A DNA stretch of 63,922 bases, counting the filler, from an uncultured bacterium (GTDB lineage Bacteria > CAYJOG01), in NCBI GenBank assembly GCA_964371695.1. It is 9 parts of 9 records of this genome, joined end to end, with 100 filler letters (N's around TTAATTAATTAA, not from the genome) between each part and the next. Parts side by side here need not be neighbours in the genome. Positions count along the whole stretch, not along the records: positions 21,545 to 28,569 come from CAYJOG010000146.1; 8 more parts are not named here. One strand, given 5' to 3'. Position 1 is the stretch's first letter. The number at the start of each line of letters is the position of its first letter. Under the pieces are notes generated by a model. It was not told the origin of the DNA, made no database searches, and saw only the letters and a program-made list of their open reading frames with translations. The translations under genes were made by a program, and so were the position numbers. Shown one piece after another: positions 1 to 63,922 of this stretch.

Positions 1-102
1 AGGATGCCCCGCAGGGGCAGGTGAGGGGTCAAACATAAACAAAAAACCAAACAAGGTTTTTTCCAACTTCCAACCTTCAATCACCAGCTTCCAGTTCTGT
101 CC

Positions 103-1209
103 CTACACCTGCCCCAAGCCCTGCTTGATGCGGTCCCACAGGCTCTTGTGCGGCTCGCGCTGTTTTTCGTCGGTGGCTTCGTCGAACTGCCGCAGCAGGT
201 CTTTTTGTTCTGGCGACAGGCGCGTGGGCACCTGTACATTCAGCACCACAATGTGGTCTCCCCGGCGGGTGGTGTTCAGGTCAGGAATCCCCAGGCCCTT
301 GAGCCGCACGTTTTCGCCCGACTGGATACCCGGATTGATTTTGATCTCCCGCTCGCCCTCCAGCGTGGGCACGCGGATTTTGCCCCCCAGCGCGGCGCAC
401 ACAAACGACACCGGCACCTCGCTGATCACCTCCAGGCCGTCGCGCTCAAACACCGGGTGGGCCGACACACGCACGTCCACAAACAGGTCGCCCCGCACAC
501 CCCCCGGCTCGCTGGGCAACCCCTGGCCGCGCAGGCGCAGGCGGGCGCTGTCAAAAATTCCGGCGGGCAGGTTCACCTCTACCTGACGCCGCCCCCGTAT
601 CAGCCCCTGTCCCCGGCAGTCGGGGCAACGGTGGCGAATGGTGCGCCCCTGGCCGCCGCAGGCCGGGCAGGTGATGACGGTGGCCATGCTGCCCAAGATG
701 GTGCGGGTCATCTGCTGCACCCGCCCCTGGCCGCCACAGGTGACGCAGGTTTCGGCCTGTGTGCCCGCCGCCGCACCGCTGCCGCTGCAACCGCCGCAGT
801 CCTGCAGGTCTTCCACCGTCACCGTGCGGGTTCCCCCACGGGCCGCTGTTTCAAAGTCCAGCGTCACCTGGGTGAGCAGGTCTTCTCCCCGGCTGCGCCT
901 GCGACCGCCCTGTCCCATGCCTCCCAAACCAAAAAAATCGCCAAACAGGTTCTCGAACAGGTCAAAGGGATTCACCCCCGCCGCCCCGCCGCCATCGGCG
1001 TCGCCAAACCGGTCATAACGGGCGCGCTTCTGATCGTCGCTCAACACGGCGTAGGCCTCGGAGACCTCTTTGAACTTGTCCTCGGCGGCGGGGTCGTCGG
1101 GGTTCAGGTCGGGGTGATATTTTTTGCTCAGCTCCCGATAGGCGGTTTTAAGCGCCTTCGCATCGGCGTTGCGGGGCACTCCCAATATGGCGTAATAGTC
1201 TTTTGACAT
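103..1209 (-). CDS. dnaJ: Chaperone DnaJ
   Basis: J-domain (KDYYAILGV...HPD), G/F-rich linker, four CxxCxGxG zinc-finger repeats and C-terminal domain; start taken at MSKD. Confidence 0.97.
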
Positions 1210-1256
1210 GGTGGCGCGGCCCATGGGCCTTGTTCATTCTCTTGATTTGCTGAGCT

Positions 1257-3821
1257 TTGGCCAGTGGTCAAAAAAAATGTTTTGAACGGGCTGGTTATGC
1301 TTTGAAGGTGCCCCGATACCCGCATCCGTCATTGCCCGCCATAAACCCCGACGGCCACTTTGGTTTTTGGTTCACCGATGAACGGGGCCAGCCCGCTTAT
1401 GAATACACCAACGAGCAGGCCACCGACCCCTTGGCCGAAACCTTTACCACGCAGGGACCAAGCCGCCTGCACTGGCACCAGTTGGGGAACCAGCGCCTCA
1501 CCGCCGTGGCCCGCAACAGCGGCGAGGTGGTGTGTCTGGAATCTTCGCGGGGGCTGATGTGGCTGAACCGTGTGTCGCGTCGCCGCCGCTGCCCTGGCGG
1601 GGGCATCGCGCTGGTGACGGGTGAACAGGGCCTGTGGAGCGACCTGCACGAAACCGGCGGCGTGGCCCAGGGCGACCGCCGGGTGTTCGGCGAGGGTTAT
1701 TTCCTGAAGCAGAAAGAGCGCCACGGCCTGCGCCTCACCCACACCCTGTTTGCCCCTTTTGGTGATGACCCGGCGCTCATCAGTCACCTGGTGCTCACCA
1801 ACACCACCCCGCGCAAAAAGACCTTCCGCGTGTTTCTGTTTCACGGCGTGAACCTGCATTACATGACCGCCCACGGCGTTTACGCCACCGCCACCCGCAC
1901 CCACTATCTGCACGGCGCGGGCGGCGCGCTGCTCAACCCGCTGATGCAGTCTGCCGTGCGCCTGTTGCCCCTGGTGGACGCTGAAGAACAACGCCACCAG
2001 TTCGCCGCGCGTTTCCGTTTTGAGGCACGCCTTGAGGGCGGCCTGTTGTGGATGGCCCCCCATACCACACAACCCGCGCCCCCCAGGCAGATGAGCGCCG
2101 AGGCCAATCATTATCCTTCGCCGCTTTTTCTGGCCCCGCTGCAAAATGACGAGGCGCTGTGTTTCACCGAGGCCCGCCACTGGGTCACTGCCAAAGGGCG
2201 GTTCGTGTCCAGTCCCCCGGCAGAAAAAACCGTGGCGGCGTCACCGGCTTTTCCGTGCCTGTGTGTGGGGCATGAAATCACGCTTGCGCCCGGTGCGTCG
2301 CGGGAGTTGGCCTTTGTGTTTGGTTACGCCGAGGAACCCCAGGCGCGGGAGATGGTGAAGCGTTTTCAGAAGCAGCACCCGCAGCCGGGCCTGCTGAAAA
2401 CTCTGGCCCGGAACTGGGGCCGGAACAGCGTGGATTTTCAGAGCGGCCAAAAAGAAAACTGGCTCAGGCGCGAAACCCGCTGGCACGGTTATCACACCCA
2501 GAGCGCCGCGCTTTATGACACGTATTACGAAAACCATTACCTGCTGCAAGGAGGGCCTTATGAGTTCCTGCATGGTTTTCGCGGCGCAGTGCGCGACCTG
2601 GCGATGTTTGCGGTGGCGCTGGTGTATGTGAACCCCGCCCTGGCGCGGGAGGTGCTGGCTTATAACTTTCGCCTGATGTCGCCCCAGGGGCGGCTGATGT
2701 ACGCCGCCATGAACTTTGGCCAGGCCACCGGCGCGGGGGCACACGAAAACCCCAGCGACCTGTCGCTGTTTTTGTTGTGGGCGCTCACCGAATATGTTTT
2801 TGTCACGGGCGACTGGGCTTTTTTGAATGAAACCTCGCCGTTTTTTCCACGCCAGTCGGGCAAGGCCACGCACCTGCAAAAAGCCCTGCTGGCGCTCAGG
2901 CATTTTCACGATTGCATCGGCCTGGGAGAGCATGGTCTGGTGCGGGCTTCAGACGGCGACTGGTCTGACGGCATTTCTTTTCTGGTGAAAAACCGCCGGG
3001 TGTTTCTGGAAAAAGGCGAGAGCTGTTTTGTCTCGGCCATGGCGCTTTATGTGCTGCCCCGTGTTGCGGCGCTGCTGCGCCACGAAAACCCCACCGCCGC
3101 CGCCAAGGCCAGCCAAACCGCCGGGGGGCTTAAAAAAGCCCTCATGAAATGTTTCAACGGCCAGTGGTTTTATCGGGGTTATGACGGCGCGGGCGCGCCC
3201 ATTGGGGAGAAAGAAATTTTTCTGGAACATCACGTGTGGCTGTTGATCAGCCGCGCCCTGCCCCGGCCCGTGGCGCTCAAGGTGGTGCAGGCCATCCGCG
3301 AAAAACTCGACGACCCCCAGCCCTTTGGCCAGCGTCTGGTGTGGCCCTATCTGCCGTCGTGGATGAACCTGTTCGCGCCGGGCAGCGACGTGAACGGCGG
3401 CGTGTGGTGCGCCATCAATTATCTGTTGTGCTGGGGTTATGCCCACTATGACAAAGACCTGGCGTGGCGGGCTTATGTCAAAAACAGCATGGCCATGAAA
3501 GCCACGCTGGACCCGCACCTGTGGTACGGCATTTTCAGCGGCCCCGACAGCGTGAACGCGTCAGACGCCGAGCGCCCCGGCGAAGCGTTTTTTCACCTGC
3601 CCACGCCGGGCACGGATTTCCCCGTGATGAACCTGAACCGCCACGCCATGCCGCTTTTGGCCCTCTTCAAAATGGCCGGCCTGGAACCGGGGCCGCGAGG
3701 GCTGCCCACACCCAGGCCCCTGTTGCCCCACCGGACCTTTTCACTCAAGACACCCATGCTGTCGCTGAAGGTGCAGCAGGGGCTGGTGCAGGACTGGCGC
3801 TGGCGGGGGGGCTTGGTGTAG
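1257..3821 (+). CDS. GH94-like glycoside phosphorylase / six-hairpin glycosidase
   Basis: 854 aa; motifs GAVRD, NPSDLSLFLLW, GDWSDG (cf. GH94 DWND), GESCF, FNGQWFYRGYD, NGGVW; start uncertain. Confidence 0.65.
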   Translation: MASGQKKCFERAGYALKVPRYPHPSLPAINPDGHFGFWFTDERGQPAYEYTNEQATDPLAETFTTQGPSRLHWHQLGNQRLTAVARNSGEVVCLESSRGLMWLNRVSRRRRCPGGGIALVTGEQGLWSDLHETGGVAQGDRRVFGEGYFLKQKERHGLRLTHTLFAPFGDDPALISHLVLTNTTPRKKTFRVFLFHGVNLHYMTAHGVYATATRTHYLHGAGGALLNPLMQSAVRLLPLVDAEEQRHQFAARFRFEARLEGGLLWMAPHTTQPAPPRQMSAEANHYPSPLFLAPLQNDEALCFTEARHWVTAKGRFVSSPPAEKTVAASPAFPCLCVGHEITLAPGASRELAFVFGYAEEPQAREMVKRFQKQHPQPGLLKTLARNWGRNSVDFQSGQKENWLRRETRWHGYHTQSAALYDTYYENHYLLQGGPYEFLHGFRGAVRDLAMFAVALVYVNPALAREVLAYNFRLMSPQGRLMYAAMNFGQATGAGAHENPSDLSLFLLWALTEYVFVTGDWAFLNETSPFFPRQSGKATHLQKALLALRHFHDCIGLGEHGLVRASDGDWSDGISFLVKNRRVFLEKGESCFVSAMALYVLPRVAALLRHENPTAAAKASQTAGGLKKALMKCFNGQWFYRGYDGAGAPIGEKEIFLEHHVWLLISRALPRPVALKVVQAIREKLDDPQPFGQRLVWPYLPSWMNLFAPGSDVNGGVWCAINYLLCWGYAHYDKDLAWRAYVKNSMAMKATLDPHLWYGIFSGPDSVNASDAERPGEAFFHLPTPGTDFPVMNLNRHAMPLLALFKMAGLEPGPRGLPTPRPLLPHRTFSLKTPMLSLKVQQGLVQDWRWRGGLV

Positions 3822-3826
3822 CGCGC

Positions 3827-4525
3827 TCACCCCTGTTGCAGCAGGGCCTGCAGGGCTTCGTTGTCCAGCACCCGCAATCGCCCCCGCTTGGCCTCGATCA
3901 CGCCGTCTTTGGACCACCGCGACAACACGCGGATGCAGGTTTCGGTGGTGGTGGCCGCCAGTGTGGCCAGTTCCTCTTTGGTCAGCAGCAGCCACTTGCC
4001 CTTGGCCTGATCGCGCCCGCTCAAGAGCAGCAGAATGTGCGCCAGCCGCGTCTCCACCCGCTCGGTCTGCATGGTGCGCAGGGCGTGGCTTTCATGCACG
4101 CGGGTCATCACCTGTTTGAGCAGGCCCTCGGTGGCCAGATTTTCGTCTTCGGTCAGGCGCAGAAAAGGCGCGGTGGGAATCTCCAGCACCATGCTGCGGC
4201 GCAGGGCCACGGCGGTGGCGGGATAGGGCCGCCCCTGCACCGCCACCACGGCCCCCATCACTTCCCCTTCCAGCACCAGATGCAGCAAAATTTCCTTGCC
4301 CGTGGGGCTGGTGCTGATGAGCTTGAAACTGCCCTGGCACACGGCAAAAAAACGGCTGGCCGCTTCGCCCTGCAAAAAGGCTGTTTCGCCCCGGGCGAAA
4401 TGCATCAGCCGGCAATGCCGCGCCAGCGATCGCAGCAGGTCATCCGGCATGGGCGCAAAAGCCACGATGGTGCGCAGGGATTCCAGCGTGGGGGTGTCAG
4501 ACGCGCCCGTGGGCATGGCGGGCAT
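3827..4525 (-). CDS. Crp/Fnr-family transcriptional regulator (no Fe-S Cys cluster; DNR-like)
   Basis: cNMP-binding beta-roll followed by HTH (LTKEELATLAATTTETCIRVLS); the upstream part of the listed ORF is repeat/gap sequence. Confidence 0.9.
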   Translation of the reverse strand: MPAMPTGASDTPTLESLRTIVAFAPMPDDLLRSLARHCRLMHFARGETAFLQGEAASRFFAVCQGSFKLISTSPTGKEILLHLVLEGEVMGAVVAVQGRPYPATAVALRRSMVLEIPTAPFLRLTEDENLATEGLLKQVMTRVHESHALRTMQTERVETRLAHILLLLSGRDQAKGKWLLLTKEELATLAATTTETCIRVLSRWSKDGVIEAKRGRLRVLDNEALQALLQQG

Positions 4526-4636
4526 GGTAATACCAATCCCCCGCCGACATCCAAAAATGAGGGGGAGGCCGGAAAACAGGAAGCGGGAGATGGAAGCTGG
4601 AGGCTGGAAAAGGAAAAAATCCGACACCCCTCCGCC

Positions 4637-4971
4637 GTCATTCCCGCGAATGCGGCAGCCCAGTTGAAAGAAAAACAGCACACCTTCTTCTGTTTTCTTT
4701 TTTCTTTCAGTGGGGCGGGCGTCCCCGCCCGCCCGTTTAAAAAAAAATGATTTTTTATTTTTTTTTGACGCGGGCGGGGGCCGCCCCCCCCCCCCAGCGC
4801 CCCCCCCCCCACACAAAAAAAAAATTNNNNNNNNNNTTAAACCAATTAGTTGTTTTTTTGTTGTGCTGGGGGCGCGGCCCCCCCCCCCCCCCCCACTGTC
4901 GCCCGCCCCACCACCAAAAGAAAAAGTTTTTCGCCTTTGTTTTACTGGATTCCCGCTTTCGCGGGAATGAC
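4637..4971. repeat. Inverted pair of family A palindromes (GTCATTCCCGCGAAAGCGGGAATCCAG) around a family C hairpin and an assembly gap
   Basis: Degenerate copy at 4637-4663; canonical reverse copy at 4945-4971. Confidence 0.8.
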
Positions 4972-5053
4972 GCCGGAAGACGAGATTGATTGGGAGGGCG
5001 CATTTCTCTTTTTCCAGTTTCTGACTTCCCACCTCCGGCTTCTTTCTTTGGAC

Positions 5054-6361
5054 TCACGGCTTGGGCACGGCGGCGGTCAGGATTTCATGGCCCTTCTGCG
5101 TCATCAGCACGTCGTCTTCGATGCGCACGCCGATGCCCGCGAATTTGGGCGCGGCCTGGGCCGCGGCACTGCGGAAATAAAGCCCCGGCTCCACGGTGAA
5201 CACCATGCCCGGCGCCAGCGTGATGGGCTGGCCGTCGCGATCGCGGTAAGGGCAGGGGTCGTGTACGTCCAGCCCCAGCCAGTGGCTGGTGCCGTGGGGA
5301 TAAAACGGCCCCAGGGCGTTGTTTTTGAGGACCGAGCGCAGAGGCCCCCCCAACACCTTCAGGGCGATCAGGCCGCGGGCCAGTTCCTTTTGCGCGGCCT
5401 CGTGCACCGCCGCCAGCGTGGCCCCTGGCCGGGCGGTGTCAAAGGCCGCCTGCTGGGCGTTCAGCACAATGTCCAATATGGCCTTTTGCTGGACCGAAGG
5501 CGCGGCCCCCACACAAAACGTGCGGGTGATGTCGGCGGTGTAGCCGTCCACCTCGCCGCCCGCGTCAATCAGCAGCAGGTCGCCCTTTTTGAGGGTGCGA
5601 TTGTTTTTGACGTAATGCAGTACGCAGGCGTTGGGGCCGCTGGCCACGATGGGGTCATATCCCAGCCTGAGCGCCCCGGCGTGTCTGAACCCCTGCTCCA
5701 AAGCCGCCTGCACCTGATATTCCTTCGCCCCCGGCTCGGCGGCCATGCGGGCTGCGCCGTGACCCACCGCGCTGGCGGCGGTGGCCTTTTTGAGGGCGGC
5801 GATTTCGGTTTCGTCCTTGAACAGTCGCATGCCCCCCAGCATTTCGCTCAGGTCCACCAGCACCAGGGGCGGCATGGCCCCCCGCCGGGCGGCAGCCCGC
5901 ACCCGCGCCCACGCGCCCATCAGGCGTTTGTCTTCATCCGCGTCCTCGCCGGGAACGTGATACACCGCGTCGGCCCCCGCCAGCAGGCCCGGCAGGTCTT
6001 TTTCAAAAGCGTGGGTGGGTTTGATCTCGTTGAGGTGATGCTGCTTGGCCATCTCGGCAAAAGAGGGCCGCTCACCCAGCCACACCGCCATGTGTTCGTC
6101 GCGCTCTTCCAGATACGCTGTCCACTTGGGTTTGCCGTGGCGCGTGTCCAGCACCAGCACCGCACCGGGTTCTTCAAACCCCGCCAGATAAATAAAGTTG
6201 CTGCGGGCGCGGAAGGGAAACATCACGTCGTGGTTGCGCACCACCTCGTGGCCCGCAAACACCAGGGCCACCACGCCGTCTTCCAGCTCCTGGGCCAGTT
6301 GCCTGCGGCGGGCGAGCAGGTTATGCACCGGAGAATGGGTCTTGGGCGGCGGCGGCTTCAT
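5054..6361 (-). CDS. pepP: Xaa-Pro aminopeptidase (M24B)
   Basis: AMP_N domain (FPFRARSNFIYLAG), LLLIDAG...YTADITRT, HGTSHWLGLDVHD, TVEPGLY, GVRIEDD. Confidence 0.95.
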   Translation of the reverse strand: MKPPPPKTHSPVHNLLARRRQLAQELEDGVVALVFAGHEVVRNHDVMFPFRARSNFIYLAGFEEPGAVLVLDTRHGKPKWTAYLEERDEHMAVWLGERPSFAEMAKQHHLNEIKPTHAFEKDLPGLLAGADAVYHVPGEDADEDKRLMGAWARVRAAARRGAMPPLVLVDLSEMLGGMRLFKDETEIAALKKATAASAVGHGAARMAAEPGAKEYQVQAALEQGFRHAGALRLGYDPIVASGPNACVLHYVKNNRTLKKGDLLLIDAGGEVDGYTADITRTFCVGAAPSVQQKAILDIVLNAQQAAFDTARPGATLAAVHEAAQKELARGLIALKVLGGPLRSVLKNNALGPFYPHGTSHWLGLDVHDPCPYRDRDGQPITLAPGMVFTVEPGLYFRSAAAQAAPKFAGIGVRIEDDVLMTQKGHEILTAAVPKP

Positions 6362-6482
6362 GGGAACATGTTATAGGAGGGATCTGGCCGGACGAAAAAT
6401 TGACGGTTTGGCGGACAACCCGAATCTCTCTGTATACTGCCCCCGTTCCCCTCTGCACGGCCCATATCGAAAGGTGGTTCCC

Positions 6483-7121
6483 ATGTTTGACAACCCTGTG
6501 ATGCTGGCGTTTATTTTTGGTGGCCTCAGCGCCATTTCACTGCCCATTGGCGCGGTGATCGGCCTGTGGACCCGGCCGGGGGCCAAGGTGGTGGCGGGTG
6601 TGATGGCCTTTGGCGCGGGCGCGTTGATCTGCGCGCTCACACTGGAACTCGTGGCCTCGGCCCTAACCCATTTCCCCACACCCAAAGAGGGTTTTGTGCC
6701 TCTGGCGCTGGGGGCGGCCCTGGGGTGTCTGGTGTTCATCGGCCTGGATCAGGTCTTCAGCAACATGGGGGGATTTCTGCGCAAAGCCTCCACCCTCACG
6801 GCGCGTCTCAAGCAAAACAAGAAACAGGCCTATTCCGACCTGCTGGGCAAACTCAGCAAGGTGGACATCCTGGCCAGCCTGCCCCCCGCCGAGGTGCGGG
6901 CCATTGTGCATCACGTGGAGGACAGGTTTTTTCCGGCGGGCACGGTGGTGTTCAGCCAGGGGGGATATGGCGACTCGTTGTATCTCATCGAGTCGGGCAA
7001 GGTGGAAGTGCTGGTGGATGGCCCCGACGGCCGCAAGACCATCGCCGTGCTGGGCGAGGGAGAAACCTTTGGCGAAATGGCCCTGCTCTCTGGCGAGTCG
7101 CGCAACGCCACGGTGGTGGCC
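6483..7121 (+). CDS. ZIP-like membrane segment fused to a cNMP-binding domain (3' truncated by contig end)
   Basis: Three hydrophobic helices (VMAFGAGAL is ZIP-like), then LYLIESGKVEV...FGEMALL...RNATVVA. Confidence 0.7.
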
Positions 7122-7221
7122 NNNNNNNNNNNNNNNNNNNNNNNNNNNNNNNNNNNNNNNNNNNNTTAATTAATTAANNNNNNNNNNNNNNNNNNNNNNN
7201 NNNNNNNNNNNNNNNNNNNNN
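7122..7221. other. Artificial contig linker (identical linkers at 14293-14392, 21445-21544, 28570-28669, 35690-35789, 42779-42878, 49831-49930, 56881-56980)
   Basis: N44-TTAATTAATTAA-N44 with stops in all frames; the contigs decrease steadily in length from ~7.1 to ~6.9 kb. Confidence 0.99.
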
Positions 7222-7234
7222 AAGGCCAATAAAA

Positions 7235-7279
7235 CCAATGAACATTCCTGCTATTTTGAATGTTCATTGGTATGAGATG
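7235..7279. repeat. Family H AT-rich hairpin repeat (CAATGAACATTC-N10-GAATGTTCATTG); second copy inverted at 16811-16855
   Basis: Two ~45-bp copies on different contigs with few mismatches. Confidence 0.75.
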
Positions 7280-7359
7280 AGTAGCAGCGATGTCCTCATC
7301 GCTGCTGTATGGGTGCGGTGGGGACACCGCACCTACTCCTTTTTTAACCAGATGAACCA

Positions 7360-8844
7360 CTAACCCTTCGCCAGAAAACCCAGAAACCTGAAGGCGTCCT
7401 GCACGTGTTTGATGACATAACGGGTGCGAAAGGCCCGTTTGATGTTCATCCAGATGATGTGAGGGCGCAGATAAAACTTGCGAAAGGCCCGCATGCTTTC
7501 ACGTTCCAGAATCTCCCGCGACAGACCGTGGGCGATGAAGATGGGGTTCCAGATGTTGATCTTCTCCCAGTCGTCTTCAAACGTGCCGTATTTCTGCCAG
7601 TTGGTGTAAATCTCGGTGCCGGGCAGGGGCACGAAGTAACTCATCTGGAAATAATCCAGGGGCAGGTCCAGGGCGAACTGTGTGGTTTTGCGGATGGTCT
7701 GGAGCGTGTCGCCCGGCGAACCCACCATGAAAAACGCCTTGGGGCTGATGCCCGCCTCGCGGGTCCATTGCAGCGCCTGTTTGATCTGGTCCAGAGAAAC
7801 GTTCTTTTTCATGTTGTCCAGCACCTGCTGGTCGCCGCTTTCCACGCCATAACTGATGGACCAGCAACCGGCGGCCTTCATCAGCTCCAGCAGGTCGGGC
7901 TTCACCACGTCCACCCGTCCGCTGATGGCCCAGGTGATGTCCACCTTTTCGTCAATCAGCAACTGGCAGAACTGTTTGAGCACCTTGCGAAAGATGAGCA
8001 GGTCTTCGTCTTCAAAATTGATGGACTTGATACCGTAGTTCTCCTGCAGGTGGCGAATCATCTCCAGCGCCCGCTGGGGGCTGTGGATGCGGGTTTTGCT
8101 GCTGTAAAAATCCCGTGCGCAAAAAGTGCATTCGCCTTTGAGGCAACCCCGGCTGATGAGCAGGCTGGCGCTGGGAACGCGGTCTATGCGCACCGTCACA
8201 TGCTGGTAATACTTGGGCAGGTCGGGGAAAAGATCCCACGCAGGCATGGGCAGGCTGTCCATGTCCTGCACCAGTTCGCGGCGCGGCGTGAACACCGGCT
8301 CGCCTTCTTCGCGGTACACCAAGCCTTTTACGTTTGCCAGATCGCCGCCGGTCACAAAGGTGTTCAGTAGCTCTGGCAGCGTGAACTCGCCCTCGCCCCC
8401 CACCCCCAGGTCAAACTCCGGGAAACGGTTGAGCGTTTCCACCGGCACGGCGCTGAAGTGTGCGCCCCCCACCAGTGTCACGATGTCGGGCCGCGCCTGT
8501 TTGAGGGCGCCGGCGATGCGGGCCGCATTGGTCACCACCAGTGTGGTGGAAGAAAAACCCACCACGTCGGGGTTTTCATCCAGCACCCGCTTGAGCACTT
8601 CCTGACGGGTGAGTTTTTCCGCCACGGAATCCACACAAGCCACTTCAAAGCCCTGCTCGCGCAGCACCGCCGCCAGAATGGCCATGCCCTGGGGCACCAC
8701 CGTCACCCAGCGGGCGATGCTGTGGTAACGGTCCTGCATCACCACCGGCGGATAACAGAGCACCACCTTGGGTTTGCGGCCCCCCTTCAGACGCGCATGA
8801 ATGCCCACAAGGGCGCTTTGGGTGTCGGGGGCAGCGGCAATCAA
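7360..8844 (-). CDS. Cobalamin-binding radical SAM protein (class B methyltransferase-like)
   Basis: B12 domain (PQGMAILAAVL, PDVVGFS, LVGGAH, GEGE); SRGCLKGECTFC; GVESG. Confidence 0.92.
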   Translation of the reverse strand: MIAAAPDTQSALVGIHARLKGGRKPKVVLCYPPVVMQDRYHSIARWVTVVPQGMAILAAVLREQGFEVACVDSVAEKLTRQEVLKRVLDENPDVVGFSSTTLVVTNAARIAGALKQARPDIVTLVGGAHFSAVPVETLNRFPEFDLGVGGEGEFTLPELLNTFVTGGDLANVKGLVYREEGEPVFTPRRELVQDMDSLPMPAWDLFPDLPKYYQHVTVRIDRVPSASLLISRGCLKGECTFCARDFYSSKTRIHSPQRALEMIRHLQENYGIKSINFEDEDLLIFRKVLKQFCQLLIDEKVDITWAISGRVDVVKPDLLELMKAAGCWSISYGVESGDQQVLDNMKKNVSLDQIKQALQWTREAGISPKAFFMVGSPGDTLQTIRKTTQFALDLPLDYFQMSYFVPLPGTEIYTNWQKYGTFEDDWEKINIWNPIFIAHGLSREILERESMRAFRKFYLRPHIIWMNIKRAFRTRYVIKHVQDAFRFLGFLAKG

Positions 8845-8989
8845 GGTTTCTCCGTCGAAAGCAGCAGTCTAGCAGGCCCGGACTTTTTCAAAGCAGGCTG
8901 GCCAAACAAGGCCCTAAAAAAGAAAGCTGGGTCTTGTTTGGTTATAAGCGGGGACGTTGCCTGTGCCGATGGCCCCAACAAAGAGTTCT

Positions 8990-9074
8990 GGTAGAACAGG
9001 CATCCCTGCCTGTTTGGAAAGAAAAGGGTTTTTGTCCTCATTTTTTTGAAACAGGCAGGGATGCCCGTTCTACC
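8990..9074. repeat. REPIN-like inverted pair of GTAG-type REP hairpins (family C)
   Basis: GTAGAACAGGCATCCCTGCCTGTTT ... AAACAGGCAGGGATGCCCGTTCTAC. Confidence 0.8.
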
Positions 9075-9142
9075 AAAAGAAAAAAAACAAAGGTCCGATT
9101 TTTTCTGAAGGAAAGCCGCCCACGCGGCGCTTTATGGATTTT

Positions 9143-10465
9143 TCAACTGGCCGCCCGGGCGCACAGGGCGTCTTCGTGGGCCAGGGTTTTGGGGGGTTGC
9201 AGCAGGGTGAAGCTGATCACCAGCCCCCCCGCCAGAATCACGCCACCGGTGAGAAACGGCCAGGCCGGACCAATGCGGTCAAACACCTGACCGGCAAACA
9301 GGGGGCCAAGCACACGCCCCAGTCCCATCACGCTTTGGGCCATGCCCATAAGGCCACCCTGGTTTTCGCCTTCGGCGCGGTGTGAAAAATAGGCCATGAG
9401 GGAGGGTTCCTTAAGGCCGTCGCCCACCGCCAGAAAGGCGATGGCCACCAGGGCCGCCACCAGCCAAAGTCCCACCGAAGGCGCAAAAAGATACCGCCCC
9501 GTGTCCAGCAGGGGTTTGGTGACGGGCACCAGAAACATGCCAATCGGCAGCAGCATGGCCCCCACGCGAATCAATGTCAGCTCGCTAAAGTGTTTGCGCA
9601 GCCAGCCCAATAAAAAACCTTGTGTGAACACCACCAGCACACCCGCAAATGCGAACAGGCCGCCCAGGTGCGCTTCTCCCAGGCCCAACTGGCGCTCGCC
9701 GTACATCACAATGGCCAGTTCCAGGGCGGCAAACCCAAAGGGCACCAGAAAGAACAGGGCGAAGGGGCCACGGTGCTGGGGTTGCAGCACCTGATCCAGA
9801 CTCAGGCTGCGCCACAGGGAGGTTTTTTCTGTCTGCACCCGCTTGGGGGCGGGATTGTTTTTAAGCACGATCTGGGCGATAACCGCCGCCAGCACGCTGG
9901 TGGTCGCCGCCACCCAAAAGGGCATGAACAGGCCAAACCGGTGAGCCAGCAGGCCCCCCGCCGCCGGTCCCAGCACAAATCCTGCGCCATAACCCATGCC
10001 CATGATGCCCATGCCCCGGGCGCGGTCCTGGGGGCTTGTGTTGTCGGTGATATAGGCCTGGGCCACCCCCATGTGGGCGCTGAAACCGCCCCCCACCACG
10101 CGGGCCAGATACATGATGAAAAAAGCATTGGTGAAAGGGGAGTTCTCTACCAGATAACCCGTGAGGGCAAACAGGGCATGTCCCGCCGCCACGCCCACCA
10201 GCCCCCAGGTGATGAGGGGTTTGCGGCCAAAGCGGTCGCTGAGCATGCCCATGATGGGGCTGAGCAAAAGGCCCATGAGGGCATAGAGGGCGATGATCCA
10301 GCCCATTTGTGAGCCGCCGCCGCCAAAACGGGTGGTGAGGCGGGGCAGCAGGGGAAACACCAAGCCAAAGCCGAACAGGTTCACCAGCCCCACCAGCGCG
10401 ATGGCATAAAGCGCACGCCAGTTGGTGGGTTGGTTGGGGGAGGAAGGTTTGTTCACTTTTTTCAC
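9143..10465 (-). CDS. MFS transporter, DHA1/TetA-like
   Basis: About 12 TM helices; motif A GMLSDRFGRKP; motif C GFVLGPAAGG. Confidence 0.92.
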   Translation of the reverse strand: MKKVNKPSSPNQPTNWRALYAIALVGLVNLFGFGLVFPLLPRLTTRFGGGGSQMGWIIALYALMGLLLSPIMGMLSDRFGRKPLITWGLVGVAAGHALFALTGYLVENSPFTNAFFIMYLARVVGGGFSAHMGVAQAYITDNTSPQDRARGMGIMGMGYGAGFVLGPAAGGLLAHRFGLFMPFWVAATTSVLAAVIAQIVLKNNPAPKRVQTEKTSLWRSLSLDQVLQPQHRGPFALFFLVPFGFAALELAIVMYGERQLGLGEAHLGGLFAFAGVLVVFTQGFLLGWLRKHFSELTLIRVGAMLLPIGMFLVPVTKPLLDTGRYLFAPSVGLWLVAALVAIAFLAVGDGLKEPSLMAYFSHRAEGENQGGLMGMAQSVMGLGRVLGPLFAGQVFDRIGPAWPFLTGGVILAGGLVISFTLLQPPKTLAHEDALCARAAS

Positions 10466-10599
10466 CGCCTTTGGGAACGGTTGGCCCGATGGAGGGGCTT
10501 TCGGATGGAGACTGACATGCCAGTCATTTTGTGAGTATAGGAGAATCAGTCCCTTTGTCCAACACTGAAAAAAAGTTTGTCAGCGGTTATCGTTTTTTG

Positions 10600-11798
10600 A
10601 TGCTGCGGGTGTGCCGGTGGGTGGTGATCCTGTTTTTCGCCCTTGGTATGGCTGCCGGGGGGCCTGCCCAGGCCCAGGATGGCCAGGGGGTGTCCCCGGC
10701 GCGCCTTCAGCGCCTGAGCCGGGGGGTGAATCTTTCCCGCTGGTTCCGGTTTCCCAAGTCTCACACACCCGCGTTTTACGCCGGTCACATCAAGGCGCAG
10801 GACGTGTTGCTGCTGCGTTCGCTGGGTCTGCCNNNNNNNNNNGCGGCACCAGCTACGACGCCGCCGGGCGGGTGATGCTGCGTTCGCTGGGTCTGACCCA
10901 CGTGCGGCTGGCGTTTCACCCCCAATATCTACTCAAAGGCGGCCAGCCCGCGCTGAAGGACAACTTTTATCTGGAGCATCTGGACAAGGCCATCGCGCTG
11001 CTGCTCAAACACGATCTGGCGGTGGTGCTGGACCTGCACGACGAAAACAAAACCGGCCCCGAAAAAGACCCGGCCTATCAGAAAACCCTCATCACCCTGT
11101 GGGGGGCGCTGGCGGGTCACTGGAAAAAAACAGACCCGGAGCGAGTGTTTTTTGAACTGCTCAACGAGCCTGCGTTTCTCAAAAATCCACAAGGCTGGTT
11201 GCCCTTGCAGGAAAAGCTGGCGGCTGTGGTGCGCAGGCAGGCCCCAAATCACACGATTGTGGCCACCTGGCCTTATTTTTCGGCGGTGTCGGGGTTCAGC
11301 CAGATTCAGCCCCTGAAAGACAAAAACGTGGTGTATACCTTTCATGTCTACGACCCCTTCTTTTTCACCCATCAGGGTGCGGGCTGGACACCCGACGCCA
11401 CCGTGGCCCAGTTGCGGAGCGTGCCCTATCCGGGGGAGATGCCGCGCTGCCAGGGGGCGCTTGGGCAGGCGAAAACGCCCTGGGTGAAAGAAACCCTGCG
11501 CTCTTATTGCCGTTTTGGCTGGAACGCCGAAAAAATGAAAAACCACGTGGGCCGGGCGGCGGCCTGGGGCAAAAAACATGGTGTGCCCCTGTGGGTGGGG
11601 GAATTCGGTGTGTATCCGCCCCACGCCCCCCGCGAGGATTTGTTGATGTGGTATCGAGATGCCAGGTCGGCTTTTGAGGCCCACGGCCTGGGCTGGGCGC
11701 TGTGGGCCTATGACGAAGGGTTTGGTCTGGACCGGAAAATGTTGCCGGATGGTTCGTTCCAAATTGATGAAGGCGTGGCAGGCATTATTAAAGAGTAA
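10600..11798 (+). CDS. Secreted glycoside hydrolase family 5 (frame broken by scaffold gap 10833-10842)
   Basis: Signal peptide, RGVNL, HVRL, VLDLH, FELLNEP (acid/base), YTFHVYDP, WVGEFG (nucleophile), WALW. Confidence 0.9.
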
Positions 11799-11839
11799 AA
11801 CGGAATGACTGGCGAGTCATTTTGTGTTATCCTGGGGCC

Positions 11840-12580
11840 ATGGTCACAACCGCAACGGCAAAAACCAAGCGCCCTGTTTCAGGGAGTAACGCCCATTCGC
11901 CAGCCCCCAACGCGCCGATTCCCTGGGTCTATTACCTGCTGCTGCACAATCCCCGTCTGCTGCAGAAAAACCTGGGCCTGCTGAAAGAGCGCGGCCACAT
12001 TCAGGAAATCCCCACCCTGTGGCAGGTGGTGCAGGGCATCAGCCACATGTGGCGTTTCACAGTGGCCAATGTGGACGCCATCGGCACCAGCCAGGAGGCG
12101 CCGGTGCGGGACAACCCCCGCGCCCATCTGCTGAAAAACCAATTCATAAGGTTTTTCGCCCTCATGTCTGAGGGGTCCATCAACCCGCTGGACCGCACCG
12201 GCCTGGCGCTCACCCCCAAACGCAAAATGCGCCATGTGCTGGGCACCTTTCACGCCACCGGCGAAATGGCCCAGACGGTGATCTATGACCTGCAACTGCT
12301 GGACTGTTACCCTGGCGCGCTCAAAACACTGGGGCAGCGATTGGAAAAGCTTCTCAAACAGCCCGACGCCCGCGACGAATGGATCAAGGACATGGCGGTG
12401 TATGAGGGGTATCACGAAGATCTCGTGCCCGTGGTGAAACGCTGTCTGAAAGGTGATTTTGTTGTGCATGTGCCCACGCAGCGGGAGGGGGATGATTACA
12501 CCGTGACCAGTTTTGTAGAGCGATGCCTTGGGTTTCCGCCGACGCCTGCCGAGACCCTCGAAAAACTTCTCAAAAATTGA
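11840..12580 (+). CDS. Hypothetical protein
   Basis: Long ORF with genome-typical codon usage; no recognisable motif. Confidence 0.75.
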   Translation: MVTTATAKTKRPVSGSNAHSPAPNAPIPWVYYLLLHNPRLLQKNLGLLKERGHIQEIPTLWQVVQGISHMWRFTVANVDAIGTSQEAPVRDNPRAHLLKNQFIRFFALMSEGSINPLDRTGLALTPKRKMRHVLGTFHATGEMAQTVIYDLQLLDCYPGALKTLGQRLEKLLKQPDARDEWIKDMAVYEGYHEDLVPVVKRCLKGDFVVHVPTQREGDDYTVTSFVERCLGFPPTPAETLEKLLKN

Positions 12581-12637
12581 GGCAGCCGCTTTGCCGTGCC
12601 GCTACACTGCCCCATCCCCAGAAGGGGTTCCGTTTTT

Positions 12638-13174
12638 ATGGCCACCGCCCGACATCTTTTGCACTGGCCCTGCCCGCTGAACCGGCTGGTGGAAACCCTG
12701 ATTGACGAGCCTCTGGCAGACCCCGGCATCGTCATCGCCATGAAGGACGTCAAGGACTGCAAAATCATCAGCGGCGAGTGGAAAGACGGCAAACGGCGGG
12801 TGGACTTGGCGGTGTTGCTGAATCCGCCCATTCCCGCCGCCCTGGCGAACCTGCTCAAACCCGAAAACATGGGCTGGACACAGCACGGCCTGTGGGACCC
12901 GGCCACGGGCATCTACGCCGTCAGAATCGAACCCAACACGCTCAAAAACCTGCTGCGCCTGGGCATGCGCTCTCACCTGACAGACAACGGTGACGGCACC
13001 AGCACGCAGGACATGACGCTCACGGCCAACTGTGATTTTCCTCTGTTGGGGGGTGTGATGGAAAAGTTCGCCCTCGCAAAAATCTGGGAAAGTCTTCAAA
13101 ACCAGTTCGACGAAGAATCTCCCCGTCTGGCGGCGGAAACCGCCCGGTCCCGAATTAAAAAAATGCGGGCGTAG
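12638..13174 (+). CDS. DUF2505 / SRPBCC-like lipid-binding fold protein
   Basis: ~178 aa with C-terminal PLLGGVMEKF helix and a preceding beta-rich pattern. Confidence 0.6.
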   Translation: MATARHLLHWPCPLNRLVETLIDEPLADPGIVIAMKDVKDCKIISGEWKDGKRRVDLAVLLNPPIPAALANLLKPENMGWTQHGLWDPATGIYAVRIEPNTLKNLLRLGMRSHLTDNGDGTSTQDMTLTANCDFPLLGGVMEKFALAKIWESLQNQFDEESPRLAAETARSRIKKMRA

Positions 13175-13183
13175 GCGGCGGCG

Positions 13184-14292
13184 TCAAACCCCCGCCGGGT
13201 CCAGCATCCAGTCGCTCGTGCCGTCCTTGCGGTCCAGCACCTTGATGCCCAGGCCCAGCAGTTCGTCGCGCAGTTTGTCGCTGGCGGCGTAATCCTTGCT
13301 GGCGCGGGCGCTCTGGCGTTGCGTCACCAGCTCCTGCACTTTTTCCACGGTCACGTGCCGGGCCTGCAACAGTTGGTATTGCAGGGTGTCCAGCAAGGCG
13401 GCGGGTGTCTCCAGCACGTCCAGCACGGTGTTCATGGCGGCGGCGCAGCCGAGCAGCGCCTTGGCCAGAATTTCGTCGCTTTCATTCCATTTGGGTTTGG
13501 AGAGCAGGTTGTTGAGTTGTGTCATCACCTCGCCCATCGCCACCAGCCCCTGGGCGGTGTTGATGTTGTCCTGCATCGCCTTGAGGAAACGTTCAAAACA
13601 GGCGTGGGCGGCTCCTGGCCAGTGGGTGTCCGGCGGGGCGTGGAGGGCGAAGTCCACCCCCAGGCGCTGACAGATTCCCTGCAGGGTGCGGTGGAAGTAA
13701 TAAATGCGCCGGGTGGCGTCCAGCAGCACGTTTTCGCCAAAGTCGGCCTGACTGGCAAAGTGGTGATCCAGCATGGCGTGGCGCAGCACCACGGCGGGAT
13801 ATTTTTCCAGCGCCTTGCGGATGGTGAGAAAGTTACCCAGGGACTTGCTCATTTTGGTGCCGCCCACGGTGATGAGGCCGTTGTGCAGCCAGAACCGCGC
13901 ATAGGGTTTGCCGGTGGCGCATTCGCTCTGGGCGATTTCGTTTTCGTGGTGGGGGAAAACGAGGTCCACGCCGCCGCCGTGAATATCAAAAGATTCGCCC
14001 AGGTATTTCTGGCTCATGGCCGAACACTCGATGTGCCAGCCGGGGCGGCCTTCTCCCCAGGGGGAAGGCCAGAACATGCCCTCGCCCTCCTGGCGGCGTT
14101 TCCACAGGGCGAAATCCACCTTGTCGTTTTTGCCATATTCCTCTGGCAGGCGGTCCCGCAGGGTGTCGATGTCCTGATGGCTCAGCTTGCCGTATTCGGG
14201 AAACTTCTCCACCGCAAAATACACGCTGCCGTCGCGCTCATAGGCAAAGCCTTTTTCTTTCGCTACCACTTTAACCGCATCCTCAGCCTTTT
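13184..14292 (-). CDS. cysS: Cysteine--tRNA ligase (5' truncated)
   Basis: [51 protein letters not shown]. Confidence 0.98.
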
Positions 14293-14393
14293 NNNNNNNN
14301 NNNNNNNNNNNNNNNNNNNNNNNNNNNNNNNNNNNNTTAATTAATTAANNNNNNNNNNNNNNNNNNNNNNNNNNNNNNNNNNNNNNNNNNNNG

Positions 14394-14645
14394 TTTGAAC
14401 AACAGCACCACCCCTACACCCAGGGCCTCTTCCGGTGCCTGCCCCGCCTGAACCAGCGGGTCAACCGGCTTTTCGCCATCGAAGGCGTACCGCCAGACCT
14501 GCGCCAGAACATTCCCGGCTGCCGTTTCGCCCCCCGCTGTCCCCACGTCACCGACCAGTGCCGCCAGTCCGCACCACCCCTGGTCCAGCAGGGCAACCGG
14601 CATGTGCGCTGCTGGCTGGAAGCCCCGCCCGCTGTTTCAGCCTGA
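14394..14645 (+). CDS. C-terminal fragment of an oligopeptide/dipeptide ABC ATPase (oligo_HPY domain)
   Basis: Own translation (not in the ORF track): HPYTQGLFRCLP...IEGVPPDL...GCRFAPRC...C...VRCW. Confidence 0.88.
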   Translation, partial: FEQQHHPYTQGLFRCLPRLNQRVNRLFAIEGVPPDLRQNIPGCRFAPRCPHVTDQCRQSAPPLVQQGNRHVRCWLEAPPAVSA

Positions 14646-14654
14646 AAACACCCG

Positions 14655-15578
14655 TCATCCGCCCTGTTTTTTTCCCAGAAAACAGAACGTGGTGATGCCT
14701 TCGCCCCGAAAGTTCCACCGGGACTTGTCCTGCATGGCCGCCGCCAGATCAAAATCGGGGTTCTCCAGCACCACGCCGCTTTGTGTCAGGGCAGGAACCA
14801 TATCTGTTTTAAGTTCTTCTTCGCTGTAGGCCGACACCACCCTGCCCGCCACTTTTTTCTTGTACCAATCATCGGCAGCGGCGCGGCGGTGATCTGCCGC
14901 TTCGCTGGTGAGATAAAACACACCGCCCGGTTTCAGCACACGGCACATTTCCCTGAGCGCCGTGGTGGTGTCGTGGACAAATGTCTCCACCGGCAGCACC
15001 GCCATGGTCACGGGGTGTTCCTGCAGGTGCTCCAGGGCGCTGATGGATAACACCACGTCAAAGCTGGCATCCGCAAAGGGCAGCGACAGCATGGTGCCCG
15101 CCACCCGCGCCGGGCGGGGAGTTGGCTCTGCGGCGGCAAACGCCGCGTCAAAGGGTGCGGGCAAATCCAGCGTGCTCACGCTGGCCCCCAGGCTGCCCAG
15201 AAAATGCGGAAAGGTGGACCCACCCACCCCCACGTCCAGCACCCGCTTGCCCCGCCAGTCCTGCACATGGCTCAGCAACACGCCATATTCCCACACCCGC
15301 ACCCCTTCCCAGCGAGGCAGGTTCGAGCGCATCTGTCGAGAGAAACGCCGCAGCAATGTGTCAAAAGGAGCCAGATCCTTCAGCCGCCCGCTGTCAAAAA
15401 ACGTGTTGGGCGCAGCCGCCGCCACGGGCCAGGGGTCGGGCGCGGGAGGCAGGGCGTGCAAAACCCGCTGGTCTTCGCGCTCAGCCCTCAGCCGGGCCAC
15501 TTTACCAGCCACACGGTGAATCAGAGGTTTCAGGGGAGCCATGAACAGATGAGATTCTGAGGCAATTTGCTGAAGCAC
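14655..15578 (-). CDS. Class I SAM-dependent methyltransferase
   Basis: RVLDVGVGGS, LPFADASFDVVLSISALEH, RVLKPGG; start uncertain. Confidence 0.88.
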   Translation of the reverse strand: MLQQIASESHLFMAPLKPLIHRVAGKVARLRAEREDQRVLHALPPAPDPWPVAAAAPNTFFDSGRLKDLAPFDTLLRRFSRQMRSNLPRWEGVRVWEYGVLLSHVQDWRGKRVLDVGVGGSTFPHFLGSLGASVSTLDLPAPFDAAFAAAEPTPRPARVAGTMLSLPFADASFDVVLSISALEHLQEHPVTMAVLPVETFVHDTTTALREMCRVLKPGGVFYLTSEAADHRRAAADDWYKKKVAGRVVSAYSEEELKTDMVPALTQSGVVLENPDFDLAAAMQDKSRWNFRGEGITTFCFLGKKQGG

Positions 15579-15632
15579 GTGGGCATTTTTTCGGAATGTT
15601 CAGCGCTGCCGTAAAGGGGGTTGCAGGTATTT

Positions 15633-16811
15633 TTATACCAACAACCTTTTCACAAACCGCTCATGGACCTGGGTGATTTTCTCCCAGCCAAACCGCTCCA
15701 CCACCAACGCGCGGGCGCCCTGCCGCAACCGGGCATAAAGGGCGTCATCCCGGTTTAATTGTGTTATTCCTTCGGCAAAATCCTGGGGGGTGTCGGCCAG
15801 CCACAGGTGTTCGCCGTGCCGCGCCCCCAGCCCCTCGGCCCCCACCGTGGTGCTCACCACCACCCGCCCCGCCGCGAAAGCCTGGAGAATCTTCAGGCGC
15901 GTGCCGCCACCTGAGCGCAGCGGCGCCACCAACAGGCGACAGCTCTGCAAAAAGGGCTTCACCTCAGGCACATCGGCGAACAGCGTGACACCATTCAGTG
16001 AAAGTTTCTCCCGCAGGCCCGGCGGTGGTTTGGACCCCACCACCACCAGGGGGCTATTCACCAGCGGGCGGATTTCATGACACCACCAGTCCAGGGCCTC
16101 GGTGTTGGGGGCATAGTTGAGCGTGCCCATGAAGAGCAATCCCTCGCCGGGTTTTTCTTCAAATGGAAAGGCTGTCAGGTCCACCCCATTGGCCACCACC
16201 ACGGCATTTTGTGGATCACCGCAGGCCACCCCCGCCGGAGCCAGTGCGGCGTCTTCTTCACTCATGAACACACAACCTTGGGCGCTGCGTGCGATGGCCT
16301 CTTCAATTTTCCTCGCCCGGCGGGTGAACAGCGCACGTCGCAACCGACCCTTCAATCCCGTCACGGCCTCCCGCCCATGCACCCGCCAGCGCCAGTCCAC
16401 GAAATGCACCACTACCGGCGCGGGACCGAGCCGGGGCAGCGCAGGCGCACACAGGCTGTGGTGACACTCCACCAGATCATAAACATCCGCAGAAAGACGG
16501 CGACTGATTTCGCCCGGCAGGCCCGTTTGATGAAACAGGCCAAACTCCGGCGGCCCCGACCAAAGTTTGCCCGGCAATGCACTGGCCACCGGGCGCACGG
16601 GAAAATCCTCAAACAGCAGTTCGTTCACCCACTGGCGCACCGTGGCGGCGTGGGCGGCGTCGTCGGGGCTGAAGGGAACCGCCAGGTCCACGTCGGCCCA
16701 CCTGCGGGTGTGCTGCAAAAGGTGATACAGGCGAATCTTCGAGCCGTTGTTCAGCGGCCAGGGCAGGTGCGGCGAGAGCCATAACAAACGGGGCCTGGGC
16801 AAATCAAACAC
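15633..16811 (-). CDS. Glycosyltransferase family 4
   Basis: PWPLNNGSKIR, NGVD, FMGTLNYAPN, PLRSGGGTRLKILQAFAAG. Confidence 0.92.
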   Translation of the reverse strand: MFDLPRPRLLWLSPHLPWPLNNGSKIRLYHLLQHTRRWADVDLAVPFSPDDAAHAATVRQWVNELLFEDFPVRPVASALPGKLWSGPPEFGLFHQTGLPGEISRRLSADVYDLVECHHSLCAPALPRLGPAPVVVHFVDWRWRVHGREAVTGLKGRLRRALFTRRARKIEEAIARSAQGCVFMSEEDAALAPAGVACGDPQNAVVVANGVDLTAFPFEEKPGEGLLFMGTLNYAPNTEALDWWCHEIRPLVNSPLVVVGSKPPPGLREKLSLNGVTLFADVPEVKPFLQSCRLLVAPLRSGGGTRLKILQAFAAGRVVVSTTVGAEGLGARHGEHLWLADTPQDFAEGITQLNRDDALYARLRQGARALVVERFGWEKITQVHERFVKRLLV

Positions 16812-17076
16812 CTGTCATACCAATGAACATTCAAAACAGCATGAATGTTCATTGTTGATGTGGCCTTGCCGTTCGTCGTGAACGGCTGCGGCCCGGCGCA
16901 GCGCAGGCAAAGCCAGCTTGCGCCGCGAACACCTCCGGCGCTGATTGCGCCTCGGTGTTCGAGTCGAATTCATCCATGAATTCATACCAATTCACGTCTC
17001 CTTTTTGCCGTGTTCCCGCTTTTTCTTTCCGGCCAGGGTTTTATACACCGCCTGCCATTTTCCTCTCGAATTGGTA

Positions 17077-17778
17077 TCAATCCGCAATCTGGCCGACTTT
17101 TTCGCGGATGGCGGTGATCAGTTCGCTGATCTCAATCACGGCCATCTGGCTTTTTTCGGCCAGGGCGCGCATTTCGCCCGCCACCACCGAAAAACTCTTG
17201 CCCGCCACGCCGCTGCGGGCGCTCTCGATGCTGGCGTTCAGGGCCAGCATTTTGCTCTGTTTGGCGATTTTGGTGATGGTGTCCAGCATGCGCTGGATGT
17301 CGTGCATGATGTGTTCAAGTTCCTTGAAGTTCAGGTTGGCCCGGCGCAGGCGCTGCCCCAGAAAGGTGATCATGTTGATGCACATCTGGGCGTTTTGGGT
17401 GACCAGATCAAAGAAGTGTTTTTTGTCCAGGCGCAGCACCTCGGTGTCTTCCAGCGCCGTGATGGTGGCCGAGCGCGGCTCGGCGTCGAACAGCGACATC
17501 TCACCAAAAAAGTCCCCCGCCGCCAGGCGGCTGAGAATCGTCTCCATGTGGCTGGCCTCGTCGGTTTTGGCCACTTTCACAAAGCCATTCAAAATGACGT
17601 AAAGGCTGTCGCCGATTTCCCCCTCCCGGAAAATGACCTGCCCCGCCGCGTAATGGAGCGTGTCGGAGACCCCCGCCACCTGGGTCAGCATGTCGTCGGT
17701 CAGGCCGCGAAAAATCGGCACCTGGGCCAGATGATGAACGATGGTTTGTTGTGATTCAGCGGGCAAAGCCTGGGACAT
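17077..17778 (-). CDS. Soluble cNMP-binding domain fused to a short MCP signalling hairpin
   Basis: FFGEMSLFDAEPRSATI, then IAKQSKMLALNASIESARSGVAGKSFSVVAGEMRALAEKS. Confidence 0.85.
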   Translation of the reverse strand: MSQALPAESQQTIVHHLAQVPIFRGLTDDMLTQVAGVSDTLHYAAGQVIFREGEIGDSLYVILNGFVKVAKTDEASHMETILSRLAAGDFFGEMSLFDAEPRSATITALEDTEVLRLDKKHFFDLVTQNAQMCINMITFLGQRLRRANLNFKELEHIMHDIQRMLDTITKIAKQSKMLALNASIESARSGVAGKSFSVVAGEMRALAEKSQMAVIEISELITAIREKVGQIAD

Positions 17779-17787
17779 TGGGAGAGC

Positions 17788-18942
17788 CTATTGTAACAGG
17801 GGGCCTGCGGGCATTCTTTCGCGGTGCCGCGCCGCCCTGGGATGCCCCTTCTTTTTGCCGTGGGCCGCCCGCGAGCTGCCCCCCTCTCCCATCACCGGGG
17901 GCTGATAACCCTTTTGGGGCAACTGGTGAATTTCCCCTTCGGGCAGGTTGCGCACGTCCACCGGCTCCTGGCGTTTGACAAAACGGCGAATGTCCGGCCA
18001 CAGCGACGGCTCCAGAAACAGCACCGAAAGGTGACCGTGGGGATAAATGTGCCGCCGGGGTTTGCCCCAGGCGCGCCACAGCTCCTCTACCACGCTGGCG
18101 GGCACAATGCGGTCGTGCAAAGCCTCCTGAATCAGAATGCGGCTGGTGGGCACGGCTGGTTTGAGTTTGGTGAGGGTGATGTAGGGCAGAAACTCGCTCA
18201 TCACCTGCCAGTGGGCTTTCCAGTCGGGATATTCCTTGCGGATCATCTCGCCCATGCGGTGGCGCAAAAAGAGCCGCTCGGTGTTGCCCGCCGGCACGGT
18301 GAGGATGGCGAAACGCAGGTCGGCGCACAGACAGGCCAGCAGCCCCGTGAGCATGCCCCCCAGGCTCACGCCAAAGGCCCCCACGGTGCCGGGGCCGTTG
18401 CCGTCGCGGCGCAGATAATCCACCAGCCCCCGGGCCTCCATCAGCGTCTGCTGCATGCTCTGAAAGGTGGTGTGGACATGGCCGGTGAAGGTCAGTTCGC
18501 CGCTGAAGGTGCTCTCTGGCGCACGGCTGAGGTGAAAGGGCAGCTCGAACATCATGGCGTTGTAGCCCCAGTCGGCAAACCGCTTGCAGGCCTGCAAAAA
18601 GAACATGTAGTTCTGCACCCGGTAGCCGTGCACAATCAGCACAGAGCCCAGGGGTTTTTCCACCTGGCGAAAATAAACGGCGGGGATGACGTTGTTGCGG
18701 GCGTGCTCGGTGATGACCGGTGAGTGAAACTTGAGCTGGCGCATTTCATAACGGCTGCGCCGCCACACCACCTTGTTTTCCACCGGGTCCATGGCGGGGG
18801 GTTTGGGAAACGCCTCGGCCAGGGAATGGATGACGGGAATGGGTTTGTCGGGAGGCGGCGGCGTCAGGGAAATGTCGGCGCGGTGCTCCCTGCCCATAAA
18901 GAAGTAGCTCATTTCGTCCAGAAAGTTGGCGACGGCTCTCAT
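17788..18942 (-). CDS. Alpha/beta hydrolase
   Basis: HG oxyanion motif, GVSLGG nucleophile elbow, D (HDRIV) and H (PHGH) triad residues. Confidence 0.85.
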   Translation of the reverse strand: MRAVANFLDEMSYFFMGREHRADISLTPPPPDKPIPVIHSLAEAFPKPPAMDPVENKVVWRRSRYEMRQLKFHSPVITEHARNNVIPAVYFRQVEKPLGSVLIVHGYRVQNYMFFLQACKRFADWGYNAMMFELPFHLSRAPESTFSGELTFTGHVHTTFQSMQQTLMEARGLVDYLRRDGNGPGTVGAFGVSLGGMLTGLLACLCADLRFAILTVPAGNTERLFLRHRMGEMIRKEYPDWKAHWQVMSEFLPYITLTKLKPAVPTSRILIQEALHDRIVPASVVEELWRAWGKPRRHIYPHGHLSVLFLEPSLWPDIRRFVKRQEPVDVRNLPEGEIHQLPQKGYQPPVMGEGGSSRAAHGKKKGHPRAARHRERMPAGPLLQ

Positions 18943-18946
18943 GTCT

Positions 18947-19531
18947 TCACTCCCATCCCATGGCTTTCAGTGCAGTGTTCGACCACGTTTCCAGGCGTTC
19001 ATCGCGCCAGTTGAGCTGGCGCGGCGTGACCCAGCGGCCCTCGCGGCCCCCGTCTTCGCTCAGGCGCACCCGCGCCCCGGCGGGCAGGGTGAGCAGAAAA
19101 TGCACCCCAACGTGTACCCGGCTCACGTCGTTGTCGCTGAGCTTGATGAGGCCCGATGGGTGCAAGGCCCCGCAGCCGGGCAAAAGATGGGCTTCTTCCT
19201 CCAACTCACGCCACAGCGCCCCCAGAATCGGGCCTTCTTTGTGGGTTTCGTCCAGGGGGTTCACATGCCCCCCCAGTCCCACGGTGAGGCGTTCGTGCAG
19301 CCGAACTTCGCCCCCGCCAGTGTGACGCTTCAACATATACACCTTATCGGCACGTCGCAGGGTCACATAAGGGATCCACTGCCGCCACGCCGGGTTTGTT
19401 TCGGCCTGCTGGCGAGGCAGAAACTGGCTCTTTTTGAACCACCTGTTGAACGTGGCCTGACTGGGAAGGGGCAGATAACCGTCTTTTTTGCCCAAAAGAG
19501 GGCTGGGCAAGGCCCACACCAGTTCAGCCAT
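18947..19531 (-). CDS. NUDIX-family phosphoesterase
   Basis: AETNPAWRQWIPY, E.RLH, GLGGHVN, WRELEEE, VHVG, LETWS. Confidence 0.85.
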   Translation of the reverse strand: MAELVWALPSPLLGKKDGYLPLPSQATFNRWFKKSQFLPRQQAETNPAWRQWIPYVTLRRADKVYMLKRHTGGGEVRLHERLTVGLGGHVNPLDETHKEGPILGALWRELEEEAHLLPGCGALHPSGLIKLSDNDVSRVHVGVHFLLTLPAGARVRLSEDGGREGRWVTPRQLNWRDERLETWSNTALKAMGWE

Positions 19532-20333
19532 GGAGCATCACCCAGGTCACGCGAGTGGACAACAATAACAAAAATCCCCCGAACAATTTTTTCAACCGGG
19601 CGGCGGGCAGGGCGTTGTTCCACCGCACCCCCCAGTAGGTGGCGAAAATGGCCGAAAGCGCGATCAACAGGCCAAGAACTGGGGCCACCGCCCCCACCAG
19701 CCACAGGCCCGGCGGGGCCAAAACCGGCTGTGCCCCATAGGCGCAGGCCCCCGACAGGGCCATGAGACCAATGATGGCGCTGCTGGTGCCCACCGCCTGA
19801 TGCACCCGGAACCCCAGGGATTTCATGACAGGCACCGTCAAAACACCGCCGCCCAGGCCCGTGAGGGCACTGAAAACCCCTGTAATCAAACCCAGTCCGG
19901 CAAACACGGCACCATTAACATCCGGTGAACAAGCCGGTTCCTCGCCTTTTTTTTCAATGAGCATTTTCAGACCCATCAGAAACATGGCCCCGGCCAACAG
20001 GCCCCGCAGGGTATCGGCCTGCAACCGCTGGCCAAACCACGCCCCAGCCACCGCGCCCATCACCGCCCCCGGCGCCAGACACACCACGGCCCGCACCAGC
20101 ACATTGCCCGACCGGTGCTGACGCCACCCGGCGGCCATGGCCGTGGGGGTCATGGCAAGCAAACTGGTGGCCACGGCCACGCGCTGGGAGACCTCCGCAG
20201 GCAGCCCCCTCGCCCGCAGCAGTTCATCCAGGGCGGGCACCATCACGAACCCCCCACCCACACCCAGTAACGACGAGAGCACCCCCACCACTGCCCCCAG
20301 GCCAAGCAACAGCAGCGCGGTGAGGGGGTCCAT
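19524..20333 (-). CDS. Sulfite exporter TauE/SafE family protein
   Basis: Two repeats of GxGGG...VP and A.(A/G)TS; about 8 TM helices. Confidence 0.9.
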   Translation of the reverse strand: MDPLTALLLLGLGAVVGVLSSLLGVGGGFVMVPALDELLRARGLPAEVSQRVAVATSLLAMTPTAMAAGWRQHRSGNVLVRAVVCLAPGAVMGAVAGAWFGQRLQADTLRGLLAGAMFLMGLKMLIEKKGEEPACSPDVNGAVFAGLGLITGVFSALTGLGGGVLTVPVMKSLGFRVHQAVGTSSAIIGLMALSGACAYGAQPVLAPPGLWLVGAVAPVLGLLIALSAIFATYWGVRWNNALPAARLKKLFGGFLLLLSTRVTWVMLHG

Positions 20334-20365
20334 GAGGAGCGGAATGGTATATGAACACCCGCACC

Positions 20366-20656
20366 GTCATTCCCGCGAAGGCGGGAATCCAGTCAAACAT
20401 AAAAAACACCACATTATTCCCCTCTCCCCTTTACGGGGAGAGGGTGGCCGTAGGCCGGGTAATGGGCGCGGGTTGTCTTTTGGGACTGCGGCAGCATATT
20501 GATTCTGTCAGGCGTGCCCAGCGGCGCGACGGAGTAGGGCGGGTGTCCTCACCCGCCTGAGCGCGAAGCGCGAAACTGCCGGGGTATCCAAAAGCAAAAA
20601 ACCAAATTCCCCTCTCCCCTTTACGGGGAGAGGGTGGCCGTAGGCCGGGTGAGGGG
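20366..20656. repeat. Composite repeat cluster A + [B-D-C] + B upstream of the DUF559 gene
   Basis: A at 20366-20392; identical 45-bp direct repeats at 20416-20460 and 20606-20650; GTAG hairpin at ~20534-20557. Confidence 0.9.
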
Positions 20657-20703
20657 TTTCAAGATAAACCCAAAACCACTGTCTTTTGCTGCAAAATACC
20701 CCC

Positions 20704-21069
20704 ATGGGCCAACGCCCTCCCCATGCACTGGCTTTTTCGCGCCAGCTTCGGCAAGACACCACGGAAGCAGAAAAATACCTGTGGGAGTATTTGCGCAACC
20801 GTCGGGTGTTGGGCGTGAAGTTTCGCCGCCAATATCCGGTGGGAAAATATGTGCTGGATTTTTTCTGTCCGGAGATTGGTCTGGCGGTGGAGATTGATGG
20901 CAGCCAGCATCTTTCTGACGAGGGCCTGACCCACGACCAAAAACGGGATGCGTTTTTGGCTTCGCAGGATATTTTTGTTTTGCGTGTGTTCAACCATGAC
21001 GTGCTGGGAAAAACGGAAGTGGTTCTTCAGGCCATTGCTGCGGAAATTCTTGCCAGGAAGAAGGATTGA
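20704..21069 (+). CDS. DUF559 / Vsr-like restriction-endonuclease-fold protein
   Basis: RQLRQDTTEAEKYLW..LRNRR...KFRRQYPVGKYVLDFFC....LAVEIDGSQH...D.KRD.FL. Confidence 0.92.
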   Translation: MGQRPPHALAFSRQLRQDTTEAEKYLWEYLRNRRVLGVKFRRQYPVGKYVLDFFCPEIGLAVEIDGSQHLSDEGLTHDQKRDAFLASQDIFVLRVFNHDVLGKTEVVLQAIAAEILARKKD

Positions 21070-21080
21070 TTTTGTCTGAA

Positions 21081-21421
21081 CCCCTCACCCGGCTTTCGCG
21101 CTTCGCGCTCAGGCAGGCGGGGACGCCTGCCCTACTGCATCGGCCACCCTCTCCCCGTAAAGGGGAGAGGGTAATGAGGTGAGTTTTTTATTTCAGGCGG
21201 GCGTCCCCGCCCGCTTTCATGAAAAAACGCAGGCGCGATGCCCATCGCTGCTAACTGTTTGCTCAGGAAGGTCGTTTTTACCGCTTCTTTCGATTCCTTC
21301 AAACACCTTTCTTCCCACTGGCGTCACCCCCGCGCAGGCGGGGGTCCAGGTGTTCTTAAGGAAAAAGGTCAAAAACCTTTGTTTTTTGTTTGAACTGGAT
21401 TCCCGCTTTCGCGGGAATGAC
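21081..21421. repeat. Repeat cluster downstream of the DUF559 gene: inverted B carrying a C insert, a C hairpin, and an inverted A pair
   Basis: B reversed at 21081-21171; A at 21323-21349 and 21395-21421. Confidence 0.88.
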
Positions 21422-21561
21422 GGCAGGGTGGCAAAGGTTTGGATNNNNNNNNNNNNNNNNNNNNNNNNNNNNNNNNNNNNNNNNNNNNTTAATTAATTAA
21501 NNNNNNNNNNNNNNNNNNNNNNNNNNNNNNNNNNNNNNNNNNNNATGTTTGCGGGTGGCTC

Positions 21562-21611
21562 TTGACAAAAGGGGCTTCATAAATTAAATTAGCGATGTAT
21601 GTACGTACATC
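21562..21611 (+). promoter_or_regulatory. Sigma70-type promoter and palindromic operator of the TA operon
   Basis: TTGACA(21562)-17 nt-TAAATT(21585); perfect palindrome ATGTACGTACAT at 21599-21610; RBS AAGGAG at 21615. Confidence 0.6.
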
Positions 21612-21625
21612 TAAAAGGAGAAAGA

Positions 21626-21991
21626 ATGTCATACACAAATCCAAAATCGGTTGTTTCGCCCAAAAACCGGCTCGATGATTTAAACGTCCTTTTTGATAAA
21701 GGGCAGGGAGGCTGGTCTCTTGCCCAGTTCACATGGGATGGGGAGGAGGGGTGTCTTGGCTTGCGCTGGAATGGTGACGAAAAGAGTGCAGGGAACCCTC
21801 AATCCAGAAGGCCGACCTGGTTTGTGGTTCCAAAAGAGCTTGCGCCGGCACTGCGCCAAGCGATAAAAAGCATCAAGGCACAGGCGCAATCGGACCTCAT
21901 GGCGGGTTATGCCGGAATGGCCGCTGATACAGGCCGCGAACAGGAAGCCCAGGAATGGTCTGAAAATCTGCTCAAAGATGCCACCGAATGA
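21626..21991 (+). CDS. Putative antitoxin: uncharacterised N-terminal domain plus MazF-binding-type acidic tail
   Basis: ATGA overlap with the toxin gene; C-terminus DLMAGYAGMAADTGREQEAQEWSE resembles tails of PemK/MazF antitoxins. Confidence 0.7.
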   Translation: MSYTNPKSVVSPKNRLDDLNVLFDKGQGGWSLAQFTWDGEEGCLGLRWNGDEKSAGNPQSRRPTWFVVPKELAPALRQAIKSIKAQAQSDLMAGYAGMAADTGREQEAQEWSENLLKDATE

Positions 21992-22314
21992 AGCGTGGTG
22001 AGGTGTGGTGGGTTTCGTTTGACGCATCCCTGGGTGGCGAAATCAAAAAAACACGCCCGGCGGTGATTGTGAGCAACGACGCCGCCAACATGCATCTGAA
22101 CCGTGTGGTGGTAGTGCCGCTTTCCAGTCAGGTGGCCAGAATTTTTCCTGCCGAGGCGTTGGTGAAGATGGGAGAAACCCCCGGCAAGGCCATGGCAGAC
22201 CAGATCATGACGGCAGACAAAAAACGCCTCATTTCAAAAATGGGGATTCTGTCTCATGAAGACATGGCCGGTGTGGAAAACGCCTTGCTGCTGCACCTTG
22301 GCATGAAGCGATGA
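21988..22314 (+). CDS. mazF: PemK/MazF-family toxin
   Basis: MKRGEVWWVSFD...GGEIKKTRPAVIVSND..N......VVPLSS...KAMADQIMTADKKRL. Confidence 0.95.
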   Translation: MKRGEVWWVSFDASLGGEIKKTRPAVIVSNDAANMHLNRVVVVPLSSQVARIFPAEALVKMGETPGKAMADQIMTADKKRLISKMGILSHEDMAGVENALLLHLGMKR

Positions 22315-22340
22315 CCCGACGGGGGGGTGTCAATACCCAG

Positions 22341-22748
22341 TTAGCCCTTCAACTCACCATAACTGCGGCCGGTTTCGGGGGTCTGGCTCACGGGCAGGCC
22401 GCTTGCCTGCCAGCCCGGCTCGCCGGTGTGGGGGTTGCCGCCAAAACCGCAGGCCACGTTGGCCAGTTGGGTGAACCCCGCCGCCTCCAGCCGTTGAATG
22501 GCCATCATGCTGCGGCCCCCTGCGGCGCAGCCCACCAGCAGTTTGGTGTCCGGTGCAAAGTGTTTGGCTGTCACGGCTTCGAAATCGCTGTTGGCCGCCA
22601 TGCCCTCCGGGCCGCGAAACACCACGGGAATGTTCCAGGCCCCGGCAGGGTGTCCGGCGGCGAACTCTTCTTCGGTGCGCACGTCCAGATAGGTGTAGCC
22701 CTCGTGGCACATTTTCTCGTGGGCTTCCTTGGGCAAAAACTCGGTCAT
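22341..22748 (-). CDS. Single-domain rhodanese
   Basis: YLDVRTEEEFAAGHPAGAWNIP; active-site CAAGGRS. Confidence 0.93.
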   Translation of the reverse strand: MTEFLPKEAHEKMCHEGYTYLDVRTEEEFAAGHPAGAWNIPVVFRGPEGMAANSDFEAVTAKHFAPDTKLLVGCAAGGRSMMAIQRLEAAGFTQLANVACGFGGNPHTGEPGWQASGLPVSQTPETGRSYGELKG

Positions 22749-22800
22749 GGGAGGTTCCTTCTTTTTTGATGTGCAGCGGGCGGCTGAAAGTTTTTTCTGA

Positions 22801-22870
22801 GCAGCGGCGACGCCCCCGTCGCCGTATTGGTTTTTCTGGTGTTTGGCGCGACGGGGGCGTCGCGCCTACT
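22801..22870. repeat. Family C inverted REP pair
   Basis: GCGGCGACGCCCCCGTCGCCG ... GGCGCGACGGGGGCGTCGCGCCTACT. Confidence 0.7.
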
Positions 22871-22956
22871 CATTCATAAAAAGCACTCTTATTAAAGGCA
22901 CACATGCTAAAAGCTCTCTGGAAGTTTTAGCCGCCTGGACCCTGTTGCAGAACGGG

Positions 22957-23691
22957 TCAGCCCAGGGGCGGCAGCACCGGCGGGGGTGGGGCCTCACCCA
23001 GCAGCACAATCTGATCCTGCGTGAAGCCCTTGGCCAGCAGAATCTGCCGCACGCTGGTCATCATCTCCTGCGAGCCGCACACCATGGCCATCATGGTGCG
23101 GGCGTTCAACGGCGGCATCTGATAGAGCATGGCCTGCACCCGCGTGGGGGGCGTGCCCTGGTGGGCGCTGTAGGCCAGGTTCAGTTCGATGCCCGCTTTT
23201 TCAAGGGCGGTCCACTGGGGTTTCAGGGCCAGGTGATCGGGCTGTTTCAAGCCGTGTACCCATTGCCAGCCCTCGGTGGGTTTGCCCAGGGTCTGCATGT
23301 GTTTCACCAGCGCCAGAAAAGGCGCGGACCCGGTGCCCATGGTGAGCACCAGCACCTTGCGGCCCCGGATTTCGCGGAAGGGAATGCCGGGGCCCTGGAT
23401 GTCGGACATCTTGAGCGTGGTTTGTCCCCGGGTGATCATGTGGCCCAGGCGGCTTTCGGTCTTGATGAGCACCTGCAGGGTTTTGCTGCTGGGCGGGTTG
23501 AGAAAGGTGAAGAACATGGGGTTGCCATCGTTGCCCTCCACCGCCACATATTGCCCCGGCACGTCATAACCCTTGGTGACATGGGGGGCCTTGAGGGTGA
23601 GCAGGGTCATGACGGCGGTCGCCTTCTGGGCCTTTTGCACCACGGCCTCGGAATAGTCGAACGTTGGGGGGGCAACCTCCGCCACGGCCAT
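22957..23691 (-). CDS. FNR-like FAD/NAD(P)-binding oxidoreductase
   Basis: PGQYV, GPG.P, MGTGSAPF, VCGS..M; start at MAVAE overlaps the upstream stop (TGATG). Confidence 0.7.
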   Translation of the reverse strand: MAVAEVAPPTFDYSEAVVQKAQKATAVMTLLTLKAPHVTKGYDVPGQYVAVEGNDGNPMFFTFLNPPSSKTLQVLIKTESRLGHMITRGQTTLKMSDIQGPGIPFREIRGRKVLVLTMGTGSAPFLALVKHMQTLGKPTEGWQWVHGLKQPDHLALKPQWTALEKAGIELNLAYSAHQGTPPTRVQAMLYQMPPLNARTMMAMVCGSQEMMTSVRQILLAKGFTQDQIVLLGEAPPPPVLPPLG

Positions 23692-24530
23692 CAGTTTTTC
23701 CACAACAACTTCCTTTCCAGCCCTTTCATCACGGCCTTGAATTCGCCAGCCTCGTCGGGATGCGAGGTGGCGATCATTTGCAAATCCAGCAGGGCGCGGG
23801 CATGAAACTCGTGTTTGAGACACAACATGGCCCGTTCGCGGCGCAGTTGCCACGCGTCGGGCGTGAGTTGAAGAATGCGGTTGAGGGCACACAGGGCCGC
23901 GCCCGTGTCGTGCCGTTGCAGGTGCAGAATCTTCAGGTTCTGCAATATCCGCACCAGAATGCTTCGGTTGTCCACGCGGGTGAGGTATTCCTCGTGCAGG
24001 CGCACACGGCCACCGTGCAGGTCGTGGAAAAAATCCTGGCACCGGTGGTGGCTCAGCACCTCGCCCTGGCGGAACGTGTCTACAAAATAAGGATCGTTCT
24101 CACACCGGAACCCCACCATGAAGTGCCCCGGCAGGCCCACGCCATACACATCCAGCCCCACCCGATGGGCCAGTTCGATATAAATCAGCGAAAGCGTCAC
24201 CGGAATGCCCGTGCGCCGCAACAACACCTGGCTCAGACGGCTGTTGCGGGGGTCGTAATAGTCCTGCTGGTTGGGGGTGAAACGCTTGAGGGTGAACAGA
24301 AAATGGTTCAGCAGCCGCACGGCCTCAAAGGGGTCCGCCGGGTTCAGACCCAGGCGGCGCACTTCCTCGCTCATCTCCTGAAAAAGTTCGTGGTGCATGG
24401 CCACGTCCAGCGTGGGGTGAGCATCCAGGTCCAGCAGCAGCGCCCCTTCGGCCAGGGGCAGGACATCCTCATGGAGGGTCAGAAAATCCCCTAGTTTTTT
24501 CTCTGCCAGTATCTGACCCACCGAAAGCAT
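23691..24530 (-). CDS. SirB1-family transglutaminase-like + TPR protein
   Basis: DYYDPRNS.L..VL.RRTGIPVTLSLIY, GVGLPGHF, ILVRILQNLK, RRERA. Confidence 0.9.
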   Translation of the reverse strand: MLSVGQILAEKKLGDFLTLHEDVLPLAEGALLLDLDAHPTLDVAMHHELFQEMSEEVRRLGLNPADPFEAVRLLNHFLFTLKRFTPNQQDYYDPRNSRLSQVLLRRTGIPVTLSLIYIELAHRVGLDVYGVGLPGHFMVGFRCENDPYFVDTFRQGEVLSHHRCQDFFHDLHGGRVRLHEEYLTRVDNRSILVRILQNLKILHLQRHDTGAALCALNRILQLTPDAWQLRRERAMLCLKHEFHARALLDLQMIATSHPDEAGEFKAVMKGLERKLLWKN

Positions 24531-24765
24531 AAGGCAGCTATTTTAGCGCTTTCGAGGGGGCGGGTCCAAAGACTGGCAGGCATGAAAGTGTTATTGATTT
24601 GGCGCAATGCAGCAAAAGGGGCCTGTGATTGCATGATTATGCGAATTTAAAATGGCGTCTGTCAAAAAAGAAACGGTTCTTGTGGATTTTTGAGGGCCTG
24701 TTTTTTATCGCCAGAACAATTCCCAGCTTGCACCGGATGCTTCCTCTTCTTATAGTGGCCAGCCC

Positions 24766-25302
24766 GTGACACACGCGCTGACTCCAGGAACCATTGTTTT
24801 TCACCCCGACCACGGCCACTGCCAAGTGGTGGGCGAGCGCGAAGAAGTGCTGCTGCGGGTGCCCACCCAGGTGATAGAACTGACCACCCTTGGGGAAAGG
24901 CCTGTGTTGTTCCGTGTGCCCCTCACCGAAAAAGGACGCATTCAGCGCCTGCGGCCCCTCACCAGCGCGGCGGATCTGGAAAACGCCCTGCTACTGCTCA
25001 AAGAACCGGCCAGCCAGTGGGAAGCCAACGAAGACACGCGCAAAAAGGCCTATCAGGAAAAGTTCCGGGCCGGACGCATTGAAGACCTGGTGGGAATGTT
25101 GCGGGACGTGAACAAGCTGAAAAATACCGTGGCCATCGGCACGGGAGATCGCAAGGCCATGGACCTGGCCAAAATGCACCTGCTTCTGGAAATGATGCTG
25201 GTGCTGAACCTGACCAAACTCGAAGCCCGCAAACGGGTGGAAGATCTGATGAAACCAGTCAAAAAAGAAAAGGCGAACAGCACGAAGGGGCATAAATCAT
25301 GA
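24766..25302 (+). CDS. CarD-family RNA polymerase-binding protein
   Basis: G..VFHPDHG, RVP......LRPL, W.....R...Y.EK...G. Confidence 0.8.
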   Translation: MTHALTPGTIVFHPDHGHCQVVGEREEVLLRVPTQVIELTTLGERPVLFRVPLTEKGRIQRLRPLTSAADLENALLLLKEPASQWEANEDTRKKAYQEKFRAGRIEDLVGMLRDVNKLKNTVAIGTGDRKAMDLAKMHLLLEMMLVLNLTKLEARKRVEDLMKPVKKEKANSTKGHKS

Positions 25303-25568
25303 GCACCATGCAGACGGCACGGCCAAAACGGGAACGCAAAAAACGCTGGGGCGGGCGTGGCAAACGCCGCACCAATCAGGCCCTCGCGGGGGTAAAAGGC
25401 GAGCTGGACTTCAAAAGCACCGAACTGATGCGCCAGTTCATCAGCCCCGACCGCGGCAAGATTCTGCCCCGCAAACGCACCGCCGCCACCGCCAAACAGC
25501 AACGCAAAGTGGCCCGCGCCGTGCGCCGCGCCCGCCAGATGGGCTACATCCCCTATCACCTGGACTGA
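25299..25568 (+). CDS. rpsR: 30S ribosomal protein S18 (Cys-free form)
   Basis: LDFK..ELMRQFISPDRGKILPRKRT....KQQRKVARAVRRARQMGYIPY. Confidence 0.95.
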   Translation: MSTMQTARPKRERKKRWGGRGKRRTNQALAGVKGELDFKSTELMRQFISPDRGKILPRKRTAATAKQQRKVARAVRRARQMGYIPYHLD

Positions 25569-25675
25569 CTTGCCTGTAGCCCCGGCGTCCCGCCGGGGGC
25601 AAAAAAACCGCCACAGGCGGCGCCCTCACCGCGCCCACTCCCCAAATTTTTATTCACCGACCTGGCAAAGGCCGC

Positions 25676-26230
25676 TCAGTCTTCTGCCTGCTCCAGCCCA
25701 CCGCCCTGGGCCACCAGGGGCACGGGGCGGCGGATGGCTCCTTTGCGGATACGCCTGCGCTGCCACGCCCTCAGCACGGGAAACGCCACGGTGTAGACCA
25801 GCACCGTCAGAAGAAATCCGCAGATGGCCAGTCCCACGCCAAAGGGGGTGAGGTAATCCAGAAAAAACTGGAAATCCCGCGTGTCCATCAGCAGTTGGGG
25901 CTCCAGGCGGTGCAGCAGGGTGCGGGCCTTCATGGGTTTGACGCCCATCAGCCAGCACCCCAACCGGTAACTGGCCAGATAAAACGGTGGAATGGTGTAG
26001 AAGTTGAGAATGGTGACGCTGCTGATGAACGCCAGCCGCCGTTCGCGGCGCACCCAGCCGGCCAGCAGCACCACCACCGCCGCGCCAATGCCCGGTATCA
26101 CCGAAATCAGTGTGCCCCAGGCCAGGGCCAGGGCATTGCCGTGGGGGTCTTCGCTCAGCGCCAGCACCATGTCCTTGAGCCGCAGGGACAGATCGTGAAA
26201 TTTCTTTTTCATTCGTTCTTTCAATTGCAT
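25676..26230 (-). CDS. DUF2062 membrane protein
   Basis: PH..ALALAWG.LISVIP, N.YT.PPFY..SYRLG.WLMG. Confidence 0.8.
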   Translation of the reverse strand: MQLKERMKKKFHDLSLRLKDMVLALSEDPHGNALALAWGTLISVIPGIGAAVVVLLAGWVRRERRLAFISSVTILNFYTIPPFYLASYRLGCWLMGVKPMKARTLLHRLEPQLLMDTRDFQFFLDYLTPFGVGLAICGFLLTVLVYTVAFPVLRAWQRRRIRKGAIRRPVPLVAQGGGLEQAED

Positions 26231-26610
26231 CAGCGTTGTAGCAGCTCTATGCGGTAACCGTCAGGGTCTTCGGCAAAAGCCAGCACCGTGTGGCCGTGCT
26301 GCATGGGGCCCGGTTCGCGCACCACGCGGCCCCCGGCGGCGCGGATGCGGTCGCAGGCGGCATGAATGTCCGCCACCCCCAAGGCGATGTGGCCAAAACC
26401 ATTGCCCAGGTCGTAACTTTCGGTGTCCCAGTTGTGGGTGAGTTCAATCACCGCCTGCTCGTTTTCGGGGCCATAACCCACAAAAGCCAGCGTGAAGCGA
26501 CCACCCGGATAATCCTGACGGCGCAACAGGGTCATGCCCAGCGCCTGGGTGTAAAAGTTAATGGAGCTGTCCAGGTTCCCCACCCGGAGCATGGTGTGCA
26601 GAATTCTCAT
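26230..26610 (-). CDS. gloA: Lactoylglutathione lyase
   Basis: [41 protein letters not shown]. Confidence 0.97.
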
Positions 26611-26632
26611 GAAGGGATATTAGCCGCAGAGT

Positions 26633-28188
26633 TTATCCCGGCCACAGACCCGCGAAAGACCAGCCCCCAAAGAAAAACCCCGGCTCGTTGCGAAAGGCCC
26701 ACAGGTAACGCCAGACAAAATAAACAAACCCTGTGGCACTGAGGGCATTGAGCACCACAAGGCCCCGCAACAGCCACAGGGGCCAGCGTTCATACACTTT
26801 TCCCAGGCACAACCACAACGCCGGAATCACCACCAGCAGATAACGCCCGCTGGGGGCGTAGATGTCCAGGCTGTTGAGGAAAATCATCAGCAGGCCCAGG
26901 GGCGCACCCAGCACGCTGATGGCCCCCAGGGGCGTTTTCAGCCACTGCCCCGCCCGCAGCGTCAGCCCCCCGCCCCGCGGCCCCCCCCGCCCCAGCCCCC
27001 CACCGGCGCTCCGGCTGAAAACCGGCGCCATGGCCCCGCCAGCGCCGCGCCCCAACCGTCCGGCGGTCCAGANNNNNNNNNNCCCTTGTACAGGGTAAAG
27101 GCCGATACCGCCACACTTTGCACGGTGAGTGTAAAATAGAGATCGTTGATGGTTTGAGTGACCAGCCCCACCAGCCCCCAGCCCAGCGCCACACCCAGCC
27201 CCAGCACACCACCTGCGATCAGGCTGAAAACCGGCGACATGGCCCCGCCTGCGCCGCGCACAAACAGTCCGGCGTTCCAGAAATTGTTGGCGAAATCCTT
27301 GAGGAAAATGAGCAGTTGCGCCGGGTCGGCGGGGTTCAGGCGAGAGGCGGGAATAATGGTTTTGACCAGTGGCGTGGCAAAAGGGTGGCCATAGAGCCAC
27401 TGGTTGCGCAAAAAATACCACCCCCCCCCCAGCATGAGCGCCCCCAGCAGCCACAGACCACGGGAAATAGTGGGCCACACCCCTCGGCGGGGCAGGGCCA
27501 GGATTTCACTCAGCACCACAGCGGGCAGCAGAAACACAAAAAAAGCCTTGCTGCCAAACGAAAACCCCGCCGCCAGACAGGCCCACTTCCAATGGCTGTC
27601 GCCCCGCGCCAGAAAATAAAGAAACATGGCCCCGAAGGCCACCACGCCGGCGTCGTTGTTCACCGTGGCGAAGCTGGCGATGAGAGTGTGCAGCAGCAGC
27701 GTGGCCCCCCACACCTGCACCGCCAGGGGCGGCGGCAGACACAGGGCATAAAGTCTGTAGCAGAAAAAAGCGAAGAGGCCGCCGAACAGCAGAACGCCCC
27801 ACAGCCGCAGCGCCAGCAGGCCGGGACCGTCGGGTTTCCAGGGGTCGGCCACCCTGAAGAAATAACCTGCGGGCGCCAGCAGGGCGTAATACACCGGCGG
27901 CTGGTGGGCCTCGTGGGTTTCGTGCCGGGGGTCGCTTTTCAGCCCCAGTTTGTGGGCATTGGTCATCAGCGGAAAACCCCGCCCCAGGCGCAGCGAATCC
28001 ACATAGGCCATGTGGCCGATTTCGTCATAGGGCAAAAACGGGGCCGTGGCCCGTGCGAAAAGCACCATGAGAAAAAAAAACAGGCCGCCGTAAAGCCACA
28101 GGAACAGCCGGTGATGTCTGGACCAGAAGCGCCCTGGCACAAGGTCATTCGTTGGTGCTGCGTCCGGTTGTGACGGCGGTGAGGACAC
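26633..28188 (-). CDS. GT-C (ArnT/DUF2142-like) membrane glycosyltransferase, interrupted by gap 27073-27082
   Basis: PF..YDE.GH..Y, HEAHQPPVYYALLA, LRL, VNND, and C-terminal GRYLL in a second frame; start uncertain. Confidence 0.75.
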
Positions 28189-28417
28189 CGCCGCTACTCC
28201 GGTTTCGGGTATTCAATCGGGCAAAGGAGCGTCATGGTTTGTACCGATTTTTCTGCTGTTTGGCGCGACGGTGGCGTCGCGCGGATGGCCGATCCGAACA
28301 AGATCATCGAGATCANNNNNNNNNNAACTCCGCCACAGGCGCTTCTTGTTTTCAACGTTTTTTTCTGTGTTGTGGGGCCCGGGGGGGGCCGCCCCTACTC
28401 CATTTTTTAGACGGTAA

Positions 28418-28569
28418 TTAAAACATGTGGCCGATGCCGAAGTGGAACTGGGCGCTGTTGTCGTCCAGGTTCTGGGCGTAGTCCAGACGCACCGGCCCCA
28501 CACCAAAGGCGGGAATCTTGAAACGTATGCCCAGGCCCACCGAGCTGTGCAGGTTGTCCAGGCCAATTT
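28418..28569 (-). CDS. C-terminal fragment of an Omp85 (BamA/TamA) protein
   Basis: Own translation: SSVGLGIRFKIPAFGVGPVRLDYA...QFHFGIGHMF* with terminal Phe beta-signal. Confidence 0.85.
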
Positions 28570-28669
28570 NNNNNNNNNNNNNNNNNNNNNNNNNNNNNNN
28601 NNNNNNNNNNNNNTTAATTAATTAANNNNNNNNNNNNNNNNNNNNNNNNNNNNNNNNNNNNNNNNNNNN

Positions 28670-28730
28670 GTATTTATTCCCGCCCACGGCGGTCTCAAAA
28701 GTCCAGGACGGACTTTTGAGACAAGTCCTA
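28670..28730. mobile_element. Right end of a family E MITE at the contig start
   Basis: ATTTATTCCCG.CCACGGCGG...hairpin...GAGACAAGTCC-TA matches 33053-33112. Confidence 0.7.
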
Positions 28731-29933
28731 GTAAAATCTCCCCACTTGTTCGCCTCGATCAAAGAGCGGCTCCTGGGCAGCAAAAAGTTGCTGGCGGCGC
28801 TGGGCGTACTGGGGCTGCTGTTGGCTTTGGTGTTCATCAGCGACGTGCGCTGGGGTCTGGCCCCGGTGGACCCCAAGGACCTGCCCACCCGCAAGTTTGT
28901 GGACGCAGGGATTTTGCCCCCCATTGGCCGCCGCCTGGGCACGGCGCTGAAGATCAAGGACACCGTGAGTTTTCAGCACAACAAGGCGTGGAAAAAACTG
29001 CCCGAAACCACCGGTGTTCACCCCCAGGACATATTCACCACCAAACTGGCGGGCGAGGTGGCCATGGAGTTTTACAACGGGGGCCGCGCTGTGCTGAGCC
29101 AGGAGGGCGTGCTGAAACTGGAAACCGGCAACCCGCCGGTGTGGAATCTGTTGCAGGGCCGCCTGCTGGCGGCCTCGGGCAAAAAAAATCTGTGGATTGA
29201 AACCCCCCACGCCCACGTGGAAATGCAACCCGAATCGGTGGCGCTGGTGCTGAGTGATGAAAAAAAATCGGTGGTGGCCATGGCCCTTGGCACGACCCAG
29301 GTGATGGACCGTTTCAAGGCCTTTGACCCCCAGATGGTCACCCAGGGTCTGAAAACCGTGGTGCTGCGGGGTGGCGGCCCCGCGCCGCCCATCACCGATG
29401 ATCACCAGGGTGACATCGCCTATCTGGCGCAGGAATACGACACCGTGCTGGCCACCGACAAAAGCCTGCGCAAGGTCTGGCAAAAAGTTCTGGGGGGCAA
29501 GTCTGTGGCGTTTGCCAGCATCCTGCCCCTGGCGGCCATGGGTCAGGCCACGCCGCCGTCCAAACCCGCGCCGCCTCCGGCCCCCAAGCCCGCCGCGCCG
29601 CCAAAACCGGTGGAAAACCTGACCCAGCTTGAAGACACCGCCATTGGTCACCTGGCCGCCCTCCGGCGCGAACTGGCCATCTACACCCTGCAACAATCCA
29701 GTCCCACGCCGCCGCAAGATCCCAAACAAGCCCTGAAGGGCGTTTTCAAAAACGGCCTGCCCGCGTTGCGGTTGTCGGGTGGCTTGGCCCTGAGCGGCGT
29801 GAAACCCGCTTGCCCGGTGCAGTGTCCCGACGCAGCTTCTTCTGCCGCGTGGCTTTATTGCGTCAAGGGTTCCGTGGCCCAGTGGCGCATCAACGACCGC
29901 GACAACAAGGGCCGGAATCTGTGTTTGGAGTAA
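28716..29933 (+). CDS. FecR-domain membrane protein with Pro-rich linker
   Basis: TM helix, then FecR-like beta pattern (D...T, LLQGRL, IETPHA); the listed start lies inside the MITE, so it is uncertain. Confidence 0.6.
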   Translation: MRQVLVKSPHLFASIKERLLGSKKLLAALGVLGLLLALVFISDVRWGLAPVDPKDLPTRKFVDAGILPPIGRRLGTALKIKDTVSFQHNKAWKKLPETTGVHPQDIFTTKLAGEVAMEFYNGGRAVLSQEGVLKLETGNPPVWNLLQGRLLAASGKKNLWIETPHAHVEMQPESVALVLSDEKKSVVAMALGTTQVMDRFKAFDPQMVTQGLKTVVLRGGGPAPPITDDHQGDIAYLAQEYDTVLATDKSLRKVWQKVLGGKSVAFASILPLAAMGQATPPSKPAPPPAPKPAAPPKPVENLTQLEDTAIGHLAALRRELAIYTLQQSSPTPPQDPKQALKGVFKNGLPALRLSGGLALSGVKPACPVQCPDAASSAAWLYCVKGSVAQWRINDRDNKGRNLCLE

Positions 29934-30254
29934 ATTTTCATCGCAAGGTCAGGTTGTCCGTTACTGGGCGGCAACCGTGGCCAGAGGCCATGGATGGCCG
30001 TTTCCGCCGCTGGTTCAGCGTGGTCGGGGTTTGCCCAAAACCTCATATCGCAGGAAACACATCAGTTACAAGCAGTTTTTAGGGTGGGGCAGGACCGTGC
30101 GGCGTTGTTCGCAAGGTTTCATGGATGAAACCGGCGAACCAGGAAATATCAGCAGGGCAGGTTTTCTGTATTTTCCCAAGCTTCTTTCCGTCTGCAAGCT
30201 GCGAAAAAAATTTCCAATCGTCTCTCCCGCTTGAGACACCCTCTGGCCCCGGCC

Positions 30255-31295
30255 ATGATGACCGGTGTGCGCAGGCGTGGTCATAAACGAAAGCTGCTGG
30301 CCATCGCCGCCACCGTGCTGGTGTCGCTTCTTTTGTTTGCCGGGGCCTTGGCGCTTTTCCAGACCCGCCGCCTGCTGGTGTCCCTGCGGCCGCCGCAAAT
30401 TCTCACTCCTCCCGCGCCAGACAAACCCCAGGCCGTGAACTGCGCCCGCCTGATGGGCGAAAAGGGCCTGCTTGAGAACATACTGCCGCCCATGCGTTTG
30501 CTGGAGGGCAATGATCTGGAAGTGGAAACACCTGTGGCCACGGCAAAGGAGCCGGGTGTGGGGGCCGCCCTGGGGGAGTTTGCCCGTCAGGCCCGCAGCC
30601 TGCGCGAAGAAGGCGAAAAAACCAGCCGCCGCCGCTGGCTGGAGGTGGAAGAAGCACGGCTGGCGGTGGTGTATCAGAAAAAGGCCACTGCCCTGGGCAA
30701 ACGTCTGCGCAAACGCCGTGAACAGATGGATCACGAAATGGCCCTGCTGCGCCGCAAGGTCGCCCTGGTGAAAATCCAGTGGGATCACCTGGAAAAAACC
30801 CTGCGCACCACCCCCTGGCTGCAACAGCCCTCACCCCTCAAAAACAAAAAAGATGCCGCCGTGGACCTGCGGCAAAAACGCGACGCCCTCAAAAAACAGC
30901 ATGGCGAGCTGACGCGCTCGCTACGCCAGCGTCAGAAACGCCTGCAACAGGCCCTGGAAGAAGAAGAAAAACGCCTGCTGGCCACACTTCAAAAAGAAAT
31001 GGAAGCCACGCAGGCCCTGTTGCGCCAGCAGGCCGCCAAAGCCACCCCGCCGCTGCCCAAAGAGGCCCTGGCCGAAGTGGGCGTGGCCGCCAGGGTGTTT
31101 GAGCAGGTGGGCCAACCCAAAACCGTTCGCCCCACGCCCATGCTCGAAGACCGCACCCCCCCCAGCCGACTGTTAAGAGGCCCCACGTTTTCCGCGCCGG
31201 GGGTGAGCGGTGTCACGGGGGGCATCACTTTTCGCGAATGTTTTTGGTCGGTTCCTGGCCGCCTGCAAAATAAAAAGAGCCTGTTGATAAAGTAG
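30255..31295 (+). CDS. Membrane-anchored coiled-coil hypothetical protein
   Basis: N-terminal hydrophobic helix and long E/K/R/Q/L-rich helices. Confidence 0.7.
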   Translation: MMTGVRRRGHKRKLLAIAATVLVSLLLFAGALALFQTRRLLVSLRPPQILTPPAPDKPQAVNCARLMGEKGLLENILPPMRLLEGNDLEVETPVATAKEPGVGAALGEFARQARSLREEGEKTSRRRWLEVEEARLAVVYQKKATALGKRLRKRREQMDHEMALLRRKVALVKIQWDHLEKTLRTTPWLQQPSPLKNKKDAAVDLRQKRDALKKQHGELTRSLRQRQKRLQQALEEEEKRLLATLQKEMEATQALLRQQAAKATPPLPKEALAEVGVAARVFEQVGQPKTVRPTPMLEDRTPPSRLLRGPTFSAPGVSGVTGGITFRECFWSVPGRLQNKKSLLIK

Positions 31296-31448
31296 TCAAA
31301 AAACCAATCAACAGGCTCTTTCGGCCATGGATGGCCGAATCCGAAAGCCGAAACTTTGAAAAAGTTGAGGTTTTCGCCATCAGGGGAGGGCTTTGCCCGA
31401 ACCTGATTGGGTTTACAAAGTCCACGACGGACTTTATAAACAAATTCA
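31277..31448. mobile_element. Family F MITE-like element (imperfect TIR GAGCCTGTTGATAAAGT)
   Basis: Ends GAGCCTGTTGATAAAGT / ACTTTATAAACAAATTC; internal AAAGTCCACGACGGACTTT hairpin recurs at 55532-55593 and 60215-60253. Confidence 0.7.
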
Positions 31449-31466
31449 AAGGAGAATCTTTGAATC

Positions 31467-32033
31467 ATGGAAACAGTGAAGATTGCTGGCAAGACGTTTT
31501 GGGTGGACTGGGCCTTTGGGCAAAAGGGCCTGTCGGCCATGGTGTTTGGCCTGGACAAACCTGACCTGAAAGATCTGGCGGAACTGGAACAGGCCGCAGA
31601 TCCCGCTCTGGACCCTAAAAAGAAAACCGCCTGGCAAAACGCCATGAAAACCTGGCTGAAAAATTATGGGAAGAAAAACTTTCAGCCCCTGCCCGTGCCG
31701 CTGGACACCTCGGCCCTGGGGCCCTTTCAGGCCAAAGTGGTGAACGCGCTGGTCGCCAGGGTGCCCCCCGGCACGGTGGTGAGTTATGGCGAACTGGCGG
31801 CGCTGGCGGGCAGCCCCCGCGCGGCCCGCGCCGTGGGGGGCACCATGGCCAGTCACCCCATGGCGTTTGCGGTGCCCTGTCACCGGGTGTTGCACTCGGC
31901 GGGCAGCAAAACCCGCTATGGCAAAGGGGTGCTCACCAAACTGCTGTTGCTGCGCCACGAGGGGTTTGACACCGGGCGGCTCAGTGCCCTGGCCAAAGCC
32001 AACGGCATTGCGCACAAAGCTCTGGCTGATTGA
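31467..32033 (+). CDS. ogt: Methylated-DNA--protein-cysteine methyltransferase
   Basis: FQ.KV, VPPGTVVSYGELA, ARAVG, PCHRV. Confidence 0.93.
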   Translation: METVKIAGKTFWVDWAFGQKGLSAMVFGLDKPDLKDLAELEQAADPALDPKKKTAWQNAMKTWLKNYGKKNFQPLPVPLDTSALGPFQAKVVNALVARVPPGTVVSYGELAALAGSPRAARAVGGTMASHPMAFAVPCHRVLHSAGSKTRYGKGVLTKLLLLRHEGFDTGRLSALAKANGIAHKALAD

Positions 32034-32111
32034 GCGGAGCACGAAAGGCTTTCATTTCTGGCGACGCCGCGTCATTTTTCTACAATGGACGCCATTGGAG
32101 GCCATGAAGCC

Positions 32112-32945
32112 ATGAACAATGTGAAAACCGTGTTTTTTCTGGGTCTGCTCACGGGCCTGCTGATGTTTTTTGGCGGCCTGCTGGGGGGCAAGGGGGGCAT
32201 GATGATGGCCCTGCTGTTCGCCACGGCCATGAACTTTGGGGCCTACTGGTTTTCGGACAAGATCATTCTGCGGCTCTATGGCTGTCAGGAGGTGGACGCC
32301 CACACTGCGCCGGAACTGGTGGCCATGGTGACGCGCCTGTCTGAGCGGGCAAACCTGCCCATGCCCAAGGTGTATCTGATGGAAAACCCCGTGCCCAACG
32401 CATTCGCCACTGGGCGCAACCCGCAGCACGCCGCCGTGGCGGCCACCACCGGCCTGCTCAACATGCTGGACCACGACGAAATTGAAGGCGTGATGGCCCA
32501 CGAACTGAGCCACGTGCGCCACCGCGACACCCTCATCAGCGCCATCGCCGCCACCGTGGCGGGGGCCATCATGATGATTGCGCACATGGCCCGGTGGGGG
32601 GCGATTTTTGGCGGGCGGGGAGACGACGAAGGCGGCAACCCGCTGGTGATGCTGCTCACGGCGCTCATCGCACCATTCGCCGCCATGCTCATCCAGATGG
32701 CCATCAGCCGCAGCCGCGAGTTCATGGCCGACCGCGGCGCGGCAGACCTCACCGGCAACCCCCAGGCCCTGGCCCGCGCGCTCATGAAAATCAGCGGCGT
32801 CAAAATCAACCCCGGCGAATACGGTTTCAGTCCCCAGACCGCGCACCTGATGATCAGCAATCCCTTTCGCGGCGAGGGCCTGATGAACCTGTTCAGCACC
32901 CACCCCACCACCGAGGCCCGCGTGAAGGCGCTGATGGAGCAGTAG
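32112..32945 (+). CDS. htpX: Zinc metalloprotease HtpX
   Basis: YWFSDK, PNAFATGRNP, AHELSH, ISRSREF.AD, FSTHP. Confidence 0.97.
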   Translation: MNNVKTVFFLGLLTGLLMFFGGLLGGKGGMMMALLFATAMNFGAYWFSDKIILRLYGCQEVDAHTAPELVAMVTRLSERANLPMPKVYLMENPVPNAFATGRNPQHAAVAATTGLLNMLDHDEIEGVMAHELSHVRHRDTLISAIAATVAGAIMMIAHMARWGAIFGGRGDDEGGNPLVMLLTALIAPFAAMLIQMAISRSREFMADRGAADLTGNPQALARALMKISGVKINPGEYGFSPQTAHLMISNPFRGEGLMNLFSTHPTTEARVKALMEQ

Positions 32946-33110
32946 AAGCCACCTCATAAAATAAATGTCAAAGGCGGCTTCTGGCAGGTCAGGATGACCT
33001 GCGCCGAAAACCGAAGGATCAAAATCCGCAGGTTTTCGCGCTCGTGGCCGGGATTTATTCCCGGCCACGGCGGCCGAATAAATCCATGGAGGGATTTATG
33101 AGATAAGTTC
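32945..33110. mobile_element. Family E MITE flanked by TA
   Basis: TA|GAAGCCACCTCATAAA ... TTTATGAGATAAGTTC|TA; right end shared with 55593-55640. Confidence 0.75.
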
Positions 33111-33424
33111 TAATCCCCCATCAACAAATCCTGCACCAGCGCACCGCCCTGCAGGTGCTCCTGCAAAATGCGGTTTGCCCCATCGGGCGTGACGTGCTGA
33201 TACCACGTGCCTTCGGGATAAACCACCACCACCACGCCTTTGGCGCATTGGTCCAGACACCCGGCCTTGTTCACGCGGATTTTCGCGTCCAGCCCCGCTG
33301 ACTTCACGCCCTCTTTCAGCAGGGCATGCACCTGCGCCGCACCTTTGGAGAGGCAATCGCCCCGCGGGTCGCCCGGCTCGCGCTGGTTGAGACAGACAAA
33401 CACGTGGACTTCGGGCCTGGGCAT
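33110..33424 (-). CDS. Thioredoxin-like (2Fe-2S) ferredoxin
   Basis: HVFVC.N.R......C, RVNKAGCLDQC..G...VVYPEGTWY. Confidence 0.93.
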   Translation of the reverse strand: MPRPEVHVFVCLNQREPGDPRGDCLSKGAAQVHALLKEGVKSAGLDAKIRVNKAGCLDQCAKGVVVVVYPEGTWYQHVTPDGANRILQEHLQGGALVQDLLMGD

Positions 33425-33473
33425 GCTGAAAGTTTAAACGCACGCGGCGCAGCACGGTCTTTTTCATGTTTTT

Positions 33474-34391
33474 TTGTGGTTCGCTTCTGCCGTTTTCTTC
33501 CTCTACCCTTCGCCGGTGCGCGAGGCGGTGGAAATCGTGGTGCGGGCCATGGTGCCCGTGACGCTGGTGGTGCTGGGGGGCATGGCCTGGGGAAAATTCC
33601 GGCGGCCCGACGGGCGTTTTCTGGCGGACCTCATTCTGTATGTGGGCCTGCCCTGCCTGATTTTCGCCAACCTCTCGCGCCGCCCGCCCAGCACGGCAGA
33701 GCTGGGCAAGATTGCCCTGGTGATGACCGGCGTGTTCGCCACGCTCTATTTTTTGTGCTGGGTCACGGGGCTGAAGCGCAAGCATCCCGAACAGGTGCTG
33801 GCTGTGATTTTTCCCAACGCGGGCAACCTGGGCATTCCCCTGGCGGCCCTGGCCTTTGGCGAAGAAGCCAAAAATTACGCCCTGGTGTTTTTCACCATCA
33901 ACAGCATTCTGCATTTCACCTGGGGGTTTGGCTTGGCGGGCATGAAGGTGCGTCCCCGGCAGGTGCTGGGCCTGCCGTTGATTTACGCCGTGGGGTTGGG
34001 GTTGTGGTCGGGTTATGGCGGCTGGCGCGCCCCGTGGGTGGTGATGGAGGCGGTGGACATGACGGGGGCCATCGCCATTCCGCTCATGCTGGTGGCGCTG
34101 GGTCTGCAACTGGCCAAAAGCCCGCTGGTGCTGAGCAAGCGGGCGGTGTGGGCGTCGTGTGTGGGTTTGTTTGGCGGCCTGGGGGCGGCGTGGCTGATGG
34201 TGCAGGCCCTGGGCCTGACGGGCAATCTGGCCCGCGTGGCGCTGGTTTATGGCGCGCTGCCCAGCGCTGTGTTCAACGTGGCTCTCATGGACTGGGCCGA
34301 GGGCGATGCCAAGGCCGTGGCCGACACCGTGGCGGTCTCCACCCTGATGTCGGCGGTGCTGCTGAGCGTGCTGCTGTTTGTGCTGGCGTGA
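33474..34391 (+). CDS. AEC (auxin efflux carrier) family transporter
   Basis: YVGLPCLIF, FPNAGNLGIPL, AIPLMLVALG, LPSAV; start may be GTG at 33516. Confidence 0.88.
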   Translation: MWFASAVFFLYPSPVREAVEIVVRAMVPVTLVVLGGMAWGKFRRPDGRFLADLILYVGLPCLIFANLSRRPPSTAELGKIALVMTGVFATLYFLCWVTGLKRKHPEQVLAVIFPNAGNLGIPLAALAFGEEAKNYALVFFTINSILHFTWGFGLAGMKVRPRQVLGLPLIYAVGLGLWSGYGGWRAPWVVMEAVDMTGAIAIPLMLVALGLQLAKSPLVLSKRAVWASCVGLFGGLGAAWLMVQALGLTGNLARVALVYGALPSAVFNVALMDWAEGDAKAVADTVAVSTLMSAVLLSVLLFVLA

Positions 34392-34424
34392 AAGGGAGAT
34401 GGTGCGAATTAATGAAATATGTAG

Positions 34425-34511
34425 AGTAGGCGCGGTGTCCTCACCGCGCACGAGCAAAGTAAAAAGGTCTGGGTTTTTTCCATCTACGGCGGTGGGGACA
34501 CCGCCGCTACT
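34425..34511. repeat. Family C REPIN-like pair
   Basis: AGTAGGCGCGGTGTCCTCACCGCGC ... GGCGGTGGGGACACCGCCGCTACT; single copies at 7311-7337 and 28175-28198. Confidence 0.8.
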
Positions 34512-34534
34512 CAGGTAAAGCCAACAAAGGCGCG

Positions 34535-34933
34535 CTACGGCGTCACCAACACCACCGACGGAAAATAGGCCCGGTAGCGCCTGGGGTCGCGGGTGAGCAG
34601 GGGCCAACCGGCCACGGCGGCGTGTGCGCCGATGAAAAAATCAGCCAGCACGCCGGTTTTGTGGCCGCCTTTGCCCCGATACCGGCCAAAAGCCTTGCCC
34701 GCGAGAAAAAGCGCCGGGCGGGGAGTGTCCACCAACGCCACCTCCAACTGGTTCAGCACCTTGTCCAGCGCCTCGATGGTGTTGAAGGCAAATGAGAGTT
34801 CGGCGTAAATCACCGGGTTGATGGCCAGCTTGTGGGCCTGGGCCTGCTGGCGCAACTGGGTTTCAGACCAACCCGCCCATATCGGGTCGTCGGTCAGCAG
34901 GTCTATCAGCACATTGGTGTCAACCAGAATCAC
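34535..34933 (-). CDS. vapC: VapC PIN-domain toxin
   Basis: MILVDTNVLID, YAEL, LADFFIGAHA, LLTRD. Confidence 0.95.
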   Translation of the reverse strand: MILVDTNVLIDLLTDDPIWAGWSETQLRQQAQAHKLAINPVIYAELSFAFNTIEALDKVLNQLEVALVDTPRPALFLAGKAFGRYRGKGGHKTGVLADFFIGAHAAVAGWPLLTRDPRRYRAYFPSVVLVTP

Positions 34934-35175
34934 TCTTCGGGTCGCAGCAGGGCCATGAGTTCATCGGTGCGCCATTTCACATCGGCCTTGCCCCGTGCGG
35001 CGGCAAAGCGGTCTTTGGTCCTGGCCGCGGGTGGCTTGGCCCCCGCCTTTTTCACCACCACGTCGCCCTGGGGGTTCACCGAAAAATCCACACCACACCC
35101 CGGCGAAAGGCGCAGGGCGTCGCGGATGGGTTTGGGAATGGTGACTTGGCCTTTGGTGGTAAGGGCGTTGGGCAT
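34930..35175 (-). CDS. vapB: AbrB/MazE/SpoVT-family antitoxin
   Basis: LTTKGQVTIPKPIRDAL; RBS AGGAGG; 4-nt overlap with vapC. Confidence 0.92.
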   Translation of the reverse strand: MPNALTTKGQVTIPKPIRDALRLSPGCGVDFSVNPQGDVVVKKAGAKPPAARTKDRFAAARGKADVKWRTDELMALLRPEE

Positions 35176-35191
35176 GTCCGCCTCCTGCTTG

Positions 35192-35220
35192 AGTATTACT
35201 TCATCCGCCAGTGTAATACT
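35192..35220. promoter_or_regulatory. Putative vapBC autorepression operator
   Basis: Perfect 8-bp inverted repeat AGTATTAC-N13-GTAATACT, 17 nt upstream of the antitoxin start. Confidence 0.65.
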
Positions 35221-35250
35221 TTTTGCAGTGTGGGGCAAGGAAGGAAAGCT

Positions 35251-35689
35251 GGTGGCGCAGGCATCCTGCCTGCGTGAAAAAAAGGAAAAAACACCTTATT
35301 TCCTCTCCCCTTTACGGGGAGAGGGTGGCCGAAGGCCGGGTAATGGGCGCGGGGGGGCTTTTGGGATTGCGGCAGCATATTGATGCTGCCGGGTGCGCCC
35401 AGCGGCACGACAGTGCCGGGGTCAAACATGGGCAAAAAATCCAAACAGAAATTTGATTTTATGCTTTTGATTTTACCCCTCACCCCAACCCTCTCCCCAG
35501 TGGGGGAGAGGGGGTCAATCAAGTCCTCTGGAATGTTCTCGCCGCCGTTTTGAGTATACAAACCTTTAATTGCTTTATTGCTTGAGGCGGGCGAGGACGC
35601 CCGCCCCACTAACAACGCACAGCTTTCTTTCTCAGTGGGGCAGGCGTCCCGCCTGCCTTTTATATGAACGCAGGCAAGATGCCTGCGCC
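35251..35689. repeat. Repeat cluster C + [B-D] + inverted B + C pairs running into the contig end
   Basis: B-D at ~35300-35420 matches 20420-20530; reversed B at ~35477-35511. Confidence 0.85.
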
Positions 35690-35820
35690 NNNNNNNNNNN
35701 NNNNNNNNNNNNNNNNNNNNNNNNNNNNNNNNNTTAATTAATTAANNNNNNNNNNNNNNNNNNNNNNNNNNNNNNNNNNNNNNNNNNNNGGGTCACCCGG
35801 CTGGTTATGCTTAGGGTGTC

Positions 35821-38800
35821 GTGGTTCCCCGATTACGAAGACCGAACACGTCCAGGCGCGGGCTGACCTGTCTGGCAGCCTTTCTGGCGGTGTTTTTCGT
35901 GGGCGCAGGCCGTGCCCTGGCGGCCCTGCCCGGCGCCATCGAGGGCCGCGTGGCCGTGGGCAGCGTGGAGGTGCGCACCGACAACCAGTGGGTGGACCAC
36001 CGCAAGCTGACCTCGGAGGCGTTGCAGGAATCCCTCACCCGCCTGGGCCTGTTCACCGACGTGGTGCCCATGGCCAAAGTGGCGGAAAAAACCCCCGCCG
36101 TGCCCAGCGAAGAAGAACTTTACGGCGCGGTGAAAAGCCTGGGGGCCGATTATGTCGTGCGCTCGGTGGTGCGCGACGTGGTGGAAAACCCGCAGACCGG
36201 CCAGGTTTATGTCGAGACGGAAACCCGCCTGCTCGATGCCCGCAGCCGGGACCTGGTGGGCTGGTCGATGGTGCGGGGCGCCAGCACACAAAAACTGGGG
36301 GGCTTCAAGGGCGACAAATCCCTGCTGGTGCAGGAGGCCGCCTTTAACGCCGCCGAACACGCCGTGCGCGAAATCAAGCAGTCGGTAAAGCTCACCGGCA
36401 CCGTGAGCATCGCCAACACGCGGGACAACGAAGTGGTGTTCATCACCCTGGCCGAGGTCAACACCGTCAAGGCTGGCAGTTTTGTGGGTATTTATGACGA
36501 AAACGGCGAGAAAATCGCCCATCTGGAAGTGGCCGACGCGGGCATCGCCCAGGTGAGCGGCACCCTGCGAGATCGCAAACCCGGCGCCACGGTGCGCCCT
36601 GGCATGTCGGTGCGGGTGGAATACATCCCCAGCACCACCTTTGAAGAATTCAAGACTGTGGCGGAAAAGTTCATCCCCAAAAAGAAAAAAGGCGGCGGCT
36701 CACTCATGGGCATTCTGGGCCTGGGGGCCGTGGCGGTGTTGCTGGGCATCGGCCAGAACAAAAAAGACGCCGCCAGCGGTGAGCAGGCCAAAATCGTGGG
36801 CAAGGTGTCGTGCAGCAACTGCGCGCCGGGGGCGGCAGGGGCCTCGGTCACCATTCCCTCCACGGCCAACAATGTGGTGCAACCCACCATTTCCCAGGCC
36901 AGCAGTTATCCCCCATTGCCCTCGTCACAGTTCATCAATCAGGCCAGCAGCGTGTTTGACTTCAAGCCCGACGGCCTTCAGTTCAACACCAACGTCACGC
37001 TTTCGCTGGGATACAAGGATGACGACAAGAACGGCTGTGTGGATGGCCGCACCGACGTCAACGATGTCACCGTCACCGACGGCGATGCCGTCGGCTGCGT
37101 GAATATCACCAGCCTTCAGCTTTACACCTTCGACCCCAACCAGCAACTGTGGGTGCCGGTGGAGACAAGCTCCACGGTCACCTCCGGCAGCGACACCCGC
37201 GTGACCGCGCCGGTGAATCACTTCAGCTTTTATGTGATTCTCGAAAACGAAGCCCCAGAACCGCCCGATTCGCCGCGCAATCCCTCCATCAGTTGCACCA
37301 CCGCCGATGAAGGCACACTGTTATGGACCGCATCCAATGATCCAAACGTGCGCTCCTACAACGTCTACGAATGCACCAGCCTGACCGGCGGTTGTGGCAC
37401 TTCCCCCATCGCCACCGGCCTTCCGGTGAATCCCCCCCGTTATGTGGTGGGTGGGTTTAATGCCACCGACAATCGTTATTTTGCCGTTTCGGCGGTGGAT
37501 CTGAACGGTCAGGAAAGCGCCAAGAGCGTTATCGCCGTGGGCAGCGCCGCGAAATGCCGCCCGGTTACCACACCAATTCTGGTTGTGCCCGCCAATGGCG
37601 ACCGGATTCAGGTGGTGGTGGAAGACAATGAAGAATCGCAGACCACCAACCCGACCCTGGCGGTAGAGTTTGTTTTCAAGGGGCATTCCGACAACCAGAA
37701 CGGTTACCTGCTGGAGGTCTTTCACATTTCCCTGGCCACAACAGAGCAGCCTCTGGAAGTAAAGACTCTTTTTAACGCGACCCAAATTGAATCTGCCGGG
37801 GCCGGCACGTCGGCCAATTCCGAATCGGTTGAAGTGGTTTATAAATATATTTACCAATTGACGGGGCCAATTCTTAACCAGACCTTTGAGTGGCGCGTGT
37901 GCAATCTGGATGCGTCGGACAGCTGTATTACAGACGATTCGCCTGCCTGGACCAGCCCGAACCGTTTTAAAGTGGCTTCGGCGAATCTGGAGCAGGAATG
38001 TAAGCCAGAGGATTTCGGCACACCTGCGCCTGTCTCTCCGGCAGATGGCAGCGTCATCACTTTTCCCGAGCCGATGTTTCAGTGGGGAGATGTCTTGGGG
38101 GCAGACACTTACGAGATTACCGTCAAGAATCCTTCTGGCGCCCTGGTGTGGAGTGAAATCACAACCGGTGTGGTGGCGGTTTTTGACACGTCGGTCAACA
38201 CGTTGAATAACGGAACCACCTACTCCTGGACGGTAAAGGCCAGGGGAACGGGCGGGTGTGAAAGCACCAGCGACGCCTTTTTCTTTAAAAAGGAAGATCC
38301 AAATGATGTTGAAGTAAGACCCAATCCGCCGGTGTGGGCCGCTGCACCCATCACAGGGGGCAATCAACTGGCAGTGTTGCGCTGGTTGCCCAATGCGTCT
38401 GGCGACAATGTGACGTCTTATATGATTTACCGGCTGTTGGCGGATGGGAACGGCACTGTGGACCTCGCCAGTTTTCAGAACGAGCAAGTCAACATTTTGA
38501 CCGAAGTGCAGGTGTCGCAGCTCAATGCGGTCAGTTCCAATCCCAATTGCCCCCAAAGTACGCAGCAGGCCCCTGTTTTCTGTGATGAGTCAGTGACCAA
38601 CGGGCGGAAGTATTTCTATGTGCTACGGGCCAAGAGCACCAATGATCAACTCAGTTTGCCCAGTGGTTATGAATCCATTCAACTGGGTCTGCAGCGCCCG
38701 GTGCTGGTGAGTCCGGGGGGTGTGTTGCCGATTGAGTTCCAGGTGCAGCCGGGCGGACAGACGGTCAATTTCGTCATCCAGACAGTCAACGGGGCGGAGA

Positions 38801-41592
38801 GTTATCTCGTGGAAGTGTTCGACGAAACAGACAACCGCATGGTTGAGCAATCTGCGGTCAGCGCCGAGGCCTTTTCTCTCGGATTTACCCAGTTTGACCA
38901 GCATGTTTACCGCTGGCAGGTCAAAGCCCTCAATTCGCAGGTCACCAGCGAGGTGAGTACACCGCTGAAGTTCAAGGTGGTGTTTGTGGATGAAGGGGCC
39001 ATTGTGCCCGCAGTGGAACAATTGGTGGGGGTGCCCGACAGCATCAAACGCACTGTCACCCTCACCTGGAACAAGGTCAACGACGCCAGCGTGACCAAAT
39101 ATCAGATCCTGCGGTCTGTTGACCAGAATCCCTCGAACTTTGACGTGGTGGGTGAACTGCCCCAGGTCACCGCCACCACCCTCACCTTTGTGGATGAGGG
39201 CCTGACCGGCGACACCACCTATTACTACAAGGTCTTCGCCATCACTTCCACCGGCGGCCAGAGTCCCGACCCCACCGGCGGGCCGGTGAAGGCGAAAATC
39301 GAACTGGTCGCGCCGTTTTACGAAAACCCGCCCAACTTCTCCAATATCGCCGATGCCCAGCCCACGCTGGCCTGGACCCCGGTGAGCGGCGCGGTGCGTT
39401 ATCTGGTGCAGGTGGCCAAGGTGAACCAGGAGTTCACCAGTGAGGACAACATCATCTGGAGCGCCGTGACCGACGACACCTCCATCCAGTTCGGCGACCC
39501 TGCGTTTCCTGCGCCCACCTCGGAACTGGCCAACAACCCCTGCCAGAGCGGCTGCGCCCGCGACGCCCACAAATGGCGCGTGGGGGCCATCGGCAACAAC
39601 ACCACCACGGCGGTGTTCCGCACACCCATCCTGTTCTACAAATACCTCCCCAACCCCGTGCCGGTCACGCCCCTGGGTCAGGGCACCAATGTCACCAACT
39701 TGCCCCAGTTCACCGATCCCACGCCTCTGCTGCAATGGAAGGCCGTGAGCGGCGCGGTGAATTACATCGTGCGGGTCTGCGAAGGCTCCGGCAAATGCGG
39801 CAAGGGCAAAAACATCCTTTGGGAATCCACCGTGGCGATCACCTCGGTGGATTACAACGCGGACACCACCGGTCAGGCCCTGAAAAACTGCGCCATTGTG
39901 GCTAACGTGTGTACGGACGGCATCGGCATTTACACGTGGCAGGTGCGGGCGGTGGACGCCAACGGCGTCATCAGCGATCTGGACTGGGAGCAGGATTCCA
40001 GCGTGCCCTACAACACGTTTGTCAAAGTCAGCCCGGCTCCCCCCACGCTGCTGATTCCGGCAGAAGATGAAATCGTGCTGCCTGACCCCAACGACACCTG
40101 TTTTGACCCGGAGGACCCCACCTCCTGCACCTACAACGTCAAGTACGTGTGGGGTTCATCCGTTGGCGCGTCAAACTACATCATCCGGGTGCGTGAAGAA
40201 GACAACGAGGGTAATTTCACAGTCATCTGGCAGGCCACGGTGGGTTGCTGCGAGGTGGATTTTGCCGGGGGCGGCAGCCTGCGGCCTCTTAAGGCGGGCA
40301 CACGATATACCTGGAACGTGGCCGCTGTGGTGTCGGGCGAGGACGCCGCCGTTGAGTTCGCTTCAGACAACGAGCGTGGTTTTGTCACCGGCGTGCATTT
40401 CCCTGTGCCGAACACGCCGGTGGACAATTCCCTGGCGATTCTCAACGACGGCAAGCTGACGGTGAACTTCACCTGGGCCAAAGTGGCCGGGGCCACGGCC
40501 TATGACATCGAAATTCTCAACGTGACCCAAAATGTGAACCTCACCAGCATCAACACCGACCCAGACAAAAAATGTAATCCGCTGGGCGCGGCGCAGGTGG
40601 GCAATTACCTGCGGGTCAATCTGCCCACTTTTATCTGCACCGTGGCCACCAGCGTGGTGGGGCCCTTTGACGGCGACGTGATTCGCTGGAAGGTGCGGGC
40701 GGTGGATTCCCTCACCGTGCCCAACGCCACAGGCAATCCTGGTCCGTGGTCTGAAACCCGCCTGTTCAAGGTGGGTGTGAACGGCCCCGTTCTGGCGTCG
40801 CCCCCCAACAGCGCCGAAGGCGTGACCGACCCCGCCCAGATGCAGTGGATTCTTTACCGCGACACGCCTTTTTACTGGAGCCCGATTCCCGATGACCCGG
40901 CGGCGCGTTATCTGTTTGTGGTGTCCGATGACCCCAGCTTCCTGAACGTCATCTGGGTGCAGCAGGGCACGGCCACACCCGCCACGGTGCCGTTCAACAT
41001 CACCACGGGCCAGAACGGCACGCCGGTGGTCACGGGCTACACCCCCCACATCAGCGGCCTCAGGCTGCCCATGGTCAACGGCGTGACTTATTACTGGCGG
41101 GCGGCGGCCTGCCCCAGCGGCATTGCTGCAGCGGGTGACTGCGGCGACCGCAACGCCATCAACTGGATTTATTCCCCCACCTTCCGGGTGTACAAACGGC
41201 CCCAGGGTGTGGACGGGGTGGGCACGGCGGTGGTGGCGGCAGACGCAACCGGCCAGAACTACACCGTCACCCTTTCCTGGGATCCGCCAAAAGATTTCAA
41301 CGGCGATGTGGCCACCCCGGACAGTTCCGTGCCCGCTATTCCCCCCACCGCCGGTGGTTACGTGGTGAGCAACACCTGCACCGGCATTGAAAACGGTGTA
41401 TTAACTGAGGGAATTTCCACCACCGACAACAACACAACACAAGTCACCTTCAGTTATGCCTGTGGCTCCACAGACACCTATCTTTGTGTCCAGGTGATGG
41501 ATGACAGTCGGCTGGCGGGTTACATCGGGGCCACTTCTCCCATTGCCACCGTTCCTTTTTCCATTCCCGCCTGTCCAGAGGCGACACCGTAA
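35821..41592 (+). CDS. 1923-aa exported protein: CsgG/FlgT-like N-terminus, hydrophobic helix, ZU5-like domain, multiple FN3/Ig-like repeats
   Basis: Signal-like N-terminus; repeated P.L..P...P.F.W..V.GA..Y...Y.W.V.A units; many Cys pairs; domain names assigned by eye. Confidence 0.75.
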   Translation: MVPRLRRPNTSRRGLTCLAAFLAVFFVGAGRALAALPGAIEGRVAVGSVEVRTDNQWVDHRKLTSEALQESLTRLGLFTDVVPMAKVAEKTPAVPSEEELYGAVKSLGADYVVRSVVRDVVENPQTGQVYVETETRLLDARSRDLVGWSMVRGASTQKLGGFKGDKSLLVQEAAFNAAEHAVREIKQSVKLTGTVSIANTRDNEVVFITLAEVNTVKAGSFVGIYDENGEKIAHLEVADAGIAQVSGTLRDRKPGATVRPGMSVRVEYIPSTTFEEFKTVAEKFIPKKKKGGGSLMGILGLGAVAVLLGIGQNKKDAASGEQAKIVGKVSCSNCAPGAAGASVTIPSTANNVVQPTISQASSYPPLPSSQFINQASSVFDFKPDGLQFNTNVTLSLGYKDDDKNGCVDGRTDVNDVTVTDGDAVGCVNITSLQLYTFDPNQQLWVPVETSSTVTSGSDTRVTAPVNHFSFYVILENEAPEPPDSPRNPSISCTTADEGTLLWTASNDPNVRSYNVYECTSLTGGCGTSPIATGLPVNPPRYVVGGFNATDNRYFAVSAVDLNGQESAKSVIAVGSAAKCRPVTTPILVVPANGDRIQVVVEDNEESQTTNPTLAVEFVFKGHSDNQNGYLLEVFHISLATTEQPLEVKTLFNATQIESAGAGTSANSESVEVVYKYIYQLTGPILNQTFEWRVCNLDASDSCITDDSPAWTSPNRFKVASANLEQECKPEDFGTPAPVSPADGSVITFPEPMFQWGDVLGADTYEITVKNPSGALVWSEITTGVVAVFDTSVNTLNNGTTYSWTVKARGTGGCESTSDAFFFKKEDPNDVEVRPNPPVWAAAPITGGNQLAVLRWLPNASGDNVTSYMIYRLLADGNGTVDLASFQNEQVNILTEVQVSQLNAVSSNPNCPQSTQQAPVFCDESVTNGRKYFYVLRAKSTNDQLSLPSGYESIQLGLQRPVLVSPGGVLPIEFQVQPGGQTVNFVIQTVNGAESYLVEVFDETDNRMVEQSAVSAEAFSLGFTQFDQHVYRWQVKALNSQVTSEVSTPLKFKVVFVDEGAIVPAVEQLVGVPDSIKRTVTLTWNKVNDASVTKYQILRSVDQNPSNFDVVGELPQVTATTLTFVDEGLTGDTTYYYKVFAITSTGGQSPDPTGGPVKAKIELVAPFYENPPNFSNIADAQPTLAWTPVSGAVRYLVQVAKVNQEFTSEDNIIWSAVTDDTSIQFGDPAFPAPTSELANNPCQSGCARDAHKWRVGAIGNNTTTAVFRTPILFYKYLPNPVPVTPLGQGTNVTNLPQFTDPTPLLQWKAVSGAVNYIVRVCEGSGKCGKGKNILWESTVAITSVDYNADTTGQALKNCAIVANVCTDGIGIYTWQVRAVDANGVISDLDWEQDSSVPYNTFVKVSPAPPTLLIPAEDEIVLPDPNDTCFDPEDPTSCTYNVKYVWGSSVGASNYIIRVREEDNEGNFTVIWQATVGCCEVDFAGGGSLRPLKAGTRYTWNVAAVVSGEDAAVEFASDNERGFVTGVHFPVPNTPVDNSLAILNDGKLTVNFTWAKVAGATAYDIEILNVTQNVNLTSINTDPDKKCNPLGAAQVGNYLRVNLPTFICTVATSVVGPFDGDVIRWKVRAVDSLTVPNATGNPGPWSETRLFKVGVNGPVLASPPNSAEGVTDPAQMQWILYRDTPFYWSPIPDDPAARYLFVVSDDPSFLNVIWVQQGTATPATVPFNITTGQNGTPVVTGYTPHISGLRLPMVNGVTYYWRAAACPSGIAAAGDCGDRNAINWIYSPTFRVYKRPQGVDGVGTAVVAADATGQNYTVTLSWDPPKDFNGDVATPDSSVPAIPPTAGGYVVSNTCTGIENGVLTEGISTTDNNTTQVTFSYACGSTDTYLCVQVMDDSRLAGYIGATSPIATVPFSIPACPEATP

Positions 41593-41598
41593 ACCGCC

Positions 41599-42778
41599 GT
41601 GGGCCTTGGGTGGTCTCACCGAAAAAAAAAGCTTCCTGACGGGTTGAGCCGGGTCAGGCCGGTTTTTGGCCTGCTGGTGTTTCTGGGGGTGCTTTTTACG
41701 CCTCCAGCCAGGGCCATCAAAAGTGGTCTGGATCTGGACATCACGGGCACCTATGTGGTTTACATTGTCGAGGCCCGCACCTTTCAGGCCACCGAAAAAG
41801 CCCGCCTGCTGCTGCCCACGCTCACCATCACCGCAGACAGCATGACGGTGGACCTGCAACAGCGGGGCCTGAAGGCCATTGGCGACGTGGTGGTGGAGCC
41901 GGCTTATTCCCTGAGTGTTGGTCTTTCTGGTGTAAAAACCCTGGAGGGCGACACCCTCTATTACGAGTTGGACACCGTAGAAGGCAGCCTCTACCAGTTC
42001 ACCGACACCGGCCTCAGCCGTCAGTTGTTTCATGGCCAGGGAATGGAAGAGGTCGCCTCTATCCGCAGCGGCGTGGAGCGTTTCAGTTTTGTAGCCAACA
42101 CGGCGCTCAGCCCCATCAATTTTGTGGGCAACCGGGTGCGGGTAGAGGAAGACGGCAACTTTCAGGCCTGGAACGTGGCCGTTTATGTCAAGGGCAACAA
42201 GGCCATGTCGGTGCCCTATTACAACAGTGACGCCAAAACCGCCGGGGCCACCGGGTTTGCGCTGAACCGCGTGGATTTCGACAGCCGCAGCAAGTGGAAT
42301 CTGGGGGGGCATTTCCGCTACAAAAAAAACGGGCGCTTCCGGGGGCGATTCACCTGGGGTTATCGCAGCACGGGTTACCAGAAATACACCCTGGGCCTCA
42401 GCCAGAACTTCGCCCTGAACAAAAAGATATCGGGCGTGCTGGACATGACCGGACTGGGCGAGGCCGAGCGCACTTACCGGGCCTCAATCAACGCGTCGCT
42501 TTCGCGCATCTCCCGCATGACAGTGGGCCTCACCAAGCCAGAAGAAGGCCGCCTCAGCACCTCGCTGGACTGGTCCCGCTTTGCCAACCGAACCGACCAG
42601 CAACTCACCTGGGACAACGCCTCTGGCCTGCGCAACACCAGCCTGCGCTGGGGGCTTCGGGCGCAGCACCTCAAGCGCCTGGGGGTGGGGTATGACCTGC
42701 GCATCAATCTGAACGACCGGCAATATGGCGGTGCCAGCGATGGCCTGCGGGGAGACCTCTCCACCAACTGGTACAAAT
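41599..42778 (+). CDS. Putative outer-membrane protein with OstA/LptD-like N-terminus (3' truncated)
   Basis: Signal peptide, ITADSM.VD....LKAIGDV, LEGDTLYYELDT, then amphipathic beta strands. Confidence 0.5.
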
Positions 42779-42905
42779 NNNNNNNNNNNNNNNNNNNNNN
42801 NNNNNNNNNNNNNNNNNNNNNNTTAATTAATTAANNNNNNNNNNNNNNNNNNNNNNNNNNNNNNNNNNNNNNNNNNNNAAAATGGTTTTTGTGTTTTTGT
42901 TTCAA

Positions 42906-42932
42906 CTGGATTCCCGCTTTCGCGGGAATGAC
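42906..42932. repeat. Family A palindrome at the contig start
   Basis: CTGGATTCCCGCTTTCGCGGGAATGAC, identical to 4945 and 21395. Confidence 0.9.
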
Positions 42933-43062
42933 GCCAGGGGGGCAAACTTGGCGCATCGTTCAAAACATTGTCTTTTGGTGTTCCGAAAAAATTTCAGAAA
43001 CACGTCTTGTGGCTGAAGGGGGTTTTTGCCACACTCTGTGCGTGCCTCCTGATGAACGCGTG

Positions 43063-44436
43063 ATGAACAAAGGTTTGTGGCTGCCCCGTCGGTGGGGCGG
43101 GGGGCAGGCATCGCCACGGCTCTTTCTTTGGGCTGCCATGGCGGCAGCGGCGGCCACGCCTGCTCTGGCGTTTGTCGGTTTTGTGACGATTGCGCCCCGC
43201 GAAAAAGTCAGCGCCCTGGTGTATAACGCCGCCGACCTCACGCTGGTGCGCGACACCCGCCGTGTGGTGTTCAAACAGGGTGAAAACAGCTTGCGTTATG
43301 AATGGGCCAACACGCTCATCGACCCCACCTCGCTCATGCCTTTTGCGCCCCCCGGCGTGCGCCTGAAAAACACCACCTATCCGCTGAACGAAGGGGAGTC
43401 TCTGGTGTGGAACTTTGACAGTCCGCGCCAGGTGGCGGGCAAGCTGGCGGTGCAGTATTTCACCAGCGGCCTGAGCTGGCGGGCTGATCATGTCGCCGTG
43501 CTCACCGGCCCTGGCACAGCTCGCCTGGAAACCTGGGTGAAGGTGAACAACCACACCGGCGAAGACTTCGACACCACGGCATTTTCGCTGGTGGTGGGCG
43601 AGGTGCGGCTGATTGAAACCATCCGCGAGCTGGCCTACCGCTTCAAACCCCGGCCCCCAGAGGCCGTGCCCGCGCCGTCTCCCGGCGCAGGCGAATACAT
43701 GGACCTGATGAAGTCCATGGATCGCAAGGAGAAATCCGCCCCCCGCATGGCCAACGGCCACAGTTATGCCCGCAACGGTGCGGAAAAACCCAAAGAGGTC
43801 ACACGCGAATCCCTCAGCGAGTTGCACGTTTACCGCATTGAAGGCACCGAGAGTGTGCCCACCGGCGGGGCGCGGCGCATGAGGGCGTTTGACGTGCCCA
43901 GCATCAAGGTGATTGACACCTACCGCTGCGTGGACCCGGATGAAGACACCGCCGCCCAGCGGGTGCTCACCTTCGAGAATAAAAAAGACAACCACCTGGG
44001 TGTGCAGCCATTGCCCGAAGGGATGTTGCAGCTTTTCCGCAGCACCAGCGGCGGGCTGACCTATGAAGGCCGGGGCAACCTGCCCTATACCCCCATGGGC
44101 GAAAAAGCCGAAACACCCTTGGGCTACACACCGGGCGTGGCCTGCCGGGCCATCACCAAAAACACGTGGAAAGACAAGATCAAAAAAGACATCCTGGGGC
44201 GCATCATCGGCTGGGAAGATGTGCGGAAAATCGAACTGACACTGCTGAACGGCGCGGGACAGACCGCCGCCTTTGAGGTGCGCCAGCATTTTTCGGCCCC
44301 CTTCTCTTTCAACCTCACCGGCGCGAACAAAGAAGACATGGACACGCTGCTTTATAAAACCAGCCTCAGCGCCCGGCAGAAAAAATCGGTGACTTATGAA
44401 GTGCGCGAGCGCCAAGGTGTGCTGGCAGAGGAATAG
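43063..44436 (+). CDS. DUF4139-like exported protein (paralog 1)
   Basis: YN..DLTLVRDTR, IDPTSL, YFTSGLSWRAD, NHTGEDF, N...N.LG.QPLPEG. Confidence 0.75.
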   Translation: MNKGLWLPRRWGGGQASPRLFLWAAMAAAAATPALAFVGFVTIAPREKVSALVYNAADLTLVRDTRRVVFKQGENSLRYEWANTLIDPTSLMPFAPPGVRLKNTTYPLNEGESLVWNFDSPRQVAGKLAVQYFTSGLSWRADHVAVLTGPGTARLETWVKVNNHTGEDFDTTAFSLVVGEVRLIETIRELAYRFKPRPPEAVPAPSPGAGEYMDLMKSMDRKEKSAPRMANGHSYARNGAEKPKEVTRESLSELHVYRIEGTESVPTGGARRMRAFDVPSIKVIDTYRCVDPDEDTAAQRVLTFENKKDNHLGVQPLPEGMLQLFRSTSGGLTYEGRGNLPYTPMGEKAETPLGYTPGVACRAITKNTWKDKIKKDILGRIIGWEDVRKIELTLLNGAGQTAAFEVRQHFSAPFSFNLTGANKEDMDTLLYKTSLSARQKKSVTYEVRERQGVLAEE

Positions 44437-44583
44437 AAAAAAGTAAGAAAGTTTGAAGAGGGAAGTCGGAAGCTGAAAATTTTTTTGGTGGGGCAGGCAT
44501 CTTGCCTGTCTGAAAAGAAAAAAGTTTTTTGTTGGACACAGGCGGGGACGCCTGCGCCACGCACAAAATCTCAAGGAGACCCA

Positions 44584-45960
44584 ATGCCGTTCAAACAAAA
44601 ATCAACCAGAGCACCGGTTCGCCGCTGGGCGCTGCCGGTGGGCCTCAGCGCCCTGGGCCTGTGCGCCAGTGCGGCGGCGTTTGTGGGGTTTGTCACCATC
44701 GCCGAACGCGAAAAGGTGGCCGTGAGCATCTACAACAGCGAAGACCTCACGCTGGTGCGCGACACCCGCCGCGTGGTGATGCGACAGGGGCCGAACGACC
44801 TGCGTTATGAATGGGCGGGCACACTCATCGACCCCACCTCGCTGCGCCCCTTCGCCCCGGCGGGCGTCACGCTCAAAGACACCACCTATCCGCTGAACGA
44901 AGGCCAGTCGCTGGTGTGGCGGTTCAACGCCATCAAGCAGGTGGCCGGGGCGCTCACGCTGCAATACTTCACCAGCGGCCTGAGCTGGCGGGCCGATCAC
45001 GTGGCCATTCTCACCGCCCCCGGCAAGGTGCGGCTGGAGACCTGGGTGAAGGTGAACAACCAGAGCGGCGAAGATTACACCGGCACGCACTTCCGCCTGG
45101 TGGTGGGTCAGGTGCGGCTGGTGGAGCGCATCCGCGAACTGGCAGAGCGGTTTCAGCAGGAGGCCGAGGGTTATGGTCGGCGCGACGCCGCCAAGGGCGT
45201 GTTGTATGACATGGAAGAAGAAGCCGACGAAGCCATGCCCATGGCCGCGACCGAAGCCTTTGATGGCGCATCCACGGGAGGGTCTTATGCCAAGTCCGCA
45301 TCCCGCGAAAAAAATGTGGAACGCGAGAGCCTGAGCGAGTTGCACCTTTACAGCATCGAGGGCACCGAAAGCGTGCCCCACGGCGGGGCGCGGCGCATGA
45401 GGGCCTTCAAAAACGAAGGCATTTCCGTGCGCGACGTGTATCGCTGCACACCCGGCGAATTCACCCCCGCCGAGCGTGTGTTGTCGTTTCATAACACCGA
45501 AGACAACAAGCTGGGCGCGCAGCCATTGCCCGAAGGCGTGTTGCAGCTTTTCCGCAGCACCAGCGCGGGGTTGACCTATGAAGGCCGGGGCGACATGCCC
45601 TATACCCCCAAGGGCGAAGAAGCCGAAACCCCCCTGGGCCGCACACCCGGCGTGGTCTGCAAGGGGCTGGTGAAAAACGTGTGGAAAGACGACATCGAAA
45701 AAGACGACCTGGGGCGCATCACCGGCTGGCGCGACGTGGCGAAATACGAAGTCGCCCTCATCAACGGCGCGGGGTCTGAGGCCCATTTTGAAATGCGGCA
45801 ATATCACGACAACGGTTTCAAAACCACGCTCGGCGGCGCTGTCAAAGAAGACGTGCGCACGCTGCTCTACAAAATCACCGTGCCTGCACGGGGCAAAAAA
45901 ACGCTCACCTACACCGTGGCCACGCCCAGGGGCACCCTGGCCGAAAAAGAGGGGAAATAA
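44584..45960 (+). CDS. DUF4139-like exported protein (paralog 2)
   Basis: Colinear with, and highly similar to, paralog 1; RBS AAGGAG. Confidence 0.75.
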   Translation: MPFKQKSTRAPVRRWALPVGLSALGLCASAAAFVGFVTIAEREKVAVSIYNSEDLTLVRDTRRVVMRQGPNDLRYEWAGTLIDPTSLRPFAPAGVTLKDTTYPLNEGQSLVWRFNAIKQVAGALTLQYFTSGLSWRADHVAILTAPGKVRLETWVKVNNQSGEDYTGTHFRLVVGQVRLVERIRELAERFQQEAEGYGRRDAAKGVLYDMEEEADEAMPMAATEAFDGASTGGSYAKSASREKNVERESLSELHLYSIEGTESVPHGGARRMRAFKNEGISVRDVYRCTPGEFTPAERVLSFHNTEDNKLGAQPLPEGVLQLFRSTSAGLTYEGRGDMPYTPKGEEAETPLGRTPGVVCKGLVKNVWKDDIEKDDLGRITGWRDVAKYEVALINGAGSEAHFEMRQYHDNGFKTTLGGAVKEDVRTLLYKITVPARGKKTLTYTVATPRGTLAEKEGK

Positions 45961-45963
45961 ACC

Positions 45964-47151
45964 ATGAACAACCAATCTTCCAACCGCCGTTTTCTGGGGG
46001 CCGCCCTGGCCGCCGCCGCCCTGGCTTCGCCACTCGCCGCCCAGGCCCGCACGGCGCTCACACCCGCGCCGGTGCGTGAAAACGCCACGCTGCAACTCAG
46101 CACCAACGGTTATCACCTCGTCAACGAAAAACGCACCGTGGGCCTTCTCAAGGGCACCAATCTGGTGAGCTTCAGTTGGAAAAACGTGAGCATTGACGAC
46201 GGCAGTCTCATCCTCACGCCGCTGGATCACCAGGACAGCGTGCGGCTCATCGGCCTCACCTATCCCCCCGGCGAAAGCGGCGCGGTGCTGGCGGAGATTT
46301 ATGCCGATGAAGACACGGTGGCCACGTTTCGTGTGAGTTACCTGCTCTCGGCGCTGGAGCTGGACAACAGTTTTACCGGCGTGGTGGAGAACGACGGCAA
46401 AACGTGGCAACTGGAGCGCGAAGGCACGGTGTTCAACCGCAGCGGCGAGCGGTTTGAAAACGTGGCCGTGAACCTGGGCGGCGGCCTGGATTACACCGGC
46501 CGACTGGATTATCCCGAAGGCCGCAAGGTGAGCCGCCAGACACCGGCGGGCCAGAAGCTGAACAAGCGCTATCGCCTCACGCTTTATCCCATGCCCTGGG
46601 TGGGCGGCGCGCCCCAGCCCATCAGCCCGGAGCTTTTGTATCTGGTGAAAAACGACGAGGCCATCAACCCCGCCAAAGAGGTGTTGCCCACGGGCAAGCT
46701 GCGGCTGTTCCAGCTCGACAAACAGGGGTCGCAGGCGTTTACCGGAGAAGACCGGCTGGCGCCGCTGGCCCACGGCGAAACCGCCGAGGTGCGCATCAGC
46801 ACCGGCAAGGACATCCGTGTGAAGTGGTTTCTGGATGAAGACAAGGAGCGCAACATCACCAAGGCCCGTTACAGCCGCACCGAGCCGGATGCCATGACGG
46901 TGCGGGCCGACCGCTATCAGAAATACCGCCTGGAACTCAAAAACTTCAAAGAGGAAGCCACCGAGGTGTGGGTCACCATTCCGGCCAGTTATCACACCGG
47001 CCTGAAGGTGCTCAGCAGCACCCACCCCGCCGAGGTGGAAAAAGCCCACACCGGCGGCGTGACGGTGAAAATCTCTCTGCCGCCCGGCGGCAAAGAGGTG
47101 AAGTCCGTGGTGGAAATCCTGTATCCCGATTACGTCTTCCGCACGCGGTAA
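45964..47151 (+). CDS. Divergent DUF4139-like protein with twin-arginine-type signal
   Basis: SNRRFLGAALAAAALASPLAAQA; LV.EKR.V.L.KG.N...FSW, N.SGE.F, LP.GK.RLF. Confidence 0.65.
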   Translation: MNNQSSNRRFLGAALAAAALASPLAAQARTALTPAPVRENATLQLSTNGYHLVNEKRTVGLLKGTNLVSFSWKNVSIDDGSLILTPLDHQDSVRLIGLTYPPGESGAVLAEIYADEDTVATFRVSYLLSALELDNSFTGVVENDGKTWQLEREGTVFNRSGERFENVAVNLGGGLDYTGRLDYPEGRKVSRQTPAGQKLNKRYRLTLYPMPWVGGAPQPISPELLYLVKNDEAINPAKEVLPTGKLRLFQLDKQGSQAFTGEDRLAPLAHGETAEVRISTGKDIRVKWFLDEDKERNITKARYSRTEPDAMTVRADRYQKYRLELKNFKEEATEVWVTIPASYHTGLKVLSSTHPAEVEKAHTGGVTVKISLPPGGKEVKSVVEILYPDYVFRTR

Positions 47152-47173
47152 GTGTGGGAGTTGGGAGCAGGAA

Positions 47174-47492
47174 GCGGGAATCCAGATCAAAACAAAAACC
47201 ACCTTATTCCCCTCTCCCCGTAAAGGGGAGAGGGTGGTTTCTGCCGTAGCGCAGCGCAGGCAGAAACCGGGTGAGGGGTTTAACAGAAAGCAAAAAACCA
47301 AACAGAGGTTTGTGCTTTTTATTTGAACTCCGGCTGTTTCGCGCTTCGCGCTCAGGCAGGCGAGACGCCCGCCCTACTAGTTCGCGCCGCTGGGCGCGCC
47401 CGGCAGCATCAATATGCTGCCGCATCCCCAAAAGACCACCCGCGCCCATTATCCGACCTGCGGCCACCTTCTCCCCGTAAAGGGGAGAAGGG
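47174..47492. repeat. Repeat cluster: half A + B + inverted [B-D-C]
   Basis: Reverse complement of ~47326-47492 aligns end to end with 20420-20584. Confidence 0.88.
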
Positions 47493-47549
47493 AACGACGA
47501 TCCATTTTCCCACCTTCCTGCTTCCTTCTTTCATCCCCCCCGCCCTTTT

Positions 47550-47578
47550 TTGACACCACCTGCCGCAGTGCCTATCCT
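47550..47578 (+). promoter_or_regulatory. Sigma70-type promoter for tRNA-His/hisS
   Basis: TTGACA-17 nt-TATCCT, 17 nt before the tRNA. Confidence 0.65.
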
Positions 47579-47595
47579 CTTCTAGTCTTAAAGAT

Positions 47596-47670
47596 GGCGG
47601 GTGTAGCTCAGGTGGTTAGAGCACTGGATTGTGGTTCCAGGGGTCGTGGGTTCGAGTCCCATCATCCGCC
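47596..47670 (+). tRNA. tRNA-His(GUG)
   Basis: Cloverleaf with G-1:C73, acceptor GCGGGTG/CATCCGC, anticodon arm CTGGA-TTGTGGT-TCCAG, T-loop TTCGAGT. Confidence 0.97.
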
Positions 47671-47805
47671 CCCAAGCGTTGGTCTTGAGTGATACCGCCT
47701 GAAAGCAAGGCTTATGAAACGAAGGTCCGTTCCCGATAATCCCCAAACCGGTTCTGCCGCCGCGTCTGCGCAGGTCACCCCAGCCCTTCCTGCCGGGTCA
47801 ACGCC

Positions 47806-49083
47806 ATGACACTGCCCCAGGTTCCACGCGGAACCCATGATCTGTTTGAAGACGAAACCCTGGGCCTGTTGCGCCAGTTGCAGCAAGCGTGCATGGACCT
47901 GTTTCGCCAGCACGGTTATTTCGAAATCCAGACCCCCATGTTCGAGGCGGTGGAGCTTTTTCACCGCGCCGTGGGGGCCGCCAGCGACATCGTGAACAAG
48001 GAGATGTACCTGTTCCCCGAAAACCCCGCCGAGCCGGACAAGGACACGATGGCCCTGCGCCCCGAAGGCACGGCCCCCGTGGTGCGCGCTTATCTGCAAC
48101 GCCATGAGCCGCAAAAGCGCCCCATCACCCGCTGGTGCTACGCCCAGCCCATGTTCCGCCGCGAGCGCCCCCAGGCCGGGCGGCTGCGGCAGTTTCATCA
48201 GGTGGGCATTGAGTGTTTCGGCGGCCACGGGCCGCACTATGACGCCGAGGTGATCGAGCTTGCCGTGGCCGTGGCGCGGCTGGCGGGTGTGGAACACCCC
48301 ACCGTGCTCATCAACAACCTGGGCGACCCCGGCGACGACAGCCGCGAACATTACATGGCCGCCTTCACCGCTTTTATGGATGCCGCCCCCGGATGGTGCA
48401 ACGACTGCGCCCACCGCCGGGTGAAAAATCCCCTGCGGGTGTGGGACTGCAAAAACCCCCGCTGCCAGGAACTTTTGGCCCGCGCCCCCCGCCTGGACGA
48501 ACACCTCGCCGGACCCGCCCGCGAGCACCACGAAACCGTGCTGGGGCTGCTCGCAGAGGCGGGCATTTCCGTCACGCCCGCGCCCGCCCTGGTGCGGGGG
48601 CTGGATTTTTACAGCCGCACGGTGTTTGAGGTGGTGGCCCCCCAGGCCACCGGCGCGCAGGCAGGCACGCTGGTGGGCGGCGGGCGATATGACATGCTGG
48701 TGAAAGACCTGGGTGGCCCGCCGGTGCCCGCCCTGGGTTTCGCCGCCGGTGTGGAGCGACTGGCGCTGCTGGCCCAAACACTGCCGCCGCCCAAAGTGGA
48801 TGTGTCCATTCTGCCGCTGGGAGAAGCCGCCCGTGGGCGCGCCCTGGCACTGGCCCGTCAGTGGCGCAGCGCGGGGCTTTCGGTAAGTGTGGTGTTCGAG
48901 GACAAATCCCTGAAGGCCCTCATGAAATGGGCCGACCGCGACGGCGGGCGGTTTGCCGCCCTGCTGGGAGACAACGAACTGGCCACCGGCGCGGTGGCCC
49001 TCAAGAACCTGCAAACCGGTGGCCAGGAAACGCTTGTTTTTGACGCCGTGCCGGGGTTTGTGACGGCCCAGCAGAAGGGCTGA
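47806..49083 (+). CDS. hisS: Histidine--tRNA ligase
   Basis: PRGTHD, DIVNKEMY, LRPEGTA, FRRERPQAGRLRQFHQ, LVRGLDFY, GGGRYD, GFAAGVERL. Confidence 0.98.
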   Translation: MTLPQVPRGTHDLFEDETLGLLRQLQQACMDLFRQHGYFEIQTPMFEAVELFHRAVGAASDIVNKEMYLFPENPAEPDKDTMALRPEGTAPVVRAYLQRHEPQKRPITRWCYAQPMFRRERPQAGRLRQFHQVGIECFGGHGPHYDAEVIELAVAVARLAGVEHPTVLINNLGDPGDDSREHYMAAFTAFMDAAPGWCNDCAHRRVKNPLRVWDCKNPRCQELLARAPRLDEHLAGPAREHHETVLGLLAEAGISVTPAPALVRGLDFYSRTVFEVVAPQATGAQAGTLVGGGRYDMLVKDLGGPPVPALGFAAGVERLALLAQTLPPPKVDVSILPLGEAARGRALALARQWRSAGLSVSVVFEDKSLKALMKWADRDGGRFAALLGDNELATGAVALKNLQTGGQETLVFDAVPGFVTAQQKG

Positions 49084-49084
49084 C

Positions 49085-49789
49085 ATGGGCGAAACCGCCA
49101 AAGAGGTTTCCGTGGCGAGCATGACGGCCGTGCTGCGTCAGGTGCAGTTGCTGTCGCTGAAAACCAGCCAGCAGGTGGACGTGGTGGCCGCCACCAAAAC
49201 CATCTGGGACGAACGACTGAACATGGCGGTGGAAGCGGGCGTGAAGATTTTTGGCGAGAACTACGCCCAGGATTTTTTGCGCAAAGCGACCAGTTTTGAT
49301 CACCTGCCGGTGGCGTGGCATTTCATCGGCCACTTGCAGCGCAACAAGGCCCGCACGGTGGTGGGGGCCGCCAGCCTGATACAGACGGTGGACGACGAAG
49401 ACCTGGCGGAACACCTGGAGCGCATCTGCACCAAACGGGGCGTGACCCAGGAGGTGCTGGTGCAGGTGAACGTGGACGAAGACCCCGGCAAAAGCGGCGT
49501 GCCGCCCGGCCTTGCCCCCAGCCTGTGCGGCTTCATCGAAACCCAACCCCGCCTGCGCCTGAAGGGCCTGATGGTGATGACGGAGCGGGCCAGCATAACG
49601 CACCGGTGCGAGAGTTATCACCGGGCGCGGGAGTTGTTTGACTTCCTCGCCCCGCACCACGGCGAGAACTTCGACACCCTCAGCATGGGCATGAGTGAGG
49701 ATTTCCGCGAAGCCATCGAGGCGGGCAGCACCATGGTGCGCCTGGGGTCGGTGTTGTTTGGCGACCGGGCGGCGAAAACCGGATGCTAG
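49085..49789 (+). CDS. yggS: YggS-family PLP homeostasis protein
   Basis: VAATK, FGENYAQD, WHFIGHLQRNK, LSMGMSEDF..AI..GSTMVRLGS. Confidence 0.96.
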   Translation: MGETAKEVSVASMTAVLRQVQLLSLKTSQQVDVVAATKTIWDERLNMAVEAGVKIFGENYAQDFLRKATSFDHLPVAWHFIGHLQRNKARTVVGAASLIQTVDDEDLAEHLERICTKRGVTQEVLVQVNVDEDPGKSGVPPGLAPSLCGFIETQPRLRLKGLMVMTERASITHRCESYHRARELFDFLAPHHGENFDTLSMGMSEDFREAIEAGSTMVRLGSVLFGDRAAKTGC

Positions 49790-49930
49790 AGCAAATTCAC
49801 ATTTGACGTAGACAAAGGGTGGTGCCAGTCNNNNNNNNNNNNNNNNNNNNNNNNNNNNNNNNNNNNNNNNNNNNTTAATTAATTAANNNNNNNNNNNNNN
49901 NNNNNNNNNNNNNNNNNNNNNNNNNNNNNN

Positions 49931-51478
49931 GGACTGCGTCGCCACGGGGCCGGGCAGTGAAAACCACCAGCGGGGTGGGGCGGGGGAGACAAAGGGGCCT
50001 TCCAGTGACAACACCCAGTTTCGGGCGATGGGGCAGGGCGATTTTTCTTCAACCGCTTCAAGGGCCAGGACACCCACTGTGTCGCGCCGTTTGAGCAAGA
50101 CGCCCCCGATGGTGCGGGGGGTGACCGGCCAAAGCCAGGGCTGGTTCTGATCAAGGGCGCTCAGGCGAAAGCAGAACGGCCCCCCCTGCACCACGGCGAA
50201 AAATCTCGCCCGCGCCTGCCAGCGCGCCATCACCGGCCCTTCCAGCACGTGCTCCGGCAAGCCCAGGTTTTGCAGCACGCGCCCCCACTGGAACCGCTGG
50301 CTGTTGGCGAACCACCCGCCAAACCGCCGGGGTTCCTCGGTGGGTGTCATGTCCCGCGTGTCGGGAAAGGGCGCGGCCCACTCGCTGTTGTCCACCACCT
50401 GAATCCGTCTCAGGCCCTTCTGCTCAATCTGCTGCGCCAGGCGTTTGTCGCTTTGGTCCAGGAGCGAAAACAGCACGTCCGAATCTGGCCGTTCGTTCAG
50501 CGCCGCCAGCGTGGCCAGGGACTGGGCATTTTTTTTGTCCAGGTCAAAATGGGGGTTGAACTCGAAGTGGCTTTGCTGGTCGGCGGGGTTGGTGAACTCG
50601 AACCGCACGAAAGAGAGTTTCTCCAGCAACGGCTCCAGGGCTTTCATCGGCGGAATGTTGCAGCACACCAGGTGCAGGCCCAGGGGTAGTTTTTCAGGAA
50701 AAGCCTCCTTCACGAACCACGCCGGAGCGAAATGCAGAAAGTCGCCCACCATGGTGACAAACCGGCGGCCCTGCCGCACCAGTTCCTGCGTGGCCTGGGC
50801 CAAGTGGGCGGCCTGCCGCCGCCAGGGGCCTTTTTCGCCAAACACACCCTCCTGAAAACGCCCATAACAATAACCGCAGGAAAACCGGCAGCCCCTGATG
50901 ACGGGGAAGTAGGGGAAGTGGTGGTCAAAGTGTTCGGTGGCGGGGTCGAGGGTGTCGTGGGCCTGTTGGGTGCGCTGATGCAGCGTCGGAAACCAGGACA
51001 GGTTTATGCTGCGGCCCGGCAGGTTGTCCGCCGGGTCCGGCGGCGCGCCGTGGCCCGCGTCTCGCCCCCCTTGCCGCCACACGCCGGGCAGCAGGGGTGG
51101 GGCCTTGCCCTCAAACAGCGCCCGCGCCACCGGGCCAAAGGTGTGCTCGGCGTGTCCCCGCAACAACACGTCCACCTGGGGGTGGCTGCGCAAAAAAGCG
51201 CGGGGAAAAGCAGAAGCGGTGTAGCCTCCCACCATCACCCGCAAGGCCGGGTTGATTTTTTTCGCGTCCCGCACCAGCCCCTTGATGGCCGCCAGACCAA
51301 GATACCAGTGGGCGTCCAGGGCCAGCACCCGGGCGGTGGCGATGTCCTCCGGGGTCAGTTCACCGCCATAACGGCCTAGTTTGGGCAGGTCCAGGGCGTT
51401 CATATGGGCCACCAGTCCGGCGGGCACCACGTGCTCGTGGCGGCCATCGTGACACTGGGGATGAACATAGAGGAACAA
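49931..51478 (-). CDS. Divergent B12-binding radical SAM protein (3' truncated)
   Basis: LDAHWY, MVGGYTAS, LRGHAE, RGCRFSCGYC. Confidence 0.8.
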
Positions 51479-51499
51479 GGACGATATTTTATGCCAAGC

Positions 51500-52144
51500 T
51501 CAATTACTGTTACCCGGAGTTGGCATCGCGCCGCCCTTCTGGAACAGGCAATAGGTAAAATGCTGCACTTTTCCGGCGGGGGTGAGGTGTTCTTCGCTGG
51601 TGTGGTTTTTAAGCCGGAACCCCTCGCCCAATTCCCTGTGCAGGGTCTGCGGGGAATAACGCACCACCGGCAGGCCGCTGCATTTTTCCGGCCCATCGAG
51701 GCTAAACGTCGCCACAATCAGCCACCCGCCCGGTTTCAGGGCATGGTTGACCTGCGCCACATAGGCCCGTCGTTCTTCTGGCGTGGTGAGAAAATGAAAC
51801 ACCGCCCGGTCGTGCCAGATGTCAAAACCATGCTGCGGCAGGGTTGCCGTGGTGATGTTGCCCTGAATCCATTGAACCTGGGCGGCGGCCTGTCCCAGCC
51901 GTTTTTTTGTCAGATCCAACGCCGCCTGGGAGAGGTCCAGAATGGTCACGGCCACATGTCCCTGCACCAGCAGGTCGTCCACCAGCGTGGAGGCTCCTCC
52001 GCCCACGTCAATCAGGCAAGCGCTCTTTTCATGGGCGAGGCTGTCGATCAGTGACAGGGAAAGCGCCGCCCTGGGCTGATACCAACTCACGGACTGGGCT
52101 GGTTTGGTGGCGTAAACATTTTCCCAATGGTCCTTGAGTGGCAT
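51500..52144 (-). CDS. Class I SAM-dependent methyltransferase
   Basis: HWENVY, VSWYQ, IDVGGGAS, WHDRAVFHFL, GPEKCSGL. Confidence 0.93.
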   Translation of the reverse strand: MPLKDHWENVYATKPAQSVSWYQPRAALSLSLIDSLAHEKSACLIDVGGGASTLVDDLLVQGHVAVTILDLSQAALDLTKKRLGQAAAQVQWIQGNITTATLPQHGFDIWHDRAVFHFLTTPEERRAYVAQVNHALKPGGWLIVATFSLDGPEKCSGLPVVRYSPQTLHRELGEGFRLKNHTSEEHLTPAGKVQHFTYCLFQKGGAMPTPGNSN

Positions 52145-52332
52145 CGCAACTTCCGGGTGAAATAAACAGGCCGAGTGTATCAGTTTTGGCGACGGTTGCG
52201 GAGGCCCGTGTCCCACGTGATGGCCGTCATGCCGCCGGTTTTTCCATTCCGCTGGCTTTTTGGCGAAAGGTGTAAACTTGTGGCTTTCCAGTTCACAGCG
52301 CCCGTTCACCCATTCAGGCGCAGGAGGCCAAA

Positions 52333-53231
52333 ATGAAATTGAAATTCTGGGGAGTCCGTGGGTCCATTGCTGTGCCGGGACCACAGACAGTGGTTTATGG
52401 NNNNNNNNNNCCTCATGCCTTGAAGTGATTGTGGAGGACAACCTGTCGTTTATCGTGGACTGCGGCACCGGCCTGCGGGAACTGGGCTTGGTGCTGGCCA
52501 AAACCGTGCCGCTTTCCAAGCACATTTTTCTCACCCACACCCATTCCGATCACATCAACGGCATTCCCTTTTTCGTGCCCTGTTTCATCAAGGGCAATCA
52601 GGTGCATTTTTATGGGCCCGCCAGCCCCGGTGAATCACTGCGCGACATCCTTTACAAACAGATGTCCTTCAGTTTTTTTCCCATTCAGATGCACCAGTTG
52701 GGGGCGGATTTCACCTTCAGCGAACTCACCGAAGGCGAACGGGTGATTGACGGCGTGACGGTGAAAACCATGTATACGCACCACAGCATCCTGTGCCTGG
52801 GTTATCGCTTTGAATACGGCGGCAAGTCCATCGTCACGATTTATGACTGTGAGCCGTACAGTCTCAAGGCTTCTCCGGAAATGCCCAATCTGTTCGGTGA
52901 GCCGACGGATGAGGAAATCCAGGAATACTGCGATGAACTGAACGACCGTTTTGTGGAGTTTGCCCGTGGCGCGGACCTGCTGGTGCATGACAGCCAGTAC
53001 ACCGAAGCGGAGTATCCCAACCGCATCGGTTGGGGGCACGCCACGTTTGAATACTGCACCGAACTGGCCCGCAAGGCCGAGGTCAAGCGCTTGGTTTATT
53101 TTCACCACGAACCCATGCGCAACGATGACGAAATGGGCGTTCTGGACCAACTTTGGCAGAACAAGGTCAAGGCCGACGGGCTGGGGTTTGAAGCTTTCAT
53201 CGCCAGAGAAGGCATGGTGGTGGAAGTCTGA
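52333..53231 (+). CDS. MBL-fold metallo-hydrolase (frame broken by gap 52401-52410)
   Basis: MKLKFWGVRGSI before the gap; SC.EV, DCGTG, THTHSDHINGIPFF, HDSQY, GWGH, FHHEP after it. Confidence 0.9.
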
Positions 53232-53296
53232 CACCGCCAAAAACAGAAAATCCTGCACCGGCGCAGGTTAAAAAAAACGTATCGCTGTCGCTGCCG

Positions 53297-54022
53297 TTGC
53301 CTTTGGTCAACGCCACGCTGGTTGGGCGCGAGAAACGGTTTTTTCTTCACGCCACGCTTAACAGTGGTGAAGCCGCCACGGCCCATTGCCCCAACACCGG
53401 ATCGCTGGCGGGGTGCCTGCCCGCCGGTGCGCCGGTGCTGTTTACCGACAGGCAGGAAGCCGCCAAAAAACTGAAATATGTGTGGCAGGCGGTGGAGGTG
53501 GACGGCTGCTGGGTGGGTGTGAACACCGCCTTGGCCAACACCATGGCCCAGGAAATATTGCTGGGGGACGCCTTGCCGGGACTGGAAAAAAGCACGGGCC
53601 TGCGCCGCGAAGTGCCCTATGGCGAAGAAAACAGCCGCATTGATTTTTTGCTCACCGACCCGCAGGGAAAACAGGTTTATGTCGAGGTGAAAAACGTGAC
53701 CCTGCGCATTGAAGACGAAGCGCAGTTCCCCGACGCCGTGACCGAACGGGGGCAAAAGCACCTGCGCGAACTCATGGCCATGGTGCGGCAGGGCCACCGG
53801 GCGGTGCTGCTGTTTCTGGTGCAGCGTGATGACGTTGCCGCCATGGCCCCGGCAGAGGGTTATGACCCGGCCTACGGCGTGTTGCTGCGCGAGGCGATAA
53901 AATCGGGCGTGGAAGTTTTCGCCGCCTGTTGCGGTATTGCCGGTGGCGCGGTGCATCTTCGGCGGTGGTTGCCCATTCGGCCCGTCAGTCATCACCCGCC
54001 GCAGAAGCTGGCGAAGAAATAA
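53297..54022 (+). CDS. sfsA: Sugar fermentation stimulation protein / nuclease SfsA
   Basis: R.KRF, AHCPNTGS, SRIDFLL, YVEVKNVT, FPDAVTERGQKHLREL. Confidence 0.96.
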   Translation: MPLVNATLVGREKRFFLHATLNSGEAATAHCPNTGSLAGCLPAGAPVLFTDRQEAAKKLKYVWQAVEVDGCWVGVNTALANTMAQEILLGDALPGLEKSTGLRREVPYGEENSRIDFLLTDPQGKQVYVEVKNVTLRIEDEAQFPDAVTERGQKHLRELMAMVRQGHRAVLLFLVQRDDVAAMAPAEGYDPAYGVLLREAIKSGVEVFAACCGIAGGAVHLRRWLPIRPVSHHPPQKLAKK

Positions 54023-54190
54023 CAGCCCGGAGGCATGAAGAGTTTGCCGGGAATACGAAACTGGTGTAGCGGCGATTTTCCCGTCGCCGTTTGAATAAGC
54101 GCGGTAGTTTGCGAGGAATCTTTCCAGATGCCCATCGGGGCATCTGGCCGAGCAAAGGTGATAGCGACACCGCGCCTACGCCGTGTTATT

Positions 54191-54319
54191 TAGAGCGTTT
54201 TCGGAAATGGTGGAGCAAAAAGCGGGGCGGTCGTTCGCCTCTCCCTCAAGGGGAGAGGGGGTAGACATTGCCCCGTGTCAGCTTCAGATGTCTGATCCAT
54301 CACCTCCGAAAACGCTCTA
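54191..54319. mobile_element. Family G TA-bounded MITE containing a B-type hairpin
   Basis: Perfect 15-bp ends TAGAGCGTTTTCGGA / TCCGAAAACGCTCTA; internal CCTCTCCCTCAAGGGAGAGG; degenerate A copy at 54353-54379. Confidence 0.75.
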
Positions 54320-54485
54320 AAAAACAACCAAACATTCTGTCTTTTGTTCCAACTGGACTGCCGCTTTCGGGGGAATGACGGCGGGGTGCAAGGGGGGGGC
54401 TTTTTCTTTCACCAACTTCCAAATTCTTTCTGCCTCCAACCTTCAGCCTTCGACACCCCGGATTTGCTCAAAGGGTTACCCGCCC

Positions 54486-55481
54486 TCACCGAAAACGTTT
54501 TTGTGACAGACGCTCCCTGGCGCGGCTGAGATCTCGCTGGCGGGCAATGCCGATGGCGCTGGAAAGCACGTTGCACAGGTCGTCCATCACCATCTGCTCA
54601 AAGTGGCCAAAGGGTTTTCCGTCTCTGGGATCCATCAGCACAATCACGCCGTCCATGCGGTCGCCCTCCAGCAGTGGGCTGAGTAGCAGGTGGTGTGTTT
54701 CCAGCCCCGGCATGGGCGCACCGGAAGGGGGGGTGTCCTGGCCTTCTGGCATGGCGGGTTCGTACACCACCGGGTGCCCCACGTGTTTGACCGACACCAG
54801 CGCCGGGAAATGGGGGTTGAAATGAATGGCCCAGGTTTTGTCGGCTTTTTCGCCCAGCGCGCCGATCACCTCATAGGCCCCCGTGGCGGCGTTGGTGTAA
54901 AGCATCACGGCGGCGTCCACCTCCAGACTCAACACCATCTGCTTGAGCAGGCGGACCACCATTTCCTTCAGGGGCAGCGACTGGCTCAGAATGCGTCCCA
55001 CTTCATATTCCAGGGCCAGTTCCAGGTTGATGCGGCGGATGCCCTCGCTGCCCCGCTGAAACAGGGTTTTCATCAGATTCAGCACCAGTGTGGGGCGATC
55101 CTTGAGAAAACCCAGAAAGTCCTTTTTGGGCAGGTGATAGAGCACCATGTCGGCCATGCTGGTGACAGAGAACGGATTGGGGCTCTCGTCCACCAGATTG
55201 GTTTCGCCAAAAAAATCACCCGGCTGTAAAATGGCCAGGGTCTTGGCCTGACGCGGATGCACCACCAAGCTGTGGTGCATGCGGGCCAAGCCGCTCGCCA
55301 CCAGAAACAACCCGTCACCCGCGCCGTCCGCCTCCAGAATGGTTTGACCGGCGGGCAGCGCCACGCGCTCGAACAACGGAATCAGCGCTTCCATTTCGTC
55401 GGCGCTCATGGTGAAGAAAAACGAAAAGTTTTCTGGCGCCAGCAACAGGCTGTCATCGAGTTCATCACCAGCAAGGGTCAC
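54486..55481 (-). CDS. cNMP-binding + GAF domain protein without output domain
   Basis: GLFLVASG...PGDFFGE, then GAF pattern (LLLSPL....DGVIVL...F...EQ.....L). Confidence 0.8.
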   Translation of the reverse strand: MTLAGDELDDSLLLAPENFSFFFTMSADEMEALIPLFERVALPAGQTILEADGAGDGLFLVASGLARMHHSLVVHPRQAKTLAILQPGDFFGETNLVDESPNPFSVTSMADMVLYHLPKKDFLGFLKDRPTLVLNLMKTLFQRGSEGIRRINLELALEYEVGRILSQSLPLKEMVVRLLKQMVLSLEVDAAVMLYTNAATGAYEVIGALGEKADKTWAIHFNPHFPALVSVKHVGHPVVYEPAMPEGQDTPPSGAPMPGLETHHLLLSPLLEGDRMDGVIVLMDPRDGKPFGHFEQMVMDDLCNVLSSAIGIARQRDLSRARERLSQKRFR

Positions 55482-55506
55482 GGCGTCATCCTAGCATCCG
55501 GCGCCA

Positions 55507-55640
55507 GAACCCATCTCATAAAATGCCGATGAGCCTGTATATAAAGTCCGTCGTGGACTTTTTAAACCCAACGCCTTCAGGGGCAAAGCCCCGGCCACGG
55601 CGGTCGAATAAATCCATGGAGGGATTTATGAGACAAGTTT
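55507..55640. mobile_element. Family E MITE with a nested family F fragment, overlapping the aguA 3' end
   Basis: GAACCCATCTCATAAA ... TTTATGAGACAAGTTT; 55532-55593 matches the reverse complement of ~31387-31448. Confidence 0.72.
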
Positions 55641-56678
55641 TATAGGCTGCTGTTGTGTGCTGCAATGAATGGCCCCCTGGCCCCAGATCATGGCGCGGGC
55701 AAAAATGGGGACCACCCGGTGGGCGGGAAAAAGCTCCGAGAGAATACCCACCGCCGCGTCGTCCTCTGGCACACCAAACACGGGCAGCAGCACCACGCCG
55801 TTTGCCACCAGATAATTCACATAACTGGCGGGCAGGCGCAGATCGTATTGCACCACCGGCGCGGGCATGGGCAGCGCCACCACGTCAAAGGGCCTGCCCT
55901 GCTGGTTGGTCAGTTGCTGCAGGGCGCTAAAGTTTTTGGCCAGCACGGCGTGGTTTTCATCCTGCGGGTTCTGGCAAAACGCCGCCACCACCGGCCCCAT
56001 GGGGGTGAAACGGGCCAGGTTGTCGATGTGGCCGTCGGTGTCGTCTCCGGTCACGTCGCCGCCGGGCAACCACAACACTTTTTTCACACCCAGGAAATCC
56101 TTCAGGCGCTGCTCAATCTGCCCACGTCCCAGATGGGGGTTCCGGGTGGGGGCTAGCAGGCAGCTTTCGGTCACCAGCACCAGCCCCTGGCCGTCCACCT
56201 CTATGCTGCCCCCTTCCAGAATCATGTCCGCTTCAAAACGGGGCAAGCCCAGCGCCTGGGCCACGCGGCGGGGCACGGCGTTGTCGTCCTCGAAAGGGGG
56301 ATATTTCCCGCCCCAGGCGTTGTAGCCAAAATCCACCACCGCCACGCCCTGGGGGCCGGTGAGAAAAACCGGGCCGTGATCGCGCACCCAACTGTCGTTG
56401 GTGGGAATGGAAAAAATATCGACATTGGCCAGGTTTACCTGCCCGCTGCTGTTCAGCAAACCCAGCACATGCCGGGCGTGGTCATCGTCCAGCACGTTGA
56501 TGCGGACTTTTTCCACCTCGCTCAATACCGCCGTCATCTCACACCACACGGCCTCGACATCTGCAAAATCGTGGGGCCAGGTTTCGCGGTTGTGGGGCCA
56601 CGACAGCCACGTGGCCTCGTGGACAGACCACTCGGCGGGCATGGAAAAACCCAGGCTTTTGGGGGTGGCTTGCGTCAC
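55626..56678 (-). CDS. aguA: Agmatine deiminase
   Basis: MPAEW..H..TWLSWP, NDSWVRDHGP, LEGGSI, DDTDGHIDN, ASYVN, GAIHCSTQQQP. Confidence 0.95.
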   Translation of the reverse strand: MTQATPKSLGFSMPAEWSVHEATWLSWPHNRETWPHDFADVEAVWCEMTAVLSEVEKVRINVLDDDHARHVLGLLNSSGQVNLANVDIFSIPTNDSWVRDHGPVFLTGPQGVAVVDFGYNAWGGKYPPFEDDNAVPRRVAQALGLPRFEADMILEGGSIEVDGQGLVLVTESCLLAPTRNPHLGRGQIEQRLKDFLGVKKVLWLPGGDVTGDDTDGHIDNLARFTPMGPVVAAFCQNPQDENHAVLAKNFSALQQLTNQQGRPFDVVALPMPAPVVQYDLRLPASYVNYLVANGVVLLPVFGVPEDDAAVGILSELFPAHRVVPIFARAMIWGQGAIHCSTQQQPIKLVS

Positions 56679-56680
56679 GG

Positions 56681-56862
56681 TTAAACCTCGTCGTCAAACC
56701 GCCGGGTGATGCCGCCGTAACTGTCAATGCGCCTGTCCCGCAGAAAGGGCCACTCGCGCCGGGCCGCGCCCACGTGGTCCAGGTCCACGTCCACCACCAG
56801 CACTTCCTCGCGGTCTTCCCCCGCCTGGGCCAGCACCCGGCCATAGGGGTCCGACACAAAAC
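56681..56862 (-). CDS. aguB: C-terminal fragment of a carbon-nitrogen hydrolase (N-carbamoylputrescine amidase)
   Basis: Own translation: FVSDPYGRVLAQA...R.EWPFLRDRRIDSY; directly upstream of aguA. Confidence 0.85.
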
Positions 56863-56982
56863 GCGCGGGCGGGGGGGGCGNNNNNNNNNNNNNNNNNNNN
56901 NNNNNNNNNNNNNNNNNNNNNNNNTTAATTAATTAANNNNNNNNNNNNNNNNNNNNNNNNNNNNNNNNNNNNNNNNNNNNCC

Positions 56983-57029
56983 CCCCTCACCCGGTGCTAC
57001 GCACCACCCGCTCCCCATAGGGGAGAGGG
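56983..57029. repeat. Family B repeat (reverse) at the contig start; another partial copy at 1-28
   Basis: CCCCTCACCC-GGTGCTACGCACC-ACCCGCTCCCCCATAGGGGAGAGGG. Confidence 0.8.
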
Positions 57030-57065
57030 AACGATGTAGGAGTGTCTAGACCTATGCAAAATGGA

Positions 57066-58373
57066 CTACGACTCATCTTCCTTGGCGTCCTTCTGTTTGG
57101 GCAGGCGGTCCTGATTGGCATAGGTCTGGTGAAAGAGCATGTAATGGCCCTTGCTCACCGTGACATAAAACAGGTTGAGATAGTTGTCTCCGTCAAAAGC
57201 GAAGTCATAAACCAGCCCCGGCCCTTTGGCCAGATAACTCTGGCCCACAATGAACCGCTCCTCTTTCAGGTCCACCTTGGCATATCCCAGGCCCCGCTCC
57301 TTGCCGCCGCAGCCGTCCAGCCACATGAGGTGGCCAAAAAACGGCGAGTTGTCGGTGCGCGCCTTGGCGGCGCAGGCGTCTCCCGCGCCCTCGTAATTCA
57401 GCGTGCGCTCCAGGGCCATTTCATCAATGCCCAGCGAAAGCCCACGGATCTCCGTGTCCAGCCAGTCGTTCAGCATGGAGAAATAAGCCAGCTTTTCGTC
57501 ATCGCGCACACTGCCAAAATGCACTTGGCTGGACTGGCTGAAGAGAAAGGACGCAATGGGGAATTCGGCGATGCTGAGGAGTTTTTCTTTACTCACCCAC
57601 CCCTTGGCGAAACTCTGATAAAACGCCTGCTGCTTTTCACCCTCACCCGCGTTATAGGCCAAGTGAATGCCGGTTTCGGCGTCCTGCGACACAAACACGT
57701 CCTGCACCGGCGCGCTGGTACTCAGCACGGGGCCTTTCTCCACCCCTTTGGGCGACAGGTTGAACAACGACACGGTTTTTCCGTCGGTGGCGGCCAAAGC
57801 GGCGATGTGCCCCTCCTGACTCAACCCGCCGTGCAGGCTATAGGCCGCCACGGGGCCAAGGTGGTGCGTGGCCTCCACCGGATATTTCCCTTTTTGATCA
57901 TCCGCCGCATCAAAAGGCGGGAACTTGAGCACCCGCACCACCAGTTCGCCGCTCTCCACCAGGGCCAGGAACAAGCGGTAATCCCCAATGTCCGCCGGGT
58001 TGTTGGTGAACACGACCGAAGGATTTTTGCCGGTGAACTCCTGGCGAAAAACCTTGGTGTCTTCGGCTTTGGCGTCTTCGCCGGTGGGCAGTTCCACATG
58101 CAGCAATTCCACCTTGCCCTCTGCCCCCAGCGCCACATGCATGCCGCCATCCATATCCATGGCTGCGTTCAAACTGTCAAAAGGTTTCAGCCCGCTGTAA
58201 AGCGGCAGGGGTTTGGACCACTTGGGCAGCAGCAGGCCCGGCTTGGCTGGCGCAGCGGGGGGCGGCTCAGCCTTTTGGCACCCGGCCAGCATCAACGCCC
58301 CCGCCAGCACCACACCGGCCAACAGGCCAGAGGGCAATGGGCGAAAAACAGGACCGGTCATCTTTTTACGCAT
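57066..58373 (-). CDS. Hypothetical lipoprotein (beta-rich)
   Basis: Lipobox LAGC after a hydrophobic segment; repeated G.H.A motifs. Confidence 0.7.
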   Translation of the reverse strand: MRKKMTGPVFRPLPSGLLAGVVLAGALMLAGCQKAEPPPAAPAKPGLLLPKWSKPLPLYSGLKPFDSLNAAMDMDGGMHVALGAEGKVELLHVELPTGEDAKAEDTKVFRQEFTGKNPSVVFTNNPADIGDYRLFLALVESGELVVRVLKFPPFDAADDQKGKYPVEATHHLGPVAAYSLHGGLSQEGHIAALAATDGKTVSLFNLSPKGVEKGPVLSTSAPVQDVFVSQDAETGIHLAYNAGEGEKQQAFYQSFAKGWVSKEKLLSIAEFPIASFLFSQSSQVHFGSVRDDEKLAYFSMLNDWLDTEIRGLSLGIDEMALERTLNYEGAGDACAAKARTDNSPFFGHLMWLDGCGGKERGLGYAKVDLKEERFIVGQSYLAKGPGLVYDFAFDGDNYLNLFYVTVSKGHYMLFHQTYANQDRLPKQKDAKEDES

Positions 58374-58421
58374 GGGTCACCTGCCGGAATCAGAAATGGA
58401 AATGGACTTGGGAACGGGGAA

Positions 58422-60074
58422 TCAAAGCCTGAACTTGACGATTTCAGCCTTGAGCGCCTCGGTGAGCACGTTCACGGTCTGAATGTGATCGAGCATGCTT
58501 TTGACGGCGTGGATCTGCTCGCTGGTGGTGGCGTAGACCTCCTGCACCACCGCCATGTTGCTTTCGCTGGCCTCGGCCACCTGACTGATGACCCGGATGA
58601 TTTCGTCGCTGGTGGCGATTTTGTCGCGGGTGGTGCGGCTGATGACGTTGATCTGATCCACGGTTTTGTCCACGAATTCAGAAATCTGCTGGAAGCTCTC
58701 GCCGGTTTTGCGCATGGCCCCGCTGCCTTCCACCACGCTCACGGTGCCTTCCTGCATCCAGTGAATGGCCTCGCTGATTTCCTTCTGGGTCAGTTCGATC
58801 AGCTTGCTGATTTCAAGGGCCGCGTTGGCGCTGCGCTCGGCCAGTTTGCGCACCTCGGTGGCCACCACGTCAAACCCCCTGCCCTGCTCACCAGCGCGGG
58901 CGGCTTCCACGGCGGCGTTCAGCGCCAGCAGGTCGGTCTGCTCGGTGATCAGGCCGATGAGGCGGGTGATTTCGGTGATCTGGTTGCCGCGTTCGCCCAG
59001 GTTTTTGATGGCGGCGGCGCTGTTTTCCACAATGCGCCGGATTTCATTCATCTTGCGCTCTGCGGTGGCCACCACCTGCCGGCCCTCCTGCGCCACCTGA
59101 CGGGTCTCCATGGAAACCTCCAGCGCCGCCTCGGCCTCTTTGGCCGCCCCCTGAATCAGGGTGCTGAACTCCAGCAGGGTTTCGCTGGACTTGGTGACCG
59201 CCAGATTCTGTTTCTCGCTGGAGGTGGTGACTTCTTCAATGGCCAGCATGATCTGTTCGGCCCCGCGCTTGGTTTCTTCACTGCCCTGGGCCAGCTCCAC
59301 GGAAAGGTTGGAGAGTTTGTCGCTGGCGCCGGTGATGTTGCTCACCAAACCCCGCAGGCTGGTGATCATCTGGCCGAATGAGCGCATGAGGCGACCGATT
59401 TCATCGCGGCTGGGTTTGTCGAGTTGGCCGCTCAGGTCGCCCTGGGCCACGCGCTCGGTGTGGCCCACCAGCCGGTAAATGGGCCGGATGATGCTGCGGG
59501 GCACCAGGGCGCTCACCACCAGCACCATCAGCACCACAATCCCCAACACCGACATGAGCAGGGTCACTGTTTCGGTGAGTTGTTCACGAATCTGTGCATC
59601 GGTGCGTTTGGTCAGTTCGTTGGTTTTGGCCAGGGCGGTGTTCTGGAACTTTTGCGCCTTGATGAACTCTTTTTGCAAGGATTCGGAATCTTCCCAGCCG
59701 CCCTTCTGCACTTCCTTCATCAGGCGAACGAGTTCCTTTTCGTTGGTGTAGCGGTCTTTTTCGGATTTTTTCAGGAGGTCAAAACTCTCTTTCGACAATT
59801 CCACTTTAAGTGCCTTGAAGAGAATGACCCTGGCGTCGTCCTTCTCACCAATTTTCTTTTCTATGTTTTTGCGTTGGTGTTCATCCGTGCTAACCATGTG
59901 CAACTGGATGAGGGCAAAAATGCCGGAATAGTTCAGACCGATTTCATTCACCCGCTTCATCAGGTCCATCTGGCGGCGAATTCCCGACACCTGCATCCAC
60001 ACCACCACGGCGCTGGTGAGCAGCAGGCCCACAATGGCCAGATAGGACACCCAGAGTTTGACTTTGATGGTCAT
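58422..60074 (-). CDS. Methyl-accepting chemotaxis protein
   Basis: TM-sensor-TM-HAMP (RDEIG.L...F); [37 protein letters not shown]. Confidence 0.96.
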
Positions 60075-60105
60075 GCCGCAGACACCTGAAACGACAACAG
60101 TTTAA

Positions 60106-60253
60106 CAGGGTGTTGATAGACACCCTGCAAAATCCACGGACGGATTTTACGCTTATTGGGGGTTGAAAAACCCCAATAAAAGCGCCATTTTGCGATGGCC
60201 CTGCCTGAGCAAAATGGGTTGAGAAAGTCCACGACGGACTTTCTCAACAATCC
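60106..60253. repeat. Family F-like element
   Basis: CAGGGTGTTGA... left end; AAATCCACGGACGGATTT and AAAGTCCACGACGGACTTT hairpins. Confidence 0.6.
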
Positions 60254-60371
60254 GATGACTGTTGCATCTCCGTTTCGCTGCAAACCGCACAGTGCTTTCA
60301 TCCCCAAAACCACTACATCCCCTGCTGTCAGGTTTGTGAAAAAAGTGGCGAAATTGCAGGGATTTTCTAAC

Positions 60372-60511
60372 GTAGCCCCGGCGTCTCGCCGGGAGTATTT
60401 GCCGCGCCAGAGGCGCGCACCTTTTTGCCTTTTTTTCTTATTTCCCTGAAGAACCACTGTTTTGTGCCGCCTGCGGCGGTTTTCATTCTCCCGGCGAGAC
60501 GCCGGGGCTAC
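60372..60511. repeat. Perfect GTAG REPIN-like pair
   Basis: 24-bp perfect inverted repeat GTAGCCCCGGCGTCTCGCCGGGAG / CTCCCGGCGAGACGCCGGGGCTAC. Confidence 0.85.
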
Positions 60512-60534
60512 AAATAACCTCAGAGCAATGACCA

Positions 60535-61944
60535 CTACGTCCCCTTGCTCCCATACAGGCTGGGCAGGGTGAGAATCAGTTGTGGCCAGATCATGAGCAG
60601 CACCAGCCCCACCAGCATCATCAACACAAACGGAAAAGCCCACTTGGTAACCGACAGCACCGGCTGACCAAACAGGCTGCTGGAGACAAACAGGTTCAGG
60701 CCAATGGGCGGCGTGAGATAACCAATCTCCAGGTTCACAATCACCACCGTGCCCAGCAGGATTGGATCAATGCCCAGGGCATGGGCCGTGGGCAGAATCA
60801 GCGGCACAAAAATGAGGATGGCGCTGATGATGTCCATGAGGCAGCCAATCACCAGCAAGAGCAGGTTGAGCATGACCAGGAACTTCACCACCTGGGCCGG
60901 GTCGTGCGCAGCGCGGCTTGGGTCCACCCCTTGCAGCATCATTTCCGCCAGCCTGTCGGGGGCCTGCTGGGCCGCCAGTTGAAAGTTCAGCACCTGACTG
61001 AAGGCCACAATGATGAGAATGGCCCCCACCATCACCGAGGGATTCACGATGGCCCCGTAAAAATCCTTCACCACGGTGGCAAGGCCATCCCGCCGCCAGG
61101 TCAGGCGCAGAAAGATTTCCGCCGCTGCGGCATACACCACACTCAGCGCCGCCGCCTCGGTGGCTGTGGCAATGCCGCCATAAATGCTGCCCAAAATGGC
61201 CAGGGGCATGCACAAGGCCAGGCCGCCCTCCACCCACGGGCGCAAGCCTTTTTCGGCCACGGCGTCTTCCAGCACCACGGCTTCACCCACGCCACTCAAG
61301 GTGAGGTGATCCAGCGGCTCACCCGGTTTTTTGCGCGCCCGGCTGCCCCACAGCACCACAAACAGCGTGAACAGCGAGCCCAGGACAAGGCCCGCCCCCA
61401 GCCCCCCCAAAAAGAGTTTTTCGATGCTGGTGCTGGTGACCACGCCATAAATCACCATGGGAATGGAGGGCGGAATGAGAATGCCCAGACTGCCCGCTGA
61501 CGTGAGCAGACCCACGGAAAAACCTTTGCTGTAACCAGCCCGCACCAGCGCGGGGGCCATGATGGCTCCCACCGCCACCACCGTGGCCGGGCTGGAGCCG
61601 CTCACCGAAGCGAAAAAACAACACCCCAGCACGGCGGCCACCGCCAGTCCGTTGGGCATCCAGCTGGTGAGGGCACGGGCAATCTGCACCATGCGTTTTG
61701 CGAGCGCCCCCTGGGCCATGATGGCCCCGCTCAGCACAAAAAACGGAATGGCCAGCAACGTGGTGCGGTTGAGCTGGTCGGTCATGCGTTTGGGAATAAA
61801 AGAGAGTGTTTTGAGATCAATTGCCCGGCCCTGATCAAACAGGTCCAGGCCCATCATGCCCATGGCCAGCACACCAATGGCCAGCATGAGCGGCGCGCCC
61901 ATGAGAATCAGCACCAGCACCAATATCAGCAACAGCGCGGTCAT
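60535..61944 (-). CDS. dctM: TRAP transporter large permease
   Basis: LLAIPFFVLSG, SGSSPAT, GSLGILIPPSIP, TATEAA, TPPIGLNLFV. Confidence 0.95.
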   Translation of the reverse strand: MTALLLILVLVLILMGAPLMLAIGVLAMGMMGLDLFDQGRAIDLKTLSFIPKRMTDQLNRTTLLAIPFFVLSGAIMAQGALAKRMVQIARALTSWMPNGLAVAAVLGCCFFASVSGSSPATVVAVGAIMAPALVRAGYSKGFSVGLLTSAGSLGILIPPSIPMVIYGVVTSTSIEKLFLGGLGAGLVLGSLFTLFVVLWGSRARKKPGEPLDHLTLSGVGEAVVLEDAVAEKGLRPWVEGGLALCMPLAILGSIYGGIATATEAAALSVVYAAAAEIFLRLTWRRDGLATVVKDFYGAIVNPSVMVGAILIIVAFSQVLNFQLAAQQAPDRLAEMMLQGVDPSRAAHDPAQVVKFLVMLNLLLLVIGCLMDIISAILIFVPLILPTAHALGIDPILLGTVVIVNLEIGYLTPPIGLNLFVSSSLFGQPVLSVTKWAFPFVLMMLVGLVLLMIWPQLILTLPSLYGSKGT

Positions 61945-62456
61945 TCGTGCCCCGGTTCCGGATCCACGTAGTCCCCCTTGAACCCCTGCACGGAAAACAG
62001 CAGAAACCGGAACGTCATGAGGGTGAAAGTGACGGGAATGCTCAGGTAAAGATAGGCGTAGTTGTATTCCATGGCCGCGCTGTGGGTGGGCTGGCTCATT
62101 TTGTCAAAAAACGCCTGCCACCCCAGCAGCGCCACCACGCCAATGAACAGGGCCGTCACCAGAAAACGCCCCCCCACCATCAGGCGGCGGACTTTTTCGG
62201 ACACGGGATATTTGATGGTGACCGCCAGATGTTTGGCCTCTTTGGCCGCCAGACTCGCACCGATAAACCCGGCCCACACCATCAACAGCCGCGCCAGCTC
62301 GTCGCCTTTGCCGGTAATGACAGAAAGCGCGTCTGGCCAGAACTTGCGAACCAGCACTTCACCCGCAACCAGCCCCACCATGCCCATGAGGGCCACAAAG
62401 AGCGTCATCCGTTCCACTTTGGCCAGCAGGTTATCCAGTGTCACCAAAGGGGTCAT
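61941..62456 (-). CDS. dctQ: TRAP transporter small permease
   Basis: Four TM helices; ELARLLMVW..FIGA...H; located between dctP and dctM. Confidence 0.92.
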   Translation of the reverse strand: MTPLVTLDNLLAKVERMTLFVALMGMVGLVAGEVLVRKFWPDALSVITGKGDELARLLMVWAGFIGASLAAKEAKHLAVTIKYPVSEKVRRLMVGGRFLVTALFIGVVALLGWQAFFDKMSQPTHSAAMEYNYAYLYLSIPVTFTLMTFRFLLFSVQGFKGDYVDPEPGHE

Positions 62457-62467
62457 GTTGTGCCCGC

Positions 62468-63550
62468 CTAGCGACCAGCGGCCTTGCGCTTTTGCTGGAA
62501 CGCCAGCAGCGCCTTGGTCACCCGGTCCACCCGTTCCTTGCCCATTTTGGAGGCGAAGCGCCGGGCCACTCTTTCGGTGATTTTTTTGAAGGCGGCGCGT
62601 TGCTCCGGGTTGAGTTCCACCACGGTCATGCCGCGATCTTTGATTTTCTGGATGTGGCGATCGTTGTAACGCGTGAGGGTGCCCCGCATGATTTTTTCGT
62701 AGCGCTTGAACACGTCCTTGAGCACCTTCTGGTGTTCGGGAGCGATGGTCTCCCAGATGTCCTTGTTGGCAATGACCGCCATGGGCTGATAAGTGTGGCG
62801 CGTGAGGGTGAGGAACTTGTTCACCTCAAACCAGCGGTTGTAATAAATGATGGGCAACGAGCCATCGGCCCCATCGGCCACGCCCTGTTGCAGGGCCTGC
62901 CAGCTTTCGGTGAAATCAATGGTCACGGGGCTGGCCCCCAGTTCCTGAAACATGGCCACATAAATGGGGCTGTCCTGGGCGCGCAGTTTCACACCCTTCA
63001 GGTCTTTGGGCCAGAGAATGGGAAAGTCGCGGTTGGTGAGGTGGCGATAGCCGTTTTCGTAATAGGCCAGCCCCATGAAGCCATGCTTGGGCAACAGCGC
63101 CATCAGTTCCTGTCCCACCACGTTGTCCAGAATGAAATAGGCGTCTTCTTCGGACTCAAAAAAGAACGGCAGGTCAAACAGCATGAACTCAGGAATGGTT
63201 TTGGAAAGCTCGGTGGTGGTGACGGCGATGAAGTCAATGTTGCCACCGTAACAACCCTCCACCAGTTCCTTTTCGTTGCCCAGTTTGGCGTTGGGATAAA
63301 GATCAATCTTGATGGCCCCGCCGGTTTCGCGGTAGATGTCTTTCACCAGATCCTGCGCTGCCTTGTTGGCCGGGTGATCGTCTGGCCCCACGTGGGCCAT
63401 CTTGAACACACGGGTGGCCGGTTTACCGCCCGCTCCCTTTTGTTTGTTGGCGCAACCGGCGAGGGCCAGCAGGCCAAGCCCCAGCGCCAGAAACCCCGAT
63501 ATGGCAAAAAATCCCAGGCGTTTCAAAATCGAAGAGGCGTCGTTGCCCAT
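62468..63550 (-). CDS. dctP: TRAP substrate-binding lipoprotein
   Basis: LAGC lipobox; YP...LG.E, DLPF.F, ENGYR, DLKGVKLR, ALQQGVADG. Confidence 0.93.
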   Translation of the reverse strand: MGNDASSILKRLGFFAISGFLALGLGLLALAGCANKQKGAGGKPATRVFKMAHVGPDDHPANKAAQDLVKDIYRETGGAIKIDLYPNAKLGNEKELVEGCYGGNIDFIAVTTTELSKTIPEFMLFDLPFFFESEEDAYFILDNVVGQELMALLPKHGFMGLAYYENGYRHLTNRDFPILWPKDLKGVKLRAQDSPIYVAMFQELGASPVTIDFTESWQALQQGVADGADGSLPIIYYNRWFEVNKFLTLTRHTYQPMAVIANKDIWETIAPEHQKVLKDVFKRYEKIMRGTLTRYNDRHIQKIKDRGMTVVELNPEQRAAFKKITERVARRFASKMGKERVDRVTKALLAFQQKRKAAGR

Positions 63551-63569
63551 AAATGAGTGTTTCGGCCTT

Positions 63570-63922
63570 TCAGCCGTTCAGCGCTTTCATCACAGCTTCA
63601 CGCAGAGACCGGCTGCTGCCTTTATCCAGCTTACCTTGCATGTACACCACCTTGCCCTGTTTGCCCACCACAAGCAGGTTTGGGCCAAGGTCCACGCCAA
63701 ACAGCTTGGAGGTCTTGCCCTCCCAGTCCAGCAGGCGGGGGACTTCGGGATAACCGCTGTTTTCTGCGATTTCTTCGATGCGGGTGAGCACCGTTTGCTT
63801 GTTGGCGTAAAAGGGCAGGTTTTTGAGCGTAATCATGCTCAGAATCTTGATTTTGGGGTTGTTGACGTAGAACTTGGCCATGCTGTTGAAAAGGGCGATG
63901 GCTTCTTTTTCGGAATCTTTGG
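63570..63922 (-). CDS. Thioredoxin-like fold (YtfJ-like) protein, 5' truncated
   Basis: LLDWEG...K.FG....PN..VV.K.G.VVY pattern; the ORF runs off the window end. Confidence 0.5.
   Translation of the reverse strand, partial: KDSEKEAIALFNSMAKFYVNNPKIKILSMITLKNLPFYANKQTVLTRIEEIAENSGYPEVPRLLDWEGKTSKLFGVDLGPNLLVVGKQGKVVYMQGKLDKGSSRSLREAVMKALNG

Follow-up and report, generated by a model that had tools for sequence, protein, structure and literature searches.

A DUF559 nuclease gene between inward-facing BoxC/PIT/TM repeats: a candidate gene-repeat partnership of the REPIN/RAYT type

Introduction

To our knowledge, DUF559 is a very large protein family with a solved structure and almost no assigned function. 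Its members include YcjD of E. coli and the 'endonuclease-like protein' of Neisseria gonorrhoeae (PDB 3HRL). The latter is grouped with Vsr (1cw0) in a table of PMC3424549, and Vsr and Caulobacter VsrA belong to the same fold group (PMC12907096, as far as the available text goes). For the nuclease VsrA, a role in T:G mismatch repair has been proposed, with a functional tie to a cytosine methyltransferase (PMC12907096). For YcjD, the 3HRL protein, Vsr and VsrA there is no described link to a repeat, unlike the DUF559 gene presented here.

The arrangement of this gene recalls REPIN/RAYT systems (PMC3116915; PMC3337134; bioRxiv 10.1101/2022.05.22.493013). In those systems a gene lies between inverted copies of a repeat, further copies of this repeat are scattered as inverted pairs that enclose a spacer but no gene, and the gene is kept at low copy number and can pass vertically through long periods. 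The first two traits have counterparts here, and the third may have one. However, REPIN/RAYT systems rely on an HUH tyrosine transposase of the Y1 type, whereas here the enzyme is a PD-(D/E)XK hydrolase of the Vsr fold; the REPIN/RAYT repeat is a simple REP hairpin, whereas here it is a three-block mirror motif; and the genome studied here carries four divergent paralogs.

The repeat itself has a longer history. BoxC/PIT/TM elements were already recognized in the 1990s, and they have been tied to local genome instability (Holder 2015, PMC4666352). The TM consensus is CCCTCNCCC-N3-6-GGGNGAGGG-N3-GGGNGAGGG, and the motif (TMECO) occurs in E. coli and in more than 260 further genomes, where it is intergenic and often found in inverted pairs. 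An intrastrand triplex of the E. coli TM has been demonstrated in vitro; purine-motif DNA triplexes of this kind cannot form in RNA, and earlier work cited in the same paper found PIT elements to be without promoter or terminator activity. In the available part of that paper, no origin, function or enzyme is assigned to the family, no transposon, phage or plasmid link is reported and the word 'endonuclease' is absent (Holder 2015, PMC4666352). We found no paper that describes a pairing of DUF559 with TM, and the DUF559 link is a new element relative to the published TM work.

Results

Anatomy of the cassette and its surroundings

The window, by which we mean the whole stretch of 63,922 nt that was analysed, is made up of nine contigs, each about 7 kb long and separated from the next by N spacers; at 21444 the DUF559 locus runs into a contig end. 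A cassette of about 570 bp (20606-21172) holds a gene for a 121-residue DUF559 protein, with a copy of repeat B facing inward on either side, and around the cassette lie further hairpin repeats, A, C and D, in a mosaic (Table 1). Both the flanked ORF and the stacked A, B and C copies around it had been described in a first-pass annotation of this DNA, and that description was borne out.

Table 1. Features of the DUF559 locus and of two gene-free repeat pairs, in window coordinates
Feature	Position	Strand	Remarks
Repeat A, left copy	20364..20405		Palindrome TTCCCGCGAAGGCGGGAA with A-rich tail
Outer upstream B/TM copy	20416..20466	+	96% to 20606-20656; hairpin and mini-hairpin intact
Repeat C, inverted copy	20527..20575	-	86% complementary to 21094-21142
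B/TM repeat, cassette left end	20606..20658	+	Hairpin, mini-hairpin linker, third block
Leader	20659..20703	+	A-rich; like left half of gene-free doublet spacer
DUF559 gene	20704..21069	+	121 aa, Vsr-like PD-(D/E)XK nuclease fold
Trailer	21070..21080	+	T-rich word, TTTTGTCTGAA
Inverted B/TM repeat, cassette right end	21081..21172	-	Inverted matches of 93% and 90%
Repeat C module	21094..21142	+	49 nt, within right B linker; 100% to reference C
Repeat A, right copy	21382..21423		21 nt from contig end
Gene-free inward B/TM pair	35300..35511		Left copy with D module, right copy of short-linker type
Gene-free inward B/TM pair	47209..47492		Left copy with long-stem linker, right copy with C and D modules

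The two A copies form the outermost inverted pair (42 nt, 86% complementary); A gave 211 blastn-short matches over 145 contigs of the genome, and C gave 44 over 41 contigs. The outer upstream B copy has a degenerate third block, GGGTAATGGG, and continues into a D module of about 70 nt (20459-20530), a B+D unit that recurs at 35300, at 47452 and in two further loci (L103/L104). At the left end of the cassette the B hairpin reads CCCCTCTCCCC-TTTAC-GGGGAGAGGG, the linker is a 5-bp mini-hairpin, TGGCCGTAGGCCG, and the third block is GGTGAGGGG. This copy agrees with the published TM consensus, but its linker is 14 nt long. The right-end copy starts 12 nt past the DUF559 stop codon, with its third block at 21081-21090 and its hairpin at 21147-21172. 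The C module that lies between the two may replace or expand the linker hairpin; it is possible that C is a separate insertion into B, or it may be an expanded linker, because the length of the linker hairpin differs between B copies. The second C copy of the locus (20527-20575) is 88% identical to the reference C.

The DUF559 start codon follows the upstream B end by 46-48 nt, and a promoter scan of the intervening leader returned no sites. Terminators did not exceed chance level in the signal scan, and an Rfam search gave no match near a gathering score. A T-rich word like the trailer stands directly 3' of the stop codon in all four DUF559 paralogs of the genome and corresponds to the right half of the spacers of gene-free doublets.

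A conserved nuclease under purifying selection

The ORF matches PF04480 with 110 bits (E 6.9e-32; cut-off 20.6), and the three other DUF559 proteins of the genome score 107-115 bits. The window protein also aligns with PDB 3HRL chain A over residues 20-112 (E 1.5e-19) and reaches 87.9 bits against the YcjD model NF007294, under the 218-bit cut-off of that model. Residues D52, E63, D65 and H69, candidates for the acidic and histidine residues of the active site, are invariant across the four paralogs, which are only 48-64% identical to one another and are therefore not recent copies. PADLOC returned weak partial matches only (DpdF, mREase_II) for the DUF559 proteins. In 12 of 12 pairs dN/dS was 0.04-0.17, and the gene is under purifying selection. 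Furthermore, the DUF559 locus is syntenic across genera of the Xanthomonadaceae; the gene can remain at one locus across genera.

Repeat B is a TM element

That B is a dispersed repeat had been seen in the first-pass annotation, which overlooked that the family was already published: judged by its sequence, repeat B belongs to BoxC/PIT/TM (the intrastrand triplex motif family) and is not new. With linkers of 2-16 nt allowed, the exact TM pattern, in a form that recovers the 23 MG1655 copies of PMC4666352, has 51 matches in this genome and the reversed pattern none; the TM pattern here is not a product of chance. Like the elements for which the family was described, B shares the consensus, the intergenic location and the frequent pairing in inverted orientation (PMC4666352, available part). 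It differs in its linkers. The published 3-nt linker is present in 29 of the 51 exact copies, about 40% have the 14-nt mini-hairpin instead, and in a second subfamily the linker hairpin measures 32-35 nt. The major subfamilies, Y (201 copies) and X (80 copies), each include a DUF559 gene flanked by its own repeat type.

Of the 50 base pairs in the 10 different mini-hairpin linkers, 49 are of the Watson-Crick type, and compensatory changes are present; read from this covariation, the linker shows selection for a folded strand. Similarly, of 103 informative ends, 72 have a third block that matches block 2 better as a mirror image than as a direct copy, 26 are tied and 5 favour the direct copy, counts that are not independent, as the loci are partly related. 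The mirror type of third block was seen in at least four lineage variants.

Gene-free doublets and gene-bearing pairs in this genome

The genome holds about 331 hairpin cores, of which 110 are no more than 300 nt away from a contig end, compared with 11.8% of the genome, which reflects assembly breaks. Where neighbouring TM copies have a known orientation, they face inward in 23 pairs and outward in 9, and no pair is in tandem. The main arrangement is the gene-free doublet: 20 of the inward pairs enclose no gene, measure about 140 nt and have gaps of 78-103 nt. Their spacers resemble the leader and trailer of the cassette joined together, and the cassette ORF occupies the exact spacer position. 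In the window, gene-free B copies lie at 1-28, 35300, 35477, 47209, 47452 and 56983; these copies, listed in the first-pass annotation, are real, as is the lack of a gene in both inward pairs. Other hairpin families often adjoin doublets.

All four DUF559 genes of the genome are accompanied by TM repeats, which face inward on both sides in three cases; the fourth gene (contig C157) has three TM copies, all downstream. B does not flank any of the three Y1_Tnp genes of the genome, and none of them has a B copy within 1.5 kb; a RAYT or insertion sequence between B repeats was thus not seen for these genes. Nor does any protein family recur among the other genes enclosed by hairpin pairs (11 ORFs scanned, 9 of 34 pairs); the sole family match was a peroxiredoxin, and the 400-nt inserts are repeat mosaics.

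The association recurs in many phyla

We examined the loci of 80 DUF559 relatives from many phyla. A pyrimidine-arm hairpin was present within 200 nt upstream of the gene in 71 of 80 loci, against 4 of 76 far-flank controls, and within 200 nt downstream in 60 of 74, against 2 of 71. When 250 nt of upstream sequence was aligned to the reverse complement of 250 nt downstream, the score reached the threshold of 30 in 50 of 75 testable loci and in 1 of 67 far-flank controls. In most loci the hairpins directly adjoin the start and stop codons. The layout is common to distant phyla, and its orientation is constantly inward-facing. B-type hairpins are strongly enriched beside DUF559 relatives, an outcome that the first-pass annotation had made a test of its reading.

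The same holds for its expectation that TM copy number and DUF559 presence go together. In 400 random genomes, a broad sample related at the domain level only, DUF559 (E<=1e-15) was found in 23 of 39 TM-rich genomes (at least 5 TM copies) and in 68 of 361 others, an odds ratio of 6.2 that is uncorrected for ancestry and base composition. In four of these genomes DUF559 directly adjoins TM (G034:C7, G295:C18, G277:C80 and G247:C21). The remaining 16 of the 39 TM-rich genomes, including G118 (157 copies) and G452 (118 copies), were without DUF559 at E<=1e-15, and to that extent an outcome that counts against the pairing was seen; nearly all of these are draft assemblies. At E<=0.01, G452 yielded only a frameshifted DUF559 gene with a different hairpin variant, G118 and G197 gave weak, unrelated-looking matches, and G119 and G307 gave no match. 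A 0.5-kb cassette between high-copy repeats can drop out of draft assemblies; in the contigs of public sequencing runs, the cassette was present as unitigs of 407-480 nt.

Because the DUF559-TM pairing recurs across many phyla, the DUF559 nuclease is a candidate partner enzyme of TM.

In E. coli, a degenerate hairpin stands at the end of ycjD, and one of the chromosome's mere 23 TM copies is about 170 nt away from the gene; ycjD is single-copy (median 1 place, maximum 2) and is missing from 2048 of 5426 complete genomes. The two chromosomes in which TM was counted have about 21-23 copies, and K-12 has five TM doublets. The gene-free doublet between hrpB and mrcB exists as filled, empty and collapsed alleles, and a strain without it still has ycjD and 21 TM copies.

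Mobility and footprints

Terminal inverted repeats of about 45-50 nt, and short gene-free derivatives that share the ends and subterminal sequence, are features that the cassette and its doublets have in common with insertion sequences and MITEs. However, insertion sequences carry a transposase of a known family, whereas the cassette contains DUF559 only; they occur as near-identical gene-bearing copies, of which there are none here; and they leave target-site duplications. No such duplication was visible at 18 doublets or at the filled and empty hrpB-mrcB alleles of E. coli, where in both cases the true ends of the element are uncertain. A Pseudomonas cassette (L041) occupies the whole space between two convergent genes, from one stop codon to the other; the nearest genomes offered no clean empty site for it, its place being taken by a repeat-protein gene (G064) or a 1.8-kb stretch (G089). 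Filled and empty sites were seen for the gene-free E. coli doublet but not, in clean form, for a cassette. The first-pass annotation had proposed a REP/RAYT-like layout with DUF559 as a putative autonomous partner; the layout stands, whereas nothing observed here speaks for autonomous mobilization: the paralogs are divergent, and neither a target-site duplication nor a clean empty site was found.

In four public sequencing runs, whose contigs all come from one study, no excision or inversion of the cassette was seen. Joints that skip about 1000 nt were rejected as excisions, because what they show is further copies of palindrome A whose loops differ. For a joint from 20658 to 21147 the shorter side measures 28 nt, and its probable source is a doublet at another locus. 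Only one joint in these contigs was of the 'opposite strands' kind, and it lies within repeat A.

Discussion

We consider it slightly more probable than its negation that the DUF559 cassette and TM form a gene-repeat partnership like that of REPIN/RAYT systems, served by a different class of enzyme. On this reading the cassette ends in the repeat that also occurs across the genome in gene-free inverted doublets of about 140 nt and in single hairpins, and the gene is a long-term resident maintained by purifying selection. A single-stranded end would fold into a hairpin with a third strand or a linker hairpin, the DUF559 nuclease would recognize and nick the folded end, and host replication or repair would copy, maintain or remove doublets. 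We suggest more tentatively, and with less than even confidence, that DUF559 nucleases are the missing enzymes of the pan-bacterial BoxC/PIT/TM family, recognizing folded DNA, either three-stranded or a hairpin with a third strand, both at their own cassette ends and at dispersed doublets, and driving the copying or upkeep of the latter.

The same layout could arise if TM doublets spread by other means and a selfish DUF559 cassette cut gene-free doublets and was copied into their centre by repair, which we regard as unlikely. The position of the ORF within the doublet spacer, and the likeness of leader and trailer to the spacer halves, would be expected of such an invader, as would the existence of TM-rich genomes without DUF559 and of ORF pairs with about 80% DNA identity and unrelated flanks (L046/L056, L020/L079, L016/L027 and L028/L060); moreover, one of the four paralogs has a weak PADLOC 'HEase' match (E 0.0018). 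The homing endonuclease I-Bth0305I resides in a phage group I intron. This Vsr-like EDxHD enzyme (PDB 3R3P) is grouped with Vsr and DUF559 in the available part of PMC3424549, and thus a related catalytic core does occur in a selfish-gene context, whereas the present cassette lies between genes, with a repeat at either end. Repeated invasion of doublets is difficult to reconcile with the age of the paralogs within this genome (48-64% identity), with a single-copy ycjD in E. coli although K-12 offers five doublets, and with a Xanthomonadaceae cassette that has stayed at one locus across genera; no filled/empty pair was seen for a cassette.

It is less likely still that the hairpins merely serve the DUF559 gene, as an autoregulatory operator, mRNA stabilizer or insulator, or terminator, and that the dispersed copies are independent in origin or function. 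In most loci the hairpins do stand directly beside the start and stop codons, nothing promoter-like was found in the leader, and the covariation that points to a folded strand could reflect RNA. However, this would leave unexplained both the hundreds of gene-free doublets with a spacer homologous to leader and trailer and the genome-level association of DUF559 with TM; PIT elements had neither promoter nor terminator activity in the earlier work cited in PMC4666352, and block 3 has the mirror symmetry that accords with a DNA triplex of the purine motif, a structure that the same source, in its available part, holds to be impossible in RNA. We give very little credence to the idea that inverted repeats of about 45 nt flip the gene as an on/off switch for the nuclease: the enrichment cited for inversion arises from the flanking inverted repeats themselves, the contigs of the four public runs contain no inverted form, and gene-free doublets would go unexplained. 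Least credible of all is that intergenic hairpin mosaics gather every kind of repeat and that DUF559 is in one of them by coincidence. The locus does combine A, B, C and D modules in a mosaic, and doublets often abut other hairpin families, but hairpins accompany 4 of 4 paralogs here and 71 of 80 upstream flanks elsewhere (controls, 4 of 76), always facing inward and in the same layout in distant phyla. The flank alignments, hairpin counts and genome-level association thus already contradict coincidence.

Returning to the partnership of DUF559 with TM, surveys of its distribution will have to allow for TM-bounded DUF559 cassettes being easily missing from draft assemblies. If the proposal is correct, it would explain the odd proline- and glycine-rich extensions annotated on DUF559 genes, and the flagging of these genes as inversion targets. 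A partnership that extends across phyla, if specific, would also give a testable role to both orphans. Finally, the cassettes would add a second enzyme class to the vertically inherited intragenomic replicators of the REPIN/RAYT type; on the more tentative reading they would constitute a second, independent RAYT-like class of long-lived, genome-nested replicators, and the first such class with a DNA triplex as its recognition element.

The cassette and its repeats

Contig C145 (14393-21444) carries the cassette at its right end and stops at 21444; the coordinates run through nine contigs of ~7 kb joined by N spacers, not through one continuous stretch of genome, and the source assembly (3.43 Mb, 61% G+C, 672 contigs) is 83% complete. 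Two hydrolase-like genes also lie upstream of the cassette. The first-pass annotation had described a DUF559 reading frame flanked by inward-facing B copies, with further A, B and C copies stacked outside, and all of these elements are present at its positions (see table). The gene-free B copies that it placed on other contigs were likewise recovered, and neither of its two inward-facing pairs encloses a gene.

Features of the cassette and its surroundings
Feature	Position	Strand	Remark
TauE-family exporter gene	19524-20333	minus	upstream of cassette
DUF559 gene, 121 aa	20704-21069		PF04480, E 6.9e-32
Upstream B copy	20606-20658		end 46-48 nt before ATG
Downstream inverted B copy	third block 21081-21090, hairpin 21147-21172		begins 12 nt past stop
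C module, 49 nt	21094-21142		splits downstream B copy within linker
Second, outer B copy	20416-20466
Inverted C copy	20527-20575
Palindrome A, outermost inverted pair	20364-20405 and 21382-21423

Repeat B consists of a 10-bp hairpin whose 5' arm is all pyrimidine (CCCCTCTCCCC, loop, GGGGAGAGGG), a linker and a third, purine block, GGGTGAGGGG. This anatomy fits the triplex-motif (TM) consensus, CCCTCNCCC-N3-6-GGGNGAGGG-N3-GGGNGAGGG (Holder et al., 2015; PMC4666352), and the pattern used here recovers exactly the 23 copies published for Escherichia coli MG1655, five of them in inverted pairs. According to that paper, the motif is present in more than 260 genomes, local variability is raised, single-stranded TM forms a triplex in vitro, and transposons, phages and plasmids are not associated with the motif; the paper gives no function and does not contain the word 'endonuclease'. 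B therefore belongs to the known orphan family BoxC/PIT/TM, for which the paper offers neither function nor partner enzyme.

The three-block pattern occurs 51 times in the genome and its reversal not once, which excludes a chance origin. Among these exact copies, the linker is a 3-nt TTG in 29 and a 14-nt mini-hairpin in 20. A second subfamily, with a closing G-C pair, numbers 80 copies; in 51 of them the third block stands 32-35 nt past the hairpin. Allowing one substitution per arm, there are 331 hairpin cores, and this is a lower bound, because 110 of them fall in the 11.8% of the genome that is no more than 300 nt from the end of a contig, and the assembly evidently breaks at B repeats.

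Where oriented copies are neighbours, 23 pairs face inward and 9 outward, and none is in tandem. Twenty of the inward pairs, with gaps of 78-103 nt, are gene-free doublets of ~140 nt, and two with gaps of 469 and 472 nt enclose DUF559 genes. In the doublet spacer an A-rich half precedes a T-rich one, and the two resemble the leader and trailer of the gene-bearing cassettes. The repeat itself reaches ~17 nt past the hairpin, in two end types. Doublets frequently adjoin other hairpin families, so that the whole looks like a mosaic array.

The third block mirrors the purine arm and is no direct copy of it (GGGAGAAGG with GGATGAGGG, GGGGGAGGG with GGGTGGGGG). At 103 informative ends the mirror fits better in 72, the direct copy in 5, and 26 are tied; the loci are partly orthologous and the counts not independent, although at least four distinct variants agree. 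In this genome, furthermore, 49 of 50 pairs in the mini-hairpin linker are Watson-Crick over 10 distinct sequences, with compensatory changes present. Mirror symmetry and covariation thus point to selection on a folded single strand, not on a duplex binding word.

Other elements accompany B. Palindrome A, ATTCCCGC-loop-GCGGGAAT followed by an A-rich tail, is roughly as common as B, with ~211 further matches genome-wide, and its summed contig depth of 450-2000 in four sediment runs implies that many organisms there carry it; we take it to resemble the Neisseria dRS3 repeat (ATTCCC-N8-GGGAAT). Module D, ~70 nt (GTAATGGGCGCGGG...CAGCATATTGATGCTG...GCGCGAC), occurs at 20459-20530, 35339-35410 and 47385-47455 and at two of the compared loci (L103, L104), always attached to B hairpins on their linker side, where the third block would otherwise stand. 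Near the start of contig C146 (region 21599-22314), a PemK/MazF-like toxin gene (21988-22314; PF02452, E 6.4e-26) is overlapped by 4 nt by the end of a 130-aa reading frame that has no Pfam match and probably encodes its antitoxin.

Linkage of gene and repeat

The genome holds four DUF559 genes (contigs C145, C565, C154 and C157), 48-64% identical pairwise, and TM repeats lie beside all four. The first three have inward-facing copies on both sides, and the C157 gene has three copies downstream. The ends are of the G-C-closed type at C157 and of the 10-bp-stem type at the others, so each major subfamily supplies the ends of at least one gene. After the stop codon of all four, just before the inverted third block, stands a word like TTTTGTTTGA. 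The first-pass annotation would have held a RAYT or insertion sequence flanked by B against a DUF559 partnership; the three Y1 transposase genes of the genome have no B copy within 1.5 kb. Some 100-200 nt from one Y1_Tnp gene (contig C29) there are two G11C11 palindromes (1284-1391 of the extracted locus, L005), which may be that gene's own REP-type partner. Between hairpin pairs enclosing 250-3000 nt we found no other recurring family (11 reading frames scanned, 9 of 34 pairs); inserts of ~400 nt are repeat mosaics.

The link extends well beyond this genome. At least 573 relatives were found, one genome per species, and the best 80 come from Gamma-, Beta- and Alphaproteobacteria, Chloroflexota, Verrucomicrobiota, Nitrospirota, Planctomycetota, Patescibacteria and one Bathyarchaeia bin. 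When the 250 nt upstream were aligned to the reverse complement of the 250 nt downstream, 50 of the 75 loci that could be tested scored at least 30 and 39 scored at least 40; of 67 controls lying 650-900 nt off, 1 and none did so. The enrichment beside DUF559 homologues that had been predicted is evident: 71/80 upstream and 60/74 downstream flanks have a hairpin with a 9-nt all-pyrimidine arm in the nearest 200 nt, compared with 4/76 and 2/71 of the far flanks. The ends vary between lineages and retain the three-block plan.

As a broad sample we used 400 genomes, all of them only same-domain relatives, of which 91 carry DUF559 (E<=1e-15). The expected correlation with repeat number was positive: DUF559 is present in 23 of 39 genomes with at least five exact TM copies and in 68 of the 361 others (odds ratio 6.2, Fisher 2.5e-7, ignoring shared ancestry and base composition). 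Gene and TM are directly adjacent on G034:C7, G295:C18 (both sides), G277:C80 (both sides) and G247:C21. A Gallionella bin (G045, source of L020) has 14 DUF559 matches, the most in any genome here.

Repeat-rich genomes lacking the gene, named beforehand as evidence against the pairing, do occur: 16 of the 39 have no match at E<=1e-15, among them G118 with 157 copies and G452 with 118. At E<=0.01, a gene emerges in G452 that carries a frameshift and is flanked by another hairpin variant, the matches of G118 and G197 are weak and their contexts look unrelated, and G119 and G307 have no match. Most are drafts of 130-370 contigs, and this cassette appears in public contigs as unitigs of 407-480 nt. 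A 0.5-kb cassette among high-copy repeats assembles short, separate and easily lost, so absence from a draft is weak evidence. This does not apply to G119 (30 contigs, 88% completeness), and the exceptions to a strict gene-repeat dependence stand.

Evolution of the gene and the doublets

In all 12 pairs compared, dN/dS was 0.04-0.17. In Xanthomonadaceae (Pseudoxanthomonas, Luteimonas, Lysobacter) the cassette occupies one syntenic locus, with flanks 67-90% and reading frames 66-80% identical, synonymous sites saturated and ends nearly unchanged; it appears to have resided there vertically for long, under constraint on both protein and ends. Four other pairs share ~80% reading-frame identity in unrelated contexts, so relocation, transfer or old paralogy also happens. 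The closest solved relative of the protein is 3HRL (E 1.5e-19), and D52, E63, D65 and H69, which we take as candidate catalytic residues, are invariant in the four paralogues.

Of 5426 complete E. coli genomes, 3378 carry ycjD (median one copy, maximum two), and PMC12817139 places it at the fabI-sapF site in strains without the eefRABCD operon. In MG1655 its reading frame ends within a degenerate hairpin, and TM copy no. 9 follows ~170 nt downstream. Before that copy (L088, 1440-1700) lies a second, partial copy of about the last 50 nt of ycjD, which points to an earlier rearrangement or to a second cassette that has decayed.

The filled and empty sites that had been sought were seen for a gene-free doublet, between hrpB and mrcB. 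Of 40 rows in a spread sample, 24 are full, 13 lack ~102 nt and 2 are collapsed to a single hairpin with 64 nt lost (one row is a partial plasmid match); no target duplication is visible among the alleles compared. Doublets are thus gained or lost as units and can collapse to lone hairpins. In E. coli O111:H8 (L114, against L112) the 64 nt between the outer arms are lost, which offers a simple route to lone hairpins that lack the third block.

Discussion

We propose that the nuclease would recognize the folded end, a hairpin with either a third strand or a linker hairpin, and nick it, after which host replication or repair would copy, keep or remove doublets. RAYT is thought to serve REPINs in this way. 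In the main rival model, doublets come first and the DUF559 gene homes into their centre. Three observations lean against active homing: the paralogues of this genome are old (48-64% identical), K-12 has a single copy of ycjD alongside five doublets, and in Xanthomonadaceae the cassette is syntenic.

One DUF559 protein, Caulobacter VsrA, is proposed to act in mismatch repair as a nuclease linked to a methyltransferase (PMC12907096), and PMC9881135 reports that DUF559 proteins are enriched among predicted inversion targets (odds ratio 14.3), which the inverted repeats flanking the genes account for. A literature search in freely available main texts found no paper joining DUF559 to BoxC/TM repeats, none with DUF559 in its title or abstract, and none on a Vsr-type nuclease with selfish inverted or palindromic repeats. 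TM repeats and DUF559 genes are two families already known as orphans; that they are specifically paired across phyla appears not to have been described.

Sequence comparison shows the anatomy of the cassette, the specificity and breadth of the link, purifying selection, structure-preserving covariation and homology of the non-coding parts of the cassette to the doublets. Of the REP/RAYT-like reading in the first-pass annotation, layout, enrichment and spread are borne out; a RAYT-like mechanism is inferred. The DUF559-TM pair is not a member of the REPIN/RAYT family, and its enzyme would be a hydrolytic nuclease of the Vsr fold; by analogy, however, the pairing works like REPIN/RAYT in its layout and evolutionary behaviour.

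Follow-up and report, generated by a model that had tools for sequence, protein, structure and literature searches.

Together, the two genes described here probably form a MazEF-type operon of the type II toxin-antitoxin class whose antitoxin is chimeric, and the N-terminal domain of this antitoxin would be a new DNA-binding head; the two parts of this reading, which draws on sequence comparisons and predicted structures, are judged jointly. The structure of the operon, the family of its toxin, the homology of the antitoxin tail, the linkage of that tail to MazF, the wide distribution of the N-terminal domain and the association of this domain with a promoter motif are established below.

The analysed window (63,922 nt, filler included) consists of MAG contigs strung together via N44-TTAATTAATTAA-N44 linkers. 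Its contig piece begins at 21545, and the module is found right at this end, where the upstream context of the locus stops. Its features are listed in Table 1. The 121-aa ORF is coupled to mazF, as the initial annotation had proposed: the antitoxin stop codon and the toxin start codon overlap in an ATGA (21988-21991), and AAGGAG lies 5' of the ATG at 21626. The promoter pattern occurs once in the sequence, against a shuffle mean of 0.4. The palindrome reported between the promoter and the ribosome-binding site is also present, since ATGTACGTACAT is a perfect 12-nt palindrome (21599-21610) set within a 9+9 inverted repeat. It occurs as a single copy in the 3.43-Mb assembly, in which a reversed control pattern has 0 copies. 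The putative operator sits in a 16-nt TAYR-phase tract and includes both TATGTA (21598-21603) and TACGTA (21602-21607). The partner gene had been described as AT-rich, and it is so relative to the next gene (53.3% versus 64.7% GC; 60.4% in the window). However, mazF is similarly low (54.4%), and low GC content is therefore a property of the whole cassette and not of the partner alone.

Table 1. Features of the mazF locus, in window coordinates.
Feature	Position	Strand	Basis
Putative sigma-70-like promoter (TTGACA 21562-21567, 17-nt spacer, TAAATT 21585-21590)	21562-21590	+	10/12 consensus positions; consensus match only
Putative operator, imperfect 9+9 inverted repeat with palindromic core ATGTACGTACAT	21594-21611	.	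Motif class enriched upstream of homologous genes
Ribosome-binding site AAGGAG, 5 nt 5' of ATG	21615-21620	+	Read from sequence
Antitoxin gene, 121 aa (P0002)	21626-21991	+	ORF and homologues
N-terminal domain, residues 1-86	21626-21883	+	Predicted structure, conservation
Acidic C-terminal tail, residues 89-121; putative MazF-neutralising segment	21890-21988	+	Tail homology, adjacent MazF genes
mazF/pemK toxin gene, 108 aa (P0001)	21988-22314	+	PemK_toxin match, MazF9 similarity

The toxin matches the Pfam PemK_toxin family (PF02452) with an E-value of 6.4e-26 and 91.1 bits (cut-off 23.1). Its closest solved relative, which belongs to the same subfamily, is M. tuberculosis MazF9 (structures 6kyt and 5hjz; profile A4, E 2.2e-24). 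Type II MazEF systems are recognised by a PemK/MazF toxin domain and a small, co-directional, translationally coupled upstream gene, and both are present; this arrangement recurs in 24 of 24 tail-bearing homologous loci. The antitoxin gene is also upstream in MazEF9 and in systems with short RHH-like MazE partners. In a tree of 39 MazF sequences, antitoxins featuring the beta domain and RHH-like antitoxins both partner one MazF subfamily, and partner type clusters on the tree, with 3 changes versus 11.1 in shuffles.

The C-terminal tail of P0002 (residues 89-121) is acidic, with a net charge of -6 and a pI of 4.1. It is modelled as the end of a single long helix spanning residues 70-120, in agreement with the acidic helix noted earlier. 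We compared the profile of the tail-bearing family (A5) with that of the ~76-aa RHH-like antitoxins of Acidobacteriota (A7), and hhalign aligned the 37 final columns only (probability 98.3%, E 1.6e-14); the N-terminal parts of the two profiles gave no alignment. The last ~35 residues of P0002 are homologous to the tails of these antitoxins, which partner the same MazF subfamily. RHH-like partners carry a ~40-residue N-terminal RHH-like domain, whereas P0002 carries an unrelated beta-rich domain of ~85 residues, and the swap of the N-terminal domain suggested at the outset is borne out by an alignment restricted to the tail. The accompanying statement that such tails normally follow an RHH domain is weakly backed: 9 of 12 short partners show sub-threshold matches to RHH_6 and/or VAPB_antitox, and the CopG match is insignificant. 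When only the tail was used as query, a word-based search matched just the two closest homologues. Two insignificant PHROG matches to P0002 both fall on the tail. No PDB chain matched the tail profile at E ≤ 10, MazE9 included if deposited; consequently, MazE9 itself is not claimed among the tail relatives.

Residues 1-69 of P0002 include 4 Trp; their model contains three long strands together with shorter ones and a helix. The domain model, obtained from a 135-row alignment (pLDDT 89.1, pTM 0.78), features strands at residues 16-24, 30-37, 40-49 and 62-64 and a helix at residues 70-85. Residues R47, W48, N49, G50, G56, P58, Q59, S60, T64, W65 and F66 are invariant or nearly so; in the 135 rows, R47, N49 and P58 are conserved in 100% and W48 and W65 in 99%. 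The domain has no net charge in P0002 (pI 6.1); among the 135 members the median charge is 0, and 36% are positive. P0002 matched no Pfam or NCBIfam family at E ≤ 1, and therefore neither the RHH nor the AbrB/MazE_antitoxin models. No match was obtained with PADLOC models for P0002 or with PHROG models for the N-terminal domain, and searches of PDB sequences with P0002 (phmmer and profile) found nothing. An Atlas search returned unnamed clusters only (0.87). The RHH plan, an N-terminal strand and then two helices within ~40-45 residues, is missing from the family matches at E ≤ 1, from the hhalign comparison and from the predicted secondary structure. The swapped hairpin of PF04014 is equally missing, with no Pfam match at E ≤ 1 and a model in which three long meander strands are followed by a helix. 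The description of a Trp-rich beta domain unlike RHH or AbrB is thus accurate.

Structure comparisons gave no Foldseek match at E ≤ 0.001 in the PDB or in the viral BFVD. For the domain, the best Foldseek E-value in the PDB was 0.43, and the best VIA Z-score was 5.0, to an unrelated chain. The best-ranked small-domain matches (PC4, Pur-alpha, SP_0782 and the Tudor-like PipX) resemble the model in that an antiparallel sheet precedes a C-terminal helix. These similarities are not significant (Foldseek E 0.43-5, TM 0.3-0.4, VIA Z 3.5-4.4, identity 6-18%). For PC4/Pur/Whirly-like proteins, the values were E 0.43-2.5 and Z 3.5-4.1. PipX aligned with the domain at Z 4.1-4.4 (rmsd 3.1-3.4 over 65-68 residues) and with the full-length model at Z 5.5, in both cases within the range of chance matches. 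In all, no known antitoxin DNA-binding family was matched in Pfam, NCBIfam, the Pfam scan of family members, Foldseek or VIA. At the level of listings and abstracts, literature searches on new antitoxin DNA-binding domains, PC4-like antitoxins and MazE9/MazF9 yielded no description of the domain.

The domain is found across many phyla. The family comprises 1191 cluster representatives at E ≤ 1e-3 and 662 at E ≤ 1e-10; 17 of the best 150 of the 1191 representatives aligned through the tail. All of the source names seen read "hypothetical protein", and none of 57 members scanned had a Pfam match on the domain. In addition to the tail-bearing form, the domain occurs alone or with other C-terminal extensions. 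In reference genomes, 119 pattern matches yielded 105 confirmed relatives, and 80 loci (24 tail-type and 56 tail-less) were retained; the fusion is not a one-off. The earlier suggestion to compare neighbourhoods with and without the tail gave a sharp division. A P0001-like MazF is located immediately downstream in all 24 tail-type loci (E 1e-25 to 1e-43) versus none of the 56 tail-less loci within 2.5 kb; one of the latter (L048) has a distant PemK.

Co-directional genes follow tail-less members at distances of 4-143 nt. Besides the distant PemK, these encode PIN (L042), PBECR3 (L027), DUF5615 (L037), Mrr_cat (L032, L068), AAA_21 (L041, L047), AAA_13 (L043, L050) and RhuM (L076 group) proteins. 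An apparent fusion of the N-terminal domain to PemK (P0125) was discarded as a real architecture; it looks like a deletion, because the tail and about the first 20 MazF residues are absent.

The tail is likewise found behind different domains. A tail-only profile matched 24 of 401 Acidobacteriota genomes. The 22 best places comprise 3 with the beta domain and the tail, 14 with an RHH-like domain and the tail (~75-84 aa), 1 with a third type of N-terminus (L101) and 4 that are fragments or unclear. A MazF ORF could be made out downstream in 13 of the 14 RHH-like places, all but L087. At least three different N-terminal domains occur with a homologous tail and a toxin of this subfamily.

Many genes encoding the domain are preceded by a characteristic promoter motif. 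Occurrences of TACGTA or TACATA/TATGTA were counted within 100 nt 5' of start codons, which for homologues are estimates from the alignment. With this motif set, chosen post hoc after inspection of the data, matches were found in 21 of 24 tail loci (47 matches), compared with a mean of 4.2 loci (maximum 11) and 4.6 matches in dinucleotide shuffles. The corresponding figure for tail-less loci is 29 of 49 (61 matches; shuffles 7.1 loci, maximum 12), while control low-GC windows from the same loci carry the motif in 1/56 and 26/458 cases. The matches concentrate near the start codon: of the matches lying within ±300 nt, 47 of 55 (tail loci) and 61 of 80 (tail-less loci) fall at -100..0. TAYR-phase tracts of at least 12 nt occur in 9/24 tail and 10/49 tail-less loci, versus 0/13 RHH-like loci and 1/514 controls.

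RHH-like relatives, which have a homologous tail and the same toxin subfamily, differ in their operators. Instead of contiguous TAYR-phase tracts, 11 of 13 loci feature spaced ACGTGT/ACACGT repeats, and TACATA/TATGTA is found in none of the 13. The RHH-like relatives nevertheless share an ACGT core with the tail group (TACGTA in 7/14), and the promoter of the MazF module, not the domain, could thus account for some of the signal seen in tail loci. The tail-less loci serve as independent evidence.

The motif is absent from 20 of 49 tail-less and 3 of 24 tail loci. Among the tabulated loci partnered by AAA_13 or AAA_21, L041, L043 and L050 are motif-free and have other palindromes instead. The promoters of one subclade (L002-L005, L013) contain ATAGCT repeats. 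Candidate operator variants in the family are TAYRTA, ATAGCT and GGTATACC-like. In several homologues (L012, L016, L017 and L071), the tract begins directly after TTGACA and fills the -35/-10 spacer. The idea that the tract provides MazF cleavage sites in the leader RNA was rejected, because tail-less loci lacking any MazF carry the tract just as well and because it occupies the -35/-10 spacer at several loci.

The N-terminal domain is probably a new and portable DNA-binding autoregulatory head. The initial annotation had left the choice between a new antitoxin DNA-binding fold and a sensor fusion. The former is favoured. A conserved promoter-proximal TAYRTA tract accompanies the domain whether or not the tail and MazF are present. 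Positive evidence for the latter, the sensor fusion, did not emerge. We infer DNA binding, MazF binding and repression as follows. The tail (~89-121) would be the toxin-neutralising segment, lying on the MazF dimer and blocking the RNase site, in analogy to those MazE tails that have been solved or mapped. The N-terminal ~70-85 residues would form a DNA-binding and dimerising head recognising the TAYRTA/(TAYR)n tract at 21594-21611, which would overlap the promoter and the transcription start. The head may act as a repressor of the operon, and MazF would probably be its co-repressor, an arrangement seen in other type II systems. Found alone, with other C-terminal extensions and upstream of further toxin and defence genes, the head would be a portable autoregulatory module. 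A broader proposition, on which we are evenly divided, is that an undescribed multi-phylum DNA-binding fold reads strictly alternating (TAYR)n tracts through its near-invariant RWNG/GNPQSR/TWF site. As a portable autoregulatory head, such a fold would serve four or more small toxin families, defence-type nucleases and ATPases, and stand-alone small regulators, P0002 representing one documented domain swap onto a MazF-neutralising tail. Against DNA binding stand the beta domain, which is not basic, and the motif-free loci. There is also no significant structural relative, and the near-invariant RWNG...GNPQSR...TWF site would fit a ligand pocket as well.

Such a pocket is central to the sensor reading, in which the N-terminal domain would bind a trigger (for example a protein from a phage, a nucleotide or a modified base), the tail would be freed or destabilised to release MazF, and the promoter motif would be read by another factor. 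The near-invariance of the site in 135 rows, the neutral charge, the position of relatives before defence-type genes (AAA_21, AAA_13, Mrr_cat) and the failure of Foldseek and VIA to recognise a DNA-binding fold are compatible with it. We nevertheless regard it as unlikely: no ligand-binding or sensor family was matched in Pfam, NCBIfam, PHROG or PADLOC, and the promoter-proximal TAYRTA tract, the sole other conserved feature that accompanies the domain whatever its phylum, partner or C-terminus, is left unexplained. Moreover, the domain holds the position that a DNA-binding domain occupies in type II antitoxins (PMC10440598).

Somewhat less probable still is a beta-beta-beta-beta-alpha module of the PC4/Pur type acting on melted promoter DNA, or on its own 5' leader with UAYRUA repeats, and not on duplex DNA. 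Tracts in which pyrimidines and purines strictly alternate melt readily when rich in TA steps, and the tract in the window is 3' of the -10 box and may be transcribed. The top Foldseek rows are repeatedly PC4-like binders of single-stranded DNA and Pur-alpha (3pm7_B, E 0.43; 4bg7_A, E 0.89; 4g06_B, E 1.1), and VIA gave Z 4.0 for Pur-alpha, 3.5 for SP_0782 and 4.1 for the PC4 homologue 5a4n. However, all of these scores are in the range reached by unrelated folds, and the tracts filling the -35/-10 spacer are promoter DNA and not leader RNA. The domain might also merely dimerise or stabilise the antitoxin, in an operon that is unregulated or under a host factor. The neutral charge is consistent with such a scaffold, as is the dimerising role of the N-terminal domain in mapped MazE antitoxins (PMC9585320). 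This appears improbable, as it explains neither the motif at -100..0 of domain genes in many phyla, toxin-free loci included, nor the different operator of relatives with another N-terminal domain.

The DNA-binding head would fit what is known of antitoxin architecture. E. coli-type MazE/PemI/Kis antitoxins have an AbrB-like head, an acidic C-terminal tail wrapping the MazF dimer and autoregulation at a palindromic operator. P0002 has the same head-plus-acidic-tail plan, and a corresponding head function is proposed. In contrast to the swapped hairpin (PF04014) of E. coli-type MazE, the head of P0002 is predicted to be a 3-4-stranded meander with a helix, with no PF04014 match at E ≤ 1. In MazEF9, neutralisation is by the C-terminal segment, a MazE9 peptide (residues 43-76) having been used in MazF9 binding assays (PMC9585320), and P0002 may act likewise. 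Antitoxins are described as pairing a DNA-binding domain with a neutralisation domain that is independent of it, and many toxins may be served by a single DNA-binding domain, as in the promiscuous modules of NetFlax (PMC10440598); here the partners are MazF, PIN, PBECR3, DUF5615, Mrr, AAA ATPases and RhuM. In passages of its main text, no named NetFlax node could be matched to the domain, and the supplements may list the family under a cluster number.

The locus is a clean natural case of antitoxin modularity, in which RHH-like and beta-domain forms have different operators. Domain swaps of this type are raw material for models of toxin-antitoxin rewiring. Type II antitoxins are known to use only a small number of DNA-binding heads, namely RHH, AbrB, HTH and Phd/YefM. 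The candidate head described here comprises more than 1000 sequence clusters from many phyla and has a predicted recognition motif. If DNA binding is its function, it would define a further class of small transcription regulators in bacteria and would account for a large set of "hypothetical" genes that precede toxins and defence genes.

The antitoxin–mazF module lies at the very start of its contig piece, and its elements are listed in the table below. P0001, the downstream ORF, encodes a PemK/MazF toxin (Pfam E 6.4e-26); among solved structures, its closest relative is MazF9 of M. tuberculosis (E 2.2e-24 with a profile). The 12-mer palindrome upstream of the antitoxin gene occurs once in the source assembly, which consists of 672 contigs (3.43 Mb, 83% complete) and is seemingly the sole genome of its phylum in the collection searched. 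Pieces of the window contain internal 10-N scaffold gaps, and no feature is readable across the joints; because a joint separates them, the DUF559 ORF of the preceding contig is unrelated to the module. Ordinary housekeeping genes (rhodanese, oxidoreductase, transglutaminase-like protein, CarD, glyoxalase) follow downstream. The initial annotation had described the antitoxin gene as more AT-rich than its neighbours. Its GC content is indeed low (53.3%), but mazF is likewise low (54.4%); as both fall below the next gene (64.7%) and the window (60.4%), the whole cassette is low-GC.

Coordinates of the antitoxin–mazF module and surrounding features along the window
Feature	Position	Remarks
Linkers N44-TTAATTAATTAA-N44 joining contigs	21445–21544, 7122–7221, 14293–14392, 28570–28669 and further on	
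Contig piece carrying the module	21545–28569	
Sigma-70-like promoter, −35 box	21562–21567	TTGACA; consensus match; 17-nt spacer
Sigma-70-like promoter, −10 box	21585–21590	TAAATT
Inverted repeat	21594–21611	imperfect, 9+9
Palindromic core	21599–21610	perfect, 12 nt
AAGGAG	21615–21620	
P0002 (antitoxin)	21626–21991	121-aa ORF
P0001 (toxin)	21988–22314	108-aa ORF; ATGA overlap with P0002 ORF
DUF559 endonuclease-like domain ORF	20686–21069 (+)	127 aa; E 8.2e-32; preceding contig

P0002 features a beta-rich N-terminal head and an acidic C-terminal tail. The tail (residues 89–121; net charge −6, pI 4.1) is modelled, with only moderate confidence, as the terminal part of a long helix. Modelled alone from a 135-row alignment, residues 1–86 yield a confident structure (pLDDT 89.1, pTM 0.78) with strands at 16–24, 30–37, 40–49 and 62–64 and a helix at 70–85. 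This predicted sheet-then-helix order resembles that of small nucleic-acid-binding modules, a likeness confined to the order itself. Near-invariant polar and aromatic residues (R47, W48, N49, G50, G56, P58, Q59, S60, R61, T64, W65 and F66) occupy the last part of strand 3 and the loop that follows it. At E ≤ 1, neither Pfam nor NCBIfam contained a family matching P0002; PADLOC models and PDB sequences likewise gave no match, and the two PHROGs matches, both on the tail, were insignificant.

Homologues were retrieved from one-genome-per-species reference genomes with the pattern QSRGxPTWF, which gave 119 stretches, 105 confirmed relatives and 80 retained loci. The tail is present in 24 of these loci, and a close MazF homologue (E 1e-25 to 1e-43) lies directly downstream in all 24. 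No close MazF was found within 2.5 kb of the 56 tail-less loci, one of which (L048) is accompanied by a distant PemK. On homology and this strict linkage, the pair very probably constitutes a MazF toxin–antitoxin module in which the tail would neutralise the toxin. According to PMC9585320, MazF9 binding assays used a C-terminal MazE9 peptide (residues 43–76), and the dimerising part of these antitoxins is the N-terminal domain, a layout that agrees with the one inferred for P0002. In many Acidobacteriota, a co-directional FadB-like gene (about 830 aa, combining 3-hydroxyacyl-CoA dehydrogenase and enoyl-CoA hydratase) lies 60–100 nt upstream of the head–MazF module; it was identified by Pfam at L007 and L014 and by a partial match at L012, and ORFs of the same size are present at L008, L010, L013, L015–L017, L024 and L035. 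This conserved position suggests vertical inheritance in those Acidobacteriota.

A tail-only profile (A6, 35 positions) matched 24 of 401 Acidobacteriota genomes, including G054, which is flagged as unpublished. Among the best 22 places, three combine the beta-rich head with the tail, 14 encode 75–84-aa proteins in which a different short N-terminus precedes the same tail, one (L101) has a third kind of N-terminus, and four are fragments or unclear. A MazF ORF lies directly downstream in 13 of the 14 short proteins, both counts including L089 of G054. Matches of the short N-terminus to RHH_6 and/or VAPB_antitox (9 of 12 scanned) are sub-threshold, and that to the first strand of CopG is insignificant (E 0.58), so the term RHH-like is used descriptively and does not assign membership. 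Profile–profile comparison of the two antitoxin families aligned the last 37 columns and nothing else (probability 98.3%, E 1.6e-14), which upholds the proposal that the N-terminal domain has been swapped, one or more times and in one direction or the other, on a shared tail. A tree built from 39 MazF sequences (L089 excluded) places the toxins of both partner types in one subfamily; partner labels cluster (3 changes vs 11.1 in shuffles) without forming two clean clades, and the Chromatiaceae trio and L085 are placed among RHH-type toxins with unstarred support. The 78-aa protein of L101 (genome G142), which has the same tail but an N-terminus resembling neither the RHH-like form nor the beta-rich domain, represents a third antitoxin architecture for the same MazF subfamily; it has no Pfam match at E ≤ 1, and its upstream region contains no TAYRTA motif.

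The 100 nt upstream of head genes are enriched in the TAYRTA class of motifs (TACGTA and TACATA/TATGTA), a set chosen after data inspection and counted from homologue start codons estimated from alignments. At least one match occurs in 21 of 24 tail loci (two or more in 12), for a total of 47 matches, whereas 200 dinucleotide-preserving shuffles gave 4.2 loci (maximum 11) and 4.6 matches on average. After removal of seven near-duplicates (L028, L066 and L077–L081), 29 of 49 tail-less loci had at least one match, 61 in all (shuffles: 7.1 loci, maximum 12), and 20 had none. Control windows of low GC from other parts of these loci had matches in 1/56 and 26/458 cases. TACGTA alone was observed 22 times in tail loci and 24 times in tail-less loci, against 0.08 and 0.29 expected from the locus background. 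Of the matches within 300 nt on either side of the start, 47 of 55 (tail loci) and 61 of 80 (tail-less loci) lie between −100 and 0. Matches frequently merge into tracts that alternate strictly in TAYR phase; these reach at least 12 nt in 9/24 tail loci, 10/49 tail-less loci and 1/514 control windows, and 16 nt in the window itself. Such tracts precede members from Acetobacter, Sphingomonas, Victivallis, Contendobacter, Pseudorhizobium and Bacteroides, and in several loci begin immediately after TTGACA. Other upstream elements are also found: GGTATACC-like palindromes replace TAYRTA at L041, L043 and L050, which have AAA_13 or AAA_21 partners, and three ATAGCT-type repeats surround the −35 and −10 boxes in the tail-bearing subclade L002–L005 and L013.

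Upstream of RHH-like antitoxins, which have the same tail and toxin subfamily, 11 of 13 loci contain spaced repeats of ACGTGT/ACACGT. None of the 13 features TACATA/TATGTA or a TAYR tract of at least 12 nt, although their operators share the ACGT core and TACGTA is present in 7/14. The type of putative operator therefore tracks the N-terminal domain, not the tail or the toxin.

A profile search for the head family in 1.84 billion cluster representatives retrieved 1191 at E ≤ 1e-3, of which 662 passed E ≤ 1e-10 and 22 passed E ≤ 1e-30. Of the top 150, 17 have alignments that extend through the tail; most others are stand-alone proteins of 85–110 aa or proteins of 190–296 aa with other C-terminal parts. 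By record title, members occur in Acidobacteriota, Alpha- and Gammaproteobacteria, Bacteroidales, Verrucomicrobia and relatives, Planctomycetota, Anaerolineales, Leptotrichia, Desulfobacterales, Binatia and others, and every source name found was "hypothetical protein". A Pfam scan of 57 members gave no match on the head or on C-terminal extensions. One of the 57, P0125 (a 179-aa metagenome cluster representative), joins the head directly to PemK/MazF; it was rejected as a true fusion because the tail and the first ~20 MazF residues are missing, and looks like an operon deletion derivative. Members of 181–296 aa (L052, L054, L055, L063–L066 and L075; P0010, P0012, P0028–P0040 and others) frequently have no recognisable partner gene, and their extensions of ~100–200 residues had no Pfam, PHROG or PADLOC match.

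Pfam scans of neighbouring ORFs (108 and 107) revealed co-directional partners 4–143 nt downstream of tail-less members: PIN (L042), a PBECR3 RelE/barnase-type nuclease (L027), DUF5615 (L037), the distant PemK (L048), Mrr_cat (L032, L068), and AAA_21 (L041, L047) and AAA_13 (L043, L050) ATPases. Six near-identical loci (L076–L081) from Bacteroides, Phocaeicola and Parabacteroides encode near-identical 109-aa members, each followed after 4 nt by a co-directional RhuM-family gene and flanked on the opposite side by a divergent parA; because these copies come from six gut Bacteroidales records, they may belong to a shared mobile element. Integrases, resolvases, a C5 methylase and other toxin–antitoxin genes lie close by at several loci. 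Most other tail-less loci have no recognisable partner.

P0002 and P0001 can be regarded as a MazEF module, the new part of which is the head, an undescribed domain. No description of it was found in literature listings or abstracts; the supplements of PMC10440598 may carry the family as an unnamed cluster. On the simplest reading, which we consider reasonably probable, the beta-rich domain binds DNA and serves as the autoregulatory head of the antitoxin. The near-invariant residues between R47 and F66 are compatible with a conserved surface that recognises a conserved motif. A purely scaffolding head seems very improbable. The same invariant site would be accounted for by a sensor function, an unlikely alternative that explains no other conserved feature.

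Two observations count against DNA binding. The head is not basic (net charge 0 in P0002, median 0 over 135 members, 36% positive), and structural searches disclosed no fold relative. Foldseek found no convincing relative of the head in the PDB (best E 0.43), and the best hit of an independent fold search (Z 5.0) was an unrelated chain, both scores lying in the chance range; the viral structure library gave nothing at E ≤ 0.001. A head binding single strands or RNA is a doubtful variant: PC4-like single-strand binders recur among the top Foldseek matches, together with Pur-alpha and PipX, at TM values (0.3–0.4) in the chance range. Chance-range scores were also obtained in the independent search (PipX Z 4.1–4.3, PC4 homologue Z 4.1) and upon re-scoring of Foldseek matches (PipX 4.4, Pur-alpha 4.0, SP_0782 3.5).

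As a DNA-binding module, the head would be combined with various neutralising tails and effector genes, as PMC10440598 describes for modular antitoxins. The operator variants of the family (ATAGCT repeats and GGTATACC-like palindromes) are candidates for protein–operator co-variation. If the DNA-binding reading is true, the head would enlarge the small set of DNA-binding domains that occur in antitoxins.
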